Positions 1 through 64,000 of a stretch of DNA of 64,000 nucleotides are shown here, piece by piece; the stretch's first letter is position 1, and each line of letters begins with the position of its first letter. Location of the stretch: the NCBI GenBank assembly GCA_965197555.1, contig OZ240213.1, positions 2,603,671 to 2,667,670 of the forward strand, given 5' to 3'. This DNA is from Dehalococcoidia bacterium (lineage in GTDB: Bacteria > Chloroflexota > Dehalococcoidia > Lucifugimonadales > UBA3495). A program made the translations under genes and the position numbers. The notes below the pieces were generated by a model, which saw nothing but the letters and a program-made list of their open reading frames with translations, did no database searches and had not been told where the DNA came from.

Positions 1-222
1 TACCAACGGCCTGGCCGCATTGTTGAAAACCAGAATGAGTGCGATCTGGAAAGGAGACTGGGTGATTTGGAATACGAGCAGGCTGAGGACCAGTAGCTCC
101 ATCCCTCTGGCGGTCTCACTTAACCAGCCTACATACCATAACGTTCGGAAATTGGGGATTTGAAGCACCGACAATGCGGGGATGGACCCAGTGGCTCGAC
201 GGTGAAACAACCCGGACCTCAT
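1..222 (-). CDS. MFS transporter, N-terminal part (gene continues past the left window edge)
   Basis: Own minus-strand translation from ATG at 222-220 gives MRSGLFHRRATGSIPALSVLQIPNFRTLWYVGWLSETARGMELLVLSLLVFQITQSPFQIALILVFNNAARPLV. An in-frame TGA lies immediately upstream. The FR.LW motif followed by hydrophobic helices resembles the N-terminus of the MFS at 26834-28231. It is absent from the ORF track because it is truncated by the window. Confidence 0.5.
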   Translation of the reverse strand, partial: MRSGLFHRRATGSIPALSVLQIPNFRTLWYVGWLSETARGMELLVLSLLVFQITQSPFQIALILVFNNAARPLV

Positions 223-413
223 TCAGCCTTGGTAGGGCAGTGGACGATGGTACTGCTCTACCAGGGGGACTTGGAGTAACAGAAACCAGTGCCAACATTC
301 TATATTGACAGACCCCTGGAACCGTAGTTTACTTTGTTGACCTTAGTGAGCCGATGTAGTGAAGCGCCCTGGGCTACCGGGAAACAGGGCGCAACCAGCA
401 AGGACGACAAGGT

Positions 414-1220
414 TTGGCGTCAGGTACGAATCTAAGGGTAACCACCTGGGACATAGAGCCTGGATCTCAGAGGTTTCCCCTCATCATTGCCCATCGGGGG
501 GACGTTAGCCGGGCGCCCGAGAATACCTTGCCCGCTTTTCACAAGGCCTTAATCGGGGGCGCCGACGGAATCGAGTTGGACGTTCGTCTGACTCGGGACA
601 ATCACCTGGTGGTATTCCATGACCGAAAGCTTGACCGGACCAGCGATGGCTCCGGGCTGGTGGCCCGCCGCACCCTACGCGAACTGAAGGCTTTGGACGT
701 CGGCTCGTGGTTTAGCCATGCGTTTCACGGAGAGCGGATGCCTTCCCTGGACGAGGTGTTTGAGTTACTGCCCAAGGACTTCCTCATCAACGTGGAAATG
801 AAGGTGGTTATCGATGGGATGAAGCGCATTGCCCACTTGGTGGCTGAGAACATACGCCGTCATCAGCGGTGGGCCAGCACGTTGGTCGCCAGCTTCAACC
901 CTGTGGCGCTCTACCACCTGCGGCGTGTGGAACCCCGCATACACCGAGGGTATATCTGGTCCAAGAGGCATCCATACCCAATCCGTGCCCGGTGGTTGAG
1001 TCCCTTGGTGCAAGCCCATTGGTTCGACCCGGCCAACGATACCTGTAGTCTCAAAGTGCACCGGAGTTTCAGGCGCAGAGGGTGCCGGGTGCTGGCGTGG
1101 GACGTTGACTTCGACCGCGACCTGGGCGCCATGGCTTCGGAACGGCTCGATGCCGTGGTAACCGACCACCTCGCCGACATGCTCGAGCGGAAGGACACGC
1201 TGGCCCGCCAGTTGGCTTGA
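414..1220 (+). CDS. glycerophosphodiester phosphodiesterase (GDPD family)
   Basis: 268-aa ORF. PLIIAHRGD..APENTLPAF...GADGIELDVRLTRDNHLVVFHD matches the GDPD HR..E.D catalytic signature. TTG start, exact start uncertain. Confidence 0.85.
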   Translation: MASGTNLRVTTWDIEPGSQRFPLIIAHRGDVSRAPENTLPAFHKALIGGADGIELDVRLTRDNHLVVFHDRKLDRTSDGSGLVARRTLRELKALDVGSWFSHAFHGERMPSLDEVFELLPKDFLINVEMKVVIDGMKRIAHLVAENIRRHQRWASTLVASFNPVALYHLRRVEPRIHRGYIWSKRHPYPIRARWLSPLVQAHWFDPANDTCSLKVHRSFRRRGCRVLAWDVDFDRDLGAMASERLDAVVTDHLADMLERKDTLARQLA

Positions 1221-1431
1221 TCATCCCGTTCAGCGGTCAAGAACCTACGGTCACCGGTGTCCGATTTTGCTATCGGTCCCTGCCAGGATTCAGGGATTAA
1301 CTCCTTCCCGTCTAGACGCAGTCCGGGGATCTTCAACCGAGGAGCCCACAACCGCCTCCACAAGGCACAATCCCACGCTGGATTAATTCCGTGATTGACT
1401 CCCCTCTCCGTGGTTGATCCAGGTCATACCG

Positions 1432-1460
1432 TTCAAGTTCCCAGGTTATTGTGGTATAAT
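1432..1460 (+). promoter_or_regulatory. putative sigma-70 promoter upstream of dnaG
   Basis: TTCAAG (1432-1437), 17-nt spacer, extended -10 TGgTATAAT (TATAAT at 1455-1460). It lies about 155 nt upstream of the dnaG start. Confidence 0.35.
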
Positions 1461-1616
1461 AACTTTGGCCTATTATGTCTGAAATTTAGGAAGTTACGGT
1501 AAGAGTCCCAGGCGCAACCGGAAGCGCCCAGGAACGATATATCTAAGGGTTGAGGGGTAGCCCACGGAGCAATCAACGGTCATCCGAGAGGAGTTTTTCG
1601 GAAGGGAAGGCGGTAA

Positions 1617-3446
1617 ATGACGGTCGTTGACGACGTCAAAAGCCGACTGGATATCCAAGAGGTCATCTCGCGATATTCGCCATTGTCCCGCTCGGGGCGC
1701 GGCTACAAAGCGAACTGTCCTTTCCACCAGGAGAGGACACCTTCTTTCTACGTGTTTCCAGATCGCCAAACTTGGCGATGTTTTGGCGCCTGCGCCACCG
1801 GGGGCGACGTCTTCTCCTTCGTGATGAGGGTCGAAAATCTTGACTTTAGTGAAACCCTCAAGCGATTGGCTCAAGAGGTTGGAGTCGCAACGTCCACCCG
1901 AGAAAATAGTTCGGAGCAGCAGACGTCTTTCGAGGTGAATGAAGCGGCCTGCCGATACTTCCAGGATTTGCTGGGTTCGAGTCCTGGCGTGGAGGCCCGC
2001 CGTTACATGGAAAACCGGGGATTGGACCGGGGCATAATAGAGCGCTTTGAGTTGGGTGTTAGCCCCCAAGACGGCCAATCGTTGGCTAAACATTTGTCAA
2101 AGGTGGGCTACACCCCGCAGCAGCAAGCCTCGGCCGGCGTAGTCCGGACCACGGACAGCGGACAAATCCGGGACCTATTTCGTGGTCGGCTGATGATCCC
2201 CATAAGAGACGGCCAAGCGCGTCTGGCGGGTTTCGGTGGACGGGCGTTGGACGACTCCACACCCAAGTATCTTAACTCCCCGCGCGGGCCGGTGTTTGAT
2301 AAAGGGCGTCTCCTTTATGCTTATCATCTGGCTCGGAGTAACGCGCCTCGGGATGGGGCAGTAATCGTAGAGGGTTACATGGATGCCATTGCGGCGTATC
2401 AGCACGGCTTTGACAATGTCGTGGCTTCAATGGGCACGGCTCTAACCGAGCACCAAGTGGCAGAGATAAGACGTTTGACTAACAGGGTCACCATGGCGCT
2501 AGACCCGGATGCTGCCGGACGGCAGGCCACCCTCAGAAGCCTGGAGTCCTCTTGGAGAGTATTTCAAACCCAGGTGGCGGGCCGAGCGCAGGGGACCACT
2601 CTTTTTCAACGGCAGGATATGCCAGACCTCAGGATTGCGGTGCTGCCAAGCGGATTGGACCCCGATGCCCTCATCCGCCAGTCTACAGAAGAGTGGTCGC
2701 GCATAATCGAAGGGGCTGTTCCCCTTTTGGAGTATTTGTTTGACGCTCTTTCAGCCCAGGTGGACTCAAGTACACCCCAGGGCAAAGCGAGGCTTGTGGA
2801 GTTCCTGTTTCCGATGATCGCTGCGGTCTCGGAGCCCACCGTACAAGACCATTATTTCCAACTATTGGCGGACCAGTTGGGAGTTACCCAGGAGACACTA
2901 AGAGCGACAGTGGGAAGACCTTCGGCTGCTGGACCTAGACGGGCCGCAAGGGCGGCAAACCGGACGGTGACGGCTTCACCTTTTGCCAGGATGGACCATG
3001 ACCCTTTGGAAGAATATTGTTTGACTCTGTTGTTCAAGTATCCAGAGCTACAAGGATCTGAAGAGGAACTTCGACCAGAGTATTTTCAAAGGTTGGAAAA
3101 TCGGGAAGTGTTCAACCAATGGTGCAAGGTCGCCGTGGAGGGTGACAACGAGGACTCTTTGCTGGCCCTCCGCCAACGCATCGAAGAGCACTTGCAGGAC
3201 CATCTGGGCGCGCTGCTAAACAAGGAAATTCCGCCTCTGGACTCCCGCCAGAGAACGCCCGCGTTCTTGGATGGAGTCCGCCGTTTGGAGGAGCGGTACT
3301 TACGGGAACTAAAGACCGAGGAAGAGATACGGTTTGGTGACGCCGAGGCGGATATTCCCGAGGAAACCTACCAGGCAGCACTGCAAGTTAATCAACGTAT
3401 TAAGACGAATCAAGCCAAGCGTGGAATTAAAGTCGGAGATTTGTAA
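1617..3446 (+). CDS. dnaG: DNA primase
   Basis: 609 aa. CHC2 zinc finger [41 protein letters not shown] region [29 protein letters not shown] and [22 protein letters not shown] upstream of the ATG. Confidence 0.95.
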
Positions 3447-3463
3447 GACAGAGGTCGGAAAAT

Positions 3464-5047
3464 ATGGCAAGGCGTGAAAACGGTCGAGAACTCAACCCCG
3501 AGGACTACCTCGACGTCAAGGTTGACGAGGATGATACCGGGGATAACCTGCTGGAGATCATCAGGGGTGTCAAGGGAACCCAGGCAGAGGAGGAGTCTAT
3601 GGTTGGCTCCGATAACGCCACCGAAGGTGCCGCTCCCCTGACCACGGCACCCGCTGAAGAACAGTGGGACGAGTCCGGACCGGAGGATAAGGCTCAGGAA
3701 TCGGCAGAGGAGGGGACCGGTGATGCCGACAGCGAAGAGCTTGAGTGGGAGCCTGAGGCGGAATCTATGGAGGTCCTTGATGACCCAGTCCGCATGTATT
3801 TGCGGGAGATTGGCCGTGTCCGCTTGCTCACCTCCCGTGACGAAAGAGTCTTAGCCCGGAAAATAGAGGGTGGCAAACACTTGGATGGGCTGGAAAAAGA
3901 ACTTAGCGAGCTGGAAGGCCGCCGGCCCAGGCCCTGCGAGGTCACCTTCGGCTTGTTGCGGCGGATGGTTAAAGCCTCCCCTCTAGTTGCGGCCTTGGGC
4001 GAGCAACTGGAGCTACCGTCTCACCTGACACTGTCTCAGGTGGCTGACAATTCCACGTTACGGGACGCCATCGACGCCGAGGTTTCTCCGGACCTGTTGG
4101 CGGCAGTTGGCGAGGTGTTGGAAGAGGCGCCGGAGGACGTCTACAGCCAGGTGATAGGTCTGTCATTGACCAGTTGGCTCTTACCGACTGCAGCCATCGA
4201 TGTATTGCACGACCCAGTGTTGGACGAGTTGGATTCAGTCCTCAGCGAGCCGGGAAGCTACTCAGAACTCCAGAGGCTGGACCCGCTGTTACGTGTCCAT
4301 TTTTATCGCGTCGAAGCTGACAGTGATGGGGCTCAGGCTCACCTCACGGAAGCCAACCTAAGGCTGGTGGTGAGCGTGGCCAAGAAGTACATTGGTCGGG
4401 GTATGGCTCTTCTGGATATGATCCAGGAGGGCAACATTGGACTGATCCGTGCAGTGGAGAAATTCGACTATAGAAAGGGCTACAAATTCAGCACCTACGC
4501 CACATGGTGGATCAGGCAGGCCATCACCAGGGCCATCGCCGACCAAGCCCGGACCATTCGGATACCGGTGCATATGGTTGAGACTATCAACAAGCTCATG
4601 CGGCAACACAGACGGTTGCTTCAAGAGTACGGCAGGGAGCCCACCCCCGAAGAGATTGGCTTTGCTATGGAGATCGGGCCCGAGAAGGTTGAAGAGATCC
4701 TGAAGATATCTCAAGAGCCGGTATCATTGGAAACACCCATCGGAGAGGAAGAGGACTCCCACCTGGGGGACTTTATCGAAGACCGGAATGCGCCGGCGCC
4801 CGCCGATGCGGCGTCATTCCAGCTTCTGAAGGAACAGGTGGACGAGGTGCTGCACACTCTTACCGATCGGGAGGCCAGGGTGCTGCAACTGAGATTCGGC
4901 CTTGAAGATGGACGAAGCCGCACCCTGGAGGAAGTCGGTCGTGAGTTTGGCGTGACCCGCGAACGGATTCGCCAAATAGAGGCCAAGGCTCTTCGAAAGC
5001 TCCGGCACCCCACCCGCTCCCGCAAACTCAAGGATTTCCTCGAGTAG
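3464..5047 (+). CDS. rpoD: RNA polymerase primary sigma factor (sigma-70)
   Basis: 527 aa. Region 2 is [52 protein letters not shown]. Region 4 is [30 protein letters not shown]. Acidic N-terminal region. Starts 18 nt after the dnaG stop. Confidence 0.95.
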
Positions 5048-5193
5048 TTACGGAACGCCAGCCAGAGACTTGTCAAGCCGGTTCCGGCCGAAAGGCCAAG
5101 TGCCCCTTGTTCAAAGTCGTTCATGCCGGATTCGTATTTCCTTGTATCTAGGAAATTGCGAGTGATATACTCGGCCCGAATACACCATGGGAG

Positions 5194-5418
5194 GTGGGTT
5201 ACGTGGAAGAATTGGTAATCCCCAAATGTTTGAAGTGCGACGTTGGCCAATTGGTCCCGTTGTCCGACTATGGAGGCCAAGGCGCATCAGTACACTACAA
5301 AGCCTGGGTTTGCATCAATCCTAGCTGCGGTTTCAACCTCAAGATCCGTAACGGGGACATCTACTTGAACGAACCAATCACCCCCGGTGGCATGGTACCC
5401 CCCCGAGTCAGGTCATGA
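5194..5418 (+). CDS. hypothetical zinc-ribbon miniprotein
   Basis: 74-aa ORF with CLKC ... CINPSC (CxxC-x31-CxxxxC). A GGGAGGTGGG RBS-like run overlaps the GTG at 5194, so the GTG at 5203 is the more likely start. No family recognised. Confidence 0.45.
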   Translation: MGYVEELVIPKCLKCDVGQLVPLSDYGGQGASVHYKAWVCINPSCGFNLKIRNGDIYLNEPITPGGMVPPRVRS

Positions 5419-5558
5419 CGCTGTACTTAGTCCCCGTGGGCTGAGCTCCTCTATTATCCCCTCTTGAAATCAGCGGGTTGTGGAGAAGGTGTGTGCAGCG
5501 GCTACCGCAGGTTTAAGACCATTGCGACTTCCGTTCATTTCAGAACAAAGGAGGTGGT

Positions 5559-6527
5559 ATGGAAGCCGGCTATGACTACTTGCTGCTTCGCGGGTGCCCG
5601 CAGCCAAACTTGTTTCGGTCCCTAGGAGTTTTTGTTCTTCTTTTTGGCGCGGTGCTGCTGGCAACCAGCGGAGCATACTTTGGTTATGCGACGAATGCGA
5701 GAGCCGATCTAAAGGACCTAAATGCAGCGGTCTCAGATCCATATGAAGGTATGGGTCTGTTCGCTCCCTATCACACATCGGAATCTCCGGACCGGGTCCG
5801 GGGTTCCACGGTCCTAGACGAGCCCGGCGCTGGCTGGCTCCCCTTCGACGTATCTGGACAACGTGGCAATACAAGCTCACCGGTTCCGGTGGCCAGGCTC
5901 ATTCCTGGTTTCTCCTCATCTGCCATAGCTAGTCATCACTTGTATCCTGGGGAATCGTTACCGGCCTCATTTTGGAGTAACCCTCAGGCCTTTGAGCCCC
6001 TTGACTACCAACTGCGGGTCCTGCTAGCTGGGTTCACACCCATCGAGTCGGCGGGCACACTGCTTAATGAAGCAACCCCCGCCGCTACCAGGATCGTCGT
6101 GCCGTCCATCGGGATCGATTCCAACGTTGTGGAGCTCGCCATCAAGGACCTGGGAGGCAGCCGGGCCTATGAGACCCCCGCTAATGCCGTTGGGCACATC
6201 CCCGAGACCGCCGACGCCGGAGAGGGCCGCAGCGCATGGTTCTTCGGCCACACTGAGAGCCCTACTCTAGGAGAAGGGTCGGTATTCTTCAATCTAGGTA
6301 AGATCCCGGAACGGCTAAGAGCCGGTGAGGACGTCTACATAATCACCGACAATGGGCACCATCAGTTCTTATACCGTGTTGTCTCCACGGCGGTCGTCCA
6401 CCAGAATGACATGCGCTTGTACGACACCGGGGTGGCTTCAATCCACTTGGTATCCTGTGTGCCTCGGTTGGTCTATGACCACCGCCTAGTCGTCACCGGT
6501 GAGCTCATCGCTCGAAAGACTCTCTAG
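5559..6527 (+). CDS. sortase family transpeptidase
   Basis: 322 aa. N-terminal TM helix (VFVLLFGAVLLATSGAYFGY), conserved His (WFFGHTESP), catalytic Cys in IHLVSCVP (TLxTC-like) and a downstream Arg (LIARK). Confidence 0.8.
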   Translation: MEAGYDYLLLRGCPQPNLFRSLGVFVLLFGAVLLATSGAYFGYATNARADLKDLNAAVSDPYEGMGLFAPYHTSESPDRVRGSTVLDEPGAGWLPFDVSGQRGNTSSPVPVARLIPGFSSSAIASHHLYPGESLPASFWSNPQAFEPLDYQLRVLLAGFTPIESAGTLLNEATPAATRIVVPSIGIDSNVVELAIKDLGGSRAYETPANAVGHIPETADAGEGRSAWFFGHTESPTLGEGSVFFNLGKIPERLRAGEDVYIITDNGHHQFLYRVVSTAVVHQNDMRLYDTGVASIHLVSCVPRLVYDHRLVVTGELIARKTL

Positions 6528-6555
6528 CTTCAGGTGTTGTTGGCTGAATAGTAAC

Positions 6556-6578
6556 GGCCCCGCTGGCTCAGCGGGGCC
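6556..6578. terminator. bidirectional hairpin between convergent sortase and CBS/CorC genes
   Basis: Perfect 10-bp GC-rich stem GGCCCCGCTG/CAGCGGGGCC with 3-nt loop. The flanking T-tracts are weak on both strands. Confidence 0.5.
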
Positions 6579-6617
6579 GATTGTTGTCAACCAATCGACT
6601 CGATGGGTTATCTCACC

Positions 6618-7865
6618 TTAGCCGGCTGAAGTGGCCCCGTTGCTACTGCTCGGTGTAATTCTCAGCTTCCGCAGCCTGCGCCCGAGAATGGACACCACCT
6701 CGATTCGCAAATGGTCCGTGACCACCACGTCCCCTGCCTGCGGAATCTTGCCCAGGGACTGGTATACATAACCACCCACGGTGTCCACATCGGGGCTGTC
6801 CAAACGGGTGGCGAAAAGCTCTTCCACCTCCTGGGTAGTGACCCCGGCGTCTACCAACACTGCACCGTCTGACAGAGAAATTATCTGGGATTCATTAGTC
6901 CGGGAGAATTCGTCTTCGATCTCCCCAACGATCTCTTCCAGCACGTCCTCTATGGTCAACAGACCCTCGGTCCCTCCGTATTCGTCGACGATTATGGCCA
7001 TCTGGTTCCCTTTTTCCTGGAGTTCCTCCAGCAGGTCGTCCAACCGCTTGGTCTCGGGGATCATAAATGCAGGCCGCACCAACTCCCTCAAGGTCTTTTG
7101 TTGGTCGCCTTGGACCAAGGTCGCCAACACCTCTCGCGAGTGCACGATTCCGAGAATGTGGTCTATCGACTCCTCATACACGGGCAGCCGACTGTGCCCG
7201 CCCTCGATCATCAGCTCGGCTACTTGAACAATGCCTGCGTCCACCTCCACGGCGGCGATGTCCAAGCGAGGGACCATAATCTCCCTGGCGGTCATCACGT
7301 CCAACCGTACGATGGATCGGAGCATCTCTCGGTCGCGGTCATCCAGGGTGCCCAACTCTGCAGGGGTGATGACCGGTTGCATTGGTAGAGGATGGTCTTC
7401 CAGCGTTAGCTCGTCTCCTCCATTAGCGTTGGAGCTGGCGAGCTCGTCTCGGTTGGCCGGGAAACCGTCGGTTGATGTTCCGGAGAAGCAGCGTGGTATG
7501 AATCGGCGCCAGAAGAACCTCCACCCGGGGCGGCGGGATGTAATCCTGGCTAGCGCGAGGTCTGCTCCCGCCAAGAAGACAAGTAGTCCCAAAGCCAGCA
7601 ACGCGGCGGGCCACCACTGAACGGTACCGGTGCTGTGGACCAACGCCAGACCAGATATAGCAACCGCAATCACCGAACCATGCCTGAGCCATGAGAGAAC
7701 AAGGAGGCTGTGATCGTGTCGCTGGTTGGCGCCAAATCTGTCAGTCGGAGCGGCCCTAATGTGGTGGGCCAAACTCAAGTAGGAGAACAAAAGGAGGGAA
7801 ACAACAAATACCAGGGCTGATGGTAAGCTGTCTGTTTCCAAAATCCCTACCCTCCTGGATGACAA
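6618..7865 (-). CDS. CBS-pair / CorC_HlyC domain membrane protein (CNNM/TlyC-like)
   Basis: 415 aa. Hydrophobic N-terminus, then MLRSIVRLDVMTAREIMVPRLDI..., two CBS motifs, and the C-terminal transporter-associated domain (TVGGYVYQSLGKIPQAGDVV...LRIEVVSILGRRLRKLRI). The start is ambiguous. A TTG at 7841 preceded by AGGAGGG is an alternative. Confidence 0.85.
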   Translation of the reverse strand: MSSRRVGILETDSLPSALVFVVSLLLFSYLSLAHHIRAAPTDRFGANQRHDHSLLVLSWLRHGSVIAVAISGLALVHSTGTVQWWPAALLALGLLVFLAGADLALARITSRRPGWRFFWRRFIPRCFSGTSTDGFPANRDELASSNANGGDELTLEDHPLPMQPVITPAELGTLDDRDREMLRSIVRLDVMTAREIMVPRLDIAAVEVDAGIVQVAELMIEGGHSRLPVYEESIDHILGIVHSREVLATLVQGDQQKTLRELVRPAFMIPETKRLDDLLEELQEKGNQMAIIVDEYGGTEGLLTIEDVLEEIVGEIEDEFSRTNESQIISLSDGAVLVDAGVTTQEVEELFATRLDSPDVDTVGGYVYQSLGKIPQAGDVVVTDHLRIEVVSILGRRLRKLRITPSSSNGATSAG

Positions 7866-7903
7866 TCACCCAGAGGGGCTAGTATTCGTCCACTCCAAAG
7901 GAA

Positions 7904-9256
7904 TCAGTTTGCTTTTCTATCCCTTATTTTAGCAGGAACGCCAACCGCCAGTCTACCCGGAGGTACGTCTTTGGTGACCACTGAGCCTGCACCAGTGACG
8001 GCGTGAGCGCCCAGGGTAACAGGGGCGATGAACATGGTGTCACACCCCACGAACGCCCCATCCTCAATGACGGTGCGGTGCTTGTCCTTGCCGTCGTAGT
8101 TGCAAGTAATCATGCCGGCTCCCAGGTTTACGTTCGCTCCTACCGAGGCATCTCCCACGTAGCCGAAGTGACCCATGACCGCGCCGGCCGAGAACCGGCT
8201 TTCTTTTATCTCAGCAAAGTTACCGATGTGGACGCCCGATTCCAGGTAGGCACCGGGGCGAAGATGGCTGAATGGGCCCAGGTCCACGTTCTCTTCCATG
8301 GTGGCCTCTTCCACCATGGAAGCTGTAGCGCGGCAATTACTACCTATAGTCGAATCGCGAATGATCGAACTTGGCCCAATCTCACAGGCCTCACCGATGG
8401 TGGTGTGTCCCAACAGCATTGTGTTTGGCAGTATCATGGTGTCCGGTCCGATGCTAACGTCAGCGTCTATGTAGACTGAGGTGGGGTCTAACATGGTTAC
8501 CCCTGCCAGCATCCAATGCTCGCGAATTCGTTGGCGTTGGCCCGCCTCCGCGTTCGCCAACTGAATCCTGTCGTTGACTCCTTGAACCTCCCTGCAATCG
8601 TCGGCTGATACGGGACGGATTTTACTGTTTCTCACTGCGCCGATAGGAGCCAGGGAGGTTAGATAGCGCTCTCCAGTACGGCTGGGTTCTATGCGGCCCA
8701 GGTTTTCCAAAAGCCAGGCCGCAGAGAAACAGTACACGCCTCCGTTGACTTCCCCGGGACCCTCGCTGGAAGCAGTGCGATCCGACGCCTCGACAATGTC
8801 CACCACCAGCCCCTGATCGTTCCTCCGGATTAGGCCCAGGTCTTCCGGCGAGCCAACTTCTGCTGTCAGTACCGTCATGTCGTCGGAATGGGAGAGGTGG
8901 GACTTCATCATCCGTGCCACTGTTTCAGGACTGATCAGCGGTGTATCGGTTCCCATCACCAGGAGGTTGTCCACTTGATCTCGGAGCAAATCGGCGGCTA
9001 GGGCCACAGCATCCGCTGTGCCGGTTACTCGAGGCTGTACGACGTACTCGACTTGGTCGCCCAATAGCTCTTTGATGGGCTCTTTGTTGGCAGGCGATAC
9101 CACTACAATGGTCCTCCCGACACCCAGGTACTGCATCAACTCGATGGGATAGCGGATCATCTCCTTGCCGCACACCCTGTGGAGTGGCTTGGGAATCTGG
9201 GATTTCAATCTTGAGCCCTGCCCGGCTGCTAGTATTACTCCAGCCCACTGATCCAT
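7904..9256 (-). CDS. glmU: bifunctional UDP-N-acetylglucosamine pyrophosphorylase / glucosamine-1-phosphate N-acetyltransferase
   Basis: The ORF-track ORF is 541 aa. Homology starts at MDQWAGVILAAGQGSRLKS (ATG at 9256, RBS GAGGTG). C-terminal left-handed beta-helix hexapeptide repeats are present. The 91 upstream codons look non-coding. Confidence 0.9.
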   Translation of the reverse strand: MDQWAGVILAAGQGSRLKSQIPKPLHRVCGKEMIRYPIELMQYLGVGRTIVVVSPANKEPIKELLGDQVEYVVQPRVTGTADAVALAADLLRDQVDNLLVMGTDTPLISPETVARMMKSHLSHSDDMTVLTAEVGSPEDLGLIRRNDQGLVVDIVEASDRTASSEGPGEVNGGVYCFSAAWLLENLGRIEPSRTGERYLTSLAPIGAVRNSKIRPVSADDCREVQGVNDRIQLANAEAGQRQRIREHWMLAGVTMLDPTSVYIDADVSIGPDTMILPNTMLLGHTTIGEACEIGPSSIIRDSTIGSNCRATASMVEEATMEENVDLGPFSHLRPGAYLESGVHIGNFAEIKESRFSAGAVMGHFGYVGDASVGANVNLGAGMITCNYDGKDKHRTVIEDGAFVGCDTMFIAPVTLGAHAVTGAGSVVTKDVPPGRLAVGVPAKIRDRKAN

Positions 9257-9371
9257 GGTGACACCTCTCGCGCCAGCGCGCTTGTTGCTAACTTGGGTCT
9301 GCAGCAAGCTCACCCTTGGGGTAGAGATGCCGCAATCGCCGCGACTCATAGCAAACGATTCGTCATGTGCA

Positions 9372-9400
9372 ATTATACCAGCGGACTGAAACGGGCTTAA
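9372..9400 (-). promoter_or_regulatory. putative sigma-70 promoter for glmU
   Basis: Minus strand reads TTAAGC, 17-nt spacer, TGgTATAAT (-10 at 9377-9372). This would give a leader of about 105 nt. Confidence 0.3.
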
Positions 9401-9586
9401 TCTAGAAGAGATAAAGAACCTCCCGACCGTGGTGACCGGAGACCCGGAGTAACAACACAGTCCCCCTTCCGGTAGGCCGAATGGTGCCGTTCCCCGGCTC
9501 ACGTTGACAAGCCCCAGCGGCGGCGGCACAATGGGCCTCGCTACCTGGCCAGGAATAAATCAGACTCTAGGTTGGAGTGTGGTCCC

Positions 9587-11002
9587 ATGGGCCCAACGGA
9601 GATTCCCTTCCTTTCCGCTAGTGAGTTATCGGCCTTGCTGAAGTCTCGGGCGGTGTCGCCGGTGGAAGCGACGGAGGCTTACCTGGCGCGCATCGACCAA
9701 CTGGACGGACAGCTAAACTCCTACATTACCGTGACCCGTGACGATGCCATGGAGCAAGCCCGGCGGGCGGAATCGGAGATTGTCAACGGTGAAAATCGAG
9801 GCCCGTTACACGGCGTCCCAGTGGCGGTCAAAGACCAGTTTTACACCAAGGGAGTCCGCACCACCGGCGGCTCCTCCATCTTGAAAGATTTTGTACCTGA
9901 CGAAGATGCCACCGTTATCGCTAAACTGAAGATGGCCGGAGCGGTATTACTGGGGAAGCTCAACATGAGCGAGTTCGCTATGGGTGACGCGTTCCATCAT
10001 CCCTACGGCCAGCCTCGCAATCCTTGGGACCAGTCCAGGAATCCTGGTACCTCCAGTAGCGGCTCCGGCGCTGCTACTGCCGCATTCTTGTGCGCCACCT
10101 CGTTGGGCGAGGATACGGGTGGCTCGATACGGGGTCCCGCGTCCTTCTGTGGCCTGGTAGGCATTCGCCCTACTTGGGGTAGAGTCAGCCGCTACGGTAT
10201 GTTGGGAGGTTCCTGGTCCATGGATACCGCGGGACCTATCTCCAGGACCACTGTCGATTGCGCGATGACATTAGCCGCCATCGCTGGTTACGACTCCAAA
10301 GACCGCTACACTTGGAATGCACCAGTACCGGACTATGTGGCGGCCCTCGACGGCGATGTGAGGGGCTTGAAGGTGGGTGTGATCCAGGAGATGGTCAACT
10401 CGAGCGCGGTTGACCCTGAGGTTCGAGATGCGATCATCGAGAGCACTGCGGTCTTCGGCGAGTTGGGGGCCGAAGTTGAGGACGTCTCTATACCACTGAT
10501 CGTCCACTCGTCGGTGATCTCCACTTCGGTCATTCTGGTGGACGCCGTGGGGGTGCACCAAGAAGGCATTAACAACTACCTTGATCAATACGACCATAAC
10601 ATCCAAATCAGGCTAATGACGGGGAGCGTGTTCCCTAGCCAAGTCCACCAGAAAGTGCTGCGATTGCGGCAACTGCTTCGTGAGCAAATTCTGGCGGCCT
10701 TACGCCAAGTGGATGTGCTGGTGATGCCAACTTCGTCGATTCCGGCGTCGCCCCTTCCAACCAAAGCGGGTATCGAGAGCAAGGAGCAGGTGACAGAGAA
10801 TCTTTACGGACGCCGGAACTTCACCGCCCCGTTTAACCTGGCCAGCGTTCCGGCACTTTCCATAAACTGCGGATTCACCTCCAACGGCCTACCCGTTGGG
10901 CTTCAAATCGCAGGACGACCCTTTGATGAGGAAAGCCTGTTCCGTTTGGCTCACTCCTATGAGCAGGCTACCGATTGGCATTCCCGCAGGCCCCCGATAT
11001 AG
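9587..11002 (+). CDS. amidase (amidase-signature family, GatA-like)
   Basis: HGVPVAVKDQF (catalytic Lys), PGTSSSGSGAATAA (GSS.GS signature) and GGSIRGPASFCG. ATG at 9587 preceded by GGAG. The ORF track starts at the TTG at 9572. Confidence 0.85.
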   Translation: MGPTEIPFLSASELSALLKSRAVSPVEATEAYLARIDQLDGQLNSYITVTRDDAMEQARRAESEIVNGENRGPLHGVPVAVKDQFYTKGVRTTGGSSILKDFVPDEDATVIAKLKMAGAVLLGKLNMSEFAMGDAFHHPYGQPRNPWDQSRNPGTSSSGSGAATAAFLCATSLGEDTGGSIRGPASFCGLVGIRPTWGRVSRYGMLGGSWSMDTAGPISRTTVDCAMTLAAIAGYDSKDRYTWNAPVPDYVAALDGDVRGLKVGVIQEMVNSSAVDPEVRDAIIESTAVFGELGAEVEDVSIPLIVHSSVISTSVILVDAVGVHQEGINNYLDQYDHNIQIRLMTGSVFPSQVHQKVLRLRQLLREQILAALRQVDVLVMPTSSIPASPLPTKAGIESKEQVTENLYGRRNFTAPFNLASVPALSINCGFTSNGLPVGLQIAGRPFDEESLFRLAHSYEQATDWHSRRPPI

Positions 11003-11047
11003 CTGATGGCTGCCTGCTGATTGCTAGCACAAAAGGAGGAATCGTAC

Positions 11048-12397
11048 ATGCCCGAATGTTTTCAGTTGACCACCGCAGAGGCTGCCCGCCTAATACGAAC
11101 GAAGGAGCTGTCCCCGGTGGACTTGGCCAGGTCCTTGCTGGAGCGCCTTGATAGCCTGGAGCCTCGGATAAACGCGTGGGTCTATCTGGACCGGGAGGCC
11201 GTGATTTCCGACGCTCGCCAAAAAGAGGCCGAAGTCCAATCCGGAGCAGAGCTGGGTCCGTTGCATGGTGTACCCATCGGGTTGAAGGATATCTATTACA
11301 CCGCTGGCATCCCCACCACCGCATGCTCCAAGGTATACGCCGACTTCGTTCCAAGCTACGACGCTACCACCGTGGCGCTGCTCAAAAGAGCCGGGGCTAT
11401 CATGATGGGGAAAACCGTGACGACGGAGTTCGCTTGCATGGACCCCTCGCCCACCCTTAATCCTTGGAACCCCGCTCATACCCCCGGTGGCTCCAGTAGC
11501 GGATCGGCGGTGGCGGTTGCTACTGAGATGTGCTCCGCAGCCCTGGGGTCCCAGACCGTTGGCTCTGTACTGCGGCCAGCCTCCTATAACGGGGTGGTGG
11601 GTCTAAAACCTACCTTCGGGCGGGTTAGCCGCTACGGGGTGATTCCGGTTTCCTGGTCCTTGGATACCATGGGGTGGATGACCCGAACCGTGGAGGATGC
11701 CGCCCTGTTGCTCCAGGTTATGGCGGGGCCTGACCCCCAGGACCCGGTGGCGGCGCGGCGGCCTGTCCCATCTTATATGGACGGCCTGGTGGACCCCTCC
11801 CCTCCACGTATCGGCCTATTGCGCCGCTTTTTCTTTGAACACGCCGACGAGGAAACCCGCAAGAATGTGGAGGACGTGGCGGAACGATTGAGCCAGGCTG
11901 GCGCGATTGTAGAGGAGATCCCCTTACCGGCCAGCATCGACAGCGCCAACGAGGACCAGCGTATGGTTATGGCAGTAGAGGGCGCCAGCTTTCATCAGCC
12001 GATGTACGAGCGGCAGGCGGAAGACTATCAACCATTGATCCGGGAGATGATCCGTTGGGGTCTGTCCGTCGACGCGGTGACCTATTCCCGGGCTCAAGAG
12101 AACCGCCGCCGGTTCCTCGACGACATGGAGCAGGTTTCACAACAGGTGGATATCCTGTTAACCCCTTCTACCCCCACACCTGCCCTGGCCGACGTGACCA
12201 ACACCGGCAACAGGCTTTTCCAGGGACCGTGGACGTCCTGCGGGCTGCCGGCTATAACCATCCCTTCGGGGCTGGCGGCCTCGGGGTTGCCCTTCGGGAT
12301 TCAATTGGCCTCGGCCCACTTTGAAGAGGCCAAGCTATTGGCGGCGGCCCGCTGGTGCGAGGCTGTCTTGGACCTGCATCTGTCGCCGCCGGTGTGA
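11048..12397 (+). CDS. amidase (amidase-signature family), paralogue of 14949-16313
   Basis: ATG at 11048 with RBS AAAGGAGGA. HGVPIGLKDIYY, GGSSSGSAVAVA, GSVLRPASYNG. Confidence 0.9.
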   Translation: MPECFQLTTAEAARLIRTKELSPVDLARSLLERLDSLEPRINAWVYLDREAVISDARQKEAEVQSGAELGPLHGVPIGLKDIYYTAGIPTTACSKVYADFVPSYDATTVALLKRAGAIMMGKTVTTEFACMDPSPTLNPWNPAHTPGGSSSGSAVAVATEMCSAALGSQTVGSVLRPASYNGVVGLKPTFGRVSRYGVIPVSWSLDTMGWMTRTVEDAALLLQVMAGPDPQDPVAARRPVPSYMDGLVDPSPPRIGLLRRFFFEHADEETRKNVEDVAERLSQAGAIVEEIPLPASIDSANEDQRMVMAVEGASFHQPMYERQAEDYQPLIREMIRWGLSVDAVTYSRAQENRRRFLDDMEQVSQQVDILLTPSTPTPALADVTNTGNRLFQGPWTSCGLPAITIPSGLAASGLPFGIQLASAHFEEAKLLAAARWCEAVLDLHLSPPV

Positions 12398-12471
12398 GGT
12401 CTCCACCGTCTCAGAGACCAGCAAAGACTGAACCTGGAAGCTCAACGCTAACAGAAACTAGGAGGTATCCA

Positions 12472-13422
12472 ATGGCGCAAGCGAACATACCAAGCGAAGA
12501 AGAGGTGCTGGGATACTTCAAGTCCTTTTCCAACTGGGGGCGCTGGGGCGCTGATGACCATCTGGGTGCTCCGAATCTCATTACCCCGGCCAAGACCAAG
12601 CGGGCCGTTGGACTGGTGGAGGATGGGCTAAGGATTTCTATGTCTCGGACTATCAGTTTCGAGCCCAGCCTCGACGCGCCGGCACCGCCAGTCCATTTCA
12701 TGGTGGAAAGCGGCGAAGGTTGGGCCAGTGGCGATAAAGTCAGCGCCCGCCCCATGGCCGCTGCCTCGGACTATTTCGGCATGATATTCCACGGCTACAC
12801 TGTTACCCACGTGGACAGTCTGGCCCACTTCTTCTGGGAAGGAAAGACCTACAATGGTTTTCCGGCCCACATGGTGTCCACCAGCATGGGCGCCACTTTC
12901 GGGTCGGTGGAAGAGGCCAAGACCGGCATGATAACCAGGGGCGTCTTGGTCGATGTCCCCATGATACGCAATATCGATTGGGTGGAGAGGGGCGAAGGAG
13001 TGATGCTCGACGATATCCTTGCCGCCGAAGAGCGATGCGGCTTCAAGGTGGAGGAAGGAGACTTGCTGCTGGTGCGCACCGGACAGTTGCACCGGCGCAA
13101 CGTGGAGGGACCAGTGGACCGCGAGGCTGGCTCCACAGCCTGCCAAGCCAGTTGCCTGCCACTGTTCTACGAGCGTGGTATCGCAATGCTGGGCTCGGAC
13201 ACAGGCAACGACATCAGCCCTCCCCAATATACCCGGGTGCCCAGTCCCATTCATCAAGTTTCAATAACGGCCATGGGAATTTGGATATTGGATAATGCCA
13301 ACCTGGAAGAAGTAGCCCAAGAATGCCGCCAGCGAAATCGTTGGGAATTCATGGTGTCCATAGGTCCCTTGCGTCTACACAACACTACCGGGTCACCGGT
13401 GAACCCCATCGCAGTCTTCTAG
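12472..13422 (+). CDS. cyclase family protein (kynurenine/aryl-formamidase-like fold)
   Basis: ATG at 12472 with RBS AGGAGG. NWGRWGADD N-terminus and a HGYTVTHVDSLAHFF metal-binding-like motif, typical of the putative cyclase family (PF04199, assigned from memory). Confidence 0.75.
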   Translation: MAQANIPSEEEVLGYFKSFSNWGRWGADDHLGAPNLITPAKTKRAVGLVEDGLRISMSRTISFEPSLDAPAPPVHFMVESGEGWASGDKVSARPMAAASDYFGMIFHGYTVTHVDSLAHFFWEGKTYNGFPAHMVSTSMGATFGSVEEAKTGMITRGVLVDVPMIRNIDWVERGEGVMLDDILAAEERCGFKVEEGDLLLVRTGQLHRRNVEGPVDREAGSTACQASCLPLFYERGIAMLGSDTGNDISPPQYTRVPSPIHQVSITAMGIWILDNANLEEVAQECRQRNRWEFMVSIGPLRLHNTTGSPVNPIAVF

Positions 13423-13428
13423 GATGCA

Positions 13429-14349
13429 GTGAACATCTTGACACAATTAAACAAAAGCATTCCTATGCATTTGGGAGACTTGACTGGATTTTGGCGTCGT
13501 ACTCTCGATGAGCTTGCTCAGACGCCGGTCAATGCGACCCTGGAAGAGGCGCCCGAGCAGAGTGGCCGGGAATTTATTACCTACAAAGTGACGCTGGAGA
13601 GTTTCCACCACCACCGACTACGGGCCTGGTATTCAGTGCCGAAGGATGCGCCTCGTGGTGGCAAGTTCCCTGCGGTGTTGGCGGTGCCGGGTTACGGTGG
13701 CGATAAACCAATCCCATTCCATCTGGTCATGACCGGCTTCGCTGTCTTGACCCTGTTTCCCCGAGGCCAAGGCGAAAGCGCTGAGGAATGGAAGCTGGAG
13801 TCGGGGACTAAGCTGACTTACAACGTTATGGATAAAGAGAAATACTATTACCGGGGCGCCTACATGGACTGTGTGCGCGGCCTGGACCTTCTTGCCTCAC
13901 GGGAAGAGGTGGATGAAGCCCGCCTGGGAATGTGGAGCCGTAGCCAGGGCGGTGGCCTTACTCTGGCTACAGCGGCTCTGGACTCTCGGCTTCGAGCGGC
14001 CGTTGCCGAAGAGCCGTTCTTGTGCAACTTCCCAGTGGCTATCGACTTGACATCCCGACCGTATCTTGAGCTTCATGAGTATGCCGACCAGCACCCGGAC
14101 CAGAAAGATTCCATTCTGGACAACCTGGCCTACTTTGATTCATTGAGTCTGGCGGAGCTCATTCAATGCCCCACGCTGGTCAACATCGGCATGAAGGATG
14201 AAGTTTGCCCCTATTCTACGGTTATGCCGATGTTCGATAAGATTCCTGGTGCCAAGGCCATCCACGTATACCCCGACCTGGACCACAACCCGTGTAGCGA
14301 CTTCAACGCCCACGCATTGAGCTGGCTGCGACGTTATCTGGGAGCATGA
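13429..14349 (+). CDS. acetyl xylan esterase / cephalosporin-C deacetylase-like alpha/beta hydrolase (AXE1)
   Basis: 306 aa. VPGYGG, FPRGQGES, nucleophile elbow WSRSQGGGL, C-terminal DLDHN (His). GTG start, uncertain. Confidence 0.8.
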   Translation: MNILTQLNKSIPMHLGDLTGFWRRTLDELAQTPVNATLEEAPEQSGREFITYKVTLESFHHHRLRAWYSVPKDAPRGGKFPAVLAVPGYGGDKPIPFHLVMTGFAVLTLFPRGQGESAEEWKLESGTKLTYNVMDKEKYYYRGAYMDCVRGLDLLASREEVDEARLGMWSRSQGGGLTLATAALDSRLRAAVAEEPFLCNFPVAIDLTSRPYLELHEYADQHPDQKDSILDNLAYFDSLSLAELIQCPTLVNIGMKDEVCPYSTVMPMFDKIPGAKAIHVYPDLDHNPCSDFNAHALSWLRRYLGA

Positions 14350-14384
14350 GCCGGATACTCTATCCTCGCCATCGGCGGGGGTAG

Positions 14385-14899
14385 CTACCGAGCGATTCCG
14401 GCCAGGCCCTTGATGAGCCGCCCAGGAGCACCGGCCGAGGGTTGCTGGCCTCTGAGATGGGCTCTCACCTGCATCGTCAAAGTGGAATAAGTCGGTTAGA
14501 CGTGGATGGAGTTGGCCAGGCCCCGTACCTTCATGCCTTGGTCCATGGCCAGGCTCAACTCATGGAGTATCTCACCGGCTGCGCTGCCACAACTGTGGCG
14601 CCGGGGATGCTTCCATCCTGTCTTTGAACCACTTTGACGAATCCCGGCCCGTCGCTTTCGGTTGCTGCTCGGGCCACTCGGTCCGTATCCCATCGGCAGA
14701 CTATCGCTTTGGCCTCCAGCCTCTCCTTGGCTTGGTCTTTTGAGAGGCCCACGCGGGCAACCTTCGGATCGGTGAAAGTGGCCCGGAGGACCCGGTCTAA
14801 TACCTCTTTAACGCCACAGGGCAAGAAGGCATTGGGCGCCATGAATCCTTGCCAGGCTGTGTCGTGGGTAAACTGAAAGCCGCTAAGGCGCAAGTCCAC
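14385..14899 (-). pseudogene. remnant of a pyridine nucleotide-disulfide oxidoreductase (C-terminal dimerisation domain only)
   Basis: Frame 1 reads ...ATFTDPKVARVGLSKDQAKE...GPGFVKVVQRQDGSIPGATVVA. It then needs a frameshift to continue AAGEILHELSLAMDQGMKVRGLANSIHV, followed by an in-frame TAA where the family has Tyr/His (IHV*PTYSTL). The whole FAD/NAD N-terminal portion is missing. Confidence 0.7.
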
Positions 14900-14948
14900 A
14901 ACTTCCCGCCGGAGCTGCTTCGCAGGTAGGGCGGGTGACGATGCGCAC

Positions 14949-16313
14949 TTAGCTGTAGTCGGGCGGTGAAAGGCTGACCCCTAGGGCTGTCTCGCACCAT
15001 CTAGCTATCGCCAGTAGATTCGCCTCCTCCAATGGAAGAGCTCCCAACTGGATAGCCAAGGGAAGGCCGGCCTCGCTAAGGCCGGACGGCAATACAATGG
15101 TGGGAAGACCACTGGAAGTCCAGGGTTGTTGGAATGCTGGGTCCCCAGTGGTGGTCCGGTCCCGGGGCGGTGGGGCTGGTGTCGCTGGAGTCAGCACCAC
15201 GTCCACTCCCTTGACCATGTCAACCATATCCTGGCGGAATTGGCGGCGCAAACGCTGGGCCTGCAGATAGCGGATACCGGGGATCATCATTCCCATTTCA
15301 ATGGTGGCCCGGAGCCGGGGACCGTAGTCGTCGGCCCGGTCCCGAAAGAACTCCTCGTGGAAGGCAGCGGTCTCGACGTTGCTCACGATGCGCTGGCAAC
15401 TATGGGCGGTAGCAAAGCTCTCCGGAAGGCGGACTTCCTCGACGGTGGCCCCAGCCTGGGCCAAACGCTGAGCAATTGCTTCTGTGTGGCTCTGGACCTC
15501 CGGCGTAGCCTGATCAAAAAAGAACTCTCTAATTAATCCGATGCGCGGTGGCTTGTCCCTGGACTTCATTTCCTCTAGGTAGTCAGGGGGAGGCGGAATG
15601 GCGGAGCCGGGGTCGTTAATATCATGGCCAGCCATTACCTGAAGCATTATGGCGGCGTCCTCGACGCTGCGCACTAGGATGCCGACGGTGTCCAGGGACC
15701 AGCTAACAGGTACTACACCATAGCGGCTGATTCTACCGTAGGTGGGTTTGAGGCCGACGATTCCGTTGTAAGCCGCCGGCCGGCATGTGGAGCCACCGGT
15801 CTGGGAACCCAGGGCGGCGGCGCACATGCGCGTGGATACCGCGACCGATGATCCACTGCTAGACCCACCGGGAGTGTGGGCCAAATCCCACGGGTTGTAA
15901 GTTGGCGAGGGATCAGCGGTGGCGAATTCGGTCGTGACGGCTTTACCCAGAATAATGCCGCCGGCCTCTTTGATCCGGGCCACACAGGTCCCGTCGTAGT
16001 TGGGCACAAAATCGGCGTAGATGCGTGAGCATGCGGTGGTCTTCATGCCGGCGGTGTAGAAAATGTCCTTTAGGCCCACGGGTACACCGTGGATCGGTCC
16101 CCTTACTTCGCCCCGCGCTAACTCTTCCTCGCGCTGTCGGGCTGTGTTGAGCACCTCTTCCCGGTCGATGGTCACCCAGGCTTGCAGGGTGGGGTCCAGT
16201 GAATCGATCCGGTCGAGCAGTGACTGGGCCAGATCAACCGGGGATAGCTGGCCGCGCTTGATCTGATCAGCGGATTCGGAAACGGACAGGTGATACGGTT
16301 CAGACATATTCAC
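14949..16313 (-). CDS. amidase (amidase-signature family), paralogue of 11048-12397
   Basis: 454 aa. HGVPVGLKDIFY, GGSSSGSSVAVS, GSTCRPAAYNG. By eye about two thirds of residues are identical to the 11048-12397 product over the N-terminal 200 aa. Confidence 0.9.
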   Translation of the reverse strand: MNMSEPYHLSVSESADQIKRGQLSPVDLAQSLLDRIDSLDPTLQAWVTIDREEVLNTARQREEELARGEVRGPIHGVPVGLKDIFYTAGMKTTACSRIYADFVPNYDGTCVARIKEAGGIILGKAVTTEFATADPSPTYNPWDLAHTPGGSSSGSSVAVSTRMCAAALGSQTGGSTCRPAAYNGIVGLKPTYGRISRYGVVPVSWSLDTVGILVRSVEDAAIMLQVMAGHDINDPGSAIPPPPDYLEEMKSRDKPPRIGLIREFFFDQATPEVQSHTEAIAQRLAQAGATVEEVRLPESFATAHSCQRIVSNVETAAFHEEFFRDRADDYGPRLRATIEMGMMIPGIRYLQAQRLRRQFRQDMVDMVKGVDVVLTPATPAPPPRDRTTTGDPAFQQPWTSSGLPTIVLPSGLSEAGLPLAIQLGALPLEEANLLAIARWCETALGVSLSPPDYS

Positions 16314-16383
16314 CTCTCGATTCTAAATAGGTGTATTGGCCACTCGGCCTCGGCACCCTCGTCCCTGGGCCCTGTGGCCGTGA

Positions 16384-16563
16384 TCACTGGTAGAAGCCTG
16401 GCTCTAGATGCCTATCGGGCACGCTACGCGCAACTTCAACTAAATGGCGGGCCGTTTGGTCTATGGATGATTCGATCTCGGCAGCCCTGTCGCTGCCCCA
16501 AAGACCCTCGGCCAACTCAGCCAGCCTCTGCCGGACTTCCTCCAGCGAATCATGAGGTCCCAT
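16384..16563 (-). CDS. small hypothetical protein, possible AtzG/GatC-like amidase partner
   Basis: 59 aa from ATG 16563 (MGPHDSLEEVRQRLAELAEGLWGSDRAAEIESSIDQTARHLVEVARSVPDRHLEPGFYQ). It ends 70 nt upstream of the amidase on the same strand. The helical C-terminal ...VP....LEPGFY resembles my memory of DUF4089/AtzG tails. Weak evidence. Confidence 0.4.
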   Translation of the reverse strand: MGPHDSLEEVRQRLAELAEGLWGSDRAAEIESSIDQTARHLVEVARSVPDRHLEPGFYQ

Positions 16564-16677
16564 ATCGTTCCTGATCTCTCCCCTCTGTCTTGGCCGGGCC
16601 GGCCTCTTCCTGCGAGGACTGGGTGATTGTAGTGCACCCAACATTCCGGGTCAATCTGAGAGAGGTAGACCGTCCCA

Positions 16678-16706
16678 TGCACACAAGACCGGTATCCTGC
16701 TATAAT
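16678..16706 (+). promoter_or_regulatory. putative sigma-70 promoter for the SMP-30-like gene
   Basis: TGCACA, 17-nt spacer, TATAAT (16701-16706), 32 nt upstream of the ATG at 16738. Confidence 0.35.
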
Positions 16707-16737
16707 CCCGCCAGCCAGCATTCCACGGAGGTCCGCC

Positions 16738-17637
16738 ATGCCTGAAGACCTCAGCGATATCCTTGAGTCCCCGGAGCACACTCTCTTGGCGTTCAACCTA
16801 GGCAATACCGAGGGACCCTTGTGGCACCCAGGCGGGTTCTTGACCTTCGTAGACTTGGTTGGTAGCCGGCTCCTTCGGTGGGAGCCGGGTGGCAACGTGT
16901 CGGTAGTGCGGGAGAACACTGGAGAGGGCAACGGTTGTACCTTGGACCGTCAGGGACGCTTGATTATGTGCGAAGGGGCGGACCATCGCAGGATCACCCG
17001 AATGGGGCCCGATGGGAGCGTTACTACCATCGCCGAGAGTTGGCAAGGCAAGCTGTTCAACAGACCCAACGATGTGGTATGCCGGTCCGACGGAAGCATT
17101 TATTTTACTGACCCGGAGCTTCGGGTGCCCCGGGAGGAGCGAGAGATCGGATTTGCTGGCATATTCCGCATTGACCCGGGCGGAGGCTTGCAGCTAGCTA
17201 CCGACGAGTGCGAATACCCCAACGGATTGGCCTTTTCTCCTGATGAGTCCGTACTATACGTTGCCATCAGTCGTACGAGTGAAGCATGCTTCCTGGAAGA
17301 TGAACGGGGAGAGTTCTGCGCCCACCGCCGCATACGGGCCTTCAATGTAGCCTCGGATGGAACCCTGAGCAACAATCGGGTCTTCGCCGACATGTCGTCG
17401 GCAGCGCCTGGCGTCCCCGACGGGATGAAGGTGGATACAGAGGGCCGGATATTCTGCACCGGCTCGGGCGGGATATGGGTGTTCGCGCCCAACGGCGACA
17501 AAGTGGGCGAGATTCACGGGCCGGAGGTACCCCGGAACTTGGCCTTCGGTGGCCCGGACAACCGCACTGTCTTCACCACTCCGGGACAGTCACTATACAG
17601 TTTCCGGGTGAAGGCCCCCGGTATCGGTGCCTTCTGA
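16738..17637 (+). CDS. SMP-30/gluconolactonase/LRE family protein
   Basis: 299 aa. NRPNDVVCRSDGSIYFTDP, YPNGLAFSPDESVLYVA, PDGMKVDTEGRIF, RNLAFGGPDNRTVFTT. These are characteristic six-blade lactonase motifs. Confidence 0.85.
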   Translation: MPEDLSDILESPEHTLLAFNLGNTEGPLWHPGGFLTFVDLVGSRLLRWEPGGNVSVVRENTGEGNGCTLDRQGRLIMCEGADHRRITRMGPDGSVTTIAESWQGKLFNRPNDVVCRSDGSIYFTDPELRVPREEREIGFAGIFRIDPGGGLQLATDECEYPNGLAFSPDESVLYVAISRTSEACFLEDERGEFCAHRRIRAFNVASDGTLSNNRVFADMSSAAPGVPDGMKVDTEGRIFCTGSGGIWVFAPNGDKVGEIHGPEVPRNLAFGGPDNRTVFTTPGQSLYSFRVKAPGIGAF

Positions 17638-17773
17638 TGAATAGGAGCCCATAGAGCGGGAACTCAAGCCTGCCGAGCGATGCCGTTGAAACTCATCGGG
17701 CATTAGGAGCAATCAACGAATTAGCAGACTATTCCGCTAGAGATGCCAAGAACAGGAAGGAGAAGGCAAACTT

Positions 17774-18691
17774 ATGACCACCACCATGACAGTTGGCAGC
17801 GGCCAATACACTTACGAGATGGACGTGAATTGGGCCAAGGTACCCCAAGGCTGGAACATGCCCGCCGCTGCCGTGTATGGGGACTCCCAGGACCGGGTTT
17901 ACTGCTTCAACCGCGACCCGGACCACCCGGTGATGATTTTCGACCGGGAGGGCAACTTCTTGTCCTCTTGGGGCGCCGGGCTATTTCTGTTCCCCCACGC
18001 CATCATCCTGGACAAGGAAGACAACGTCTGGCTGGTGGAGCGAAATGACGGTCAGATCATGAAGTTCACCTCAGACGGTAAGCTTCTGATGACCATTGGC
18101 TTGAAGGGCTTCCGGTCCAACACCGGCGCTGATAACACGGACTTTAGTTCCAACGGCTGGATGCAGGTTACCCATGGCGGTGACCCCTTCAACCTGCCAG
18201 CAGGCATTGCCATCAACGATGAAGGAGACATTTTCATCGCCGACGGCTACGCCAACGCCCGGGTGCACCGTTTCGAGCCCAACGGGAGGTACGTCACCTC
18301 TTGGGGCGGCCCCGGCGACGGCCCGGGCCATTTCAACCTGCCCCACGGGGCTTGGATCGACCGCAGAGGGCGGTTGTTAATCGCCGACCGGGAGAATGAC
18401 CGGGTCCAAGTATTCAGCCAAGACGGCGAGTACATCTCCACTTGGCCCTCCAAGTTAATCGGCCCGGCGGTGATGTACATCGACCAGGATGACATGGCGT
18501 ACGTGGCCGAGCACAACGGGGGCTTGGTGAGCGTGCTGACCAGCGACGGCGAGATGCTGGCCCAGTGGGGTTCCATGACCCACCGCTCCTGCCACGGCAT
18601 TTGGGCCGACTCCCACAAGGACCTGTACGTGGTCGAGCCCTACGAGGGCAGCCAAGGCCGCACCGTGGTGAAGTTCACCCGCAAAGGATAG
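17774..18691 (+). CDS. NHL-repeat beta-propeller protein (peptidyl-alpha-hydroxyglycine lyase-like)
   Basis: 305 aa. Repeated NHL units such as FNLPAGIAINDEGDIFIADGYANARVHRF and FNLPHGAWIDRRGRLLIADRENDRVQVFSQDG. Confidence 0.8.
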   Translation: MTTTMTVGSGQYTYEMDVNWAKVPQGWNMPAAAVYGDSQDRVYCFNRDPDHPVMIFDREGNFLSSWGAGLFLFPHAIILDKEDNVWLVERNDGQIMKFTSDGKLLMTIGLKGFRSNTGADNTDFSSNGWMQVTHGGDPFNLPAGIAINDEGDIFIADGYANARVHRFEPNGRYVTSWGGPGDGPGHFNLPHGAWIDRRGRLLIADRENDRVQVFSQDGEYISTWPSKLIGPAVMYIDQDDMAYVAEHNGGLVSVLTSDGEMLAQWGSMTHRSCHGIWADSHKDLYVVEPYEGSQGRTVVKFTRKG

Positions 18692-18721
18692 GCCCTCCGG
18701 CAGACCCGCCACGGTCAGCGG

Positions 18722-18750
18722 TTGCGGGCGGAAATGCCATTTGCTATATT
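18722..18750 (+). promoter_or_regulatory. putative promoter for tRNA-Ala
   Basis: TTGCGG, 17-nt spacer, TATATT (18745-18750), about 30 nt upstream of the tRNA 5-prime end. Confidence 0.35.
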
Positions 18751-18781
18751 GGATCAGCGGGCCCGCCCGGGCCCACCTTCT

Positions 18782-18857
18782 GGGGCTGTAGCTCAACCGG
18801 GAGAGCGCTTCAATGGCATTGAAGAGGTAGGGGGTTCGAGTCCCCCCAGCTCCACCA
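18782..18857 (+). tRNA. tRNA-Ala (anticodon GGC), CCA encoded
   Basis: Hand-folded cloverleaf. Acceptor GGGGCTG/CAGCTCC with the G3:U70 alanine identity pair. D arm GCTC-AACCGGGA-GAGC. Anticodon arm CTTCA-ATGGCAT-TGAAG. T arm GGGGG-TTCGAGT-CCCCC. 3-prime ACCA. Confidence 0.95.
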
Positions 18858-18999
18858 AGCTTGACGAAATCAAGAGCCTTTGCCCTGAGGTTCCGGCTGG
18901 TGATGTAGCCAGGGGATCAATCTCGCGCTATCTGGTGATGGCCAATCCCTAGCGCAGGTGTATCCGGTGTTCTAGATACGGATAGCGCCGTGGTCGGGG

Positions 19000-19825
19000 T
19001 TACTCATCACCAAAATCCTCGTCTAACAATGGCACGCCAGCTAGACGTAGCGCGGTGAAGACTCGATCAAAACGTTCGGGCTCACGAGTCGGATCGCTGG
19101 GATCACCCTTGGGGACCCAGATAACTAGACCGTTGCGTGCTCGTGTTAACAACACACGATACCTGTTACGCGTGTAAACACGTTCGACCTCTTGCCTCAC
19201 TTCCTGCCATCCGGCCCCGCGGAATTTCCGATAATCCCAAGTGGTGTGGTCTTTGGATGGTGTCAGGTCACCACCCCAGCACATCCCTACCCAGTCGAGC
19301 TCAAGCCCTTGACATTCAAATTCGGAAGCCGCGACTTCCAGAGAGAAGCTTGAACGGACGTCTGTGTCCGATTCTAAGAACCATTTCTCGAAGGCGTAAT
19401 TGATGAGGAATGCGCTGGATCGTTCGATGCCATCAGCCCGTAGCCTATGGTCTTTCGAAGTTGCGATCAAGCCAATCCTAATCCTCCGGGTCGAGACAGT
19501 GATGCATTTGCAGCCAGCCCCGCGCATTCTTTATGTCTCGAGTAACAAAACAGGGGAACTCACTCGTGTCCGGGAAAAGTGCCCGTGCGGTGCCAAAACG
19601 GAACGAAAGAAACTCATTTACCCATTCAGCCCATCGCTGAGCTCGGTGATTCCTAACCACAACATCCAGATGTGCTAGGCGGTCTTCTTGATAAAAGACG
19701 TTGTCTGGGACAACACCTTCGAATAGTTTGTGCCCGGCGACGCTATCCCCACCGATGAACACTTCCGGAGATGCGACCACTCGCCAGGGAACTGGTCGGT
19801 TCTCTGAGCTAATATTCAATAAAAT
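19000..19825 (-). pseudogene. DUF2075 (Schlafen-like ATPase) gene remnant, 5-prime truncated and frameshifted
   Basis: The C-terminal frame reads ...ASEFECQGLELDWVGMCWGGDL...NRYRVLLTRARNGLVIWVPKGDPSDPTREPERFD, the typical DUF2075 end. The upstream part (...VFIGGDSVAGHKLF...RNHRAQRWAEWVNEFL...) is in a different frame that joins near 19500. The P-loop N-terminal half is absent and the remnant abuts the IS630 left end. Confidence 0.7.
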
Positions 19826-19876
19826 GGACAATTTGGCTATCCTGCCTGGTGGGAAGTGTTGTTGGCGGGGGTGGCA

Positions 19877-20350
19877 ATGATGGTCCGGGACAAGTACGCA
19901 GTGCGGCTGGCGGCGGAACAACGGGAAGAACTCCAGCGTCTGATTCGGGTTGGGAAACGCCCGGTCCGAGTCACCGCCAGGGCCCGGATTCTCCTCAAGA
20001 GCGACGACGGTTGGACGGCGCCCCAAGTGGCTGAAGCCCTGGATGTGGCCCTGGGCACAGTGTACCGGGTCAAGCAGCGCTTTACCGAGGAAGGGTTGGC
20101 GGGGGTGCTGAAGGACCGTCCCCAAGCTAACCGGCGCCGGAAGCTGGACGACCGGGGCGAGGCCCACCTGATCGCCCTGGCCTGCAGCCCGCCGCCGGCA
20201 GGGCTTGACCACTGGACCCTGCGCCTGCTGGCTGGCAAGGTGGTGGAGTTGAAGTTGGCCTCCTCCATGTCCCACGAAGGGGTGAGAAAGCGGCTCAAAA
20301 AAACGCTCTCAAGCCGTGGCAGAAGAAGGAATGGTGCATCCCCAAGGTGA
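19877..20350 (+). CDS. IS630 transposase OrfA (HTH DNA-binding part)
   Basis: MMVRDKYAVRLAAEQREELQRLIRVGKRPVRVTARARILLKSDDGWTAPQVAEALDV..GTVYRVKQRF is a typical IS630 N-terminal HTH. The ORF-track start is the GTG at 19856. Confidence 0.85.
   Translation: MMVRDKYAVRLAAEQREELQRLIRVGKRPVRVTARARILLKSDDGWTAPQVAEALDVALGTVYRVKQRFTEEGLAGVLKDRPQANRRRKLDDRGEAHLIALACSPPPAGLDHWTLRLLAGKVVELKLASSMSHEGVRKRLKKTLSSRGRRRNGASPR
20297..20303 (+). other. A7 slippery run, probable -1 frameshift / transcriptional slippage site joining OrfA and OrfB
   Basis: CTCAAAAAAACG. The -1 frame from 20296 reads QKNALKPWQKKEWCIPKVSAEFV, the conserved IS630 linker (KPWQKKEWCIP), and continues into OrfB. OrfB is in frame -1 relative to OrfA. 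Confidence 0.7.
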
Positions 20351-21051
20351 GCGCGGAGTTCGTGGCCAACATGGAGGACCTGCTGGACCTCCACGCCGAA
20401 CCCTATGACCCCCGACGGCCGGTGGTCTGCTTTGACGAGACCTCGACCCAGTTGTTGGCCGAGACGCGGCCATCTCTGCCGCCCCGGCCCGGAATTCCGC
20501 TGCGGCAGGACTACGAGTACCGGAGGGAGGGCGTCCGCAACCTGTTCCTGGCCTGTGAGCCGCTGGCGGGCTGGCGTCATGTGGCGGTGACCCAGCGGCG
20601 TACCATGCAAGACTTCGCCCATCAGATGCGCTGGCTGGTGGACGAAGCTTACCCGGAGACCCCGGTGGTGCGTGTGGTCATGGACAACCCCGTATCAAGT
20701 ACGGGGCAGGCTCTGAACACGCATCGTCCGGCGTCCCTGTACGAGACGTTCCCGGCACCAGAGGCCCGGCGGATTGCCAAACGGCTGGAGTTCCACTACA
20801 CCCCCAAGCACGGAAGTTGGTTGAACCCCGTATCAAGTACGGGGCAGGCTATGGCGGAAATCGAGTTCAGCGTGCTATCCCGCTCCTGCTTGAAGCAGCG
20901 ACTCCCCGACGAGGAGGCGCTCCGGCGGGAAGTCCATGCTCTGGTTAAGGAACGCAACGCCGCCCAAGCCACTATCCGCTGGAGGTTCAATACCCAGGAT
21001 GCCCGAACCAAACTTCACTGCCTTTACCCTTTTGATTCCAAGGTTGACTGA
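20347..21051 (+). CDS. IS630 transposase OrfB (DDE catalytic domain) carrying two 8-aa in-frame insertions
   Basis: VVCFDETSTQLL (first D), VVMDN[PVSSTGQA]LNTHRP (second D), HGSWLN[PVSSTGQA]MAEIEFSVLSR (E). The frame is already open from about 20296. Confidence 0.85.
   Translation: MSAEFVANMEDLLDLHAEPYDPRRPVVCFDETSTQLLAETRPSLPPRPGIPLRQDYEYRREGVRNLFLACEPLAGWRHVAVTQRRTMQDFAHQMRWLVDEAYPETPVVRVVMDNPVSSTGQALNTHRPASLYETFPAPEARRIAKRLEFHYTPKHGSWLNPVSSTGQAMAEIEFSVLSRSCLKQRLPDEEALRREVHALVKERNAAQATIRWRFNTQDARTKLHCLYPFDSKVD
20689..20712 (+). repeat. 24-nt hairpin cassette, copy 1 (in frame in transposase)
   Basis: CCCGTATCAAGTACGGGGCAGGCT, directly after AAC. With the preceding C it forms a 7-bp stem CCCCGTA/TACGGGG with loop TCAAG. 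Identical to copy 2. Confidence 0.9.
20827..20850 (+). repeat. 24-nt hairpin cassette, copy 2 (in frame in transposase)
   Basis: CCCGTATCAAGTACGGGGCAGGCT, directly after AAC, 138 nt downstream of copy 1. 24/24 identical. Confidence 0.9.
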
Positions 21052-21085
21052 CTGCTAGGTAGCCACAATTGCTACAATCGTCATT

Positions 21086-21307
21086 ATGGCTGGGGTTGGG
21101 TTGAATGACCATTACCTGGAAACAGGTAGGGAACACGACGACGGTTGGAGAACTCATGTCGTGTGTCACGAGATGGGCTATAGCTGCGGACTCGATTATT
21201 TTGAAGATCCTGAGACAGACGATTCGTGTCTGAATACTCACGACATGCCAGACCCAACGCCGGCAGGGGACCATGACACCAACGACCTTGCGGATAACTA
21301 CGCATAA
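21086..21307 (+). pseudogene. possible metzincin-like metalloprotease remnant
   Basis: 73-aa ORF that starts at the IS630 right end. It contains VVCHEMGYSCGLDYF, which resembles HExxHxxGxxH with both distal His positions read as Tyr. No N-terminal domain and no RBS. Weak evidence. Confidence 0.3.
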
Positions 21308-21345
21308 ACTCGGTACTACCCGTTGGAAGATTGGGGGAGATGTAG

Positions 21346-21930
21346 GTGAAAGTGAAAGTAAATACAGCACTCGTACCGGTCATAATAGCCGTTACTATTG
21401 CACTGGCAACGCTGTCAGGTTGTGATAGAGCTGCGGTAGATAAGAGTGAGTCTGAGGCACTAGGGCACTCGGTTTGGGCACACATATTCAGTTCGGTGCA
21501 GGAAGCGACAGATGTCGCAGAGCTCGTGGTCGTGGGCGAGATAACGTCATCAGAGTTCGGAAGGACCAATGAGAAGAGTTTCAGGCCGACTCATTACACT
21601 TACGTCAAGGTAGCGGTGGAGGAAGTCCTAAAAGGGGAGTTCGCTAGGCCAGAGCTGTTGATCGAAATGATAGGGAGCACAGATACGGTCTGGTATCAGG
21701 GAATGCCTGAGTTTGGAGTAGGAGAAAGGCACTTGTTATTCCTAAGGACAAAGAAGGATACCAGGAGCGAAGCGGGATATGTCGTGATGGGACCAACTGC
21801 GCGGTACAGAATCAAAGACGGCAAGCTTAATGTGACTTCCCGGGCCTACGAACTCACCAGAGCCATGGATGGAAGATCGGTCAAGGAAGTGAGGGCCGAG
21901 ATTACTTCTTCCAACTCCACCGGATCGTGA
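21346..21930 (+). CDS. hypothetical lipoprotein
   Basis: 194 aa. Signal peptide plus lipobox (IALATLSGC). GTG start preceded by GGGGGAG. No family recognised. The region looks more AT-rich than its surroundings. Confidence 0.55.
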   Translation: MKVKVNTALVPVIIAVTIALATLSGCDRAAVDKSESEALGHSVWAHIFSSVQEATDVAELVVVGEITSSEFGRTNEKSFRPTHYTYVKVAVEEVLKGEFARPELLIEMIGSTDTVWYQGMPEFGVGERHLLFLRTKKDTRSEAGYVVMGPTARYRIKDGKLNVTSRAYELTRAMDGRSVKEVRAEITSSNSTGS

Positions 21931-22402
21931 TTGCTGGGACAACATCGCTCATCACTGAAGGGCTCCCGATTTGCCGCGAGTCAGAGGACTTGGGGCAGCC
22001 ATCGTTGTGGTGTAACCCCCACCGCTTGTCTGTACGTGAGGCAATCTCCTTTTTACCTGGAATCGGCCTCGACCGGTCCAGCAACCCTATCGCTCAGGCT
22101 TGTAGTAATTGGGCAAACCGCCTAAGCTTGCAGCCGACGGCTCATCCTTTCTACGGAGGGTATTGCGCTACTTTACCCAGGGTAGAGTTGCCTGTGAGGC
22201 TTCGGGCGCATCCATTTGTTGCGTACGGTTATGGGTCAGCAATCCACTTGAAGCACCTACCCTTCTGGACTTGCTCGGCACGGTACAGGCTGAGGTCGGA
22301 ATGCCCAGCACTCTGCGACGGCGACTCGCTGATGCAGAGTCTGAGGGTGTCCCCCGGATGTTCTCCGGATGTTCGCATTCTCAATGAAAGGTTGAGGGTA
22401 AC

Positions 22403-23785
22403 TTGGACACGCTTTTGACGAGCACAACCTTGGTCACCGGTGAGGCGCCTGGCCGAGTAATCCGGGATGGCGCCCTGGCAATACGCGCCGACCGCATCGT
22501 CGACATCGGGGCTACCGCTGTACTGGAAGAACGCCACCCGGACCTCCCTCGTCTGGCCCTGCCTCGCAGGCTGGTGGTCCCGGGTCTCATCAACTGTCAC
22601 ACCCACACCGTTCTCACCGTTCTACGGGGCGGAGTGGAGGACCTGGGACATAACATAATGGAGGTGGTCTACGGGTATATGGTGCCCGTCACTTACGTGA
22701 TGACCGACGAGGAAAGGCAGGCAATGGCCTCTCTGGGCTGCCTCGAGGCGATACGGTCCGGCACCACAACGATTGTCGACCCCATGCGCGCCGTCGTCTC
22801 TTACGCCGACGCTATGGCCGACAGTGGCCTGCGACTCTATCTTTGCGAGTCGGCCTCTGACGCTGTGGCCACCGAGGTCTGGACCAAGGGCTACCAGTAC
22901 GATCGTAGCTGGGGCGAGGCGACGCTCCAGCAGACGACGGACCTGATCGACGGCTATCACAACACCCGCAACGGACGCGTCCGATGCCTGGTGGCCGCTC
23001 ACGCCCCCGACAGTTGCTCGTCTTGGATGCTGGACGAGCTCCGAGAAATGGCTCGCTCGCGTGGACTAGGCCGCACCATCCACCTTGCTCAGTCGGAACA
23101 GGAGGTGGCGCAGGTGAAAGCGATGACGGGAGGCAGAACGTCGGCCGAATACCTCGACGACCACGGCTGGCTGGGTCCCGACGTGCTTTCGGCCCACTGC
23201 CACTGGTGCAACGCCTCTGACATCGATCTGCTGGGCCGAAGGTCTATGACGACCGTCCACTGCGCGGCATCCAGCTCCCGCCGGGGCTACCACCGGTTGG
23301 CCAACATTCCGGCGCTGCTGGACGCCGGCGTCAATATAACCCTAGGCACCGACAATATGTCTGAGGACATGTTCGACGCGATGCGTATCGGCATCGTGGT
23401 CAACCGGGGAATGAGAGGAGATGGGCAAAACCCCACGCCAGCGGAGGTGCTCTCTTGGGCCACTACCAACGGCGCCCGCGCCCTGGCCAGGGATGACCTG
23501 GGTGCCATCGAGGTGGGCAGGAAGGCGGACCTGGCGGTGGTCAGACTTGACCGTCCTCACTTGACGCCTCTGTTGGACGTGACCTCGAGTCTGGTCCACT
23601 ATGCCCAAGCCTCCGACGTGGAATCGGTCATGGTCGATGGAGAGTGGGTGATGAGAGACGGTCGTGTCCTCACCATGGATGAAGAAGCAGTTATGGAGGA
23701 CGCTCGGCTGGCTACCATCAGCTCATGGCGCCGACTGCGCGATAGATGGCCCAACCTATCAGTCCCCGCAGGACTTGATATTTAA
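22403..23785 (+). CDS. amidohydrolase family protein (TRZ/ATZ / MtaD-like deaminase)
   Basis: 460 aa. PGLINCHTHTVLTVLRG (HxH metal site), HLAQSEQE, LSAHCHW, LGTDN. TTG start with GAGG 6 nt upstream. Confidence 0.85.
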   Translation: MDTLLTSTTLVTGEAPGRVIRDGALAIRADRIVDIGATAVLEERHPDLPRLALPRRLVVPGLINCHTHTVLTVLRGGVEDLGHNIMEVVYGYMVPVTYVMTDEERQAMASLGCLEAIRSGTTTIVDPMRAVVSYADAMADSGLRLYLCESASDAVATEVWTKGYQYDRSWGEATLQQTTDLIDGYHNTRNGRVRCLVAAHAPDSCSSWMLDELREMARSRGLGRTIHLAQSEQEVAQVKAMTGGRTSAEYLDDHGWLGPDVLSAHCHWCNASDIDLLGRRSMTTVHCAASSSRRGYHRLANIPALLDAGVNITLGTDNMSEDMFDAMRIGIVVNRGMRGDGQNPTPAEVLSWATTNGARALARDDLGAIEVGRKADLAVVRLDRPHLTPLLDVTSSLVHYAQASDVESVMVDGEWVMRDGRVLTMDEEAVMEDARLATISSWRRLRDRWPNLSVPAGLDI

Positions 23786-23987
23786 CCCCTTGGCGCAATA
23801 TAGAGGGCTTAGGGGCGGGAGGGACGCTGGTAAGCATTGGCCGCGTGAAACAGCAACTTTGTCTCGAAAGGCTAGCCCATCAGTTGCAGCCCTACCGACA
23901 GACCTGCCGCAGTGAAGCCGGATGCTCGAGGCAGGGCCTCATCCCCGGCCCGACCTCCGGTGGGCTTACGTGCGGAATGCTAAGAAG

Positions 23988-24263
23988 TCAGCGGTAGAAC
24001 TCAACTTGAAAGCGAACGTTGCCGACGGCCTCGACTTGGTGTGGAATTCCTGGTTCCACGATCCCCGGTTGACCAGGTGAGAGTTCGTGCTCCTCGACGT
24101 TTGGCCCGAGGATTCTATACCGCAGTTCCCCCCGGAGGACCACGATTTTTGTCCAAGCGTCGGCGTCAGTTCGATGGAAATTTAGCAGGTTGGCTGGGAT
24201 CGTCTCCTCGGTGAATTCGAGGGTTGTGGCGTAGCAGGATACGCTAGGCGGCATGGTGTTCAC
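23988..24263 (-). CDS. DUF1971 domain protein (YeaR / TehB N-terminal-like cupin)
   Basis: 91 aa. Pattern ...FTEETIPANLLNFHRT...WTKIVVLRGELRY....LSPGQPGIVEPGIPHQVEAVGNVRFQVEFY matches DUF1971 as I recall it. Confidence 0.7.
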   Translation of the reverse strand: MNTMPPSVSCYATTLEFTEETIPANLLNFHRTDADAWTKIVVLRGELRYRILGPNVEEHELSPGQPGIVEPGIPHQVEAVGNVRFQVEFYR

Positions 24264-24295
24264 TCCGGTTCCTCCGGTTCCATTAGCTTCATTCT

Positions 24296-25432
24296 TCAGC
24301 GATCAGGACCATTAAGATGGCCGATGGGGAGTTCAAAACCCGAATCGCAGATCGTCAACGATTCGGGGTGGCCACCTTTAAGGTAGAAAGTGTCTTCGAT
24401 TCGCACTCCGCCTACTCCCGGTACCGACAGGACCGAATGTCCAACCGTCAGGATCATTCCCTCCCGGAGTTCAATCATCGAGTCCGCAGGATGGATGGTT
24501 GGGCGAGGCATCTCCTCAAAGTCCAAGCCAATGCTATGACTGATCCCGGTCACGAAGTAATCCCCGTAGCCAGCCTCGGAGAAGACCTTTTGGGCCGCCG
24601 CATCGATGTCGCGATTTCGTACGCCCGGCCTGACCGCCTCGATCCCTGCCGCTTGGGCCCGCTTGTAGGTGTCGAACATTTCTAGTTGTTTAGGTGTAGG
24701 GGGGCCAATCACGAAAGTGTAGGCCATGTTCGCGCAATAGCCCTGGTACCGCGGAACTACGTCCACGACCACCAAGTCACCGGCTTGCACCTCCTTGTGA
24801 GACGCCGTGCCGTGCAACCAGCCCGACCGTACCCCGGAGTTTACGAACACTGGTGTAGCAACACCCTGGCCCCCGGCCTTACGCATGGCGTATTCAACCT
24901 CGGCCCCAACCTCGTTCTCCGTTATTCCGGGTTTGAGCCATGCGGCCGCTGTCTTGATGCCCACTGCGGCGATCTGGGCCGCCTTTCGCATCAACTCGAC
25001 CTCGGCCTCGTCCTTAATCATGCGAAGCTCATCCATTACAGAGGCGATGTCGACAACCTTCACGTTTGGGTTGGCCCGTTGGAACAGATTAAGGAGGAAG
25101 GCGGGAGTGTTGAACCACATCTGCACACCCACCGTCATTGATTCCTTCCCACCCGACATTTCGCGCATTACACCAACCACGTCCTTGATCTGTTGGCCCA
25201 CGGTACCGAAGATTCTCGCATCCTCGACACCAAGTGATTGCCTGACCTCTTCCTCCTCCCCCTGGAAGGTGACGATGATGGGCGGTGCCATGGCCGGGAT
25301 AATGGCGCGGGGCTGAAAGCGGTCCTCGCCGAAGAAGTAGATGTAGTCGTCGTGGGTCAGGATCAGGTAGGCGTCAATGCCCTGTTCGCGCATCCGTTCC
25401 TGGGCGCGTTCCAAGCGATCTCGGTTCAGCAT
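24296..25432 (-). CDS. M24 family protein (creatinase/Xaa-Pro peptidase fold)
   Basis: ATG at 25432 with RBS AAGGAGG (MLNRDRLERAQERMREQGIDAYLIL). Creatinase_N-like N-domain followed by a pita-bread domain (GDLVVVDVVPRYQGYCANMAYTF, GISHSIGLDFEEMP, VRIEDTF). Confidence 0.85.
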   Translation of the reverse strand: MLNRDRLERAQERMREQGIDAYLILTHDDYIYFFGEDRFQPRAIIPAMAPPIIVTFQGEEEEVRQSLGVEDARIFGTVGQQIKDVVGVMREMSGGKESMTVGVQMWFNTPAFLLNLFQRANPNVKVVDIASVMDELRMIKDEAEVELMRKAAQIAAVGIKTAAAWLKPGITENEVGAEVEYAMRKAGGQGVATPVFVNSGVRSGWLHGTASHKEVQAGDLVVVDVVPRYQGYCANMAYTFVIGPPTPKQLEMFDTYKRAQAAGIEAVRPGVRNRDIDAAAQKVFSEAGYGDYFVTGISHSIGLDFEEMPRPTIHPADSMIELREGMILTVGHSVLSVPGVGGVRIEDTFYLKGGHPESLTICDSGFELPIGHLNGPDR

Positions 25433-25683
25433 TGTGACCTCCTTACGGTGGCGGCAATTGCCTAATATCTGCGGCCAGATGCCGTTTGGGGGAACTGTCA
25501 ATGGCCAATTGAACGGGGGCTATGGGACGACTTGTTAACAAGTCCCTATGTCTAGCTTCGTTTACCTGTCATGACTGGCGGTAAGATAGTAATTCGGGCG
25601 TGGTACGGGGGGGGTTAGGTGGGAACATGCCTAGCGGGCCTCACCTGCGATCCCGGCGCCGGCCACATGCCACGCGACACCGG

Positions 25684-26223
25684 TCAGGACTGGCGGCCCG
25701 CGTTGCGAGCTTGGGCGATGGCCTGGCCGGTTTCCTGAGGAGGTCCGGCCATTAGCTGGATGCGGTCCAGCCACTTGACGCTGAAATAGCAGGCTTGGCC
25801 CAGAGCCATCAAACGGCAGGGTCCACCGTGTTCGGTGGATAACCACTGGCCGTTAAGCCGCAACGCTACAATCACGTTGCTCTCCAACGCTTCTGCCAGT
25901 GTCATCCCCACAGTATAGCCTCCGGCGGAGAAGGCCACGTAAGTCGCCTCGGCCAGTGGCCCCGCCATGTCCACCAGTGCTGCCACCGGAACGCCCTCCC
26001 ATTGCTGGTCCGGCACTACCCAGCCCTCCACACAGCGAAAATCATCCACTAGCTCGCCGCGGCCCAAAGCGGTGAGGTCGTCTTGGCCTAGGTCAAGAGG
26101 TGTTGCCACCAAGCCTTCCACGCTCAGGGAGCGCCACTCACCGTCCGGGGTCACGTCGGGGAAGACTGGCAGTTGCTCCAACACTTTTTCAGTCGGCTCG
26201 GTCATGGCTCCTTCCGCTGACAA
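25684..26223 (-). CDS. molybdopterin-binding oxidoreductase domain protein (sulfite oxidase / MsrP-like)
   Basis: 179 aa. DFRCVEGWVVPDQQWEGVPVAALVD ... LNGQWLSTEHGGPCRLMALGQACYFSVKWLDRIQL matches the Oxidored_molyb fold. No signal peptide or haem partner is evident. Confidence 0.75.
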   Translation of the reverse strand: MSAEGAMTEPTEKVLEQLPVFPDVTPDGEWRSLSVEGLVATPLDLGQDDLTALGRGELVDDFRCVEGWVVPDQQWEGVPVAALVDMAGPLAEATYVAFSAGGYTVGMTLAEALESNVIVALRLNGQWLSTEHGGPCRLMALGQACYFSVKWLDRIQLMAGPPQETGQAIAQARNAGRQS

Positions 26224-26666
26224 CGGTTACGCTGCTTGGGTGCGTCATCCACTGCCTTGCCCCCCTAGGCTGGCGTGTAGGCAAATATTATAGCGCACGT
26301 TGTTCAATGGGCCGCACCCGGGGATAAGAGGGACCTGCCTGGAAGTAATGGGCTACACCGCCTATCAGGTGAAAGCCGGAATCCAGGGAACCTACGGGAG
26401 TTGGGGCTTCAAGACAATCGGAGATTGTGGGCCTAATTCCGCAAGAATCTGCTCAGCCCTTGGCATCAACGGATGGAACGAAGGGGTTGTTCCCACAACC
26501 ATATACGCAAGCATGAGTCGATGATACCGAGGTTTCAACTCGATAAAGACATAGGGCAACGAATACAGCAGGACGGCGAACCCCAAAATGATGACCTCCG
26601 CCGCATAATCTCCTTAACAAGTAGCACCAGAAACAAAGGTTGCGCCGGCGTTGACACCGGGTATCG

Positions 26667-26694
26667 TTGACCACCGGCCCAGTTGACTTATAAT
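26667..26694 (+). promoter_or_regulatory. putative sigma-70 promoter upstream of the MFS gene
   Basis: TTGACC, 16-nt spacer, TATAAT (26689-26694). Confidence 0.4.
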
Positions 26695-26833
26695 GAGGCC
26701 TAACGCCCGGCTAGCGACGCCTCGAAGAGGCGCGGCCGGACCTACACGTCCGATGGGTTATTCCTGGCCGTCCCCGATGGGTTGGCCCAGGCCCTAGCGC
26801 CGCCCGACAGTGGTGACTGCGAGGGAGTAATAA

Positions 26834-28231
26834 ATGGCCGCAGCTCAAAGTCCTCAGCCCAATTATTTCCGCGGCATAGCAAACCGGTTCCTTGCCGCAT
26901 TAGTTTACCGGGACTTCAGGTTCCTGGCCCTAGCCACTTTATGCAGCGGCAGCGGCGCATGGGCGCTTATTGTGGCCAGAGGGGCCTGGGTCTACAGCAT
27001 TCCAGACTTGAACTCTCCGGGACTGTGGGTCGGCCTGGTAACATTTGCTGCTATGTCTCCCCGGTTCTTCGCGACACCCTTCATCGGCTACCTGGCCGAC
27101 CGAGTTACCCGAAAAAGGTTGTTGCAATGGATATACTGCCTGCAATTCCTGCAAACGGCGGTAATGGCCATTCTGGTGATGCTGGGCATTGACGATCCCT
27201 GGTACGTGGTGGCGCTAGCAACAGTAAACGGCACGCTACGGGCGACGCAGCAAACGGCTGCCCAGTCACTGGCCCCCAACCTGGTGGCACGGGAGCACCT
27301 GCCCAACGCCGTAGCCCTGAACGAGGCAATGCAGCAAGGTTCTCGGCTCCTTGGGCCAATCATACTGCTGCTAGTAGCTGTGACATTGGGCTCGGGAAGT
27401 CTGTTTGGTTCAGGCACACCGTTCACCGTGGGTTCAATAGTGCTAACGCTTGGGACGTCAGCCATAGTGTTCTGGACCTGCGCTGCATTCTATCTGTTGG
27501 CGTTGCTCTTGGCGCTGAACATCGGAACGGTATCCTCCGGAGTCATCGACCCGCATCGAAGTTTCTGGGTCAATACGGCCGCAGGGTTCGCCTATGCCTA
27601 CAAAACACCACTTGTATTCGGCATCATTTTGATGGCGGTGGCCCACTGCGTATTGGTGATGTCCTTTGAGTCGATGCTACCGCCGTTGGCCCTGGAAAAG
27701 CTATCCGCTGACGGAGTGAGTTTTAATCAGAACCATGTGTATGCATTGATGGCCGCCCTTGGCATTGGGGCGTTGATGTCGTCCATCTTCGTTGGTGGCA
27801 TCGTAAGCCACCTGACTCGGGGCCGGGTGTTTTTGTTGCTGGGGTTCACCAGCAGCCTGACCCCCATTGGTTTGGGCCTGTCGTCGCAAACGGGTATCTC
27901 CATGGGAGCGGCGGTGCTCATGGGTCTAGGTACCGCAGGGTTCATGACCATAACCCATACCATCATCCAATCGGTGGTGCCGGACGAGATTAGGGGGCGA
28001 GTTGCAGCGGTGTACTCAGTGCATGTGGGTGGCAGTATGGCCTTCGCCAACCTGCTTTACGGCCGCCTGGCCGACTTTTGGTCCGCGGGCAGCGTCATGG
28101 CAGTGGTGGGCGCCGCTTTCACTGTGGTTGTGGTCGTGACCATAGTTGCCAGCGGTTTCTGGCGGGGTGTTTACTTCCGTGGCGAGGCCCAGCCGGCGGT
28201 GGCTGCTGCAGCCGCCGGGGCAGGCGACTGA
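26834..28231 (+). CDS. MFS transporter (MFS_3 / EntS-like)
   Basis: 465 aa with about 12 predicted hydrophobic helices. YRDFRFLALATL start and GYLADRVTRKRLL loop motif. RBS GAGGGAG. Confidence 0.85.
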   Translation: MAAAQSPQPNYFRGIANRFLAALVYRDFRFLALATLCSGSGAWALIVARGAWVYSIPDLNSPGLWVGLVTFAAMSPRFFATPFIGYLADRVTRKRLLQWIYCLQFLQTAVMAILVMLGIDDPWYVVALATVNGTLRATQQTAAQSLAPNLVAREHLPNAVALNEAMQQGSRLLGPIILLLVAVTLGSGSLFGSGTPFTVGSIVLTLGTSAIVFWTCAAFYLLALLLALNIGTVSSGVIDPHRSFWVNTAAGFAYAYKTPLVFGIILMAVAHCVLVMSFESMLPPLALEKLSADGVSFNQNHVYALMAALGIGALMSSIFVGGIVSHLTRGRVFLLLGFTSSLTPIGLGLSSQTGISMGAAVLMGLGTAGFMTITHTIIQSVVPDEIRGRVAAVYSVHVGGSMAFANLLYGRLADFWSAGSVMAVVGAAFTVVVVVTIVASGFWRGVYFRGEAQPAVAAAAAGAGD

Positions 28232-28537
28232 CCATGGGGGGTTGCCGACAGCAGCCTGACTTCTCGACTCCGGACCGGAGCACCCTAAGTTCCCGAGGAC
28301 CCAGCCATGGGCTGGGCAACGAGGGTGTCGAAACCGGGCCCCGGCGGAAGCGAACAGTCCTCATAGCAAGGTAGCCGACGGTCAATACCCTACGGCATTC
28401 ACACAGACATGGGGTGGTCTCGCTTTCCTAGGGTTACGTTGCTAGAGAGCACGAGGAAATCTCAGCCTAATTGTCGGGAAGCTGATACTGGGCCTATTAG
28501 CCCGTTCTAGGTGATGCACCCTCGCTCTGCTGCATTG

Positions 28538-28990
28538 CTAGAATGACGGGCCATAGCCGGGGAGCCTGGCCCATACAAGACCGTCGGGGTCGTGCGCCAA
28601 ATCCACCGTATTGCCCTGGGAGTCCTTCAACCCCAAGGGGTGCTGCACCAACTCGATCATGTTACCGTCTGGATCATGAATGTAAGTGGAGTGGCCGCCG
28701 CTGTAGGCGCGGATGGTGGGCGGGCTATATGGAACGCCCAAGGAATCCAGGTTAGCGATCATCTCTTCCCAATCGTGGATCTCTACAGCAAAATGCCCCG
28801 ACGGGCTCGGGTTCGGGGTATAGGTGCTATGGATCTCTCCACTGCCAACGCGCAATTGTAGTTGCCCTTTATTCAGTTCCGGCCCGCGATCCAGAAACTC
28901 CGCGCCCAACACCTTCTCGTACCATTCCCGGGTACGCTCCTTGTCGCTAATCTGAATATTGATGTGTTGTATCATAGTAACCCTAGACAT
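28538..28990 (-). CDS. VOC family protein (glyoxalase/bleomycin resistance/dioxygenase fold)
   Basis: 150 aa. IQHINIQISDKERTREWYEKVLGAEF ... HFAVEIHDWEEM ... YIHDPDGNMIELVQ. Confidence 0.8.
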   Translation of the reverse strand: MSRVTMIQHINIQISDKERTREWYEKVLGAEFLDRGPELNKGQLQLRVGSGEIHSTYTPNPSPSGHFAVEIHDWEEMIANLDSLGVPYSPPTIRAYSGGHSTYIHDPDGNMIELVQHPLGLKDSQGNTVDLAHDPDGLVWARLPGYGPSF

Positions 28991-29196
28991 AGGTTCACCG
29001 CCTTTCGAGCCGGTCTTGCATCCATCTGCGGGGTTTCTCCCCTAGGATGCTGTAAGCACGAGTATATCGCCAGCAGATTGGCGGTCGGGTGCCAAAAGTT
29101 CCCACGAGGTGTGCTAGCGTTGACGCTATTAGCTACCGGTGCTAGCATCGCATTAACCGGAGAGTAGTACCGTCAGGCAACGAAGGAGAGGCGAAC

Positions 29197-30315
29197 ATGG
29201 ACTTTGGACTATTCAACACCTGGAATGCGTTGTACACCGACGACAAGGTCCCCTGGCACCCCGATTACAATGGTGGGAAGCTTCTGGAAGAGGACGCTTA
29301 CGTCAAGAACTACGAAGAGATTGATGCAGTTGAGGAGATGGGCTGGGACTACATCTGGCTCGGGGGAGGTCACTTTTCCAAGCAGGCGAGTATGGACCCT
29401 CAGGTCCTGATGCTGGCTGCTGTGATAGCCGAGCGCACCAAGAAGATCAAGATCGGTTCGTCCATCCACCGCCCGGTGATTAGGCAACCCGGGGAAACCG
29501 TCTCCGGGTCAGCGCTGCCCCACGAAAGGTACGGGTTTGACAATCTGATGCTGGAGGACCCCATCCAGACCGCGGAACAGGTCGCTATAGTCGACCAGAT
29601 CAGCCGAGGCCGGTTCATCTATGGCGCCGGGGGGCGCACCCGCGGCTCTGCCGAACGCCGCGAGCAGTTCTTCGAGTACTTGGAAGTCATGAAACAACTT
29701 TGGACGGAGGAGCATTTCTCCGGGTTCGAGGGCAAGTACTACAACTACCCGGGATTCTACGAACCCTACTTGGCCATTCCGAAGCCCTACCAGAAGCCCT
29801 ACCCTCCCATGTTGTTGCCCGTGGATAGCCAGGAAAGCTTCGTGCCCATGGGCACCCACGGCTATCGAATCGCCATAGGGGCGGGAAGCTCTCCTCACAA
29901 CCCCAGAGGGTCCGCAGTGCTAAAGGAAGACGTGAAAGCCTACCGGAAGGCCTGGAAGGACGCTGGCCACCCCGGCGATCCGACTACCGTAGTCCGCATA
30001 CCCACCCTGGTGGGCGAGACGAAAGAGGAGGCTAGGCGCCAGACCGAGCACCTCTTGAACCTCGCCAGGCGATATTACGCCGGAAGAATCAGCATCGGGA
30101 GCACCGACGCGGGCACCGCCAGCCCAGATGCGACCGAAGAAATAAACCTGTTTGGCACACCGGAAGAAGTGGTTGACAAGATCCACATACTACGGGATGA
30201 CTTTAGCACCGACGAGATCATGTTCGAGGTCAACTGGACCTCATCGGTCCCTCGCGACGTGGTGATGAATACCATGCGGCTCATCACCGACAAAGTGATC
30301 CCCGAGTTCAAGTGA
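29197..30315 (+). CDS. LLM-class flavin-dependent oxidoreductase (luciferase-like monooxygenase)
   Basis: 372 aa. WDYIWLGGGHFS, IKIGSSIH, DQISRGRFIYGAGG. RBS AAGGAGAGG. Confidence 0.85.
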   Translation: MDFGLFNTWNALYTDDKVPWHPDYNGGKLLEEDAYVKNYEEIDAVEEMGWDYIWLGGGHFSKQASMDPQVLMLAAVIAERTKKIKIGSSIHRPVIRQPGETVSGSALPHERYGFDNLMLEDPIQTAEQVAIVDQISRGRFIYGAGGRTRGSAERREQFFEYLEVMKQLWTEEHFSGFEGKYYNYPGFYEPYLAIPKPYQKPYPPMLLPVDSQESFVPMGTHGYRIAIGAGSSPHNPRGSAVLKEDVKAYRKAWKDAGHPGDPTTVVRIPTLVGETKEEARRQTEHLLNLARRYYAGRISIGSTDAGTASPDATEEINLFGTPEEVVDKIHILRDDFSTDEIMFEVNWTSSVPRDVVMNTMRLITDKVIPEFK

Positions 30316-30392
30316 CGTAGGGATGCTCTAATACCCAATGTCCCACCAGTAGCGAGCTTAATAGCGGCCTTTCACGGAAATTTAATCGTTAG

Positions 30393-31826
30393 TTACTTTT
30401 GTGCCTTCGGGGTCAATATCCAGGGTTTGTGGCCCATCCCTGCGTCGACGCGGGCGAGATCAACACTCGGATCTATGAGACGAGTCGCCGATCGCCCGTT
30501 ATAGGTGACATAGGCGTCCGCTCGAACTTCGACCCCTTCGTGCCCTCTGTCTATGAAGTCGTCGCGGATCACATGGGTGGTCGCCAGGATCATATCCGGT
30601 TGATATGCCATGCGTTCTGCTTGGAGCGGCGTTAGGTACTCTTCTGGATAAACCAACCGTTCACCATCGAAAGCTGAACTGGTCACACGGAATTTGATCA
30701 ATCCGGTTTTCTCCGTGACGAGCACTCTCCAAGAGAATCGGTATCCTTCTTCGGTCCAGCGCACATTCCCTGGGTAAGCCAGGTGCCTTAGGGGCACCAT
30801 GATTTGTACGGCCAGGAATAGACCTCCCAAAAGGAAGGCCGCCCGTGCCGGCCAGCCGATGGATCGCGCTTTAATCGGGTGAGCGGGAGCGGATTTGGGC
30901 ATTGGTCCAGATAATCTACGTAGCCGGTTTACCACGTGTCCCGGCCAGTCAGCATCAAAGAATATAAGCGTTGCCCCAATCATTATCCAAGGAAACATCC
31001 CTATAGCCGGGAACAACAATCCGGTTATTACATGGAACACCACTAGGATGGCATAGGCGAAAGGCCGAGATCTCTTCCAGAGGAGCCACCCTACTATGGT
31101 CAGATCGAAGCCTGCTCCTGCCCAACTCATAGCGTACGGAAACCAGGCGTCCCTAACCAGCGGGCTGATGAGTGGCGTGTCGACGCTGCTGTAGAGCCAG
31201 ATGCTTAAAGGCTCAGCGTGGAATAGCCAATCGGGATTCAGCTTCGCAATTCCGGCGAAGATGTAAACTAGGCCAACCTGCGCCCGCAGCATCCAGAGCG
31301 CAGCCCTGGGAACGGTTGAGCGGGTCTCAACGGCCTTCGCCCTTCGCGAATCTAACGACGCCATGCGGCCTAAGGGCAAGAAAATCATGATGAAACTGAT
31401 CAGGCTGACCAGGTAGTAGTGGTTAAGGTACGTCGTCTGATCGATGAGCTCGACGTAGGTGAAGAGCAGGAAGAATGTGGTGATGGACAGTCGATACCGA
31501 TACCCCAGCGCCACACCTAGGCTCGCGAGACCGAGTAGAGCAAAGTGGAGGTACATACCCCAATCGGGCCAGGCTCGAACCCATCCTAATCCGTAGTAGG
31601 TGAAGTGGTACGCTGGCTCAACATACAGTTCTGAAACCCAGCCCTTGGCGACGAACCGTAGCACCGTGGCAACGCCAATGAGGCCGAATGCGATGCGGAA
31701 GGCGGCTGCCGAAGCCGATGACACCGGCTGAGAACCGGCGCGGTTGATTTGGGTCATTAGACCAAAGGCTTCCAGGGCATTACGCTTAGGGGTGACTCGG
31801 AACGTAGACAGGGTGAAAGAAGACAT
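30393..31826 (-). CDS. HTTM domain protein (vitamin K-dependent gamma-carboxylase homologue)
   Basis: FRIAFGLIGVATVLRFVAKGWVSELYVEPAYHFTYYGLGW..., multiple TM helices, then a VRWTEEGYRFSWRVLVTEKTG lumenal-type domain. Start ambiguous (31856, 31826 or 31757). Confidence 0.8.
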   Translation of the reverse strand: MSSFTLSTFRVTPKRNALEAFGLMTQINRAGSQPVSSASAAAFRIAFGLIGVATVLRFVAKGWVSELYVEPAYHFTYYGLGWVRAWPDWGMYLHFALLGLASLGVALGYRYRLSITTFFLLFTYVELIDQTTYLNHYYLVSLISFIMIFLPLGRMASLDSRRAKAVETRSTVPRAALWMLRAQVGLVYIFAGIAKLNPDWLFHAEPLSIWLYSSVDTPLISPLVRDAWFPYAMSWAGAGFDLTIVGWLLWKRSRPFAYAILVVFHVITGLLFPAIGMFPWIMIGATLIFFDADWPGHVVNRLRRLSGPMPKSAPAHPIKARSIGWPARAAFLLGGLFLAVQIMVPLRHLAYPGNVRWTEEGYRFSWRVLVTEKTGLIKFRVTSSAFDGERLVYPEEYLTPLQAERMAYQPDMILATTHVIRDDFIDRGHEGVEVRADAYVTYNGRSATRLIDPSVDLARVDAGMGHKPWILTPKAQK

Positions 31827-31836
31827 CGGTGGTCTA

Positions 31837-32925
31837 CTAGCGCAGGGTATCACCATCCGTATCGGTGAATCCTACTGATACCCCAAGCAGGCTGACCACC
31901 TCGGTCGCCATCGTCTGCTGCACATCCGAAAGCCGCTCATAAACGATACGGACCTGCTCCGGCTGCTCAACAGCGGCAGTGCGCAACGGTCCGTCGACTG
32001 CGTCGATGGCTGACAGTGCCGCCGCAAATCGGTTGCGCAGACGCTGGTCGGTTTCTTGTGACAGAGGGCGAACCAGGTCGGAGATGCCCAGACCGTCGGG
32101 CCCGGACCCTTCATATATCGTTTGCATGCCCATGATTTCGTGGCGCATGTCTTGCAGGTCGTTCTCTGCGGCGGTGCCAGGAATCGCAGATGGGTCAGGG
32201 ATTCCATCCCGAAGCCCCAGAGCCGATGCCAATTTCATGTCGACCATGTTCCGGATAAGAAAGACCTGGATTCGGACGACGTCCGCCACGGCTGCGCTGG
32301 GGAGAATCGCTATGCTCGATCGGTCCGTGAAGTAGGCATGGTAGGCGGCCTGGCCTTCTGTTCCTTCCATCCATTCAGACAAAACCGCGTCCGTCTCTCG
32401 CCGGGAAGCCTCTGTCAATGCCACTAAGTAAGAGCAGGCAGAGGTAGAGTCGGTAAGTCTCGCCGCCGCCTCACCGTTGAAAAGGATGTGCTCCATAGCG
32501 CCAAAGCCCCGTTGGTTGGCCGCGAGTATTTGAGCCACGTCTTCGGCCGCAATAGGGTGCTCTTGAGCCAGCAATTGATCGATACCGCTGGCGTCGATGG
32601 GCGACCAATCTAGTTGGCTAGTGGACCGTCGGGTCATAACTGGCCCGAACCACATCGCTTCCGACCTCATCCAAGAACCTCGGGCAACCCGCCACGACCG
32701 CCGGGCAGTTTCCAATGATGGGTTGCTGGCTGTGTTGCATAGTGCCCTTACGTGTTGTTCCAACTGGGCCATATCCCTAGCAACGGTCTGATAAGCAGGG
32801 ACGACGACTCCGTCGGTGAGGCTGATCAAGACGTCCTTGTCTGAGGGCCCGTCCGAAGTGCATGCGGCCGAGATTAGGACGAGGATACTCAAAATCGCCA
32901 CGGGCCGGGTAAGAGGGGGCCTCAA
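31837..32925 (-). CDS. imelysin-like lipoprotein (IrpA/peptidase M75-like fold), His of GxHxxE replaced
   Basis: 362 aa. Lipobox VLISAAC. The motif position reads RGFGAMEHILF, where the paralogue has GWHAIEFLLW. Confidence 0.7.
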   Translation of the reverse strand: MRPPLTRPVAILSILVLISAACTSDGPSDKDVLISLTDGVVVPAYQTVARDMAQLEQHVRALCNTASNPSLETARRSWRVARGSWMRSEAMWFGPVMTRRSTSQLDWSPIDASGIDQLLAQEHPIAAEDVAQILAANQRGFGAMEHILFNGEAAARLTDSTSACSYLVALTEASRRETDAVLSEWMEGTEGQAAYHAYFTDRSSIAILPSAAVADVVRIQVFLIRNMVDMKLASALGLRDGIPDPSAIPGTAAENDLQDMRHEIMGMQTIYEGSGPDGLGISDLVRPLSQETDQRLRNRFAAALSAIDAVDGPLRTAAVEQPEQVRIVYERLSDVQQTMATEVVSLLGVSVGFTDTDGDTLR

Positions 32926-32926
32926 G

Positions 32927-34348
32927 CTAGAGTGCCTCTAGAAATCTGATCAACGATTCTCGCTCTTCCACCGTCAGTCCCATGAAACGCCGCCGGGCGT
33001 CCTCAGCTTCGCCATCGTGCCAAAGGATAGCTTCCTCTAGGTTGCGAGCGCGGCCATCGTGAAGGAACATCGTATGGCCGTTCACCGTCTCCACCAAGCC
33101 AATGCCCCATAGCGGCGGAGTACGCCATTCAGTACCCGATGCCTGGCCATCGGGACGATTATCCGCGAGACCCGGACCCATGTCGTGCAGCAGTAGATCT
33201 GTATAAGGGAAGATGACCTGATTCCTCAGAGGTGCCAGCGGATGGGTGTCCCCGGTTTCATGGCGGGGCGTGTGGCAGGTGGAGCATTGTGACTGAACAA
33301 ATAGGCGTGCCCCTTGTTGCACCATCTCGGCTTCTGTATCGCGCATAGCCGGCACGGCTAGGGTTTGCACGTAGATCTCAACCTTTTCAAGGCGGCTATC
33401 GGATACTTCCGGAGCTCCTCCATTGGGGGCCAGGCGGCATTCTGTTTGGGCCGAGGGGCAATTCGCGTCTGGAAACAGGCTCGAAGTGATGCCGATGTCT
33501 CCAAGAAACGCGCCCGCGGTTTGCTGCTCTACGGTGGGCTGGTTGGCTTTCCACCCGAACCGGCCCAGGGCCAGTTCGCCCTGCCGCACGTCCCAAACGT
33601 AGTTGGGGCGTCCGGAGATGCTATCTCCGTCTGCGTCGTCGGGGTCCGCAAGAGCCAGGATACGGGCCTCAGGAATAGCCTCAAGCAGTCCCATACCGAT
33701 GGTTGCCGGCGCTATACGGGGCGAAACCTGAACTCCCGGGTGAAGTGGGCCAAAGGCGAGGTCTTCGACGGTGTACACCGGTTGACGAAGAGTGTACGTT
33801 GTGCCGTCCGGATACTCCCCTGGCACTTCCTCGTATATGATCACGATGCGCCCTTCTATGGGCACACCGAGGATCGACCGGTCCTGCAATTGTCCACCGT
33901 ATGTAGGCTCTTCAGTTGGGCCGTTCTTGCCGGGGATGCTCAACCGGAGGAGCAAGCCGCGCTCCGGGTCTCCCGGATGGTCGGGTGGTTTGGCCCTGCC
34001 GTCGTGATTATGGCATGAGGAGCAGGACAGGGCATTGTGCGTGGGTCCTAGACCGTCTCTCGCGTCGGTGCTGGCTGGTGCGGCGACCCAGTTCTGAGTG
34101 AAGAAGCTATCCCCGACAGCAAATATCCGCCGAAGGTCATTGGTCAGGTTGCGAGCCGACAGTTCAAAGGCGTTGCCGCTGGTGCTGAAGGCTGTAGTGT
34201 CGCCCCCCGAATTGGGGCTGTAGATGACGCTCAGGTCAATGTCACCATCGTCCTGCCGACAAGCCACAGCAGCCAAGAGCGCCACAGCTAGCAGCGACAA
34301 TCCAGTAAGGCGAGCCCATGCCCTGACAGAAAGGTTGGGGAGGTGCAT
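32927..34348 (-). CDS. di-haem cytochrome c protein, DUF1111 (putative peroxidase / thiol oxidoreductase family)
   Basis: 473 aa. Lipobox LAAVAC. Two CxxCH motifs (CSSCHNHDGR and CSTCHTPRHE). C-terminal AILWHDGEA, typical of DUF1111. Confidence 0.85.
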   Translation of the reverse strand: MHLPNLSVRAWARLTGLSLLAVALLAAVACRQDDGDIDLSVIYSPNSGGDTTAFSTSGNAFELSARNLTNDLRRIFAVGDSFFTQNWVAAPASTDARDGLGPTHNALSCSSCHNHDGRAKPPDHPGDPERGLLLRLSIPGKNGPTEEPTYGGQLQDRSILGVPIEGRIVIIYEEVPGEYPDGTTYTLRQPVYTVEDLAFGPLHPGVQVSPRIAPATIGMGLLEAIPEARILALADPDDADGDSISGRPNYVWDVRQGELALGRFGWKANQPTVEQQTAGAFLGDIGITSSLFPDANCPSAQTECRLAPNGGAPEVSDSRLEKVEIYVQTLAVPAMRDTEAEMVQQGARLFVQSQCSTCHTPRHETGDTHPLAPLRNQVIFPYTDLLLHDMGPGLADNRPDGQASGTEWRTPPLWGIGLVETVNGHTMFLHDGRARNLEEAILWHDGEAEDARRRFMGLTVEERESLIRFLEAL

Positions 34349-34354
34349 ATGTTG

Positions 34355-35500
34355 TTAGCTGACGTTAATTGTAATCCCCACCTCTTGGGCGGCAGCGACG
34401 ATTGTATCAGTCTGGTTCTCTAGCGCAATGATAGTGTCCAGGACGGCCCGGCGGCTAGGGTCTCCATCCGGCAAACCCTGTATCAATAAGCTATCGAACG
34501 GAGCAGGAATGGACCTGGCGAGGATAACGGAGCGATTGATTTCGTTGGCCAAGTCCTCAGCAAGCTTTTGGTCGTCCACAGCAATCAGGTCCTTAATGCC
34601 GGGCCCGGAAACATCTCCGTACTGACCCAGATACACCCGCTGGACTCCCAGAGCGTTGGCTACGATGTCTGCCGTTGTATTGTCAGAGAAACAAGAGTGC
34701 TCGTCCTCTTGTGATCGTTCCTCGTAGGCAACCGTCATGCGCTCTCCGGCGAGTTCACCCCGACTCATTTCTCCAATTCCGGTGATGATGTTGGTAATAG
34801 CCTCGTCGGGGTTCTTGGTGACGAAATGGGCGCGGTAGTTGTCGCCACCCGGGGCCCACGCATCTACCATCTGCTGCAGGTGAGTAAGCAAGAGGTCGGA
34901 CGTCACAGCCAGATAGGTTTTACGGCGGTCCGCGTTGTTGTTGACGGTGTAGTCGTGTACAGGCCGGTAACCGGGGCCGTCGGCGTTAAGGTCCTGGCCC
35001 CATAGGAGAAACTCGATAGCGTGCCATCCGGTGGAGACGTTTTCCTCTCCCCCTTCCTCGTTGAGGGAAACCAAGACATCTGCGTTGATGGCAGGGAATT
35101 GGTCGGGCTGGTTGATGATACCGGCATTCGGGGCACCGTCGACATAGTCTATATAGGATTCATCCAGGGGCCATGCGTTGATCAGCCCCTCGGGACCGTT
35201 CTCTTCATTGTCTATGGGACCGTTGTAAAAACGATATATCTCGGTGACGCCGTAGTCGTCCCTGGCGCGAAGCCATGCACGCTTGGCAGCGTCGAGGCGG
35301 GGTTGGGATGGCGCGGCGATGAAATTGTCGATCGCAACATCCAATGCCACGGCGGACCTGAGGCTCCGAGCGTACGACGCGTGGGCGCCGGAGGCGTAGT
35401 TATCGATGACCGATGTCTTAAGGTCGCTGCCACTGCCACCAGTGCAGGCCGTTAGGCCCAGCAAGGTTATCGACAGTAAAGCTAGGACTATTCTCAGCAT
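34355..35500 (-). CDS. imelysin family lipoprotein (IrpA-like) with intact GxHxxE motif
   Basis: 381 aa. Lipobox LGLTAC. TGWHAIEFLLWGQD (GxHxxE). Confidence 0.8.
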   Translation of the reverse strand: MLRIVLALLSITLLGLTACTGGSGSDLKTSVIDNYASGAHASYARSLRSAVALDVAIDNFIAAPSQPRLDAAKRAWLRARDDYGVTEIYRFYNGPIDNEENGPEGLINAWPLDESYIDYVDGAPNAGIINQPDQFPAINADVLVSLNEEGGEENVSTGWHAIEFLLWGQDLNADGPGYRPVHDYTVNNNADRRKTYLAVTSDLLLTHLQQMVDAWAPGGDNYRAHFVTKNPDEAITNIITGIGEMSRGELAGERMTVAYEERSQEDEHSCFSDNTTADIVANALGVQRVYLGQYGDVSGPGIKDLIAVDDQKLAEDLANEINRSVILARSIPAPFDSLLIQGLPDGDPSRRAVLDTIIALENQTDTIVAAAQEVGITINVS

Positions 35501-35983
35501 GCTTTCATCTCCTCATAGTTCCATGTGTATGCTCACCAGCCCCTAAGTACTCTGCGTTATTGGCCAAAACGGAATGTGGTCTTGAGCCCAACAGCAAAGA
35601 CCAGCCATTTCGCCCAAGATGCTCTCTGGTGGACCCCACATTGGCTAGACAGACGTCAGAGATGCCCAATATTAGTGAATACTGATGTTCTGCTATTGTT
35701 AGCACATGTTAATTTTATAAGTTACCATTATAAACAAAGATTAATCAGAAAGTATATACCAAGTAAGTGCAGTAATCTCGGGGAGACCGGAACACCCTCC
35801 TCCCGAACTTTCCCTTTAGTTGACTTCGTAGTGGACTCCCGCCTAAGGGACACCGGATCGCAGGGTGGACTTGGCGTGGGTCTGCCTGGAGTATGGTCAC
35901 ATTAGGGCGATGCAACCTCTGAAACCCTTCCTTTGGCATGTTCAAGCACGGAGGCATCTCGAACCGGATGGAGCGGGCCAGGG

Positions 35984-36012
35984 TTGCCCTAACAATAGGC
36001 CCTAAGTATAAT
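35984..36012 (+). promoter_or_regulatory. putative sigma-70 promoter for hyuA-hyuB
   Basis: TTGCCC (35984-35989), 17-nt spacer, TATAAT (36007-36012). Confidence 0.4.
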
Positions 36013-36123
36013 CCCGCTTAATCCCAGGGGCGTTGCCAATTGATCTGCGGTGGGGCGTGTCCGCTCTGAGCAACACACCACACCGCATCCTGAATTCAGA
36101 GCCTCGCTCCCAGAGTAGCGACC

Positions 36124-38208
36124 ATGAGCTTACGCGTAGGCGTTGACATCGGCGGTACCTTCACCGACGTGGTGTTTCTGGGCGACGATGGGACAGTCCT
36201 CGCCAGGAAGATCGCCAGCACGCCCGACGACTACAGCCGGGCGGTATTGATTGGGATAGCGGAGGGGGTCGCCAGCCTTTCGGCCAGCGCCGACGAGGTG
36301 ACCGAGGTCAGCCATGGCTTTACCGTGGCCACCAACGCCATCATTGAGCAAAAGGGGTCCAAAACTGCGCTGATAACCACCGAGGGTTTCAGGGATATCC
36401 TGGAGTTCCGGCGCAATCGAATCCCTCGCCTCTACGACCTGTACTACGAGAAACCCGACTCCCTGGTAAACCGCCGCCTGCGGCTAGAGGTCCGGGAGCG
36501 CTTGAATTTCCGTGGCGAGGTGCTCCGTCCATTGGAGTCCGACGATGTGGACTCAGCCATCGATCGGATCATCGATGAGGGAGTCGAGTCGGTGGCTGTG
36601 TGCCTCCTTCACTCCTACGCCAACCCAGACCATGAGCGCCAGATAGCCCACGCTCTGCAGCAGAGAGTCCCCGAATTGGTCATGACCTTATCCAGCTCGT
36701 TGCTTCCCGAGATGAAGGAGTATGAGCGCACCAGCACCACCGTGATCAACTGCTACGTTCGGCCCGTGGTCGAAAGCTACTTAACGAGATTGACCCAGGG
36801 CCTTCAGACTATGGGGGTCAACGTCCCACTCACAGTCATGCAGTCCAATGGGGGCCTGGCCACGTCAAGAATCGCGATGGAAAAGCCGGTCTATTGTATC
36901 GAGTCCGGACCGGCAGCGGGGGTGGTTGGGGCATACCACCTGGGCAAACGCTTGGGTCTGAGCAATCTGATGACGCTGGACATGGGTGGCACCACCGCCA
37001 AAGCGTCTATCATCGAGAACGGGGAGATTCTTCAAGCGCCGGAATACGAAGTGGGAGGTGGGATCAGCGTTGGCCACCGCCTGCTGCGGGGTGCGGGCCA
37101 CATCTTGAGGGTCCCGGCCATCGACCTAGCGGAGGTTGGGGCAGGGGGCGGAAGCATCGCCATGGTGGACCAGAGCGGCTCACTGCGGGTTGGCCCCAAC
37201 AGCTCGGGCGCAGTCCCGGGTCCGGCTTGCTACGGCCTGGGTGGGGAAGAAGCCACGGTTACCGATGCGGATGTGCTGCTGGGCTATTTAAATCCTGTGC
37301 ATCTGCTGGGCGGCGATTTTCCGTTGGACCGGGACCGGGCCAGCCGTGCGGTTAGAGAGAAGGTCGCCCAACCCTTGGGTATATCCGAAATTGAGGGTGC
37401 CCACGGGGTCCATCTACTGGTGAACTCCAACATGGGGCGTGCCCTACGGGCGGTGTCCAGCGAAAGGGGGCGTGACCCCAGAAGGTTCGATCTTGTCGCT
37501 TTCGGCGGCAGCGGGCCTGTACACGCCGCTGGGCTTGCGGATATGCTGGACATTCGCCGCATCGTGATACCGCCCTTTCCCGGAGTGTTCAGCTCCTTTG
37601 GCCTCTTGGTCGCTGACGTTGAGCACCATTTTGTTCAGACCTATTTCAAGACGTTCCAAGACCTGGAGTTGGCTGCCCTGCGGTCTCTGTTGAATGGTCT
37701 CTGGGAGGAGGGGCGGGTCCAACTAAGAGCTGAAGGCTTCGACGATGACAGGCAGGAGATCATCACTCAAGTGGATATGAGATATGAGGGCCAGGTATCG
37801 GAATTGACCGTTCCCATGCCCTTGGGCGAGGTTAACTCGCAGACCCTCACCAAGTTGGGCGACGCCTTCGATGAGGAGCACGATAGGAGCTTCGGCTACC
37901 GCGCCGACGCCCCCTACCAACTGGTCAACCTGAGGGTAATCGCCAGAGGAATCTCGGAGCAAGCAAGGTTTCCTGACCGATTCGAGATTGACTCGGTTAA
38001 CAAATCATCCGGAGCTTCCCATCGGGAAGTTTACTACGGCCCCGACCATCGGTGGCTGGACACTCCGGTGCTGGACCGGTTGGCGTTGGAAGAGGCGGGG
38101 GAAGCTGGCCCGCTGATAATCGAGGAGTACGACTCTACCTGCGTTGTGCCGCCAGGCTGGCGGGCGATGGTAGACCATTGGAAGAACATAATCTTGGAGA
38201 GGAGTTAA
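36124..38208 (+). CDS. hyuA: hydantoinase/oxoprolinase family protein, A subunit
   Basis: 694 aa. N-terminal VGVDIGGTFTDVVFL (ASKHA fold), LDMGGTTAK. Followed 8 nt later by the B subunit. Confidence 0.9.
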   Translation: MSLRVGVDIGGTFTDVVFLGDDGTVLARKIASTPDDYSRAVLIGIAEGVASLSASADEVTEVSHGFTVATNAIIEQKGSKTALITTEGFRDILEFRRNRIPRLYDLYYEKPDSLVNRRLRLEVRERLNFRGEVLRPLESDDVDSAIDRIIDEGVESVAVCLLHSYANPDHERQIAHALQQRVPELVMTLSSSLLPEMKEYERTSTTVINCYVRPVVESYLTRLTQGLQTMGVNVPLTVMQSNGGLATSRIAMEKPVYCIESGPAAGVVGAYHLGKRLGLSNLMTLDMGGTTAKASIIENGEILQAPEYEVGGGISVGHRLLRGAGHILRVPAIDLAEVGAGGGSIAMVDQSGSLRVGPNSSGAVPGPACYGLGGEEATVTDADVLLGYLNPVHLLGGDFPLDRDRASRAVREKVAQPLGISEIEGAHGVHLLVNSNMGRALRAVSSERGRDPRRFDLVAFGGSGPVHAAGLADMLDIRRIVIPPFPGVFSSFGLLVADVEHHFVQTYFKTFQDLELAALRSLLNGLWEEGRVQLRAEGFDDDRQEIITQVDMRYEGQVSELTVPMPLGEVNSQTLTKLGDAFDEEHDRSFGYRADAPYQLVNLRVIARGISEQARFPDRFEIDSVNKSSGASHREVYYGPDHRWLDTPVLDRLALEEAGEAGPLIIEEYDSTCVVPPGWRAMVDHWKNIILERS

Positions 38209-38215
38209 GCGCTTT

Positions 38216-39958
38216 ATGCAGCAGACTACCGATCCGGTAACCAGGGAAATCATCAAGAACGGGCTGATGAGCATCGCCGACACTATGGCGCTCACCGTGG
38301 TGCGTACGGCTCGGTCGGCGGTGATCAAGCACGGCATGGACTTCTCCACCGCCCTCTTCAGCGCCGACGGCCAGCAAGTGGCCCAAGGGCTGACTCTGCC
38401 CGCCCACCTTGGTTCCATGGCCCCGGCGCTGGAAGGAGTCATGAACGCCTTCGGCGATGATGTTCAGCCAGAAGATATCTTCGCCAACAACGACCCCTAC
38501 GAAGGGGGCAGCCATCTACCCGATATATTCCTCTTCAAGCCTATCTTCGCCTACGATACCCTGATCGGTTGGAGCTGCTGCATTGGACACCAAACCGATA
38601 TCGGAGGCCGGGTCGCCGGCGGCAATGCCTGCGACAATACCGAGATCTATCAGGAGGGATTGTTACTTCCACCTTTGAAATTGTATGACGGTGGCGTCCT
38701 TAACAAGGCGGTGTGGCGCATCCTGGAGAAGAATGTACGAGTCCCTGAGAAAGTAATGGGGGACGTTCAGGCCCTGCTGGCCGCTGTAAGGTTCGGGGAA
38801 CGAGACCTGCTGCGCTTGGTGGACGAATACGGTCTGGAAGAACTCAAAGGTTACATGACGGACATACTGGATACCACCGAGCGGTTGACCCGAGCCGAGA
38901 TCGCCGCTCTGCCCCACGGTGAGTGGGAGTTCACTGACTATATTGACAACGATGGCATCGACCCCCAGCCCATCGCTATACACTCCAAGGTTAAGATCGA
39001 GGGTGACGAGGTCTTCGTCGACTTCGAAGGGACTTCTCCTCAGGCCAAGGGATCGATCAACCCCAACTTCGCTTATACCAAGTCCCAGGTATACGCGGTG
39101 ATGAAGTGCTTGATCGACCCTGCAATCCAGTCGAACAGCGGCTTCTTCCGCCCCTTCAACATCACTGCTCCCGAGGGCTGCTTTGTCAACCCTCAGCACC
39201 CGGCGCCGGTAGCTGCTCGAGGCCTGGCTGGGTTCCGTATCTGCCATACTTTGTTTGGGGCGATGGCTCAGGCCTTGCCCGGCAAGGTCCCGGCGGCGTG
39301 GGGTGGAGGGGAGGTGGGTTTGAGCTTCGGTGGCTATCATCCCAACCGTAAAGCGTGGGTGTACCTGGAGTTTGACAACGACGGACCCAGGGGCGGTGGC
39401 CCCCATCTGGACGGCGCCGATGGACTGGCTGCCCCAATTCACAATATGGCCAATACTCCCATAGAGACCATAGAGGCAGACCAGCCCCTATTGATAGAGC
39501 GTTACGGCCTGGTGCCGGATACTGGCGGCGCTGGAAAATTCCGTGGCGGCCTGGGCATTATCCGGGATTTCAGGGTCTTAGCAGACGAAGCCACCTTCCA
39601 GCTCCGTTCCGACCGAGCAGACTACTTGCCATGGGGAGTAGAAGGTGGGAAACCCGGCACCCCGACCAAAAACTATCTGAACCCGGACACCGACAACCAA
39701 GAGCTGCCAGGCAAATACTTGATGACCCTTAAGCGGGGAGACGTGTACCGATTGATACAAGCGGGGGCCGGAGGATATGGTGACCCATTGGAGCGGGACG
39801 TAGCGGCGGTGCTGGACGATGTCCGCCAAGAGAAGCTCACTCTGGACTACGTTCGGACCGAGTACGGCGTGGTCATAGACCCAGACACCATGGAGGTTGA
39901 CCAAAAGGCCACCGATGAGTTGAGAGCCAGCCTAGGGGCCTTTCAAAGGCCCACCTAG
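38216..39958 (+). CDS. hyuB: hydantoinase B/oxoprolinase family protein
   Basis: 580 aa. DPVTREIIKNGLMSIADTMALTVVRTARSAVIKHGMDFSTALF, NDPYEGGSHLPD, GGAGKFRGGLG. Confidence 0.9.
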   Translation: MQQTTDPVTREIIKNGLMSIADTMALTVVRTARSAVIKHGMDFSTALFSADGQQVAQGLTLPAHLGSMAPALEGVMNAFGDDVQPEDIFANNDPYEGGSHLPDIFLFKPIFAYDTLIGWSCCIGHQTDIGGRVAGGNACDNTEIYQEGLLLPPLKLYDGGVLNKAVWRILEKNVRVPEKVMGDVQALLAAVRFGERDLLRLVDEYGLEELKGYMTDILDTTERLTRAEIAALPHGEWEFTDYIDNDGIDPQPIAIHSKVKIEGDEVFVDFEGTSPQAKGSINPNFAYTKSQVYAVMKCLIDPAIQSNSGFFRPFNITAPEGCFVNPQHPAPVAARGLAGFRICHTLFGAMAQALPGKVPAAWGGGEVGLSFGGYHPNRKAWVYLEFDNDGPRGGGPHLDGADGLAAPIHNMANTPIETIEADQPLLIERYGLVPDTGGAGKFRGGLGIIRDFRVLADEATFQLRSDRADYLPWGVEGGKPGTPTKNYLNPDTDNQELPGKYLMTLKRGDVYRLIQAGAGGYGDPLERDVAAVLDDVRQEKLTLDYVRTEYGVVIDPDTMEVDQKATDELRASLGAFQRPT

Positions 39959-40042
39959 AGTGATGGTCCCCTGTGGCAATTTCAATCGCGTCAGGTTAAT
40001 ATGTTCCTATAAAATCGTTGCGAAGTGATTCTATAGCGAGGA

Positions 40043-41035
40043 GTGGATGTCATGGCGAGCGATTATAGCGTGTTCATTGGCAGTGTTGGCGGCGGCCTCA
40101 GCGTTAGCCCCGATAAAGGCGACACTTGGACCAGAATCCGGCAACCATTACCTTCGGAAAGCAACGTCAGAGCTCTGACCGTGTACCCCAACGACGCACA
40201 CCGTGTTCTGGCCGGTACCGACATGGGCGTCTTCCGCAGCGGGGACAATGGTATTAGCTGGGAGAAGTTGGACTCACCATTCGATGACCTCCAGACTTGG
40301 TCAATAACCGTGGACCCTGCTTCCCCGGATACCATTTTTGCAGGTACTAAGCCGGAGGGCTTTCGCTCCAGAGACGATGGCAAGACCTGGGACAAGTTGT
40401 CCATGGGCGTCAACATGAACTGTCCGATAGGTACCCCCAGGACTACCAACATGATTGTGGACCCAAGGGACCACCGCACGGTCTGGGCTGGAATCGAGGT
40501 TGACGGGGTGTACAAGAGCCTGGACGGCGGGGACAGTTGGGTGCACCTGCCCGACTTGGGCCCCGACCCCTTCCACGGCGATATCCATGGAATGGCGCTC
40601 AAAACCGGCCGGGACAGCGCTTTTTACGCCACTAGCCCCTTCGGCATAGCCAGCAGCACCGATGAGGGAGAGAGCTGGGACTACCACTACTTTCCCAAGT
40701 TCCAGGATACGGACGAACGGTCCTACTGCCGCGGCATGTTGATCAAGGCCGACAACCCTGACGTGATGTTTGTGGGCAACGGTGATTTCATTCCCGGTGT
40801 CACTGGGGCCATCAGGCGAACCAAGGATGGTGGGCAAACTTGGGACGTGGCGCCGCTGCCGGTAGAGCCCAACTCGGTCATCTACTGGCTGGGTACCCAC
40901 TCCGAGTTGCCAAACGTGATCGTAGCGGCCAGCCTGTACGGCTACGTCTACGTGAGCGACGATGGCGGCGATTCCTGGCGCAAGTTGAAGAAAGAGTTCG
41001 GTGAAGTCCGCTCCGTGGCGGTGACACCCAACTAA
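40043..41035 (+). CDS. BNR/Asp-box repeat beta-propeller protein (Ycf48/sialidase-like)
   Basis: 330 aa. Seven SxDxGxTW-type Asp-boxes (SPDKGDTW, SGDNGISW, SRDDGKTW, SLDGGDSW, STDEGESW, TKDGGQTW, SDDGGDSW). Confidence 0.8.
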   Translation: MDVMASDYSVFIGSVGGGLSVSPDKGDTWTRIRQPLPSESNVRALTVYPNDAHRVLAGTDMGVFRSGDNGISWEKLDSPFDDLQTWSITVDPASPDTIFAGTKPEGFRSRDDGKTWDKLSMGVNMNCPIGTPRTTNMIVDPRDHRTVWAGIEVDGVYKSLDGGDSWVHLPDLGPDPFHGDIHGMALKTGRDSAFYATSPFGIASSTDEGESWDYHYFPKFQDTDERSYCRGMLIKADNPDVMFVGNGDFIPGVTGAIRRTKDGGQTWDVAPLPVEPNSVIYWLGTHSELPNVIVAASLYGYVYVSDDGGDSWRKLKKEFGEVRSVAVTPN

Positions 41036-41126
41036 GCCGACCCTCTAACTAGTGGTGACGCTTGGGGACTTGGCCTCGACCACCAAGGGAAGCTAGAGGG
41101 AAATAGGGGTCATCACTCGAAAGACG

Positions 41127-41165
41127 GTTAAGGGGCCGCCGACGCTATGTCGGCGGCCCCTTAAC
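41127..41165. terminator. bidirectional hairpin between convergent BNR and GlcG genes
   Basis: 17-bp perfect stem GTTAAGGGGCCGCCGAC / GTCGGCGGCCCCTTAAC with loop GCTAT. Confidence 0.55.
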
Positions 41166-41193
41166 TATTGCTTTAGGCTTCTTGAGCAGGTCG

Positions 41194-41583
41194 CTAAAGA
41201 GCGGCCAAGCCCGCCTTCGCGCACTCCTCGTCCTGCTCGGAGGTGCCGCCACTGCCGCCGATTGCGCCAATAAGCACGCCGTCGCGGTTAACCGGGACCG
41301 CGCCCTGAGCGGGCACCATGCGGCCGCCCAGGCTCGCTATGATACCTTGTACGACGGGGTTGTCCGCCGGGATATCCGCGCTGGGCCACCCCATAGCTGA
41401 TGTGGCCACCGCTTTGCCTTGGGCCGCGTGGGCGGCGAGCCACATGCTGTCTTCAATACGGTTGAACGCCAGCAGGTGCCCCCCGGCATCCACCACCGCA
41501 ATGCTCATCCCGATGTTCATTTCCCGGGCCCTGGCTATGGCCGCCGCGACCATGCGGTTGGCCTCTACTAATGTTAGTGACAT
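41194..41583 (-). CDS. GlcG/HbpS-like (DUF336) haem-binding family protein, copy 1
   Basis: 129 aa from ATG 41583 (RBS GAGGAGG). ...VAVVDAGGHLLAFNR...AQGKA..TA...P...GG.PV..DG..IGAIGGSGGTSEQDEECAKAGL. Confidence 0.85.
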   Translation of the reverse strand: MSLTLVEANRMVAAAIARAREMNIGMSIAVVDAGGHLLAFNRIEDSMWLAAHAAQGKAVATSAMGWPSADIPADNPVVQGIIASLGGRMVPAQGAVPVNRDGVLIGAIGGSGGTSEQDEECAKAGLAAL

Positions 41584-41707
41584 TCTCAAACCTCCTCTAG
41601 CTAGATGATAGCCCCTCTAGACCTTGACGCCTGGAGAAGGCGGGCCTTGTCGTGCTCCTTTGGCCTACCCCACTATGAATGAAGCTGTTTTGAGCCGTCT
41701 CCGGTGC

Positions 41708-42097
41708 TTAGAGGGCGGCCAGTCCTGCTTTGGCGCAGTCCTCGTCCTGTTGGGCCGTGCCTCCGCTGCCCCCTATGGCCCCCACGATATCACCGTCCCG
41801 GATAATGGGCACCGCGCCCTGGGCTGGGACCATTCGTCCACCCTGTGAAGCCAGGATCACTTGCATAACGGGGGAATCCGCATTTATTTCTCCGCTGGGA
41901 CGCCCCATTGCGGTCGCCGCGACCGCCTTACCCTGGGCTGCTTGGGCAGCGATCCAGATACAGCCCTCGTTCCGGTTGAAGGCCAACAGGTGCCCCCCTG
42001 TGTCGCAGACTGCCACGCTGAGCTTGATATTCATCTCCTCAGCTTTGGCCATTGCTGCATCCACCATTCGTCTTGCGTCGTGTAATGTTAACGGCAT
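41708..42097 (-). CDS. GlcG/HbpS-like (DUF336) haem-binding family protein, copy 2
   Basis: 129 aa from ATG 42097 (RBS GGAGGAAGGGG). Collinear paralogue of copy 1. The ORF-track N-terminal extension to 42184 is probably not translated. Confidence 0.85.
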   Translation of the reverse strand: MPLTLHDARRMVDAAMAKAEEMNIKLSVAVCDTGGHLLAFNRNEGCIWIAAQAAQGKAVAATAMGRPSGEINADSPVMQVILASQGGRMVPAQGAVPIIRDGDIVGAIGGSGGTAQQDEDCAKAGLAAL

Positions 42098-42191
42098 TCC
42101 CCTTCCTCCATATCTCAATTTGGGCAACACCAATATTACGGCTAGGGCCAAACCAATGCAATCTAACCCCGGGCCGCTCGCCAAACCTGGG

Positions 42192-42220
42192 TTGCCCCGT
42201 TAGTCGCCGAATCGTATAAT
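42192..42220 (+). promoter_or_regulatory. putative sigma-70 promoter for the LLM oxidoreductase
   Basis: TTGCCC (42192-42197), 17-nt spacer, TATAAT (42215-42220). Confidence 0.4.
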
Positions 42221-42352
42221 GGCCGTTAACCCACCGGAAATCACTATCACTATCCGTCTTGTAACCAAAGGGAGTAGCCCCTAACGCAGCAATACCGATG
42301 ATGCTAACTTCATAGTCTTACGCAAGAACTGATAGACAAGGAGGATTGGTCC

Positions 42353-43552
42353 ATGGTTGAGCAGCTAGCCCGGCCCAAAGACAAAGCAGAGATTTACTGG
42401 TTTTCGGAGCAGCCCTACGGTGCCGTAACTGACTCGGACCTGGAGAAATACGACTCCGGGCGTCTTGGTTTCCCTAATACCCACTTTGACCCAGAGAAAG
42501 CCCACGTGCTCTACAACCAGTATCACGAGCAGTATGCCTTGGCCGACGAGGTTGGCTTCGACGGCATCATGAGCAACGAACACCACGCTTCTTACTGGTG
42601 TATGAAGCCGTCGGTCAACTTGGATGCTGCGGTGATATCCAAGGTGACCAAGAGGGCCAAGATCGCCATTTTAGGTAACGTGATCGCTATCAATGACCCC
42701 ATCCGCATGGCCGAAGAGATTGCTATGTTGGACTGCTATTCCGGAGGACGGATTATCTCTGGATTCGTGCGTGGCACCGCCGTAGAGACACTGCAAGGCG
42801 GGATCAGGCCCCCAGAGAACCGGGAGCGGTTCGAGGAAGCCCACGACCTGATCATCAAGTGCTGGACCGAGCCCGGACCCTTCCGCTACGAGGGAAAGCA
42901 CTACTCGTACAGGATGGTGAACCCATGGGTGCTTCCGATGCAAAAGCCTCACCCTGACATCTGGTTCCCTGGCACCGGAAGCCCCGAAAGCGTGGTATGG
43001 GCGGCCACCCACCGGCACCCATACATGAACCTGGGCGCCTTGGTGGACACTACCGAATGGTTGAAGCAGGTGTACATCGACACGGCCGAAGAGGTGGGAT
43101 ACAAAGCCGGCCCGGAGCACTTTGGCTATCTTCTAAGATGCTTCGTGGCCGACACCGACGAGGAAGCGATTGAGCTTGGTGAGGAGTTCATGTGGACCAT
43201 TGGTCACCGCCAGCGCGGCCCAATGGAGCACAATGACCCTCCCGGTTACCAGTCTCGGGAAGCTGTGAGGGTCAAGGCCCAGCGGCCCACCGGCAACGTT
43301 GCTGGAGCGGGTGGCCTGGGTGTTGGACTGAGCTACGATCAGCTTAGAGGGGTCAACAACATCATAGTCGGCAACCCTGACACCGTTACTCAAAAGCTGA
43401 CCGAGGTCATCGAAAGGCTTAGCCCCGGCTACATTCACATTTACGGTAACGAGGGGGCGATGCCTCACGATGGGGTGATGCGGTCCATCGAGTTGCTGGG
43501 CAAAGAGGTAATACCGGCCCTGCACGAGATCAAGCTGCAACCCTACGACTAG
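42353..43552 (+). CDS. LLM-class flavin-dependent oxidoreductase (luciferase-like monooxygenase)
   Basis: 399 aa. FDGIMSNEHHASYW, AKIAILGNVIAINDPIRMAEEIAMLDCYSGGRIISGFVRG. RBS AAGGAGGA. Confidence 0.85.
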   Translation: MVEQLARPKDKAEIYWFSEQPYGAVTDSDLEKYDSGRLGFPNTHFDPEKAHVLYNQYHEQYALADEVGFDGIMSNEHHASYWCMKPSVNLDAAVISKVTKRAKIAILGNVIAINDPIRMAEEIAMLDCYSGGRIISGFVRGTAVETLQGGIRPPENRERFEEAHDLIIKCWTEPGPFRYEGKHYSYRMVNPWVLPMQKPHPDIWFPGTGSPESVVWAATHRHPYMNLGALVDTTEWLKQVYIDTAEEVGYKAGPEHFGYLLRCFVADTDEEAIELGEEFMWTIGHRQRGPMEHNDPPGYQSREAVRVKAQRPTGNVAGAGGLGVGLSYDQLRGVNNIIVGNPDTVTQKLTEVIERLSPGYIHIYGNEGAMPHDGVMRSIELLGKEVIPALHEIKLQPYD

Positions 43553-43606
43553 GTTTCCGCCGCCCTCACGCCAGGTCAATCATCCCCTGGCTACAGAGCA
43601 AAAGAA

Positions 43607-43643
43607 CGACCACCCCGCTGGTTAGAAGCGGGGTGGTCGTTTT
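43607..43643 (+). terminator. Rho-independent terminator of the LLM gene
   Basis: 12-bp stem CGACCACCCCGC / GCGGGGTGGTCG, 9-nt loop, followed by TTTT. Confidence 0.7.
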
Positions 43644-43675
43644 AAGTCAGGGTTCCTCAGGATATACCCCTCGTC

Positions 43676-43695
43676 ATACCCGCGAAAGCGGGTAT
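43676..43695. repeat. REP-like palindrome ATACCCGC-GAAA-GCGGGTAT
   Basis: Perfect 8-bp stem with a GAAA tetraloop. It translates to the ...PAKAGI / ...PRKRE type peptides that I recognise as a widespread intergenic repeat family. Confidence 0.45.
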
Positions 43696-43769
43696 CTGCA
43701 GCCACAACCTTTTCATCCTTTGTGATGCTGGTTGAGACCGGCATGGAGGGTCGTCAAGAAGGCAACTGG

Positions 43770-44372
43770 TCAGTCGCCTAGCGCCGCTATCGCTTCGTCG
43801 GTGTTACGGACCCTGACCAGTAGCGGCAACACATGCTTGATGGTCATCTCATGAACGTCCAACTCTCCGGCGGTGCAGCAGTCACTAACCACAACACACT
43901 GGATGTCCCGGTTCTTGGCGTCCCGGGCCGTTCCCTCCACGCTGCGTTGGGTGGAGATACCACCAACTAGAATGGTCTCCGTTCCCAAGGCGTGGAGGAT
44001 GCTGTCCAGGTTGGTCCCGTAGAACGCGCTGAAACGGGGCTTCACCACCACGTAGTCTTCGGCGCGAGGCTGGAGCTCGTCGATGAACTCGACTGCTGGT
44101 GTCCCCGCTACCATGGCCGCGCCACCACCACCCCCGATGTCCGAGACCGTCTTGGGGGCGTCGGCATTATCCGGCCTGCGGTGAGTCGTGATAAAGATGA
44201 GCGGAGTCCCCGTGCTCCGGCAATGACCGACCAGCCGTTGAAAATTCTCCACTATCGGCTGTCTGGCTGGCGGAGTTTCGAAGGGCGGGCCACTTCCCTT
44301 TACCACAGCGTTTATCATGTCGATAAGAATCACCGCGCTCTTGTGTGGATTTAGGATCAAATCGTCAGGCAT
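43770..44372 (-). CDS. isochorismatase-family cysteine hydrolase
   Basis: ATG at 44372 with RBS GGAGG. SAVILIDMINA, catalytic-Cys region IQCVVVSDCCTA. Confidence 0.85.
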   Translation of the reverse strand: MPDDLILNPHKSAVILIDMINAVVKGSGPPFETPPARQPIVENFQRLVGHCRSTGTPLIFITTHRRPDNADAPKTVSDIGGGGGAAMVAGTPAVEFIDELQPRAEDYVVVKPRFSAFYGTNLDSILHALGTETILVGGISTQRSVEGTARDAKNRDIQCVVVSDCCTAGELDVHEMTIKHVLPLLVRVRNTDEAIAALGD

Positions 44373-44559
44373 CCGGTACCTCCATCTTGTTGTGGTCAAT
44401 CGCTATTCAAGATTCCCAAGGTATTGCGCCTAATATTATCGGTGGTTGACATAAGTTGGGCCAACTATCCGGTACCCAGCGGCCCCCTTTGGAAGAGAGG
44501 GATATGGGTGGGTTTGATTTGGTGTGGCCTAAGATCGGGCCACGCCCTATTGAGTCAGC

Positions 44560-44757
44560 CTATTGAAGGTAGGTATCGGGGCTGGCCAAGAACTTGCTCC
44601 GGCATTCCAGACCGCAGAAGTAATACCAATGTCCGTTATGGAAGCCGCGGGTCCCCTGTTGTGGGTCAACCTCCGACGCTCCGTGCATAGTCTGCCCGGT
44701 GGAAGACCGCGCTTGTTCATCGTCGATCTCTTTACCGCATACTGGGTCCAAGGCCAT
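44560..44757 (-). CDS. YHS/TRASH domain protein
   Basis: 65 aa. DPVCGKEID ... HNGHWYYFCGLECRSKFLASPDTY is the YHS metal-binding motif. Confidence 0.75.
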   Translation of the reverse strand: MALDPVCGKEIDDEQARSSTGQTMHGASEVDPQQGTRGFHNGHWYYFCGLECRSKFLASPDTYLQ

Positions 44758-44793
44758 CTTTCATTCTCCTGGGGCGAGATCTGGATATCCTGC

Positions 44794-45969
44794 TCAGGAC
44801 GCAGGCACCAACGGCAAACCCAAACGGACTCTTCCAGGCTGGTCCAGTAGCGCCCGAGCTACCCTTGCCCGATGCTCGAAGCTAGTCCCTAGCCGCATAG
44901 ACCAAGCCGATACCCGACGGAACCAAAGGTGGAGGTCGAACTCCATCATGAAGCCGATCCCCCCATGGATCACTTGCGACGAGCGGACCGCTGCTTCGCA
45001 TTTCTCGTTGCAGAAAGCCTTGGCCTGGGAAACCTCCACGCTGGCTGGCAGCCCTTGGTCCATCTTCCACAGGGCCTCGTAGGTCAGCAGTTGGGCCCCA
45101 TCCACCCAGATGATCATGTCGGCGCACAGGTGCTGGATGGACTGAAAAGCCCCTATGGGCCGTCCGAAGGCCACTCGGTTCTTGGCGTAGTCAATGGCCA
45201 TTTCGGCGTCTTTTCGAGCGGCGCCAACCATTTGGGCGCACAGCAACACTGTTGCCCGGTCCAGCATTCGTTCGGCGATGGGCCAACCCCCATGGAGCTC
45301 ACCCACCAAGTCCGCCCGGCTAACTTTGACCCCGTTGACTTCGACCTTGTACTCCTTGTCCTTGGCCAGGGTCGTGAGAGGAGTAAGGGAAATCCCAGGG
45401 TCGGCGGTGTCCATCAGAAACAGAGAAATACCCTCGCTGTCGCCGGTCGCTTCTCGGGTCCGGCAAGCAATGAGGCACTTTTCAGCGACGTTGATGTTAT
45501 CCACGAACATCTTGGTGCCGCTGAGGATGAAATGGTCTCCCTGGTCCACAGCCTGGAAATTGATGGCCTCCGGTACAAGGCGGGGATCGGCTTCTTGGAA
45601 AGCCCAGGTTAAGACAGTCTCCCCGCTGACTACGGAAGGCAGGAGCCGTTGCTTCTGCTCGTCACTACCTTCGGCAGCGATAGCCAAGGCCGCCACCATG
45701 GTGCTATGAAAAGGCACCGGTGCGATGGAACGCCCCGCTTCCTCCATAATGATGGCCAGGTAGGTCAATGGCATACCCTGGCCGCTGTGGCTCTCCGGCA
45801 ACGCCAGTCCCAACCAACCCAGGTCGGCCATCTTCTTCCAGAGTTCGGCGGGATAGCCACATTCGTCCTCTTCCATCGCCCGCACCAGGCTGGTGGGGCA
45901 CTCGGCCTCGAGGAACTCCCGCGCCAAGTTCTTGAGCATCTGCTCTTCTTCGCTAGGCAGCAGGTCCAT
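44794..45969 (-). CDS. acyl-CoA dehydrogenase family protein
   Basis: 391 aa. N-terminal helical domain (EEQMLKNLAREFLE), middle beta domain (WAFQEADPR..SGTKMFV), C-terminal QVIHGGIGFMMEFDLHLWFRR. Confidence 0.9.
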   Translation of the reverse strand: MDLLPSEEEQMLKNLAREFLEAECPTSLVRAMEEDECGYPAELWKKMADLGWLGLALPESHSGQGMPLTYLAIIMEEAGRSIAPVPFHSTMVAALAIAAEGSDEQKQRLLPSVVSGETVLTWAFQEADPRLVPEAINFQAVDQGDHFILSGTKMFVDNINVAEKCLIACRTREATGDSEGISLFLMDTADPGISLTPLTTLAKDKEYKVEVNGVKVSRADLVGELHGGWPIAERMLDRATVLLCAQMVGAARKDAEMAIDYAKNRVAFGRPIGAFQSIQHLCADMIIWVDGAQLLTYEALWKMDQGLPASVEVSQAKAFCNEKCEAAVRSSQVIHGGIGFMMEFDLHLWFRRVSAWSMRLGTSFEHRARVARALLDQPGRVRLGLPLVPAS

Positions 45970-46162
45970 GGTTTGTCCTTAGCTAGCTTGGTCTCTTAAG
46001 ATGGAACTCGGGCAGACCCTGATCAAACAGGACCACCTCTTGGAAAACTTGTCCTTACCCTTGAGCGTACATAGCCCCTTCCCCTCGATGGGATTCCCCT
46101 GAGGCGGAAACTTGGGTGTGATGCCCCCACTTTTGTCCCCACCCCCGAAGGCAAAGAGGTCT

Positions 46163-47365
46163 TTATCCTCGGGGCATCCCCAGGCCTCGGCGGGCAACCT
46201 GGTCTCGCATGACTTGTACGCTGCCGTGGTTTATGCCGGACTGGAACGAGCCCATAACGTTGTGGGCGAATAACCCGTCTTCAATGGCGTCCGGGGAGCC
46301 GTTCAGCAACTGGGCGTAGGGCCCGAGAATTTGGGTTATGGTCTCGGTGGTCCTCATTCCGTGTTCCGGCGCCCACACCTTTTCGGCGGAGCCCTCGTAA
46401 GTGAACTCAGCGTCCCGTTCCACCAGCGACATGCTGCGCATGGTCATGAGCCGACAGACTTGGGCTTCGATCCACAGCTCTGCCAGCTTGTCCCTGACGG
46501 CAGGGTCATCGCCCAATGAGCGGCCTTCGATCGGGTTTTCCTTAATCCAGTTGATGATGTCTTCGTCCCTGCGTACAGAGATCAGGTACCGGCTGGCCCC
46601 TACCCGGTCCAGGTTCAGGCCCATTGCCCCCACGTACCACCCCATGTTCTCATCGCCCAACAACGCCGACTGGGGTACCCGGACCTCTTCGAAGAAGACT
46701 TCGTTGGTGCGGGCCATACCATAGGTGGTGCCCACCGGCGCCGGTGGGTCGCTCTGAATGGTCCACAGCGGTCTTACGGTAAGTCCCGGAGTATCCATTG
46801 GTACCAGGAATATGGATATTCCTCGATGCCTGGGGGCGTCGGGGTCCGTGCGGGCCATCAAATAAATGTGACTCGCGTAGTGGGCCGAAGAGGTGAACAT
46901 CTTCTGGCCGTTGATGACGTAGTCGTCGCCGTCCCGCACCGCACGGCACTGAAGGCCGGCCAAGTCGGCGCCGGCTTGGGGCTCGGTAAATCCCAGGGCA
47001 AAGATTATTTCCCCGGTCAGAATCCTGGGGACAAAGTACTTCTTTTGCTCTTCGGTGCCAGCGGCCAGAATGGCAGGAGCCCCGCTGCCCGCGCCACCGA
47101 CGTTGATGCCGACCCTGGCAAACTCTTCTTCAACGATGTACTGGTCCAGACGGTTGCCACCCTGTCCTCCGTACTCCTTAGGGTAGCTGATGCCCACCCA
47201 ACCTCTGTCAGCGATGTTCTGATAAACCTTCTGCAGCTTGGGACCCCGGCTCCCCTCTATGGTGTCACTGACCTCCGCCAGCACATCGGGGGTAACGTGC
47301 TCGGTGATGAATTGGCGGACCTCGTCGCGTAGGGCTTCCTGCTCCAACGTATATCCAAAATCCAT
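46163..47365 (-). CDS. acyl-CoA dehydrogenase family protein
   Basis: 400 aa. ALGFTEPQAGADLAGLQCRAVRDGDDYVINGQKMFTS, EQKKYFVPRILTGE. Confidence 0.9.
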   Translation of the reverse strand: MDFGYTLEQEALRDEVRQFITEHVTPDVLAEVSDTIEGSRGPKLQKVYQNIADRGWVGISYPKEYGGQGGNRLDQYIVEEEFARVGINVGGAGSGAPAILAAGTEEQKKYFVPRILTGEIIFALGFTEPQAGADLAGLQCRAVRDGDDYVINGQKMFTSSAHYASHIYLMARTDPDAPRHRGISIFLVPMDTPGLTVRPLWTIQSDPPAPVGTTYGMARTNEVFFEEVRVPQSALLGDENMGWYVGAMGLNLDRVGASRYLISVRRDEDIINWIKENPIEGRSLGDDPAVRDKLAELWIEAQVCRLMTMRSMSLVERDAEFTYEGSAEKVWAPEHGMRTTETITQILGPYAQLLNGSPDAIEDGLFAHNVMGSFQSGINHGSVQVMRDQVARRGLGMPRG

Positions 47366-47495
47366 TCGCTGCTTCTCCCTATGTGCTCGCCGTCGTCCGC
47401 CGGGTATTTGCCATTTTGCGTTTACCAGCCAACGGTGTCAAGAGTAGCCTGTTCGGCGTATGGTCTTATAGTTGTCCTACTACCGTAAGCAAGTC

Positions 47496-47532
47496 CGTTC
47501 GTGGTGAGCCCTCGGCAGCCTCAGGGCGAACG
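47496..47532. repeat. solo hairpin related to the 51.4-51.8 kb repeat family
   Basis: CGTTCGTGGTGAGCCCTCGGCAGCCTCAGGGCGAACG. It shares GGTGAGCCCT(T)CGGCAG and the CTCAGGGCGAACG / CGTTCG arms with the tandem array units. Confidence 0.45.
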
Positions 47533-47604
47533 AAAGGATTAATGATAAGGTGGTAGGGTGTTGTTCTCTCTGCGGTAACGGTTGGAAACTCGCTACCTCT
47601 GATG

Positions 47605-49446
47605 CTATTTCATATTTTCCGCCAAGACCGGCTGCAATGCTTCAATAAGCGGCGGCAAATATTTTTGCCACTCGCCAACGATACCATAGTCCGCGCCCTT
47701 GAATATGGCGTGTCTGGCATTACTGTTGATGGCGATTATGAACCCGGCTTTTTGAATGCCCACCATGTGGTTGAACGCCCCCCGAATTCCCACGGCGATA
47801 TAGACTTTGGGGGCGATGGTGCGGCCGCTGATCCCGACTTGCACTTGGGCTGGCAGCCAGCCCTCGTGGACTACATTCCGGGTTGTCGCTAGGGTCGCGC
47901 CTATAGACTCGGCCAATGCCTGGATCTGGGACAGGTTCTCAGGTCCGCCGATGCCCATGCCCACGCTGAGCACAACCGGCGCCTGGGTTAACGCGATCGC
48001 GCCCAAGTCTTCCTCGATGTGCTCCTCGATCACTTCTATCTCCGGACCCTGCGCCGGAGTGGGGACCAAGGGTTCCACCGTAGCCCGGGCGGCTTGCTCC
48101 GGGGCAATGGGAGTAAGCAGTCCAGGCCGCAGGGTGACCAAGTTGGGTAACGTCTTGGACAGAATCGGGGCGACAACGTTTCCACCCAGCGCGGGTTTGA
48201 GCTGCACCAGACGGCCCTCTTCGTCGACTTCCAGGTCGATAGCGTCGCCGGTGAGGCCGAGCTCCAGGCGGGCGGCGATGCGGGATGCCAGGTCTCGTCC
48301 GTCGGAGGTGGATGGAAAGAGCACCGCATAAGGGGACTGCTGACTGATCGCCTCGGCCAGGGCCACCGACACATTACGTCCGTAGATGGGTCCCAGGTTG
48401 GAGATGTCCAGGGTCAGTACCCGGTCTGCTCCGTATACGGCCAGTTGGTCGGCCAAGTCTGACCGGTTTGAGCCGATCAACACGCCGACCACTTCACTTC
48501 GCGTGAAAGAAGTTAGCTCTCGGGCCTTTCCCAGCAGCTCCAGGGTCACTTGTCGCAGGCCGCCGCCGGACTGCTCCGCCACCACCCAGATGCTTTTATC
48601 TCGCCTATCCGGAAATCGGGTCGTTGCCGGAGAGTTGGTCACGGCCCTGCTCGTCTCAGAGGCTATCAGCCCTTCGCTCAACCTGGCTGCGACTTCTGTC
48701 GCTGCCAGCGTTGGGTCTTCTTCTTGGATGACCTCGCCCCTGCGATCAGGCTCAATCAAGCGTATGTCCTGTACCCAGGTCGGGGAGCCAGTGGCACCGA
48801 ATAGTGCCGTGTCGGAGGACAGTTGGGCGCAATTTAGCTCTTCTATCGGCATCTCATCGGCCCGGTCCATCTGCTCCCGGTTGGGGTACGTCTCCGGGGC
48901 TACCCCCTCGGTGACGCAAGCCACCGCAGGTAGCGGACATTCGATAACCTGGTAGCCCTCGTCGTGTATACGCTCCACCCTTATAGTGTTGGAACCGGTT
49001 AGGATGTCGAGCTTACGCACGTGACTCACGTGAGGCAGGTCTAGCAGCTCAGCGATCTCCGGCCCTACCTGACCTGTCTCGGCGTCGGTGCTATTGCGGC
49101 CGCAGATTATTAAGTCGGGCTTCTCCTTGTTCAAGACCAAGGAAAGGGCGCGGGCCGTGGCCAGCGTATCCGACCCGGCCAAGGCACGGTCGGTGAGCAG
49201 CACGGCTCGGTCGGCGCCCAGCGCCAGGCATTGGGTCAAGCCGTCCCGGGTCTGAGGCGGACCCATGGATAGGACCACCACCTCGTCTTCCGGTCCCGTC
49301 TTTAGCTCCACGGCGCGGACCAAGCCAAGCTGGTCGAAAATGTTGACCTCGGACGGGACGCCTTCTCTAATTATGGTCCTCTCCTCGTAGTCGAATCTGA
49401 TCCGGGAGACGACCGGAACGTACTTCATACAGACGGCTATTTTCAT
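47605..49446 (-). CDS. fused electron transfer flavoprotein, EtfB-EtfA in one polypeptide
   Basis: 613 aa. N-terminal EtfB (MKIAVCMKYVPVVSRIRFDY...), a linker of about 45 aa, then EtfA (SIWVVAEQSGGGLRQVTLELLGKAREL ... YIAVGIRGAFNHMVGIQKAGFIIAINSNARHAIFKGADYGIVGEW). Confidence 0.85.
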   Translation of the reverse strand: MKIAVCMKYVPVVSRIRFDYEERTIIREGVPSEVNIFDQLGLVRAVELKTGPEDEVVVLSMGPPQTRDGLTQCLALGADRAVLLTDRALAGSDTLATARALSLVLNKEKPDLIICGRNSTDAETGQVGPEIAELLDLPHVSHVRKLDILTGSNTIRVERIHDEGYQVIECPLPAVACVTEGVAPETYPNREQMDRADEMPIEELNCAQLSSDTALFGATGSPTWVQDIRLIEPDRRGEVIQEEDPTLAATEVAARLSEGLIASETSRAVTNSPATTRFPDRRDKSIWVVAEQSGGGLRQVTLELLGKARELTSFTRSEVVGVLIGSNRSDLADQLAVYGADRVLTLDISNLGPIYGRNVSVALAEAISQQSPYAVLFPSTSDGRDLASRIAARLELGLTGDAIDLEVDEEGRLVQLKPALGGNVVAPILSKTLPNLVTLRPGLLTPIAPEQAARATVEPLVPTPAQGPEIEVIEEHIEEDLGAIALTQAPVVLSVGMGIGGPENLSQIQALAESIGATLATTRNVVHEGWLPAQVQVGISGRTIAPKVYIAVGIRGAFNHMVGIQKAGFIIAINSNARHAIFKGADYGIVGEWQKYLPPLIEALQPVLAENMK

Positions 49447-49530
49447 GCCCGGCCTTTCATTAGGGATTGTCCAGGACCAATCCCGCGTTGTGAAATCTTC
49501 CCGCAGACCCTTTTAGAGGCCGCGGGGGAA

Positions 49531-50898
49531 TCAGTCGTCCACCAGCTCTGTCCGTACTCGCTCCGTCAGACGGTCGAGGGCTGCGCTGGTGGTGACTGGA
49601 TAAAGAGGGGGGTCAACCAAAGTCTTGAATCGGTCTTCCAAGGTTTCGAATTCCTGGCGGAACCGTTCTCGTATCTCCGTCAAACTTGGGTGCGGACTGG
49701 TAGGCTGGCCATCCTTCATCACTTGGGTCAATAGGCCTTCACCTTCCGGTGCCTCTTCATCGCCGAGGGCAATGACGTCCTGTGCCATTGCTCCATCACT
49801 CCCCAGGAGGCGGTAGACCTGCTTGGCGCCAGGAAAAGAGACTTTGCCGGTGCTGAGCTTCATCACCGGCCTGTTGTTGTAGCAGACTATCTTATAGGCC
49901 ATGTCCGTCCAGGGAGCATCGGCCGAAACACCCACCTTGGTCCCCACACCGAAAATATCGATGGGAGCGCCGCCTTGAATAAGGTCCGCAACCTGGTGTT
50001 CGTCCAGCCCTCCGCTGGCCACAATCCTAACGTAGTCCAATCCGGCTTCATCAAATATCCGCCGTACCTCCTTACTCAGCGTGCCGAAGTCGCCGGAGTC
50101 GATGCGTACGGCGAACAATCGATGGCCCCTGGCCTCCAACTCTTTTGCTACTTTCACACCCTTATAGGCGCCCTGAATGGTGTCGTAGGTGTCCAGGAGC
50201 AATATACATCTGTCTGGGAAAGTTTCAGCATAAGCCCGGAAGGCTGCGATTTCCGAGGTAAAGCTGGAAATAAAAGAATGGGCCATGGTCCCAGATGGTG
50301 GTATCCCGTAGCGCTTGGCCGCCAACACGTTGCTAGTGGACTGGAACCCCACCATGTACCCGCAACGGGCCATCTTGAGCCCCGCGTCCAAGCCTTGGGT
50401 GCGGCGTGATCCAAAGTCGGTCGCCACCCGTCCGTCGGCAGCCCAGATGCAACGCGCCGCTTTCGTGGCTAGCAACGACTGGAGATTTATCTGGTTTACG
50501 ATAAAAGTCTCAGCAAGTTGGGCCTCAATAATCGGAGCAGTCACTTCCAATACAGGCTCGTTGGCAAAGAAGAGCCGACCTTCGGGCATCGCCCGGACGC
50601 TTCCTGTGAATCGTACCCCGCTCAGGTACTCCACGAAGTTGGACGTAAAGATTCCGGTGCTTCGCAGATAGTCCAGGCTGGCCTGGCTAAAGCTAAAGTT
50701 AGCCAAATAGTCAAGCACGTCCTCCAGCCCTGCTGAGATCAGATACCCTCGGTTGGGAGGGTACCGACGGATGAACAGGCTAAAGGCCGCCTGGCCAAAC
50801 ATCCGCCGATCAAAAAAGGCCTGCGCCATGGTCAACTCGTATAGATCGGCAAACAGGCACAGGTCTTCTTGGGGAAGGGTTAGTTTGGATGTATTCAT
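49531..50898 (-). CDS. pncB: nicotinate phosphoribosyltransferase
   Basis: 455 aa. FADLYELTMAQAFF, GSRRTQG, GTMAHSFI, VRIDSGD. These are NAPRTase family motifs. Confidence 0.9.
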   Translation of the reverse strand: MNTSKLTLPQEDLCLFADLYELTMAQAFFDRRMFGQAAFSLFIRRYPPNRGYLISAGLEDVLDYLANFSFSQASLDYLRSTGIFTSNFVEYLSGVRFTGSVRAMPEGRLFFANEPVLEVTAPIIEAQLAETFIVNQINLQSLLATKAARCIWAADGRVATDFGSRRTQGLDAGLKMARCGYMVGFQSTSNVLAAKRYGIPPSGTMAHSFISSFTSEIAAFRAYAETFPDRCILLLDTYDTIQGAYKGVKVAKELEARGHRLFAVRIDSGDFGTLSKEVRRIFDEAGLDYVRIVASGGLDEHQVADLIQGGAPIDIFGVGTKVGVSADAPWTDMAYKIVCYNNRPVMKLSTGKVSFPGAKQVYRLLGSDGAMAQDVIALGDEEAPEGEGLLTQVMKDGQPTSPHPSLTEIRERFRQEFETLEDRFKTLVDPPLYPVTTSAALDRLTERVRTELVDD

Positions 50899-51052
50899 TA
50901 CCTGGCGGCTATTGTATTCAGATGAAGGTCACATAAAGCAAGAGCGGTCACATATCATATCCCCTGGGGGAACCACTATTATGTTGGTGGCCTTCGAGCC
51001 GTGTCAACTTGAGAGGTATGGAGTGCGTCACATCGCCCGTGCCTGGTGTTTC

Positions 51053-51081
51053 TTGACACACATACCGTGGGTTAGTACCAT
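51053..51081 (+). promoter_or_regulatory. putative promoter of the S-box leader
   Basis: TTGACA (51053-51058), 17-nt spacer, TACCAT (51076-51081), about 35 nt upstream of riboswitch helix P1. Confidence 0.4.
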
Positions 51082-51115
51082 TATGGCCGTTAACAAGCGA
51101 ATACCGACCTTTAAA

Positions 51116-51258
51116 CCCTTTATCCAGAACGGCTGAGGGGACGGCCCGACGAAGCCTGGCAACCGGTCCTGTAACTGCGAGGTGCGTGTTGGAGGATACG
51201 GTGCTAATTCCGGCGCTCTTTCGGTGTACCTTTGACGGAAAGCGCGAGAGATGAGGGG
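51116..51258 (+). promoter_or_regulatory. SAM-I (S-box) riboswitch aptamer
   Basis: Conserved blocks match remembered SAM-I sequences. They are UUAUCCAGAACGGCUGAGGGGACGGCCCGACGAAGCCUGGCAACC, GGUGCUAAUUCC (51200-51211) and GAGAGAUGAGGGG. P1 pairs CCCUUUAUC (51116-51124) with GAUGAGGGG (51250-51258). Confidence 0.85.
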
Positions 51259-51272
51259 CTCAGGATGCAATT

Positions 51273-51302
51273 GAGCTTCTCTGCGGGAGAAGCTCTTTTT
51301 TT
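51273..51302 (+). terminator. intrinsic terminator (expression platform of the S-box leader)
   Basis: 9-bp stem GAGCTTCTC / GAGAAGCTC, loop TGCGG, followed by T7. It is strand-specific because there is no U-tract on the other strand. Confidence 0.8.
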
Positions 51303-51378
51303 GGTCAAAGACTAATACCCTGTTTCAACAGGTGGCGCGAACTGCCAGGTGGTTCCGCTGTCACATAATAGCTACTAA

Positions 51379-51833
51379 GAAACTATCTCGGAACCTGAGC
51401 CCGACGGCCCTTCGACAGGCTCAGAGCGAACGGGGAGATTCGCATTAGGCGGAGAATTACAATATGGTGAGCCCTTCGGCAGGCGCGGGATAGGCTTGTC
51501 GAACCAGGAACCGACGGTCCTTCGACAGGCTCAGAGCAAACGGGGAGATTCGCACTAGGCGGAGAATTACAATATGGTGAGCCCTTCGGCAGGCGCGGGA
51601 CAGGCGTGTCGAAACCTGAGCCCGATGGCCCTTCGACAGGCTCAGAGCAAACGGGGAGATTCGCACTAGGCGGAGAATTACAATATGGTGAGTCCTTCGG
51701 CAGGCGCGGGACAGGCGTGTCGAACCACGAACCGATGGCCCTTCGACAGGCTCAGGGCGAACGAGTCATATTTGCCCTCCGTTCGTGCTGAGCTTGTCGA
51801 AGCACAGGTTGGGTGAGCGCCTCACATCTTGAG
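51379..51833. repeat. MITE-like insertion built of ~110-bp tandem repeats (3 full units plus partial ends)
   Basis: Units start at 51411, 51521, 51632 and 51742 (periods 110/111/110) and are near-identical. Subterminal inverted repeats are CTTCGACAGGCTCAGAGCGAACG (51410-) and CGTTCGTGCTGAGCTTGTCGAAG (-51802), each 31 nt from the flank. The element is flanked by the exact 11-bp direct repeat ATAGCTACTAA (51368-51378 and 51834-51844). Confidence 0.8.
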
Positions 51834-51861
51834 ATAGCTACTAACACCGGTGGAGTAGAAG

Positions 51862-52914
51862 TTGGAGGAGATCAGGCCGATCCAGTGGACTGGCAAGACG
51901 ATTAGGCTGCTGGACCAGACCAAGATTCCCCAGGAGCGGGTTACGTTTGAAGCCCGCAGCTATCTGGAGGCCGTGGACGCCATCCGGGAGATGCGGGTAA
52001 GGGGAGCCCCCGCTATCGGGGTTACCGCCGCTTACGCCGTGGCGATGGCTGCCCAGGACATCCCTGTCATTGATCCTGAAAAATTTATGGACCGTCTCAG
52101 GGATGCAGCCAAACAGATTGCCGCCGCGCGTCCAACCGCAGTGAACCTTCGCTGGGCTGTGGACAGGATGCTCAGGGTGGCCGAGGCCCAGTCCAAGGTT
52201 GAAGAAGTAACAGCCCGTTTGGTTGCTGAGGCGCGTCAGCTCCAGGAAGAGGATGAGGAGATCAACCGGCGCATGGGTGATCACGGTAAGGAACTGATGC
52301 CCGAGGGTGGTGCGGTTCTTACCCACTGCAATACCGGGGCCCTGGCCACCTCCGCGTTTGGAACGGCCTTGGGCGTAATCCGCGCCGGATGGGAATCCGG
52401 GAAGCGGTTCGATGTGTTTAACACCGAGACCCGGCCTTTCTTGCAGGGAGCCCGTTTGACCTCCTGGGAATTCCAGCAACTTGGCATACCCGCGACGTTG
52501 ATCGTGGACTCGGCTGCAGGAATGATGATGGAGCGAGGCAAGATCAGCTGCGTTATCACCGGGGCCGATCGCATAGCCGCCAATGGTGATACGGCCAACA
52601 AAGTGGGAACCTATTCTTTGGCGGTCTTGGCTAAGGAGAACAACCTGCCGTTCTACGTTGCAGCCCCGACCAGCACCGTTGACTTGGGGCTGGTAACAGG
52701 CGACGAAATTCAGATAGAGGAGAGGCCGCAGGAAGAAGTCACTCATTTTCGGGGCCAATGGGTGGCTCCCGAGGGAATATCAGCTTTGAACCCGGCATTC
52801 GATGTGACCCCTAACCGGTTTATCTCAGCGATAATCACTGAGTCCGGGATCGCCAAACCTCCGTATCACGAGAGTTTGAAGCTGGCCGTCGGGGCAGGTG
52901 GAATTGGTTCATAA
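51862..52914 (+). CDS. mtnA: S-methyl-5-thioribose-1-phosphate isomerase
   Basis: 350 aa. IRPIQWTGKTIRLLDQTKIP, MRVRGAPAIG, THCNTGALAT, ITGADRIAANGDTANKVGTY. TTG start with GGTGGAG RBS. Confidence 0.9.
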   Translation: MEEIRPIQWTGKTIRLLDQTKIPQERVTFEARSYLEAVDAIREMRVRGAPAIGVTAAYAVAMAAQDIPVIDPEKFMDRLRDAAKQIAAARPTAVNLRWAVDRMLRVAEAQSKVEEVTARLVAEARQLQEEDEEINRRMGDHGKELMPEGGAVLTHCNTGALATSAFGTALGVIRAGWESGKRFDVFNTETRPFLQGARLTSWEFQQLGIPATLIVDSAAGMMMERGKISCVITGADRIAANGDTANKVGTYSLAVLAKENNLPFYVAAPTSTVDLGLVTGDEIQIEERPQEEVTHFRGQWVAPEGISALNPAFDVTPNRFISAIITESGIAKPPYHESLKLAVGAGGIGS

Positions 52915-52998
52915 TGTATTCCAAGATTTCCAACAAGGGAGGGCCCCCGACCCCTATGGGTAATTGTTTGATGCTGATAGCGCCTTGGGAATATCCCT

Positions 52999-53880
52999 TT
53001 GAGTAACTCATTGGAAGCGACCATCGGGGTCATCGGTGGAACCGGTTTGTATCGCATGGAAGGGTTGTCGCAGGTGGAGTTCATTGAACCATGCACCCCG
53101 TTCGGCAAACCCAGCGATGCCATAGCCGTCGGTTCTCTGGACGGAGTTCCTGTGGCGTTCCTACCCAGGCACGGGCGGGGGCACCGGCTCAACCCTACCC
53201 GGATTCCAGTTCGAGCTAACATTTACGCTCTAAAGAGCTTGGGGGTGCAGCGGGTCATCTCGGTTAGCGCCGTAGGCAGTCTCAAGGAGGAGTATGCGCC
53301 CTTAGACTTGGTCTTGCCTGATCAGTTGATTGACCGGACTAGTCAAAGGACCAGCACCTTTTTCGATGAGGAGTTGGTGGCCCACATCAGCCTGGCCGAC
53401 CCGTTCTGCCACGCCACCAGCAAGGTCTTACAGGGGAGCGCCGAGGGACTGGGGACCAATGTGCACTTCGGTGGTACACTCGTGGTGATGGAGGGACCCG
53501 CTTTTTCGACTAGGGCCGAGTCCTTCATGTACCGGTCTTGGGGGGCGGATGTCATTGGCATGACGACCTTGCCTGAGGCCAAGCTCGCCCGGGAGGCGGA
53601 GATGTGCTATGCCACCATGGCGTGGGTCACCGATTATGATTGCTGGCACCAAACGGAAGAGGCGGTGACGGTTGAGCTCATCCTACAAAATTTGCTGATA
53701 AACGTAGCCACCTCTAAAGAGTTGCTGAAGGATGTGATACCCAAGTTGGAGGAACCGCCGCATTGTTCTTGCCCGTCTGCGCTCGAAGATGCCATTGTTA
53801 CACCATCTGACCAAATTCCGGATGACATAAAACAAAGGTTGGCCCCCATATTAGACCGGTACCTCAAGCAGCGGCTGTAG
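52999..53880 (+). CDS. mtnP: S-methyl-5-prime-thioadenosine phosphorylase
   Basis: 293 aa. IGVIGGTGLY, FLPRHGRGHR, VISVSAVGSL, GMTTLPEAKLAREAEMCYA. TTG start (52999 or 53011). Confidence 0.9.
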   Translation: MSNSLEATIGVIGGTGLYRMEGLSQVEFIEPCTPFGKPSDAIAVGSLDGVPVAFLPRHGRGHRLNPTRIPVRANIYALKSLGVQRVISVSAVGSLKEEYAPLDLVLPDQLIDRTSQRTSTFFDEELVAHISLADPFCHATSKVLQGSAEGLGTNVHFGGTLVVMEGPAFSTRAESFMYRSWGADVIGMTTLPEAKLAREAEMCYATMAWVTDYDCWHQTEEAVTVELILQNLLINVATSKELLKDVIPKLEEPPHCSCPSALEDAIVTPSDQIPDDIKQRLAPILDRYLKQRL

Positions 53881-53891
53881 GAGGATTAAGA

Positions 53892-54251
53892 ATGCCAAGG
53901 CAGGACCCGGGGGAGCCGTACTACCGAGTGGACTCCAACGAAGCCAACGGTATGCTACTGGCGGACCCCCAGAATACAGTAATCGTCGATGTCCGGCGGG
54001 ACGATGAATGGGTGACCGGCCACGTAACCGGGGCTGTTCACATACCTATTGATGACCTAACCGACAATATGGACCGGGTACCGCAGGACAAAAGGCTACT
54101 TTTTATATGCGCCGCAGGTGTACGTAGCGGCCTCGCTTGCGAGATGGCGGCTTCCATGGGGTACGACTCCGAGAACCTCTACAACATCGAAGATGGTACT
54201 CCAGTCTGGATCTCGGGCAACCACCCAACGTCCTATGGTGATGATCCGTGA
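53892..54251 (+). CDS. rhodanese-like domain protein
   Basis: 119 aa. VIVDVRRDDEWVTGHVTGAVHIP and active-site loop FICAAGVRSG. RBS AGGAGGA. Confidence 0.85.
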   Translation: MPRQDPGEPYYRVDSNEANGMLLADPQNTVIVDVRRDDEWVTGHVTGAVHIPIDDLTDNMDRVPQDKRLLFICAAGVRSGLACEMAASMGYDSENLYNIEDGTPVWISGNHPTSYGDDP

Positions 54252-54291
54252 CCCCGCGGCTGCAAAACATCAAGTCTCTAACTCAGATTAA

Positions 54292-55575
<1,284 letters not shown>

Positions 55576-55601
55576 GAATAGCGAATTCAGGAGTTGTGTA
55601 A

Positions 55602-56828
55602 ATGGCGTTGTTGTTCACCGAGTCCCCCAAGTACCTATTGACCTCCGAATCGGTGACTGAAGGTCACCCGGACAAGCTGTGCGACCAGATCTCGGATGGG
55701 ATATTGGATGCGGTGCTGCGGGGGGACCCCACTGGAAGGGTAGCTTGTGAGACCTGTGTCACCAATGGCTTAGTGGTGGTGATGGGTGAAATTACCACCT
55801 CATGCTATGTGGACGTGCCGTCCATTGTCCGAGAGACCCTTCGGAAGGCTGGTTACGTCGACGCCGATTATGGAATCGATGCCAAGAGCTGCGGTGTCAT
55901 GGTCTCCATCCAGGAGCAATCGGGTGACATCAGCGCCGGTGTCAGTACAGCTCTGGAGGTCAGAGACGGTGCTTCAGACGCCAGCCTCGCACAGGACTTG
56001 GACGCTATTGGCGCCGGAGACCAGGGCATGATGGTTGGGTTCGCCTGCAACGAGACCCCGGAGCTAATGCCTCTGACCGTTAGCCTGTCTCACCGGCTGG
56101 TCCAGCAATTGAGTATGGTGCGAAAAGAAGGGATATTGCCCTACCTCCGGCCCGACGGCAAGTCCCAGGTCACTGTCGAGTACCAGTACGGGGTCCCGCG
56201 TCGCGTGGACACTGTGGTAATCAGCGCCCAGCACAGCCCTGACGTAGAAAATGACCAGATCAAACGGGACATAACCGAGGAAGTAATCCAGAAAGTCATT
56301 CCGGCCGAGCTGCTGGATGACGATACGAAAATCTACGTGAATCCCAGCGGCCGCTTTGTGGTGGGTGGTCCGGCGGGTGACACGGGACTGACGGGACGCA
56401 AGATATTAGTGGACACCTACGGCGGAATAGCCCGCCATGGAGGCGGAGCGTTTTCCGGCAAAGACCCTACTAAGGTTGACCGGTCGGCCGCCTACGCTGC
56501 CCGCTACGTCGCCAAGAACTTGGTGGCGGCCGGATTGGCTGAACGCGCGGAGGTCCTGGTATCTTACGCCATTGGTATGGCCAATCCTATCTCGGTGTCG
56601 GTGGAGACCTTCGATACCAACCGCGTTGATAGCGAAAAGATTCATGAGCTGGTAGAGAAACACTTCGACCTGAGACCTGCCGCAATAATCAGGGATCTGG
56701 ACCTCCAGAGGCCGATCTACCAACCTGTGGCCGCCTACGGCCACTTCGGTCGGGAAGAGCTGAACTTGAGCTGGGAGCGTACCGACAAAGCAGCGGCGCT
56801 GCGGGCCGACGCCGGACTGACGGATTAA
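55602..56828 (+). CDS. metK: S-adenosylmethionine synthase
   Basis: 408 aa. [71 protein letters not shown]. Confidence 0.95.
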
Positions 56829-57034
56829 CCCCTGCTCTTTCCGCAGGACTCATGTCGAAGACATTAGTCCCCGCAGGCTTCGTTCCCAGGTCCAGTTTGG
56901 AAGCGGCTCCAAGTCCGCCGCCTCCAGTCGCTTCGCCTTCTATCGAGAATACTCCAGGCCACGTTGTCCTCAGCAATTTGGCTGAAATCGCTGGTTGGCC
57001 CGTGCAGAGCCATTAATAGCGTAATCAGAAATAT

Positions 57035-58063
57035 ATGAGCCAACGGTCAGACGCCAGATTCATAACCGAAGACCAAGCGGACCAACAGATTCTGCAAGAA
57101 CGGCGGATAGCTGTCTTGGGCTACGGAAATGTGGGCCGATCGGTTGCGCTGAACTTAAGGGACAGCGGAAGCGGACAGATCGTAGTGTCCGACGTTCCGG
57201 GGCCGGCATGGGAGTCCGCCCTCAAGGATGGATTCGCCATTAAATCGGTCCCCGACGCATCATCATGGGCCGACGTAATCCTTGTGCTGGTCCCAGACGA
57301 ATTGGCGTCTGACATATATCTAGCCAGCGTCGCCCCAAATGTCCACCCTGGCAATGCCATTGTATTTGCCTCAGGCTTAAACTTGGCGTTCGGCCAAATC
57401 CAGCCCTCAAAAGACCTGGACGTGATGCTCTTGGCACCACGGATGTTGGGACCGGAGATACGTCGCCTCTACCTGGCGGGGCAGGGCTTCGCTTCGTTTC
57501 TTAACGTAGAACAAGACTCCACCGGACAGGCTTGGTGTTTGCTGTACGGGCTAGCCAAGGCTGTCGGCTCTCTCCGCTCCGGAGCTTTGGTGGTGACGGC
57601 TGCCCAAGAGGCCTACTTGGATCTTTTCGTAGAACAGACAGTAGGCCCCGACTTGGCCGACGCTATTTTGGCTGCATTCCAGGTGGGCACGGAAGCGGGG
57701 TTGCCTCCCGAGGCCCTGCTCCTGGAGCTCTACATGTCCGGAGAGATGGCCAAGTCGGTCCAGGTGATGGCCGATGTCGGGTTCTTTCAGCAGTCTAAAG
57801 TCCACGGGTTTGTGGCAGCCTATGGCGGTATGACCCGGTTCCTGTCACTGGACCGCGCATCTCGCTTGCAAAAATATCGCGGGGTGTTAGAGGACATAAC
57901 GAGCGGGGGGTTCGCGAAAGCTCTGTCCGCTGAGATAGAATCCGGATTGCCGTCCCAGGATCTGCTGCAAAAAATGACAGACCGGGAAGACCGGGTGACC
58001 CCCATAGAACGCCGGCTCCGGGAGATGCTTCGCCTCAACAAGGAGCTTGACTCCCCTGGTTAG
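57035..58063 (+). CDS. ketol-acid reductoisomerase-like protein (divergent class I KARI fold)
   Basis: 342 aa. RIAVLGYGNVGRSVALNLRDSG and ADVILVLVPDE match the KARI N-domain. Motifs I remember as catalytic are altered (FAHGF to FASGL, APKGPG to APRMLG, ETDLFGEQ to YLDLFVEQ). Confidence 0.65.
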   Translation: MSQRSDARFITEDQADQQILQERRIAVLGYGNVGRSVALNLRDSGSGQIVVSDVPGPAWESALKDGFAIKSVPDASSWADVILVLVPDELASDIYLASVAPNVHPGNAIVFASGLNLAFGQIQPSKDLDVMLLAPRMLGPEIRRLYLAGQGFASFLNVEQDSTGQAWCLLYGLAKAVGSLRSGALVVTAAQEAYLDLFVEQTVGPDLADAILAAFQVGTEAGLPPEALLLELYMSGEMAKSVQVMADVGFFQQSKVHGFVAAYGGMTRFLSLDRASRLQKYRGVLEDITSGGFAKALSAEIESGLPSQDLLQKMTDREDRVTPIERRLREMLRLNKELDSPG

Positions 58064-58456
58064 GTGGTAGCGCTCTTCGACCACTCCACCAGCGCCTTGG
58101 GACCCCTAAAATGACCGCCCACAATTATTTCTTTCGTAACGCCTTACTGACTTTTCCGGACACAATCAGCCGCATCCCAGAATTACCGATAGGCCAGATG
58201 ATTCCATCGATGACCTAGGGTCTGTACAGCATACCCAAAATATTGGGCCTCATGGTCGAACGGCCTCTTCACATCGGTCGACGTGGGTCCAGATCCGCGC
58301 CGTAGCTTAGACTTTATCGGGTCTCAAAAAACCGAGTCACCCTGCCTCGACGGTGTCTGAAGCGGCACTTACCCGGTCACTGGGCTGGATGGTGAGTCGA
58401 GGGGGTATCCCTTATAATCGATCAACGTCGATCAGCACATGTTCACAGGAGCTCGT

Positions 58457-59872
58457 ATGGCGGCCGATATTCGCTTTGGGACCGACGGGTGGAGAGCCAT
58501 CATAGCTGAAGACTATACCTTCGAGAACGTAGGCCGTTGCGCCCAAGGATTGGCCAAGCACCTGTACAACCGAGGAGTCGCGGAGCGAGGGTTGATTGTG
58601 GGTTACGACACCCGGTTCCTCTCTCGCCAATTCGCGGAAGTGGTCGCCAGTGTATGTTCTGGAAACGGCATCAGGGTTTTTCTTGCGGAAAAGCCAGCGC
58701 CCACTCCAGTGATTAGCTTCAGTGTGCTCGATAAGCAGGCGGCAGGAGCCGCGATAATCACAGCCAGCCATAACCCGGCCATTTGGAACGGGTTCAAGTT
58801 CAAGCCCGAGTACGCGGGCAGCGCGACCCAGGAAATCACAGACCGGTTGGAGGCTGAGATTCGTGATGCCGACGGTGTTGCCTCCATGCCGCTGGCCCTG
58901 GCCCGCGAGCAGTCTCTTGTCGTAGACTTTGACCCCTCTACGCCCTACCTGGAACGCATCAGTGAGCTGGTGGACTTGGACCGGATCAAAGGGGCTGGGC
59001 TGCGAGTCCTAGTGGACGCTATGTACGGCGCGGGTGGTGGGTATTTGCCGGCGCTTTTCTCCGGTGGGAAAACCACGGTGTATGAGCTACATGGACTGCC
59101 AAACCCTTCCTTTCCAGGAATGGAACAGCCGGAGCCGATAGCCCATAACCTCCGGGAGCTGATTGACCTTACCAAGGCAGAGGGTGCGTCGGTGGGTTTG
59201 GCCTTGGACGGTGACGCAGACCGCCTAGGAGTGGTTGACGAGACGGGCAGGTTTATCAGCACTTTGGAGGTCTTCTCTTTACTGGCCCTATACTTGCTGG
59301 ACCACAAAGGACATCGAGGACCCTTGGTCAAAGGGGTCACCTCTTCGATTATGCTAAATAAACTGGGCCAGCAGTTCGGGGTGGACGTACACGAGATGAG
59401 AGTCGGCTTCAAGTACATCGGGCCGAAGATGATGGAGGTCGACGCGCTGATGGGTGGAGAGGAAAGCGGCGGGTTCGCTTTCCGAGGCCACATTCCGGAG
59501 CGGGACGGAATCCTGAGCGGTCTCTTTCTGCTGGAGTACATGGCCCAGACCGGCAGTACTCCGTCTCAATTGGTGGAGATGCTATTCCAGCGCGTCGGCA
59601 CCCATCACTACAGTCGCAAAGACGTTGCTTTTGACCCCCAAGACCGGGCTCGTATTGAGGAGCGTCTCAAGAGCCAAGAGCTAACTCATTTGGCCGGAAT
59701 TGCGGTCAACAGCTTCGATGAAATCGATGGGCGGCGCTTCATCTTTGATGACGGCTGGTTGGCCTCCCGGTTTTCTGGCACTGAGCCCCTGCTTCGCATC
59801 TACGCTGAGGCCACCCGCCCGGAAACAGTCACGGCGTTGCTGGACGCAGCGGTCGAATACCTGGGAGTGTAA
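58457..59872 (+). CDS. phosphoglucomutase/phosphomannomutase family (alpha-D-phosphohexomutase)
   Basis: IRFGTDGWRA, active-site ITASHNPAIWNGFKF, metal loop LALDGDADR, sugar loop GGEESGG. ATG at 58457 preferred over the ORF-track start at 58439. Confidence 0.85.
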   Translation: MAADIRFGTDGWRAIIAEDYTFENVGRCAQGLAKHLYNRGVAERGLIVGYDTRFLSRQFAEVVASVCSGNGIRVFLAEKPAPTPVISFSVLDKQAAGAAIITASHNPAIWNGFKFKPEYAGSATQEITDRLEAEIRDADGVASMPLALAREQSLVVDFDPSTPYLERISELVDLDRIKGAGLRVLVDAMYGAGGGYLPALFSGGKTTVYELHGLPNPSFPGMEQPEPIAHNLRELIDLTKAEGASVGLALDGDADRLGVVDETGRFISTLEVFSLLALYLLDHKGHRGPLVKGVTSSIMLNKLGQQFGVDVHEMRVGFKYIGPKMMEVDALMGGEESGGFAFRGHIPERDGILSGLFLLEYMAQTGSTPSQLVEMLFQRVGTHHYSRKDVAFDPQDRARIEERLKSQELTHLAGIAVNSFDEIDGRRFIFDDGWLASRFSGTEPLLRIYAEATRPETVTALLDAAVEYLGV

Positions 59873-60086
59873 GCCACCATAATTGAAGGGGCAAAGCCTC
59901 TGGCGCCAATTCCAACTGGAATCGATGACTGCGATTTGACCCCAACGCTGCCGCCTCACTGGAAAGGGTTTGTCACTTCCCATAGACGTGGGAAGGCTTC
60001 GGGGGAGAGCTAACCCGAGAGGTTAGGACGGAGCTGTTGTCTGATCAGGTTGCTGGGGCTCTAGACCGATGCCTAGCTCGCCAAGA

Positions 60087-60497
60087 CTACCGCTTGGTGT
60101 ACTGAGGTGCACGGCGGGCCCGCTTCAGCCCGTACTTCTTGCTCTCTTTGATCCGGGCATCCCGTGTTATGAGCTGATGCCTGCGGAGGTTAGCCTTCAA
60201 CCCTGGGTCATAGGCTACCAGAGCGTTTGCGATCCCATGACGAATGGCTTGGGCTTGGGAATGGACCCCGCCGCCTTGGACGCGGACGATGACTCGAAAC
60301 CGGTTCAGGTTCTCGGTGACCTGTAGCGGGTAAGTAAGGACGCCCCGCCAGGGCTTCCAGTTGAAATACTCGTCTATTGGCTTACTGTTGACCAGAATTG
60401 GACCGCCATCATCCAGGTAGAGACGGACCTTGGCGATGGATGTCTTCCGTTTGCCAGTGCCGTAGTAGTATTGCTCTGTGATTGGTGTCTGAACCAA
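60087..60497 (-). CDS. rpsI: 30S ribosomal protein S9
   Basis: 136 aa. GTGKRKTSIAKVRL, C-terminal RRAPQYTKR. TTG start. Confidence 0.95.
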   Translation of the reverse strand: MVQTPITEQYYYGTGKRKTSIAKVRLYLDDGGPILVNSKPIDEYFNWKPWRGVLTYPLQVTENLNRFRVIVRVQGGGVHSQAQAIRHGIANALVAYDPGLKANLRRHQLITRDARIKESKKYGLKRARRAPQYTKR

Positions 60498-60506
60498 GGC
60501 TAGCCG

Positions 60507-60953
60507 TTACCCTTCTTGCTGTTCTTGGCGCCGAGCGACCTGCCCAGCGTGAGGATGTTCCTCTCCAGCGTAAATTTTAAGCCTGCCTAGCATCTGCCGC
60601 CCCTGGTGGTTGCGGGGGAGCATTCCCTTGACCGCCAGTTGGATCACCCGCTCCGGGCGATTTTCCATCATATTTCGTAGTGTAAAGGTCTTGAGATTCC
60701 CTACATACCCGCTGTGGCGATAGTACAGCTTCTGCTGCAGCTTGCGTCCAGTGACCCGAATCCTGGCCGCGTTTAACACCACTACGTGGTCACCCGTAAG
60801 CGTGTGTTGGGTGTAAGTCGGCTTGTCCTTGCCTAGCAGCGCCACCGCAATGTCCCGGGCCAGTCTGCCCAACGTTTGTCCTGTGGCATCGATAACCCGC
60901 CACTGAGCAGCCACTTCTCCTGGTTTCGGAAAGTATGTACTAGTACGCTTCAA
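60507..60953 (-). CDS. rplM: 50S ribosomal protein L13
   Basis: 148 aa. WRVIDATGQTLGRLA, YYRHSGYVGNLK, AVKGMLP. Confidence 0.95.
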   Translation of the reverse strand: MKRTSTYFPKPGEVAAQWRVIDATGQTLGRLARDIAVALLGKDKPTYTQHTLTGDHVVVLNAARIRVTGRKLQQKLYYRHSGYVGNLKTFTLRNMMENRPERVIQLAVKGMLPRNHQGRQMLGRLKIYAGEEHPHAGQVARRQEQQEG

Positions 60954-61812
60954 TTTTGCTTCCCATGTCGGCCAAAGGCTGTTGGTAGGTCACTTTCATC
61001 AAACACAGTCCATGGGCTGGAACGGAATACCCGTTTAAGTCACCGTCAAGCGCGCCATCCAACGCCCTGGTAACTGCCTCCTCAGGGTACCTGCCCTTGC
61101 CGATTTCCACAAGTAGACCGTCGGCCCGTCGAATCTGGTGCCGCAAGAAGCCGTTAGCTTCGCATTCTATCACGATGGTGTCATCCTCTGCCCACACATC
61201 CCATTTGTTCACCGTCCTCTTCATGTTGGTATCTTGAGGATAACCCCCCGCAAAAGGACGGAAATCGTGCGTTCCCACAAAGGCTTTTGCGGCTCGGGCC
61301 ATCACCGTCACATTCAGAGCTTCCCTGACCCAGAAATGGGTGTGCTGCCGCAAGGGAGAAGGCCAAGACCGATTGATAATGTTGTACCTGTAAGTCCGGC
61401 TTATTGCGTCGCGACGGGAATTAAATTCGGGGCTCACTTCAAAGGCCGCAATGACCTCAATGTCGTTTGCCAAGTAATGATTGGACGCCCGGGCAAAAGT
61501 ATCCACAGGATGCTCGCTACAGGTCAAGAAGTCGACCACTTGGCCTTGCGCGTGGGCACCCGAATCGGTCCTGCTAGCGAACCTAATGCGGATGGTCTCT
61601 CCGGTGAACCGGGCCAGGCTTCGTTCAATTTCTCCTTGTATGGTGGGCTGATTTGCCTGAAGCTGGAATCCCACGTATTTGCTGCCGTTGTACTCGACTA
61701 CCAGGGCGATCCTGCGGGACTTTGGGCCATTCCTTACAGCATTCTCCCCTCCCGTTAGGGCAAAGGGGAAGGGAGCTTTATCGATAACCGGGTAGATGGA
61801 CTCTTGGCTCAT
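60940..61812 (-). CDS. truA: tRNA pseudouridine(38-40) synthase
   Basis: 290 aa. IALVVEYNGSKYVGFQ, ASRTDSGAHAQGQVV (catalytic Asp), FVGTHDFRPF. Overlaps the rplM start by 14 nt. Confidence 0.9.
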   Translation of the reverse strand: MSQESIYPVIDKAPFPFALTGGENAVRNGPKSRRIALVVEYNGSKYVGFQLQANQPTIQGEIERSLARFTGETIRIRFASRTDSGAHAQGQVVDFLTCSEHPVDTFARASNHYLANDIEVIAAFEVSPEFNSRRDAISRTYRYNIINRSWPSPLRQHTHFWVREALNVTVMARAAKAFVGTHDFRPFAGGYPQDTNMKRTVNKWDVWAEDDTIVIECEANGFLRHQIRRADGLLVEIGKGRYPEEAVTRALDGALDGDLNGYSVPAHGLCLMKVTYQQPLADMGSKIEAY

Positions 61813-61830
61813 GCCAAGTCTACTTCGAAT

Positions 61831-62187
61831 CTACTCGACCAGCTCGATCACTGCCATCTCGGCGGCATCGCCCTGACGGGGTCCCAGCCGGGTTATTCGG
61901 GTGTAGCCGCCCGGCCGCTCCGTGTACCTGACAGCGACATCATCAAAGACCTTCTTAACAATGTCTTTGTTAGGCAACTGAGCCAAGGCCAGCCGACGAT
62001 TGTGCAGGGTTCCTTTCTTACCATGGGTGATAAGCTTTTCCGTCATCACCCTGGTCTCCTTGGCTTTGGCCAGGGTGGTTGTTATCCGCTCATGCCTTAT
62101 TAGTTCGGCGACAAGGCCCCTTAACAAGGCGGTCCTTTGATCCCGGTACCGGCTAAGCTTTCTGCCCGCAACTCGATGGGAAGGCAT
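61831..62187 (-). CDS. rplQ: 50S ribosomal protein L17
   Basis: 118 aa. [40 protein letters not shown]. Confidence 0.95.
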
Positions 62188-62189
62188 GA

Positions 62190-63389
62190 TTAGAACCCGT
62201 CCTCCTCATCGTCGTTGTCGAATTCGTCGTCAGCGACCTGCCATTCGATGCTGTCATCCTCATCAGCGTCCTGCTGTCCCATGGCAGCGGGCACGTCACC
62301 GACGCCGACTCCGATAAGCTCACCCAAGTCCTCCTCCGTAAGACCCGCCACAGCCAACCCAGGTGTAACATCGGAATAAGGTCGACCGCTCTCAGATTCA
62401 GACAAAGGAACCGGGACACGTTGGGCAGCTATTCCCCGCTCGGCCAGTTTTTCCCTCAGCTCGGTCAAGGACTTCTCACCGAAGTTGCGTATTTTGAGCA
62501 GTTCCTCATCCGTCATTTCCAGCACATCACCAACCTTGGCGATATGCGCCCGTTTCAAGCAATTGAGGGTACGGTGGGAAAGATCCAATCGCTCTATCGG
62601 GGTCTGATAAATTTCCGGCGAAACCATCAGCGTGGTCCGCTCAGTCGCTGGATCCAACGCGCGGTCCAGGTTTGTGAACAAAAAGAAGTGATTGACCAGC
62701 TTATGCGCGGCCTGTCGCACGGCCTCGGTGGGATTGATGGTGCCGTCGGTCCACACCTCCAACACCAGCCTTTCGTAGTCGGTGACCTGCCCGACCCGAG
62801 TCCGCTCAACGTTGTAGTTGACCTTCCGCACTGGGCTGAACATAGCATCCACCGGTAGCACACCGACCGGTGGGTTGCTGTTGCCGTCGCTTGGAGCTGC
62901 CGGTTGGTATCCCACACCCTGCTCGACGTTGAATTCGATGGATAAGCAGGCGTCGCTGGAGTCGAGGGTGGCCAAGTGTAGCTCTGGATTCACAATTTCA
63001 AAGTCGCTGGAGGTAGAGATATCGCCAGCGCATACCCGGCCCTCTCCAGTAACGTCGAGCCGCATCTTCCCCGCTCGCTCTGATTGAGCCCTGATACGAA
63101 TGCGCTTGACATTCAACAGCAGCTCCATTACCTCTTCTTTGACACCTGGAATGGCTGTGTACTCATGGACCACATCATCGATCTTGACCCAGGTAATCGC
63201 GCTGCCGTTGGTGGAGCTCATCAAAATCCGTCGCAACGGATTGCCAATGGTCAAACCGTAGCCACGCTCCAAGGGCTCGACGGCCACTTTTCCATATGTA
63301 TCCTCGGCCTCGAGGACGTGGATGTCGGGTTTGAGAACTTCTGACGCGGATTCGCCGGGGCGAGAGGGAAGGACATAAGTATCTAACAT
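62190..63389 (-). CDS. rpoA: DNA-directed RNA polymerase subunit alpha, with ~79-aa acidic C-terminal extension
   Basis: 399 aa. N-terminal domain ([17 protein letters not shown]), alpha-CTD ([22 protein letters not shown]...[16 protein letters not shown]), then the tail ...[28 protein letters not shown]. Confidence 0.95.
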
Positions 63390-63397
63390 CCGGTTTA

Positions 63398-64000
63398 CTA
63401 CCTCGAGTAGAACTCTACAATCAAACGAGAGTCTATGGATTGCTGGAGGTCTTCATCAGCGGGCAATGAGGCCACCCGTCCGGTCATCTCGGTGGGGTCC
63501 AGTTCCAGCCAAGTGGGCACTGGCCGCTTGGGGATGCCGTTGGTGCGCTCCTTGAAAAAGTCCGTCGACTTAGTTGACTCTTTCCACACTATGAAGTCTC
63601 CGACTTTCATCTGGTATGAAGGGATATCCGTTTTTTTGCCGTTGACCATAAAATGGCCGTGCATGACCATCTGTCGTGCTTGTTTTCGGGATTCGGCGAA
63701 CCCCAAAAGAAAGATTACATTGTCGAGCCGGCGTTCCAGTGCCCGAAGGAGATTTAGGCCGGTGATTCCGGGGGCATTGAAAGCTTCGTCCATGTAGCGG
63801 CGAAACTGGGACTCCAGCACGCCGTAGATATATTTGGCTTTCTGCTTTTCCAGCAAGTGGATGCCGTAATCCGACGGGCGTCGCCGCCTGAGGGGTTGGT
63901 CGCCTGGAGTTGAGCGGCGGCGCTCGACGGCGCACCTCGGTGTGAAGCAGCGTTCGCCCTTTAGAAACAGCTTTTCCCCCGCCCGGCGGCAAAGACGGCA
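63398..64000 (-). CDS. rpsD: 30S ribosomal protein S4 (5-prime end beyond right window edge)
   Basis: Own translation from the window edge gives CRLCRRAGEKLFLKGERCFTPRCAVERRRSTPGDQPLRRRRPSDYGIHLLEKQKAKYIYGVLESQFRRY..., in frame with ORF 63398-63856. Zinc-finger-type S4 N-terminus and S4 domain. Confidence 0.9.
   Translation of the reverse strand, partial: CRLCRRAGEKLFLKGERCFTPRCAVERRRSTPGDQPLRRRRPSDYGIHLLEKQKAKYIYGVLESQFRRYMDEAFNAPGITGLNLLRALERRLDNVIFLLGFAESRKQARQMVMHGHFMVNGKKTDIPSYQMKVGDFIVWKESTKSTDFFKERTNGIPKRPVPTWLELDPTEMTGRVASLPADEDLQQSIDSRLIVEFYSR

Follow-up and report, generated by a model that had tools for sequence, protein, structure and literature searches.

Short palindromic repeats such as REPs and RPEs are abundant, yet direct evidence for the movement of single units is scarce. 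They do attract other elements: IS1397 and ISKpn1 insert in the loops of PUs, and IS110-family elements insert in REPs and dRS3. At the smallest end of the scale, Elhai et al. reportedly described, in 2008, eight families of mobile repeats of 21 to 27 nt from Nostocaceae, SDR1 to SDR8. Their hairpins are said to be backed by compensatory changes, the repeats to be nested in each other and in other repeats, and SDR5 to target the HIP1 octamer.

Two groups of REPs are relevant here. First, the CGTC-tagged REPs (Di Nocera, De Gregorio & Rocco 2013, PMC3733652) include RPE-4 and RPE-6 of Rickettsia and dRS3 of Neisseria; no mobilizing enzyme is known for this type, and REPs in general serve as targets for insertion sequences (PMC3733652). 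Second, a preprint on REPIN-RAYT systems presents them as lineage-specific and, for the most part, passed on vertically (bioRxiv 10.1101/2022.05.22.493013).

Here, we describe two identical 24-nt segments inserted in frame in an insertion sequence (IS) transposase gene of a Dehalococcoidia bacterium. We propose, with a probability of roughly 60%, that both are copies of a nonautonomous, REP-type mobile hairpin carried by the transposase as a tolerated passenger.

The host element and its two cassettes

The window is a 64,000-nt stretch of contig OZ240213.1 (GenBank assembly GCA_965197555.1). Both cassettes lie in an IS630-family insertion sequence at 19807..21058 on the forward strand, which was delimited by homology to eight other copies. 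OrfA (19856..20350, forward strand) is the helix-turn-helix (HTH) DNA-binding part of the transposase, with matches to Pfam HTH_32, HTH_29, HTH_23, and HTH_28. OrfB (20347..21051, forward strand) is the DDE catalytic domain, 234 aa long including two 8-aa cassette segments, and Pfam DDE_3 matches it end to end (E = 6e-16). A run of seven A residues in the OrfA/OrfB overlap (20297..20303, forward strand) is a likely site of programmed -1 frameshifting or slippage; a fused homologue, P0030, reads ...KRLKKNALKPWQKKEWCIPQVSAEF across this region. The hallmarks of IS630, namely, DDE_3, N-terminal HTH domains, two ORFs with an A7 run, and fused homologues, are thus present. Elements of this family also have terminal inverted repeats at either end, flanked by a TA duplication; in the window copy, a repeat was found at the right end alone (CTAGCAGTCAGTCAAC, 21043..21058, reverse strand), as evidenced by comparison with other copies, in which CTAGTA[CG]TCAGTCAAC marks each end. 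The window copy has lost its left terminal inverted repeat as part of about 25 nt missing from that end and is consequently immobile.

The putative catalytic residues of OrfB are D30, D113, and E171; for D113 and E171, the assignment follows the DNxxxH and LNxxE motifs of IS630/Tc1-mariner. A search of PDB sequences with the cassette-free OrfB as a query gave no match, and an exact-protein look-up of the window's OrfB returned no identical record. An AlphaFold2 model of OrfB had a mean pLDDT of 46.5 and served for secondary-structure order alone.

The first cassette, CCCGTATCAAGTACGGGGCAGGCT (20689..20712, forward strand, exact match), sits between the codons for N114 (AAC) and L (CTG), directly after D113-N114; the second (20827..20850, forward strand, exact match) sits between N (AAC) and M169 (ATG), directly before M-A-E171 and two codons upstream of E171. 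They are in direct orientation, 138 nt apart, and equal at 24/24 bases, or 27/27 when the preceding AAC is counted. Each adds PVSSTGQA in frame after the AAC codon. Without the inserts, OrfB reads VVMDN-LNTH and GSWLN-MAEIEF, exactly as in cassette-free homologues such as P0014, which are 218 aa long.

The unit can be written [C]CCCGTA-TCAAG-TACGGGG-CAGGCT. In copy 1, C20688 and the cassette together form a 7-bp stem with a TCAAG loop, leaving an unpaired CAGGCT tail. The two copies of this stem-loop (CCCCGTA/TACGGGG) fold at -12.5 and -12.8 kcal/mol, with modest z-scores of -2.4 and -1.8, respectively. For copy 2, the insertion point also coincides with the 5' edge of a hairpin in the host sequence, a weak one (TGAAC^ATGGCGGAAATCGA-GTTCA). 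The window holds no third copy, even when up to three mismatches are allowed, and shuffled sequence is expected to give 0 matches. An Rfam scan of positions 19600-21300 returned only matches with chance-level E values. In these respects, the original prediction, made from the letters of the window, was sound: it had described two identical copies at these positions, both encoding PVSSTGQA in frame after AAC, with a 7-bp stem and a TCAAG loop, in a protein that resembles IS630 transposases once the inserts are removed and in a window without further copies.

Empty and filled sites among IS630 relatives

Relatives of OrfB provide the most direct view of insertion. Among the 120 closest clusters at 90% identity, about 64 have no cassette, while site 1 only is filled in 23, site 2 only in 24, sites 1 and 2 in 6, and sites 1 and 3 in 2. 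Most close clusters lack the 8-aa segments, in agreement with what the original prediction anticipated for homologues. The empty site 1 reads GACAAC^CTGAAC (loci L122-124 and L127), and the empty site 2 reads TTGAAC^ATGGC (L122-126 and L128). DNA junctions at three sites revealed that filled sites differ from empty ones by exactly 24 nt, with no target-site duplication. The nearest relatives of the window's OrfB have an empty site 2. Mapped onto a tree, the patchy presence of the cassette requires no fewer than 24 changes at site 1 and 12 at site 2, a patchiness that may be due in part to recombination between IS copies and to weak tree resolution.

In IS630 lineages whose divergence has reached synonymous saturation, insertions have occurred again and again at one small set of C^(C/A)TG codon boundaries. 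For instance, the site 2 cassette of L019 is identical at 24/24 bases within flanks that are about 60% identical (dS 1.34). Exact PVSSTGQA also occurs in a divergent subfamily, with four clusters filled at site 1 and two at a new site; across this subfamily, which is at synonymous saturation, the peptide is present at sites 1 and 2 and at a fourth. Cassettes can also persist: at site 2, L127 and L132 have in common a derived variant with a broken stem, which is therefore older than their split (dS 0.30). The ORFs of cassette-bearing IS630 elements stay open and under purifying selection; the dN/dS argument for tolerance comes from this one pair with its shared derived variant (dN/dS 0.13).

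Distribution beyond IS630

A 23-mer of the cassette occurs in one viral contig and in at least 120 reference-genome stretches spanning many phyla, and so the motif is abundant beyond the window. The sources include isolates (among them Pseudoxanthomonas), long-read chromosomes, and plasmids. The matches listed provide 116 distinct flank contexts, which are intergenic, in frame within unrelated genes, or nested in the loops of other short palindromes; among these matches, most cassettes are intergenic or in nontransposase genes. In-frame copies lie within Pfam-confirmed genes for a receiver domain, a UvrD helicase, an AMP-binding enzyme, a polyketide synthase (PKS) linker, and a DDE_5 transposase, and in IS701/IS4-like transposases (L075, L082, and L118), the cassette lies two residues after RWQLE. 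Segment-free homologues and the many copies elsewhere run contrary to the grounds that the original prediction had named for its own refutation.

Most of the 121 loci listed hold a single cassette, and some copies form part of composite two-REP elements. L051 has a partial, 14-nt duplication, and L005 has a 46-nt tandem array. A variant with a compensated GGA/TCC stem is found in Sinorhizobium meliloti and Palleronia plasmids; the S. meliloti variant is inside an ORF annotated "transposase." No protein family other than common paralogues was enriched within about 4 kb of the 121 copies listed, and no flanking RAYT gene was seen at these loci. Phage GenBank records contained no match to the cassette, and a full-text literature search for the cassette DNA, its five peptides, and the peptides of neighboring modules found no paper.

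Target preference and hairpin selection

Base -1 of the cassette is C in 113/116 contexts, and it is the only fixed base; positions -2 to -4 are weakly biased. On the right, +1 is C in 76% and +2 is T in 72% of contexts, a preference that fades with distance. The target can be written C^(C/A)T, and it is enriched where the 5' arm of a hairpin stem meets the loop. Loops closed by stems of 5 bp or more contain the junction at 39% of cassette sites, compared with 12% of control C^CT sites; when stems of 7 bp or more are required, the values are 14.8% and 1.4%. Loops of host REPs are known in both states, empty and cassette filled. The original prediction had named AAC as the target and had called the two spots in the transposase structurally equivalent. 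Both claims have to be revised: the target is C at -1, followed by C/A and T, often at the 5' edge of a hairpin loop, and the two spots are sequence-similar C^(C/A)TG codon boundaries. A left flank of xC rather than CT led us to drop models with a target-site duplication (of CT or AG) or an IS110-type CT core.

The cassette hairpin is itself under selection, as evidenced by compensatory changes in 4 of its 7 stem pairs, a result reached by 0/500 shuffles. Loop variants are TCGAG and TCCAG. The outermost C of the stem comes from the target, and on the side of the stem opposite CAGGCT, where a CGTC REP has its tail, no base is conserved and the flank is target sequence. A target preference of 1 to 3 nt plus a hairpin does not explain why insertions in IS630 are restricted to four positions.

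Origin of the cassettes

A REP-type mobile hairpin accounts for the empty and filled IS630 sites, the unrelated contexts and phyla, and the covariation of the stem. It matches the first explanation offered by the original prediction, a very small mobile palindrome able to reside in coding sequence. Under our proposal, target and cassette would meet as single-stranded or extruded hairpin DNA, and a structure-specific enzyme acting in trans, perhaps HUH/Y1-like, perhaps another, would cut and join them. Within the transposase, the cassette would be a tolerated passenger and would have no regulatory role. Transport by IS elements and phages could help account for near-identity in distant phyla. 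Coding DNA tolerates the cassette because it is 24 nt long and open in 5/6 reading frames, such that a forward insertion at a codon boundary merely adds PVSSTGQA. The reverse cassette at phase 0 brings a TGA stop, and a sibling with a TAAACT tail brings a TAA stop, which explains why the transposase holds only the CAGGCT form in forward orientation.

The strongest of the alternatives, although we consider it unlikely, is spread without an enzyme, by gene conversion or by template switching during replication. Here, a nascent strand stalled at a hairpin would use microhomology to pair with a cassette elsewhere, extend by 24 nt plus CT, and then go back to its own template. The C at -1 is the first base of the stem, the CT at +1/+2 repeats the last two bases of the cassette, and the preference decays with distance; these features could equally be microhomology footprints or enzyme specificity. 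The concentration of insertions at hairpin edges, the lack of a transposase near cassette copies, and the partial duplication and tandem array, which suggest slippage-type events, also fit. However, a microhomology of 1 to 2 nt is very little for a switch between loci, microhomology is missing on the right of site 2 (C^ATG), and recurrent use of identical positions in diverged IS630 lineages demands greater specificity. Template switching also leaves near-invariance across phyla and stem covariation unexplained, and the REP-type hairpin is preferred.

A bolder version of mobility is rather doubtful. In it, the cassette would rank among the smallest transposable units (24 nt, noncoding), kept nearly identical in at least eight bacterial phyla and mobilized by a conserved enzyme new to REP-like DNA; it would home to hairpin loops and to D/E-adjacent codon boundaries of DDE transposases (IS630 and IS701/IS4-like) and act as a hyperparasite or attenuator of the IS elements that, with phages, it rides from phylum to phylum.

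Less probable still is that the cassette is above all a functional attenuator, which lowers transposase activity or expression, whether through its place beside catalytic residues or through the RNA or DNA hairpin itself, so that a tamed IS persists longer. Site 1 is one residue past D113 and site 2 is two residues ahead of E171, and the cassettes after RWQLE in IS701/IS4-like transposases, the S. meliloti "transposase" variant, and the many cassette-bearing IS630 lineages with intact ORFs are all consistent with such a role. Yet most copies are intergenic or in nontransposase genes, sites 3 and 4 and the site in L027 are away from catalytic residues, and the stem-loop has only moderate stability (-12.5 kcal/mol, z near -2). 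The argument from proximity is also post hoc, given that conserved catalytic motifs are the DNA likeliest to retain a target across lineages. The original prediction had likewise raised throttling of the transposase and removal of the segments at the RNA level; with the frame open and cassette-bearing genes under purifying selection, neither is needed, and neither has direct support.

Finally, the notion that the 8-aa segments are ancestral and repeatedly lost, or artefacts of assembly or sequencing, is already contradicted, for although the tree alone permits gain or loss, most close clusters lack the segments while DDE_3 spans OrfB end to end, neutral ancestry cannot give 24/24 identity between IS lineages with saturated dS, and the 24-mer also turns up in genes of other kinds, between genes, and in sources as varied as isolates, long-read chromosomes, plasmids, and a viral contig.

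Significance

For REP-type mobile hairpins, the IS630 family offers a natural before/after series, with near-identical copies that carry 0, 1, or 2 cassettes at exact junctions and with the same sites filled again in a lineage diverged to saturation. A search for the mobilizing activity can thereby start from a defined substrate of 24 nt and a defined target, C^(C/A)T where hairpin loops begin. Near-identity across phyla, unlike the vertical picture of REPIN-RAYT systems, suggests IS elements and phages as vehicles. Such modules also yield spurious peptides (PVSSTGQA, RIKYGAG, PYQVRGRL, ACPVLDTG, and PAPYLIRG) and length variants in annotated proteins and may confound the clustering of transposases and other genes.

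Comparison with known repeat systems

Several known systems share single traits with the cassette. It is not a MITE, as three sites have no target-site duplication and 24 nt is far below MITE size. Single-stranded transposition of the IS200/IS605 type, a mechanistic analogy, inserts without duplication 3' of a fixed 4- to 5-nt target; the cassette inserts without duplication after a fixed C at -1, with weak bias at -2 to -4. IS elements of REP loops share a preference for the loops of short genomic palindromes; they are full length and encode their own transposase, while the cassette is 24 nt and encodes nothing. SDRs, which are reported from Nostocaceae alone (PMC5861425), resemble it by description in being very small, nested hairpins with compensatory changes; SDR5 targets the HIP1 octamer rather than C^(C/A)T at hairpin loops. 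TCAAG-loop hairpins with unrelated stems were no more than weakly enriched in a biased sample and are not used here as evidence of a broad superfamily.

GTAG REPs and REPINs, which are mobilized by RAYTs (TnpA-REP Y1 transposases), are likewise nonautonomous hairpins with an unpaired tag. Their handling of single-stranded DNA by HUH enzymes is the leading mechanistic model and, by analogy, would fit the duplication-free insertion of the cassette. However, the GT[AG]G tag is absent from both strands of the cassette, the REPIN doublet is not seen, and the cassette is shared across phyla.

Judged by sequence design, the nearest described relatives are the CGTC REPs. Like the cassette, these are short palindromic units, dispersed and multicopy, with no dedicated transposase known, and they occur in frame inside genes, at times twice per gene, including DNA repair helicases. 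Their loops are of 4 to 5 nt and a few major types; the cassette, which reads AGCCTG-CCCCGTA-CTTGA-TACGGGG on its tag strand, follows their design in stem and in loop, the latter being the 5-nt CTTGA/TCAAG, and, with 116 contexts, is likewise a dispersed family with some in-frame units. A sphingomonad CGTC REP in L131, CGTC-ACCCCGGA-CTTGA-TCCGGGGT-CCA, equals the GGA cassette variant AGCCTG-CCCCGGA-CTTGA-TCCGGGG in stem core and loop. The two differ in that the CGTC REPs have a CGTC/TGTC/CCTC tag, a stem of 8 to 9 bp that starts with A-T pairs, a CCA tail, and a mainly head-to-head dimeric arrangement, whereas the cassette has an AGCCTG tag (CCTG or GCCT in >95% of copies), a G/C-rich 7-bp stem, and no CCA tail and occurs mostly as single units. 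Unlike CGTC REPs, it is near-invariant across many phyla, and it inserts in the loops of CGTC REPs themselves. The likeness to Rickettsia palindromic elements drawn in the original prediction was well chosen, for RPE-4 and RPE-6 belong to this very group. The cassette is, therefore, a small and unusually widespread relative of REP/RPE palindromic repeats rather than a new kind of system.

Identical hairpin cassettes in an IS630 transposase

The window carries a single copy of its IS630-family host, a two-ORF element whose OrfA has HTH domains and whose OrfB (20347-21051, plus strand) matches Pfam DDE_3. Within OrfB, the 24-nt cassette CCCGTATCAAGTACGGGGCAGGCT is an exact match at 20689-20712 and 20827-20850 (plus strand). 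As the original prediction stated, both copies come directly after an AAC codon and insert PVSSTGQA into the reading frame; 27 of 27 bases are the same when that codon is included. No third copy is present in the 64-kb window at up to three mismatches, which again agrees with the prediction; the chance expectation for matches is none. With the preceding C, each copy folds into the described 7-bp stem and TCAAG loop (-12.5 and -12.8 kcal/mol), only a moderate gain over shuffled sequences (z = -2.4 and -1.8). No hairpin other than the cassette is repeated in these 64 kb, and the two cassette copies appear to be passengers that the IS carries, not members of a local repeat population.

Copy 1 splits the motif DN/LNTH between N114 and L (site 1), and copy 2 splits WLN/MAEIEF between N and M (site 2). 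By IS630/Tc1-mariner motifs, we take copy 1 to lie one residue past the second catalytic Asp and copy 2 two residues ahead of the catalytic Glu. An AlphaFold2 model of OrfB, which is poor (pLDDT 46.5) and usable for secondary-structure order only, would place cassette 1 downstream of the strand that closes with D113-N114 and cassette 2 upstream of the helix that opens with M169-A-E171.

The element is homologous to other copies over 19807-21058 and retains both ORFs intact. The family terminal repeat, CTAGTA[CG]TCAGTCAAC, is found at the right end only (21043-21058); at the left end, about 25 nt are gone, the left repeat among them, and so the element cannot transpose on its own. Its left boundary (19807) adjoins a helicase-like gene remnant (19000-19806, minus strand) that is readable in two minus-strand frames (...RYRVLLTRARNGLVIWVP...), and about 1 kb upstream of that boundary is a tRNA-Ala (GGC; 18782-18857). 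Together, these features look like a rearranged integration hotspot.

Empty and filled sites among IS630 relatives

Thousands of OrfB homologues came back from a search of 5.8 billion proteins, and the best 120 clusters were scored for cassette state. Their lengths differ in 8-aa steps: about 64 have no cassette, as the prediction had expected of homologues, while 23 are filled at site 1 only, 24 at site 2 only, 6 at both, and 2 at site 1 plus a third site, VLD/PVSSTGQA/LY. In eight DNA copies of the IS, filled sites are exact 24-nt additions with no target duplication, at the junctions GACAAC^CTGAAC (site 1), TTGAAC^ATGGC (site 2), and CTGGAC^CTGTAC (site 3). The cassette drifts slightly between copies, with a loop of TCAAG, TCGAG, or TCCAG and one variant in which a GTA-to-GCA change breaks the stem.

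On a neighbor-joining tree of 121 sequences with the cassette residues removed, cassette presence is very patchy, and site 2 is empty in all the nearest relatives of the window's OrfB. Fitch parsimony requires at least 24 changes at site 1 and at least 12 at site 2, although part of these numbers must stem from tree error and from recombination between IS copies; they are upper-leaning indicators rather than event counts. Two loci (L123 3881-5055 and L049) hold IS630 copies of different subfamilies in tandem or close by, and L049 has three IS630-like ORFs, with site 2 filled in one copy and empty in a neighboring one; such neighbors could recombine. The family gains other in-frame length changes too, as seen in an unrelated 22-aa insert, PTRRSRRQRTLIVRRPCLPRS, following ...RRIA in homologue P0018 and in internal tandem duplications of 21 and 32 residues in P0002 and P0012.

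The same sites are used in a different IS630 subfamily. In a Dehalococcoidia MAG (L019), the 150-nt flanks are about 60% identical to those in the window (dS 1.34), and a cassette identical at 24 of 24 bases occupies exactly site 2. A second protein search, with a cassette-empty member of this subfamily as the query, found exact PVSSTGQA at site 1 in four clusters and at a fourth site, EFVCA/PVSSTGQA/MEDVLEVY, in two. Neutral co-inheritance cannot account for such identity despite synonymous saturation; either insertion recurs at these IS630 positions, or the cassette is under strong constraint. Localized gene conversion over the conserved HYTPKHGSWLN-coding stretch could also explain the identity, though with a lower probability. 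All four IS630 sites are C^(C/A)TG at codon boundaries, with one cassette orientation throughout. Both regularities are expected, because in G+C-rich coding DNA C^CTG occurs most often at phase 0 and because the reverse phase 0 (AGC CTG CCC CGT ACT TGA) contains a stop.

For all pairs of IS copies, dN/dS is 0.08 to 0.3, which carries little weight alone, since most of the divergence may be older than the insertions. L127 and L132, however, both carry at site 2 the derived GCA variant with its broken stem (dS 0.30, dN/dS 0.13), and so the cassette is older than their split. At the sequence level, this pair argues that a site-2-bearing transposase gene remains under purifying selection.

Spread beyond IS630

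The exact cassette 23-mer occurs in at least 120 stretches of a one-genome-per-species collection and in a single viral contig from IMG/VR, where phage ORFs flank it. Among the matches listed, which represent 116 distinct flank contexts, the hosts include many Dehalococcoidia/Chloroflexota, several Pseudoxanthomonas isolates, Syntrophaceae, Desulfatiglans, Methylococcales, Nitrosomonadales, Nitrospira, Saprospiraceae, Flavobacteriaceae, Neisseria, Binatia, Bipolaricaulota, Brocadiaceae, and Entotheonella. Many copies fall between genes or close to where genes end. Several lie deep within Pfam-confirmed genes in differing reading frames, five of the cassette's six frames being open: a response-regulator receiver domain (L006, RIKYGAG frame), a UvrD-type helicase (L008), an AMP-binding enzyme (L107, PVSSTGQA), a polyketide synthase KS-AT linker (L067, PAPYLIRG), and a DDE_5 transposase (L027, PYQVRGRL). 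These unrelated genes, together with the empty and filled IS630 sites, bear out the proposal that the cassette is a very small palindromic mobile element which coding DNA tolerates.

In three genomes, IS701/IS4-like transposase ORFs carry the cassette in the PYQVRGRL frame at the same position (L075 ~7210, L082 ~7105, and L118 ~5742), two residues past RWQLE, whose E is presumably the catalytic Glu by the YREK motif. Pfam gave no match for these ORFs at E<=0.001. This site and IS630 sites 1 and 2 are no more than two residues away from putative catalytic residues, an intriguing but post hoc observation.

Within about 4 kb of 121 cassette copies, no protein family is found repeatedly, indicating a non-autonomous element without a helper gene in cis. 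In a Nitrosomonadales MAG, a contig end (L005 83-151) holds two cassettes in tandem with a period of 46 nt, the same 22-nt spacer (TCTAGTGTAACGAAGGGAATGAC...) coming after each. In Pseudoxanthomonas yeongjuensis (L051 ~440-477), a 14-nt partial cassette, CCCGTATCAAGTAC, abuts the front side of a full copy and looks like a product of slippage or abortive insertion.

Hairpin structure and target choice

Across the 116 contexts, position -1 is C in 113 and the last cassette base (position 24) is T in 112, while +1 is C in 76% and +2 is T in 72%. Stem variants were gathered through loop and tail anchors only, so that pairing was not part of the selection; compensatory double changes occur at four of the seven stem pairs, a result equaled in none of 500 shuffles. 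A fully compensated variant, CCCCGGA-TCAAG-TCCGGGG-CAGGCT, is found in cultured Alphaproteobacteria (L129 2002-2026, S. meliloti pSymB; L130 1502-1526, a Palleronia plasmid). The S. meliloti copy lies within a 77-aa ORF annotated "transposase," which adjoins a HigA/RelE pair and has no Pfam match. At L007 (~6095-6150), a window-type cassette occupies, in opposite orientation, the loop of a variant with the GGA/TCC stem (AGCCTGCCCCGGAAC[cassette]TTGATCCGGGG), an element-in-element insertion.

Hairpin loops are the preferred target, and the hairpin itself matters. When the cassette was removed in silico from 108 distinct sites, the junction fell in the loop of a perfect hairpin with a stem of at least 5 bp in 39%, versus 12% of control C^CT sites from the same DNA, and of at least 7 bp in 14.8% versus 1.4%. 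The usual junction is the 5' stem/loop edge (e.g., GATTCCCGC^CTTCGCGGGAAT), a pattern with which IS630 site 2 agrees (TGAAC^ATGGCGGAAATCGA-GTTCA). We favor insertion by a single-stranded DNA- or hairpin-specific enzyme that would act in trans; the main rival is spread by replication template switching.

Relationship to known palindromic repeats

Neither the cassette sequence nor its peptides were found in a full-text literature search, and Rfam has nothing for the cassette. Many copies are surrounded by host palindromes of the form GTC-ATTCCNG-loop-CNGGAAT-CCAG, and a sphingomonad repeat (L131), arranged as head-to-head dimers, has the cassette's stem core and loop (CGTC-ACCCCGGA-CTTGA-TCCGGGGT-CCA). 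Both fit CGTC-tagged REPs as defined in PMC3733652. Among the loci examined, 105 host REPs are empty and 58 are module-filled; in one example, the loop CGAAAG becomes CGAAA[AGCCTG...ACGGG]G.

A metagenome scan for the cassette hairpin with a tail not starting with C revealed an abundant sibling module, hairpin-TAAACT, in 99 of the 129 matches listed (L133-L252). It lies nearly always in the loop of CGTC REPs (GTC-ATTCCNG-[..]-CCAG-CNGGAAT) with covarying outer stems, often with a CAGGCT-type copy 60 to 110 nt away in a partner REP (e.g., L138 131/188, L150 2972/3063, L172 395/484, L221 4046/4161, and L248 5129/5219). Paired in this way, the two modules may make up a composite element about 150 nt long. 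The sibling is absent from IS630, which fits its TAA stop at phase 0.

The likeness to Rickettsia palindromic elements drawn in the original prediction is apt, as Di Nocera et al. placed Rickettsia RPE-4/6 and Neisseria dRS3 in the CGTC REP superfamily (PMC3733652). CGTC REPs include in-frame intragenic units, sometimes two per gene and often in repair helicases, and the class has no associated transposase (PMC3733652); subsequent phylogenomic work on HUH enzymes does not name an enzyme for the class either (PMC6006769). The cassette has the loop and stem design of CGTC REPs. However, its tag is AGCCTG rather than CGTC, it has its own G/C-rich 7-bp stem, it lacks the CCA tail, and its units are mostly single, which places it outside the formal CGTC REP definition. 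The cassette belongs with the known REP/RPE-type hairpin repeats as a variant, set apart by its clean empty/filled series, recurrent sites in IS630 lineages diverged to saturation, hairpin-loop targeting, and near-identity of sequence across phyla.

Follow-up and report, generated by a model that had tools for sequence, protein, structure and literature searches.

A tandem palindromic-repeat mosaic between the SAM riboswitch and mtnA of a Dehalococcoidia bacterium

BIME-2 clusters of Escherichia coli are tandem arrays whose copy number at one locus differs between strains (PMC3333891). REP sequences have stems of 6–13 bp (PMC3733652), and their definition calls for an imperfect palindrome of 20–40 nt carrying a conserved GTAG or CGTC tag at the foot (PMC3333891, PMC3733652). 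The BrickBuilt MITE of Porphyromonas gingivalis, an intergenic element for which promoter activity has been suggested, places a variable tandem array between a leader segment and a tail segment and has small inverted repeats at its ends (PMC4596501). PATEs, which derive from IS200/IS605 elements, carry hairpins inside their ends rather than at the ends, make no target duplication and insert beside a fixed 4–5-nt site.

The Correia/NEMIS elements of Neisseria, the ERIC elements of enterobacteria and the pneumococcal RUP are co-transcribed elements of 100–150 nt that form long hairpins in mRNA leaders or spacers, and they can alter transcript stability or provide promoters. The MIRU minisatellites of mycobacteria (VNTR loci) are intergenic tandem units of 40–110 nt within operons, with strain-polymorphic copy number. 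Here we describe an element with features of several of these systems, situated in a riboswitch leader.

The window analysed, which is the whole 64-kb stretch of DNA, contains a 455-bp element (51379–51833) between the terminator of an S-box leader and the TTG start codon of mtnA. A reading made from the sequence alone had proposed a MITE-like tandem-repeat element at this position. The array and its coordinates were verified with Tandem Repeats Finder, which reported one array at 51401–51763 (period 110, 3.3 copies, 91% matches, score 612) and scored every other tandem repeat in the window at 52 or less. The features of the locus, together with the sole other trace of the same repeat family in the window, are:

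47496–47532, plus strand: degenerate short hairpin of the arm family, 3′ of an electron-transfer-flavoprotein gene (pattern search with 3 mismatches; covariance-model E-value only 0.68)
51053–51081, plus strand: sigma-70-like promoter of the S-box leader, TTGACA-17-TACCAT (promoter scan, 10 of 12 matches)
51117–51257, plus strand: SAM-I riboswitch aptamer (Rfam RF00162, 65.4 bits against a gathering score of 44.4)
51273–51302, plus strand: intrinsic terminator, the riboswitch expression platform (10-bp stem, then a run of seven T)
51368–51378: left copy of the 11-bp direct repeat, ATAGCTACTAA
51379–51409, plus strand: left end of the element, about 7 unique nt and then the alpha-linker-like sequence CCTGAGCCCGACGGCC (unit alignment)
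51410–51519, plus strand: unit 1, with left arm (51410–51433), AT-rich linker, TACAAT (51458–51463), interrupted right-arm-like segment (51466–51503) and beta linker
51520–51630, plus strand: unit 2, 111 nt, alpha linker at its 3′ end
51631–51740, plus strand: unit 3, 110 nt, beta linker at its 3′ end
51741–51802, plus strand: terminal hairpin, with canonical left arm (51741–51763), 16-nt loop and right arm (51780–51802)
51803–51833, plus strand: right end of the element, containing the small palindrome GTGAGCGCCTCAC
51834–51844: right copy of the 11-bp direct repeat
51849–52914, plus strand: ribosome-binding site GGTGGAG and mtnA, starting with TTG at 51862 (NCBIfam TIGR00512, 440 bits)

Both the SAM riboswitch and the five-gene methionine-cycle operon named in the sequence-only reading are present: mtnA is the first gene in the order mtnA-mtnP-rhodanese-ahcY-metK, and the succession of an aptamer above its gathering score, a terminator and a 3′ mtnA is also seen in five relatives. 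The hexamers of the S-box promoter are identical in three relatives (L003, L004 and L041), and the TTG start and the N-terminus of MtnA are conserved in relatives, which are labelled Chloroflexi or Dehalococcoidia. In the window, 604 nt separate the end of the aptamer from the mtnA start codon.

Four segments make up each unit of the array: a left arm, CCTTCGACAGGCTCAGAGCRAACGG; an AT-richer linker of 36 nt with GGAG, TACAAT and ATG; an interrupted right-arm-like segment made up of GGTGAGCC, CTTCGGCAGGCGCGGGACAGGCG and TGTCGAA; and a short linker that is alternately of the alpha (CCTGAGCCCGAYGGCC) or the beta (CCASGAACCGAYGGYC) type. The proposed unit starts (51411, 51521, 51632 and 51742) are each marked by TTCGACA, and the repeat finder detects three copies in register, spaced 110 and 111 nt apart. 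Units within the array are 90–95% identical to one another, and the alternation of alpha and beta linkers produces a 221-nt super-period, with 92% identity at a shift of 221 nt as compared with 75% at 110 nt (over 155 nt). Subterminal inverted repeats had been claimed at 31 nt from each end, and this was borne out: 51410–51433 and 51779–51802 form a 24-nt inverted repeat, 88% complementary, each arm 31 nt inside the flanking repeat, while the repeat finder also detects a nearer inverted pair, 51741–51763 with 51780–51802. Alignment shows that the left 31-nt end consists largely of sequence homologous to the alpha inter-unit linker, and the repeat effectively starts near 51386.

An array of strong hairpins, as the sequence-only reading had pictured it, was not found. 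The 62-nt terminal hairpin is exceptional, folding at −40.3 kcal/mol (z = −7.0 against shuffles), whereas the folding of single internal units does not exceed that of shuffles (z = −0.4 and +0.2) and the entire element reaches a z of only −2.7. Only the last pair of arms is canonical; internal arms 1–3 have AAACGG where the canonical arm has GAACGG, and they also break one covarying pair, with C opposite A. This suggests that the internal copies may be decaying away from the family consensus. A covariance-model search of the element against Rfam 15 (E up to 10) gave only hairpin-shaped matches far below gathering scores, mostly to microRNA precursors, and Pfam searches with the ORFs of the repeat gave nothing meaningful. 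A hammerhead or other ribozyme, a toxI-like antitoxin array and a spacer-less CRISPR were ruled out, with neither an Rfam match nor partner genes.

The mtnA element resembles BIME-2 clusters and atypical BIMEs, which are extragenic, often transcribed in operons, and composed of palindromic modules of alternating orientation with linkers, arranged in tandem and variable between strains; here alpha and beta linkers alternate with the 221-nt super-period, and close relatives carry 3 units and 1 unit. It falls outside the definition of REP, since its 24-nt arms form a 62-nt hairpin and neither a GTAG nor a CGTC tag is found in the flanks of hairpins of the family. Further differences from REP/BIME are that its arms pair over 23 bp, that the unit is 110 nt long, that it occupies a 5′ leader and not a 3′ region, that the family is sparse in the sampled part of the genome and that a RAYT transposase has not been seen, there being no RAYT (TnpA-REP) gene in the window. 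With BrickBuilt it shares a leader segment, a variable tandem array, a tail with small inverted-repeat ends and an intergenic position; BrickBuilt, however, is species-specific, repeats a 23-nt sequence and is present 19 times per genome, whereas the mtnA element has a 110-nt unit and one known copy, and its arms cross phyla. The Correia/NEMIS, ERIC and RUP elements differ from what is seen at mtnA in their abundance within one genus and in possessing well-defined terminal inverted repeats with target duplications (TA in Correia), and MIRUs are not palindromic and have no flanking direct repeat. As in PATEs, its hairpins lie inside its ends, but the conserved guide tetranucleotide and the TnpA gene of PATEs were not seen for the element or its family. 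It is best classed among the interspersed palindromic-repeat mosaics, and it behaves as a minisatellite.

An MtnA search returned one cluster at 90% identity or above, with all other matches at 77% or below. Four of the more distant relatives, represented by long contigs (L003, L004, L048 and L049; 72–75% MtnA identity), have the S-box aptamer without the element, and only 76–92 nt separate the end of the aptamer from the start codon. Because these four relatives are without the element, the compact leader is taken to be the ancestral state. A leader of about 90 nt had been predicted for the locus without its insert, and removal of the element with one repeat copy leaves 93 nt from terminator to TTG. 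We infer a genuine insertion into an ancestrally compact leader, as the sequence-only reading had argued; the comparison is with relatives whose spacer is unalignable, and the left repeat is unchanged in a close relative. Compact leaders were found at 72–75% MtnA identity, and no empty site was found in a close relative: a metagenome scan of the JGI collection, which is incomplete, gave 0 matches to the predicted empty site.

The exact 11-bp direct repeat that had been noticed at either side of the element occurs exactly twice in the 64 kb (starting at 51368 and 51834), against 0 expected, and when the two 60-nt flank zones were shuffled 2000 times, a shared word of at least 11 nt appeared in 3 cases. 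Statistically, the flanking duplication is real, and it has the form of a target-site duplication. TCACAT precedes both copies, and the repeat probably extends further, imperfectly; two other readings of the duplication are a 3-bp TAA adjoining imperfect terminal inverted repeats of 11 nt and a stretch of about 22 nt interrupted by an indel. The latter extent, which is long for a transposase duplication, is in keeping with the alternative that the element grew in place, a single hairpin of the family, present in the leader beforehand, having been elaborated by repeated local duplication and template switching, with the flanking repeat as a duplication scar. The entire element, both ends included, is made of fragments of one arm family, the unit number has demonstrably changed in situ (see below), and direct tandem arms arise elsewhere in the family. 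Nevertheless, neither the neighbouring sequence nor the family offers a source for the 36-nt AT-rich linker, and the distant relatives have no hairpin of any kind in the spacer between terminator and mtnA, and we regard growth in place as quite improbable.

The sole close relative in the cluster at 90% identity or above is represented by two long-read assemblies (L041 and L042) and is 98% identical to the window in mtnA DNA and 96% in the leader. It carries the same element at the same site. Its left repeat is identical, ATAGCTACTAA (L041 2728–2738), while the right repeat reads ATAGCTATTGA in L002, L041, L043 and L044, keeping 9 of 11 nt. The relative's element has one full unit and the terminal hairpin, and at 234 nt as compared with 455 nt it differs by a 221-nt step, exactly two units. 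A Logan contig that starts inside the element has the one-unit form downstream of that start, and the remaining short-read contigs end inside the right arm or just before it. Because the same element occupies the same site with a different number of units, it is an old insertion, present in the common ancestor, that behaves as a minisatellite. The occurrence of 3 and 1 units in close relatives points to local recombination or slippage, by analogy with BIME-2 clusters and minisatellites.

The three-unit form is known from one assembly only, and its length might therefore be an assembly artefact. We consider this most improbable: the 4.5-Mb metagenomic contig (ENA ERZ25072076) is apparently a long-read one with 17× coverage, judged from its name; the units differ at diagnostic positions and have two alternating linkers, which collapse or over-expansion would not yield; and the element is independently present in JGI, ENA and Logan assemblies. 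The relative's single unit is 95.5% identical to unit 1 of the window, as compared with 90–95% within the array, and the relative's terminal arm bears the AGCAAACG signature of the window's internal arms. These two observations favour an ancestor that already carried several units, with a 221-nt loss in the relative, probably through recombination between arms. The region 51741–51844, comprising the terminal hairpin, the right end and the right repeat, is 89% identical to the relative and is the fastest-changing part compared.

We judge it probable, with some reservation, that the element is a non-coding, non-autonomous palindromic-repeat mosaic that was inserted in an ancestor, has changed its unit number in place and is probably a tolerated passenger. 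On this account the mosaic would have entered the spacer between terminator and ribosome-binding site in the common ancestor with the closest sampled relative, leaving a flanking direct repeat of at least 11 bp. It is built of a 24-nt arm, CCTTCGACAGGCTCAGRGCRAACGG, alternating with degenerate inverted copies of itself and two linker types, with a canonical pair closing the array as the 62-nt hairpin, and the near-identical arms would allow the 110-nt module to expand and contract by slippage or unequal recombination. The element would be transcribed within the leader only once the riboswitch permits read-through, and read-through transcripts would gain 455 nt of G-rich, moderately structured RNA, with the very stable terminal hairpin 59 nt 5′ of the TTG; structured RNA would thereby be added to the 5′ untranslated region and SAM control would not be removed.

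A true MITE, mobilised by a transposase acting in trans and having defined terminal inverted repeats, an 11-bp (or 3-bp TAA) duplication and other genomic copies, is an unlikely description of the element. The flanking duplication behind the MITE-like designation is exact, the element is non-coding and shorter than 500 bp, a 12-nt inverted repeat (I8) was found in the window, and BrickBuilt shows that a MITE can contain a minisatellite (PMC4596501). There is also near-terminal complementarity, CTATCTCGAAA against TTTTGAGATAG, paired in the fold of the relative's element; the pairing there of CUAUCUCGAAA with UUUUGAGAUAG is short and imperfect in the window. The MITE-like designation is supported in part; what it lacks is clean ends and a second copy in the sequence sampled. 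The inverted repeats at the very ends have a 7-nt core (CTATCTC/GAGATAG) that can be extended to 9 of 11 or 10 of 12 nt; they are short and imperfect (9/11) and overlap the right direct repeat, while the strong inverted repeats are set 31 nt inward from the ends. A related IS with matching ends was not seen, and hairpins of the same family in other genomes are without flanking duplications.

Searches with patterns specific to the unit or to the ends recovered no further copy of the composite element in the window, in related loci or in 185,579 GTDB representative genomes, where a unit-specific 20-mer gave one chance match only, within a Bacteroidaceae coding sequence. The proposed census covered about 73 kb of the genome, whose contig measures 4.5 Mb: neither the unit nor either end recurs in the 64-kb window and 9 kb more of the genome. 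A further 41 kb from other genome regions, sampled via copies of the IS3 transposase, contained no additional element. No second composite copy was present in about 100 kb of related or co-occurring loci. A metagenome scan with the right end gave 0 matches, a weak result in that the collection lacks the JGI contig L002, which matches the pattern; scans of viral sequences with unit-specific patterns gave one chance match and nothing else; and a protein search for other arrays, made with a 69-aa spurious ORF, gave four word-sharing candidates, none significant. With a single copy among the sampled sequence, mobility of the whole element is at most putative.

In kinetically controlled S-box switches, the choice between termination and read-through is settled before polymerase reaches downstream sequence, and because that decision precedes the arrival of polymerase at the element, the array should be unable to influence it. 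On the sense strand there is no intrinsic terminator within the element, and no hairpin in it is followed by a U-tract. The element is G-rich and not C-rich (149 G and 119 C on the sense strand) and should therefore be a poor Rho loading site. Since it has no intrinsic terminator and should load Rho poorly, we infer that it is most likely a neutral, tolerated passenger, with SAM control kept and a small effect on expression.

Each unit had been credited with a TACAAT box. The three boxes are there, but they have no usable −35 and were not called by the promoter scan, and the absence of a −35 led us to reject them as promoters. The only promoter-like site inside the element, a weak one, is TCGACA-18-CATATT (51743–51772, 9 of 12 matches), which falls within the terminal hairpin and has been preserved in the relative; a second 9/12 site, CTGCCA-16-CATAAT at 51342–51369, is just 5′ of the element, and its −10 ends in the left repeat copy. 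Each unit also has GGAG, a 9-nt spacer and ATG, and a 43-codon frame persists in the relative with a GTG start. Gene callers called none of the element's frames. The spurious-ORF peptides that had been recognized in the units, PFALSLSKG and LRQAQ(S/G)ER, are indeed present in the translations.

The main alternative to a neutral effect is that the promoter-like site in the terminal hairpin may give some riboswitch-independent transcription. In the relative, a 1,203-nt IS3-family insertion (L041 1509–2711), with ends TGACC...GGTCA unrelated to those of the element, lies between the terminator and the element, at the equivalent of 51351/51352 in the window. With this 1.2-kb IS between riboswitch and element, expression there could be independent of the S-box promoter, and riboswitch-independent transcription might be useful; the IS genes point in the same direction, however, and read-through from them would explain expression equally well.

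More generally, the element could be a functional addition to the leader, providing a bypass promoter, stabilizing or processing hairpins or short upstream ORFs, with unit number tuning expression. The TCGACA-18-CATATT site conserved in both lineages, the IS3-family element that splits the relative's riboswitch from an operon that includes metK, the GGAG, spacer and ATG of each unit, the persisting 43-codon frame and the conservation of orthologous family hairpins across seven Sphingobium species (see below) are all in keeping with such a role. Yet the promoter-like site matches at only 9 of 12 positions and is buried in a −40 kcal/mol hairpin, the TACAAT boxes have no −35, the relative's expression can be explained by the co-directional IS genes, the uncalled frames yield the usual spurious peptides of the family, and the internal arms are decaying from its consensus. 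We are therefore doubtful of a functional addition and retain the tolerated passenger as the preferred reading.

The arms of the element belong to a family with the core CTTCGACAGGCTCAG, which is also found in plasmids of Alpha-, Beta- and Gammaproteobacteria and in viral contigs. An exact 25-mer of the arm occurs 30 times in IMG/VR, and in a BLAST search of PLSDB with the terminal hairpin 44 plasmids were matched, from Sphingobium (up to 19 places per record), Novosphingobium, Sphingomonas, Sphingopyxis, Comamonas, Polaromonas, Variovorax, Sulfuricella, Moraxella and Methylobacter; none of the matches listed has an annotated feature beneath it. Family members take the form of long hairpins in both arm orders, of single arms and of direct tandem arms with periods of 21–49 nt, and the number of direct arms differs between homologous phage contigs (3 in L053, 2 in L057). 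One arm lies inside a called hsdR gene; a PDB search concerning the status of this arm as an insertion gave no matches. The period of about 110 nt is absent from other family copies, neither flanking duplications nor a shared tetranucleotide were seen at family hairpins in other genomes, and Rfam searches with these hairpins (E up to 1) gave only hairpin-shaped matches far below gathering scores. The searchable literature yielded no description of the core sequence or of the typical peptides.

In an alignment of 87 distinct arms, the two positions on either side of a 15-nt core covary (CC/GG, GG/CC, TG/CA, TC/GA and CG/CG). Because of this covariation, together with invariant C-G and U-A pairs, each arm by itself appears to be a small stem-loop with an invariant 11-nt loop, TCGACAGGCTC. 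Pairing was found in 82% of cells as compared with 71% in shuffles, and the covariation score was 0.294 as compared with 0.107 in shuffles, none of 500 being as high, while slid controls gave 0.04–0.09. The covariation amounts to about four independent double changes, because the commonest type was used to gather the arms, which are also related to one another by copying.

An orthologous family hairpin lies between convergent bluB and hydrolase genes in seven Sphingobium megaplasmids or species. Its flanking sequence is 83–90% identical to the query and the surrounding spacer is unalignable, whereas the cores of the hairpin are invariant except for one variable position each. The arm flanks switch together, such that the long hairpin keeps 2×2 mismatches and each arm stays self-complementary; flip-flop inversion of the whole segment was ruled out as the origin of this switch, the central loop not being inverted. 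This strong conservation argues that family members may not always be junk. We entertain, tentatively and as something short of likely, the idea that the 24-nt arm is an undescribed structured motif of several phyla, with a covarying 4–5-bp stem and the invariant loop TCGACAGGCTC, kept by selection or by an unknown copying machinery, in which case the mtnA array would be a site of its amplification and may act on the leader RNA. The motif is usually followed by CGAACGG and has been seen as complementary pairs, in direct tandem arrays and within genes, in Chloroflexota, in Alpha-, Beta- and Gammaproteobacteria and in their phages. The arm family looks under-described, and a more interesting lead than the mtnA element itself.

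The locus offers a clear natural example of large insertions being tolerated in a riboswitch leader between terminator and start codon, 455 nt in the window and a 1.2-kb IS with 234 nt in the relative, and it bears on how far expression platforms can be separated from the genes that they control. The one-unit and three-unit lineages constitute a natural allelic series. The building block is a hairpin motif, absent from Rfam, that is nearly unchanged between distant phyla and shows compensatory changes. The arm family is also a common source of spurious ORFs, encoding LSLSK, FDRLRANG and LRQAQGER peptides, and its description would help genome annotation; a proper description of the family might reveal a new mechanism of mobilization or one acting at the level of RNA.

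Every arm of the repeat family forms a mini stem-loop, in which two covarying flanking pairs close a loop of 11 nt, TCGACAGGCTC, that does not vary; CGAACGG usually comes after it. This description comes from an alignment of 87 arms taken from IMG/VR, PLSDB, the window and its relatives, in which the covariation score was 0.294 as compared with 0.107 in shuffled alignments; none of 500 shuffles scored as high.

Seven Sphingobium megaplasmids retain a family hairpin at an orthologous site, where bluB and a hydrolase gene converge on it:

L040 1456-1544: bluB/hydrolase hairpin
L062-L067, around 560-650: the same hairpin in the other six megaplasmid records

The cores of this hairpin are invariant except for one variable position per core, the spacer surrounding them is not alignable, and the arm flanks occur in two states that switch jointly. 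In L053 and L057, two homologous IMG/VR contigs, the arm is in direct tandem with a 49-nt period; one contig has three copies and its homologue has two, a further copy-number difference inside the arm family. An arm variant, CCTTCGACAGGCTCAGGATGAGCGG, translated as LRQAQDER, lies within a called hsdR gene (L050 5108-5135) belonging to another genome, 4.4 Mb in size, in the same sample. This variant is possibly a copy inserted in frame within the gene, which would liken it to the Rickettsia palindromic elements; a PDB comparison on this hsdR arm found nothing.

The window itself contains a degenerate family hairpin, CGTTCGTGGTGAGCC...GCCTCAGGGCGAACG, at 47496-47532, downstream of a fused electron-transfer-flavoprotein gene; its fold is weak on both strands (z about -1.4). 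Self-BLAST of the window also revealed an exact 27-nt direct repeat, with copies 138 nt apart (20686-20712 and 20824-20850), and an inverted similarity of ~420 nt, 72% identical, between 11254-11668 and 15687-16101.

The aptamer has GGGCTCAGG at its 3' edge (51256-51264), whose position is taken to be that of a putative antiterminator stretch. It is the perfect complement of CCTGAGCCC, found in the alpha linkers of the repeat element:

51394-51402: alpha-linker site complementary to the aptamer edge
51615-51623: second such alpha-linker site

The terminator stem, TGAGCTTCTC, also resembles the right arm, TGAGCTTGTC. Both the complementarity and this likeness are probably due to chance, because the terminator stem is ancestral.

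Each unit also carries GGAG, a 9-nt spacer and ATG (51451-51466, 51561-51576 and 51672-51687), from which reading frames of 9, 31 and 43 codons extend. The longest is:

51685-51816: 43-codon frame, ending 46 nt upstream of mtnA

This frame is also present in the close relative, with a GTG start and four amino-acid changes, and is probably spurious.

In the same close relative, a 1.2-kb IS3-family element (orfA and orfB; L041 1509-2711), with ends TGACC...GGTCA, is inserted at the position matching 51351/51352 of the window. It separates the S-box terminator from the repeat element, is co-oriented with the operon, and interrupts a weak promoter-like site known from the window, CTGCCA-16-CATAAT. 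Contigs of two other relatives have insertions directly upstream of the S-box promoter: in L004, ~1.2 kb bearing small ORFs (~1520-2720), and in L005, an insertion with a DDE transposase (110-1810). These differ from the insertions in the window and its close relative. The NAPRTase-mtnA intergenic region seems to be an attractor of insertions.
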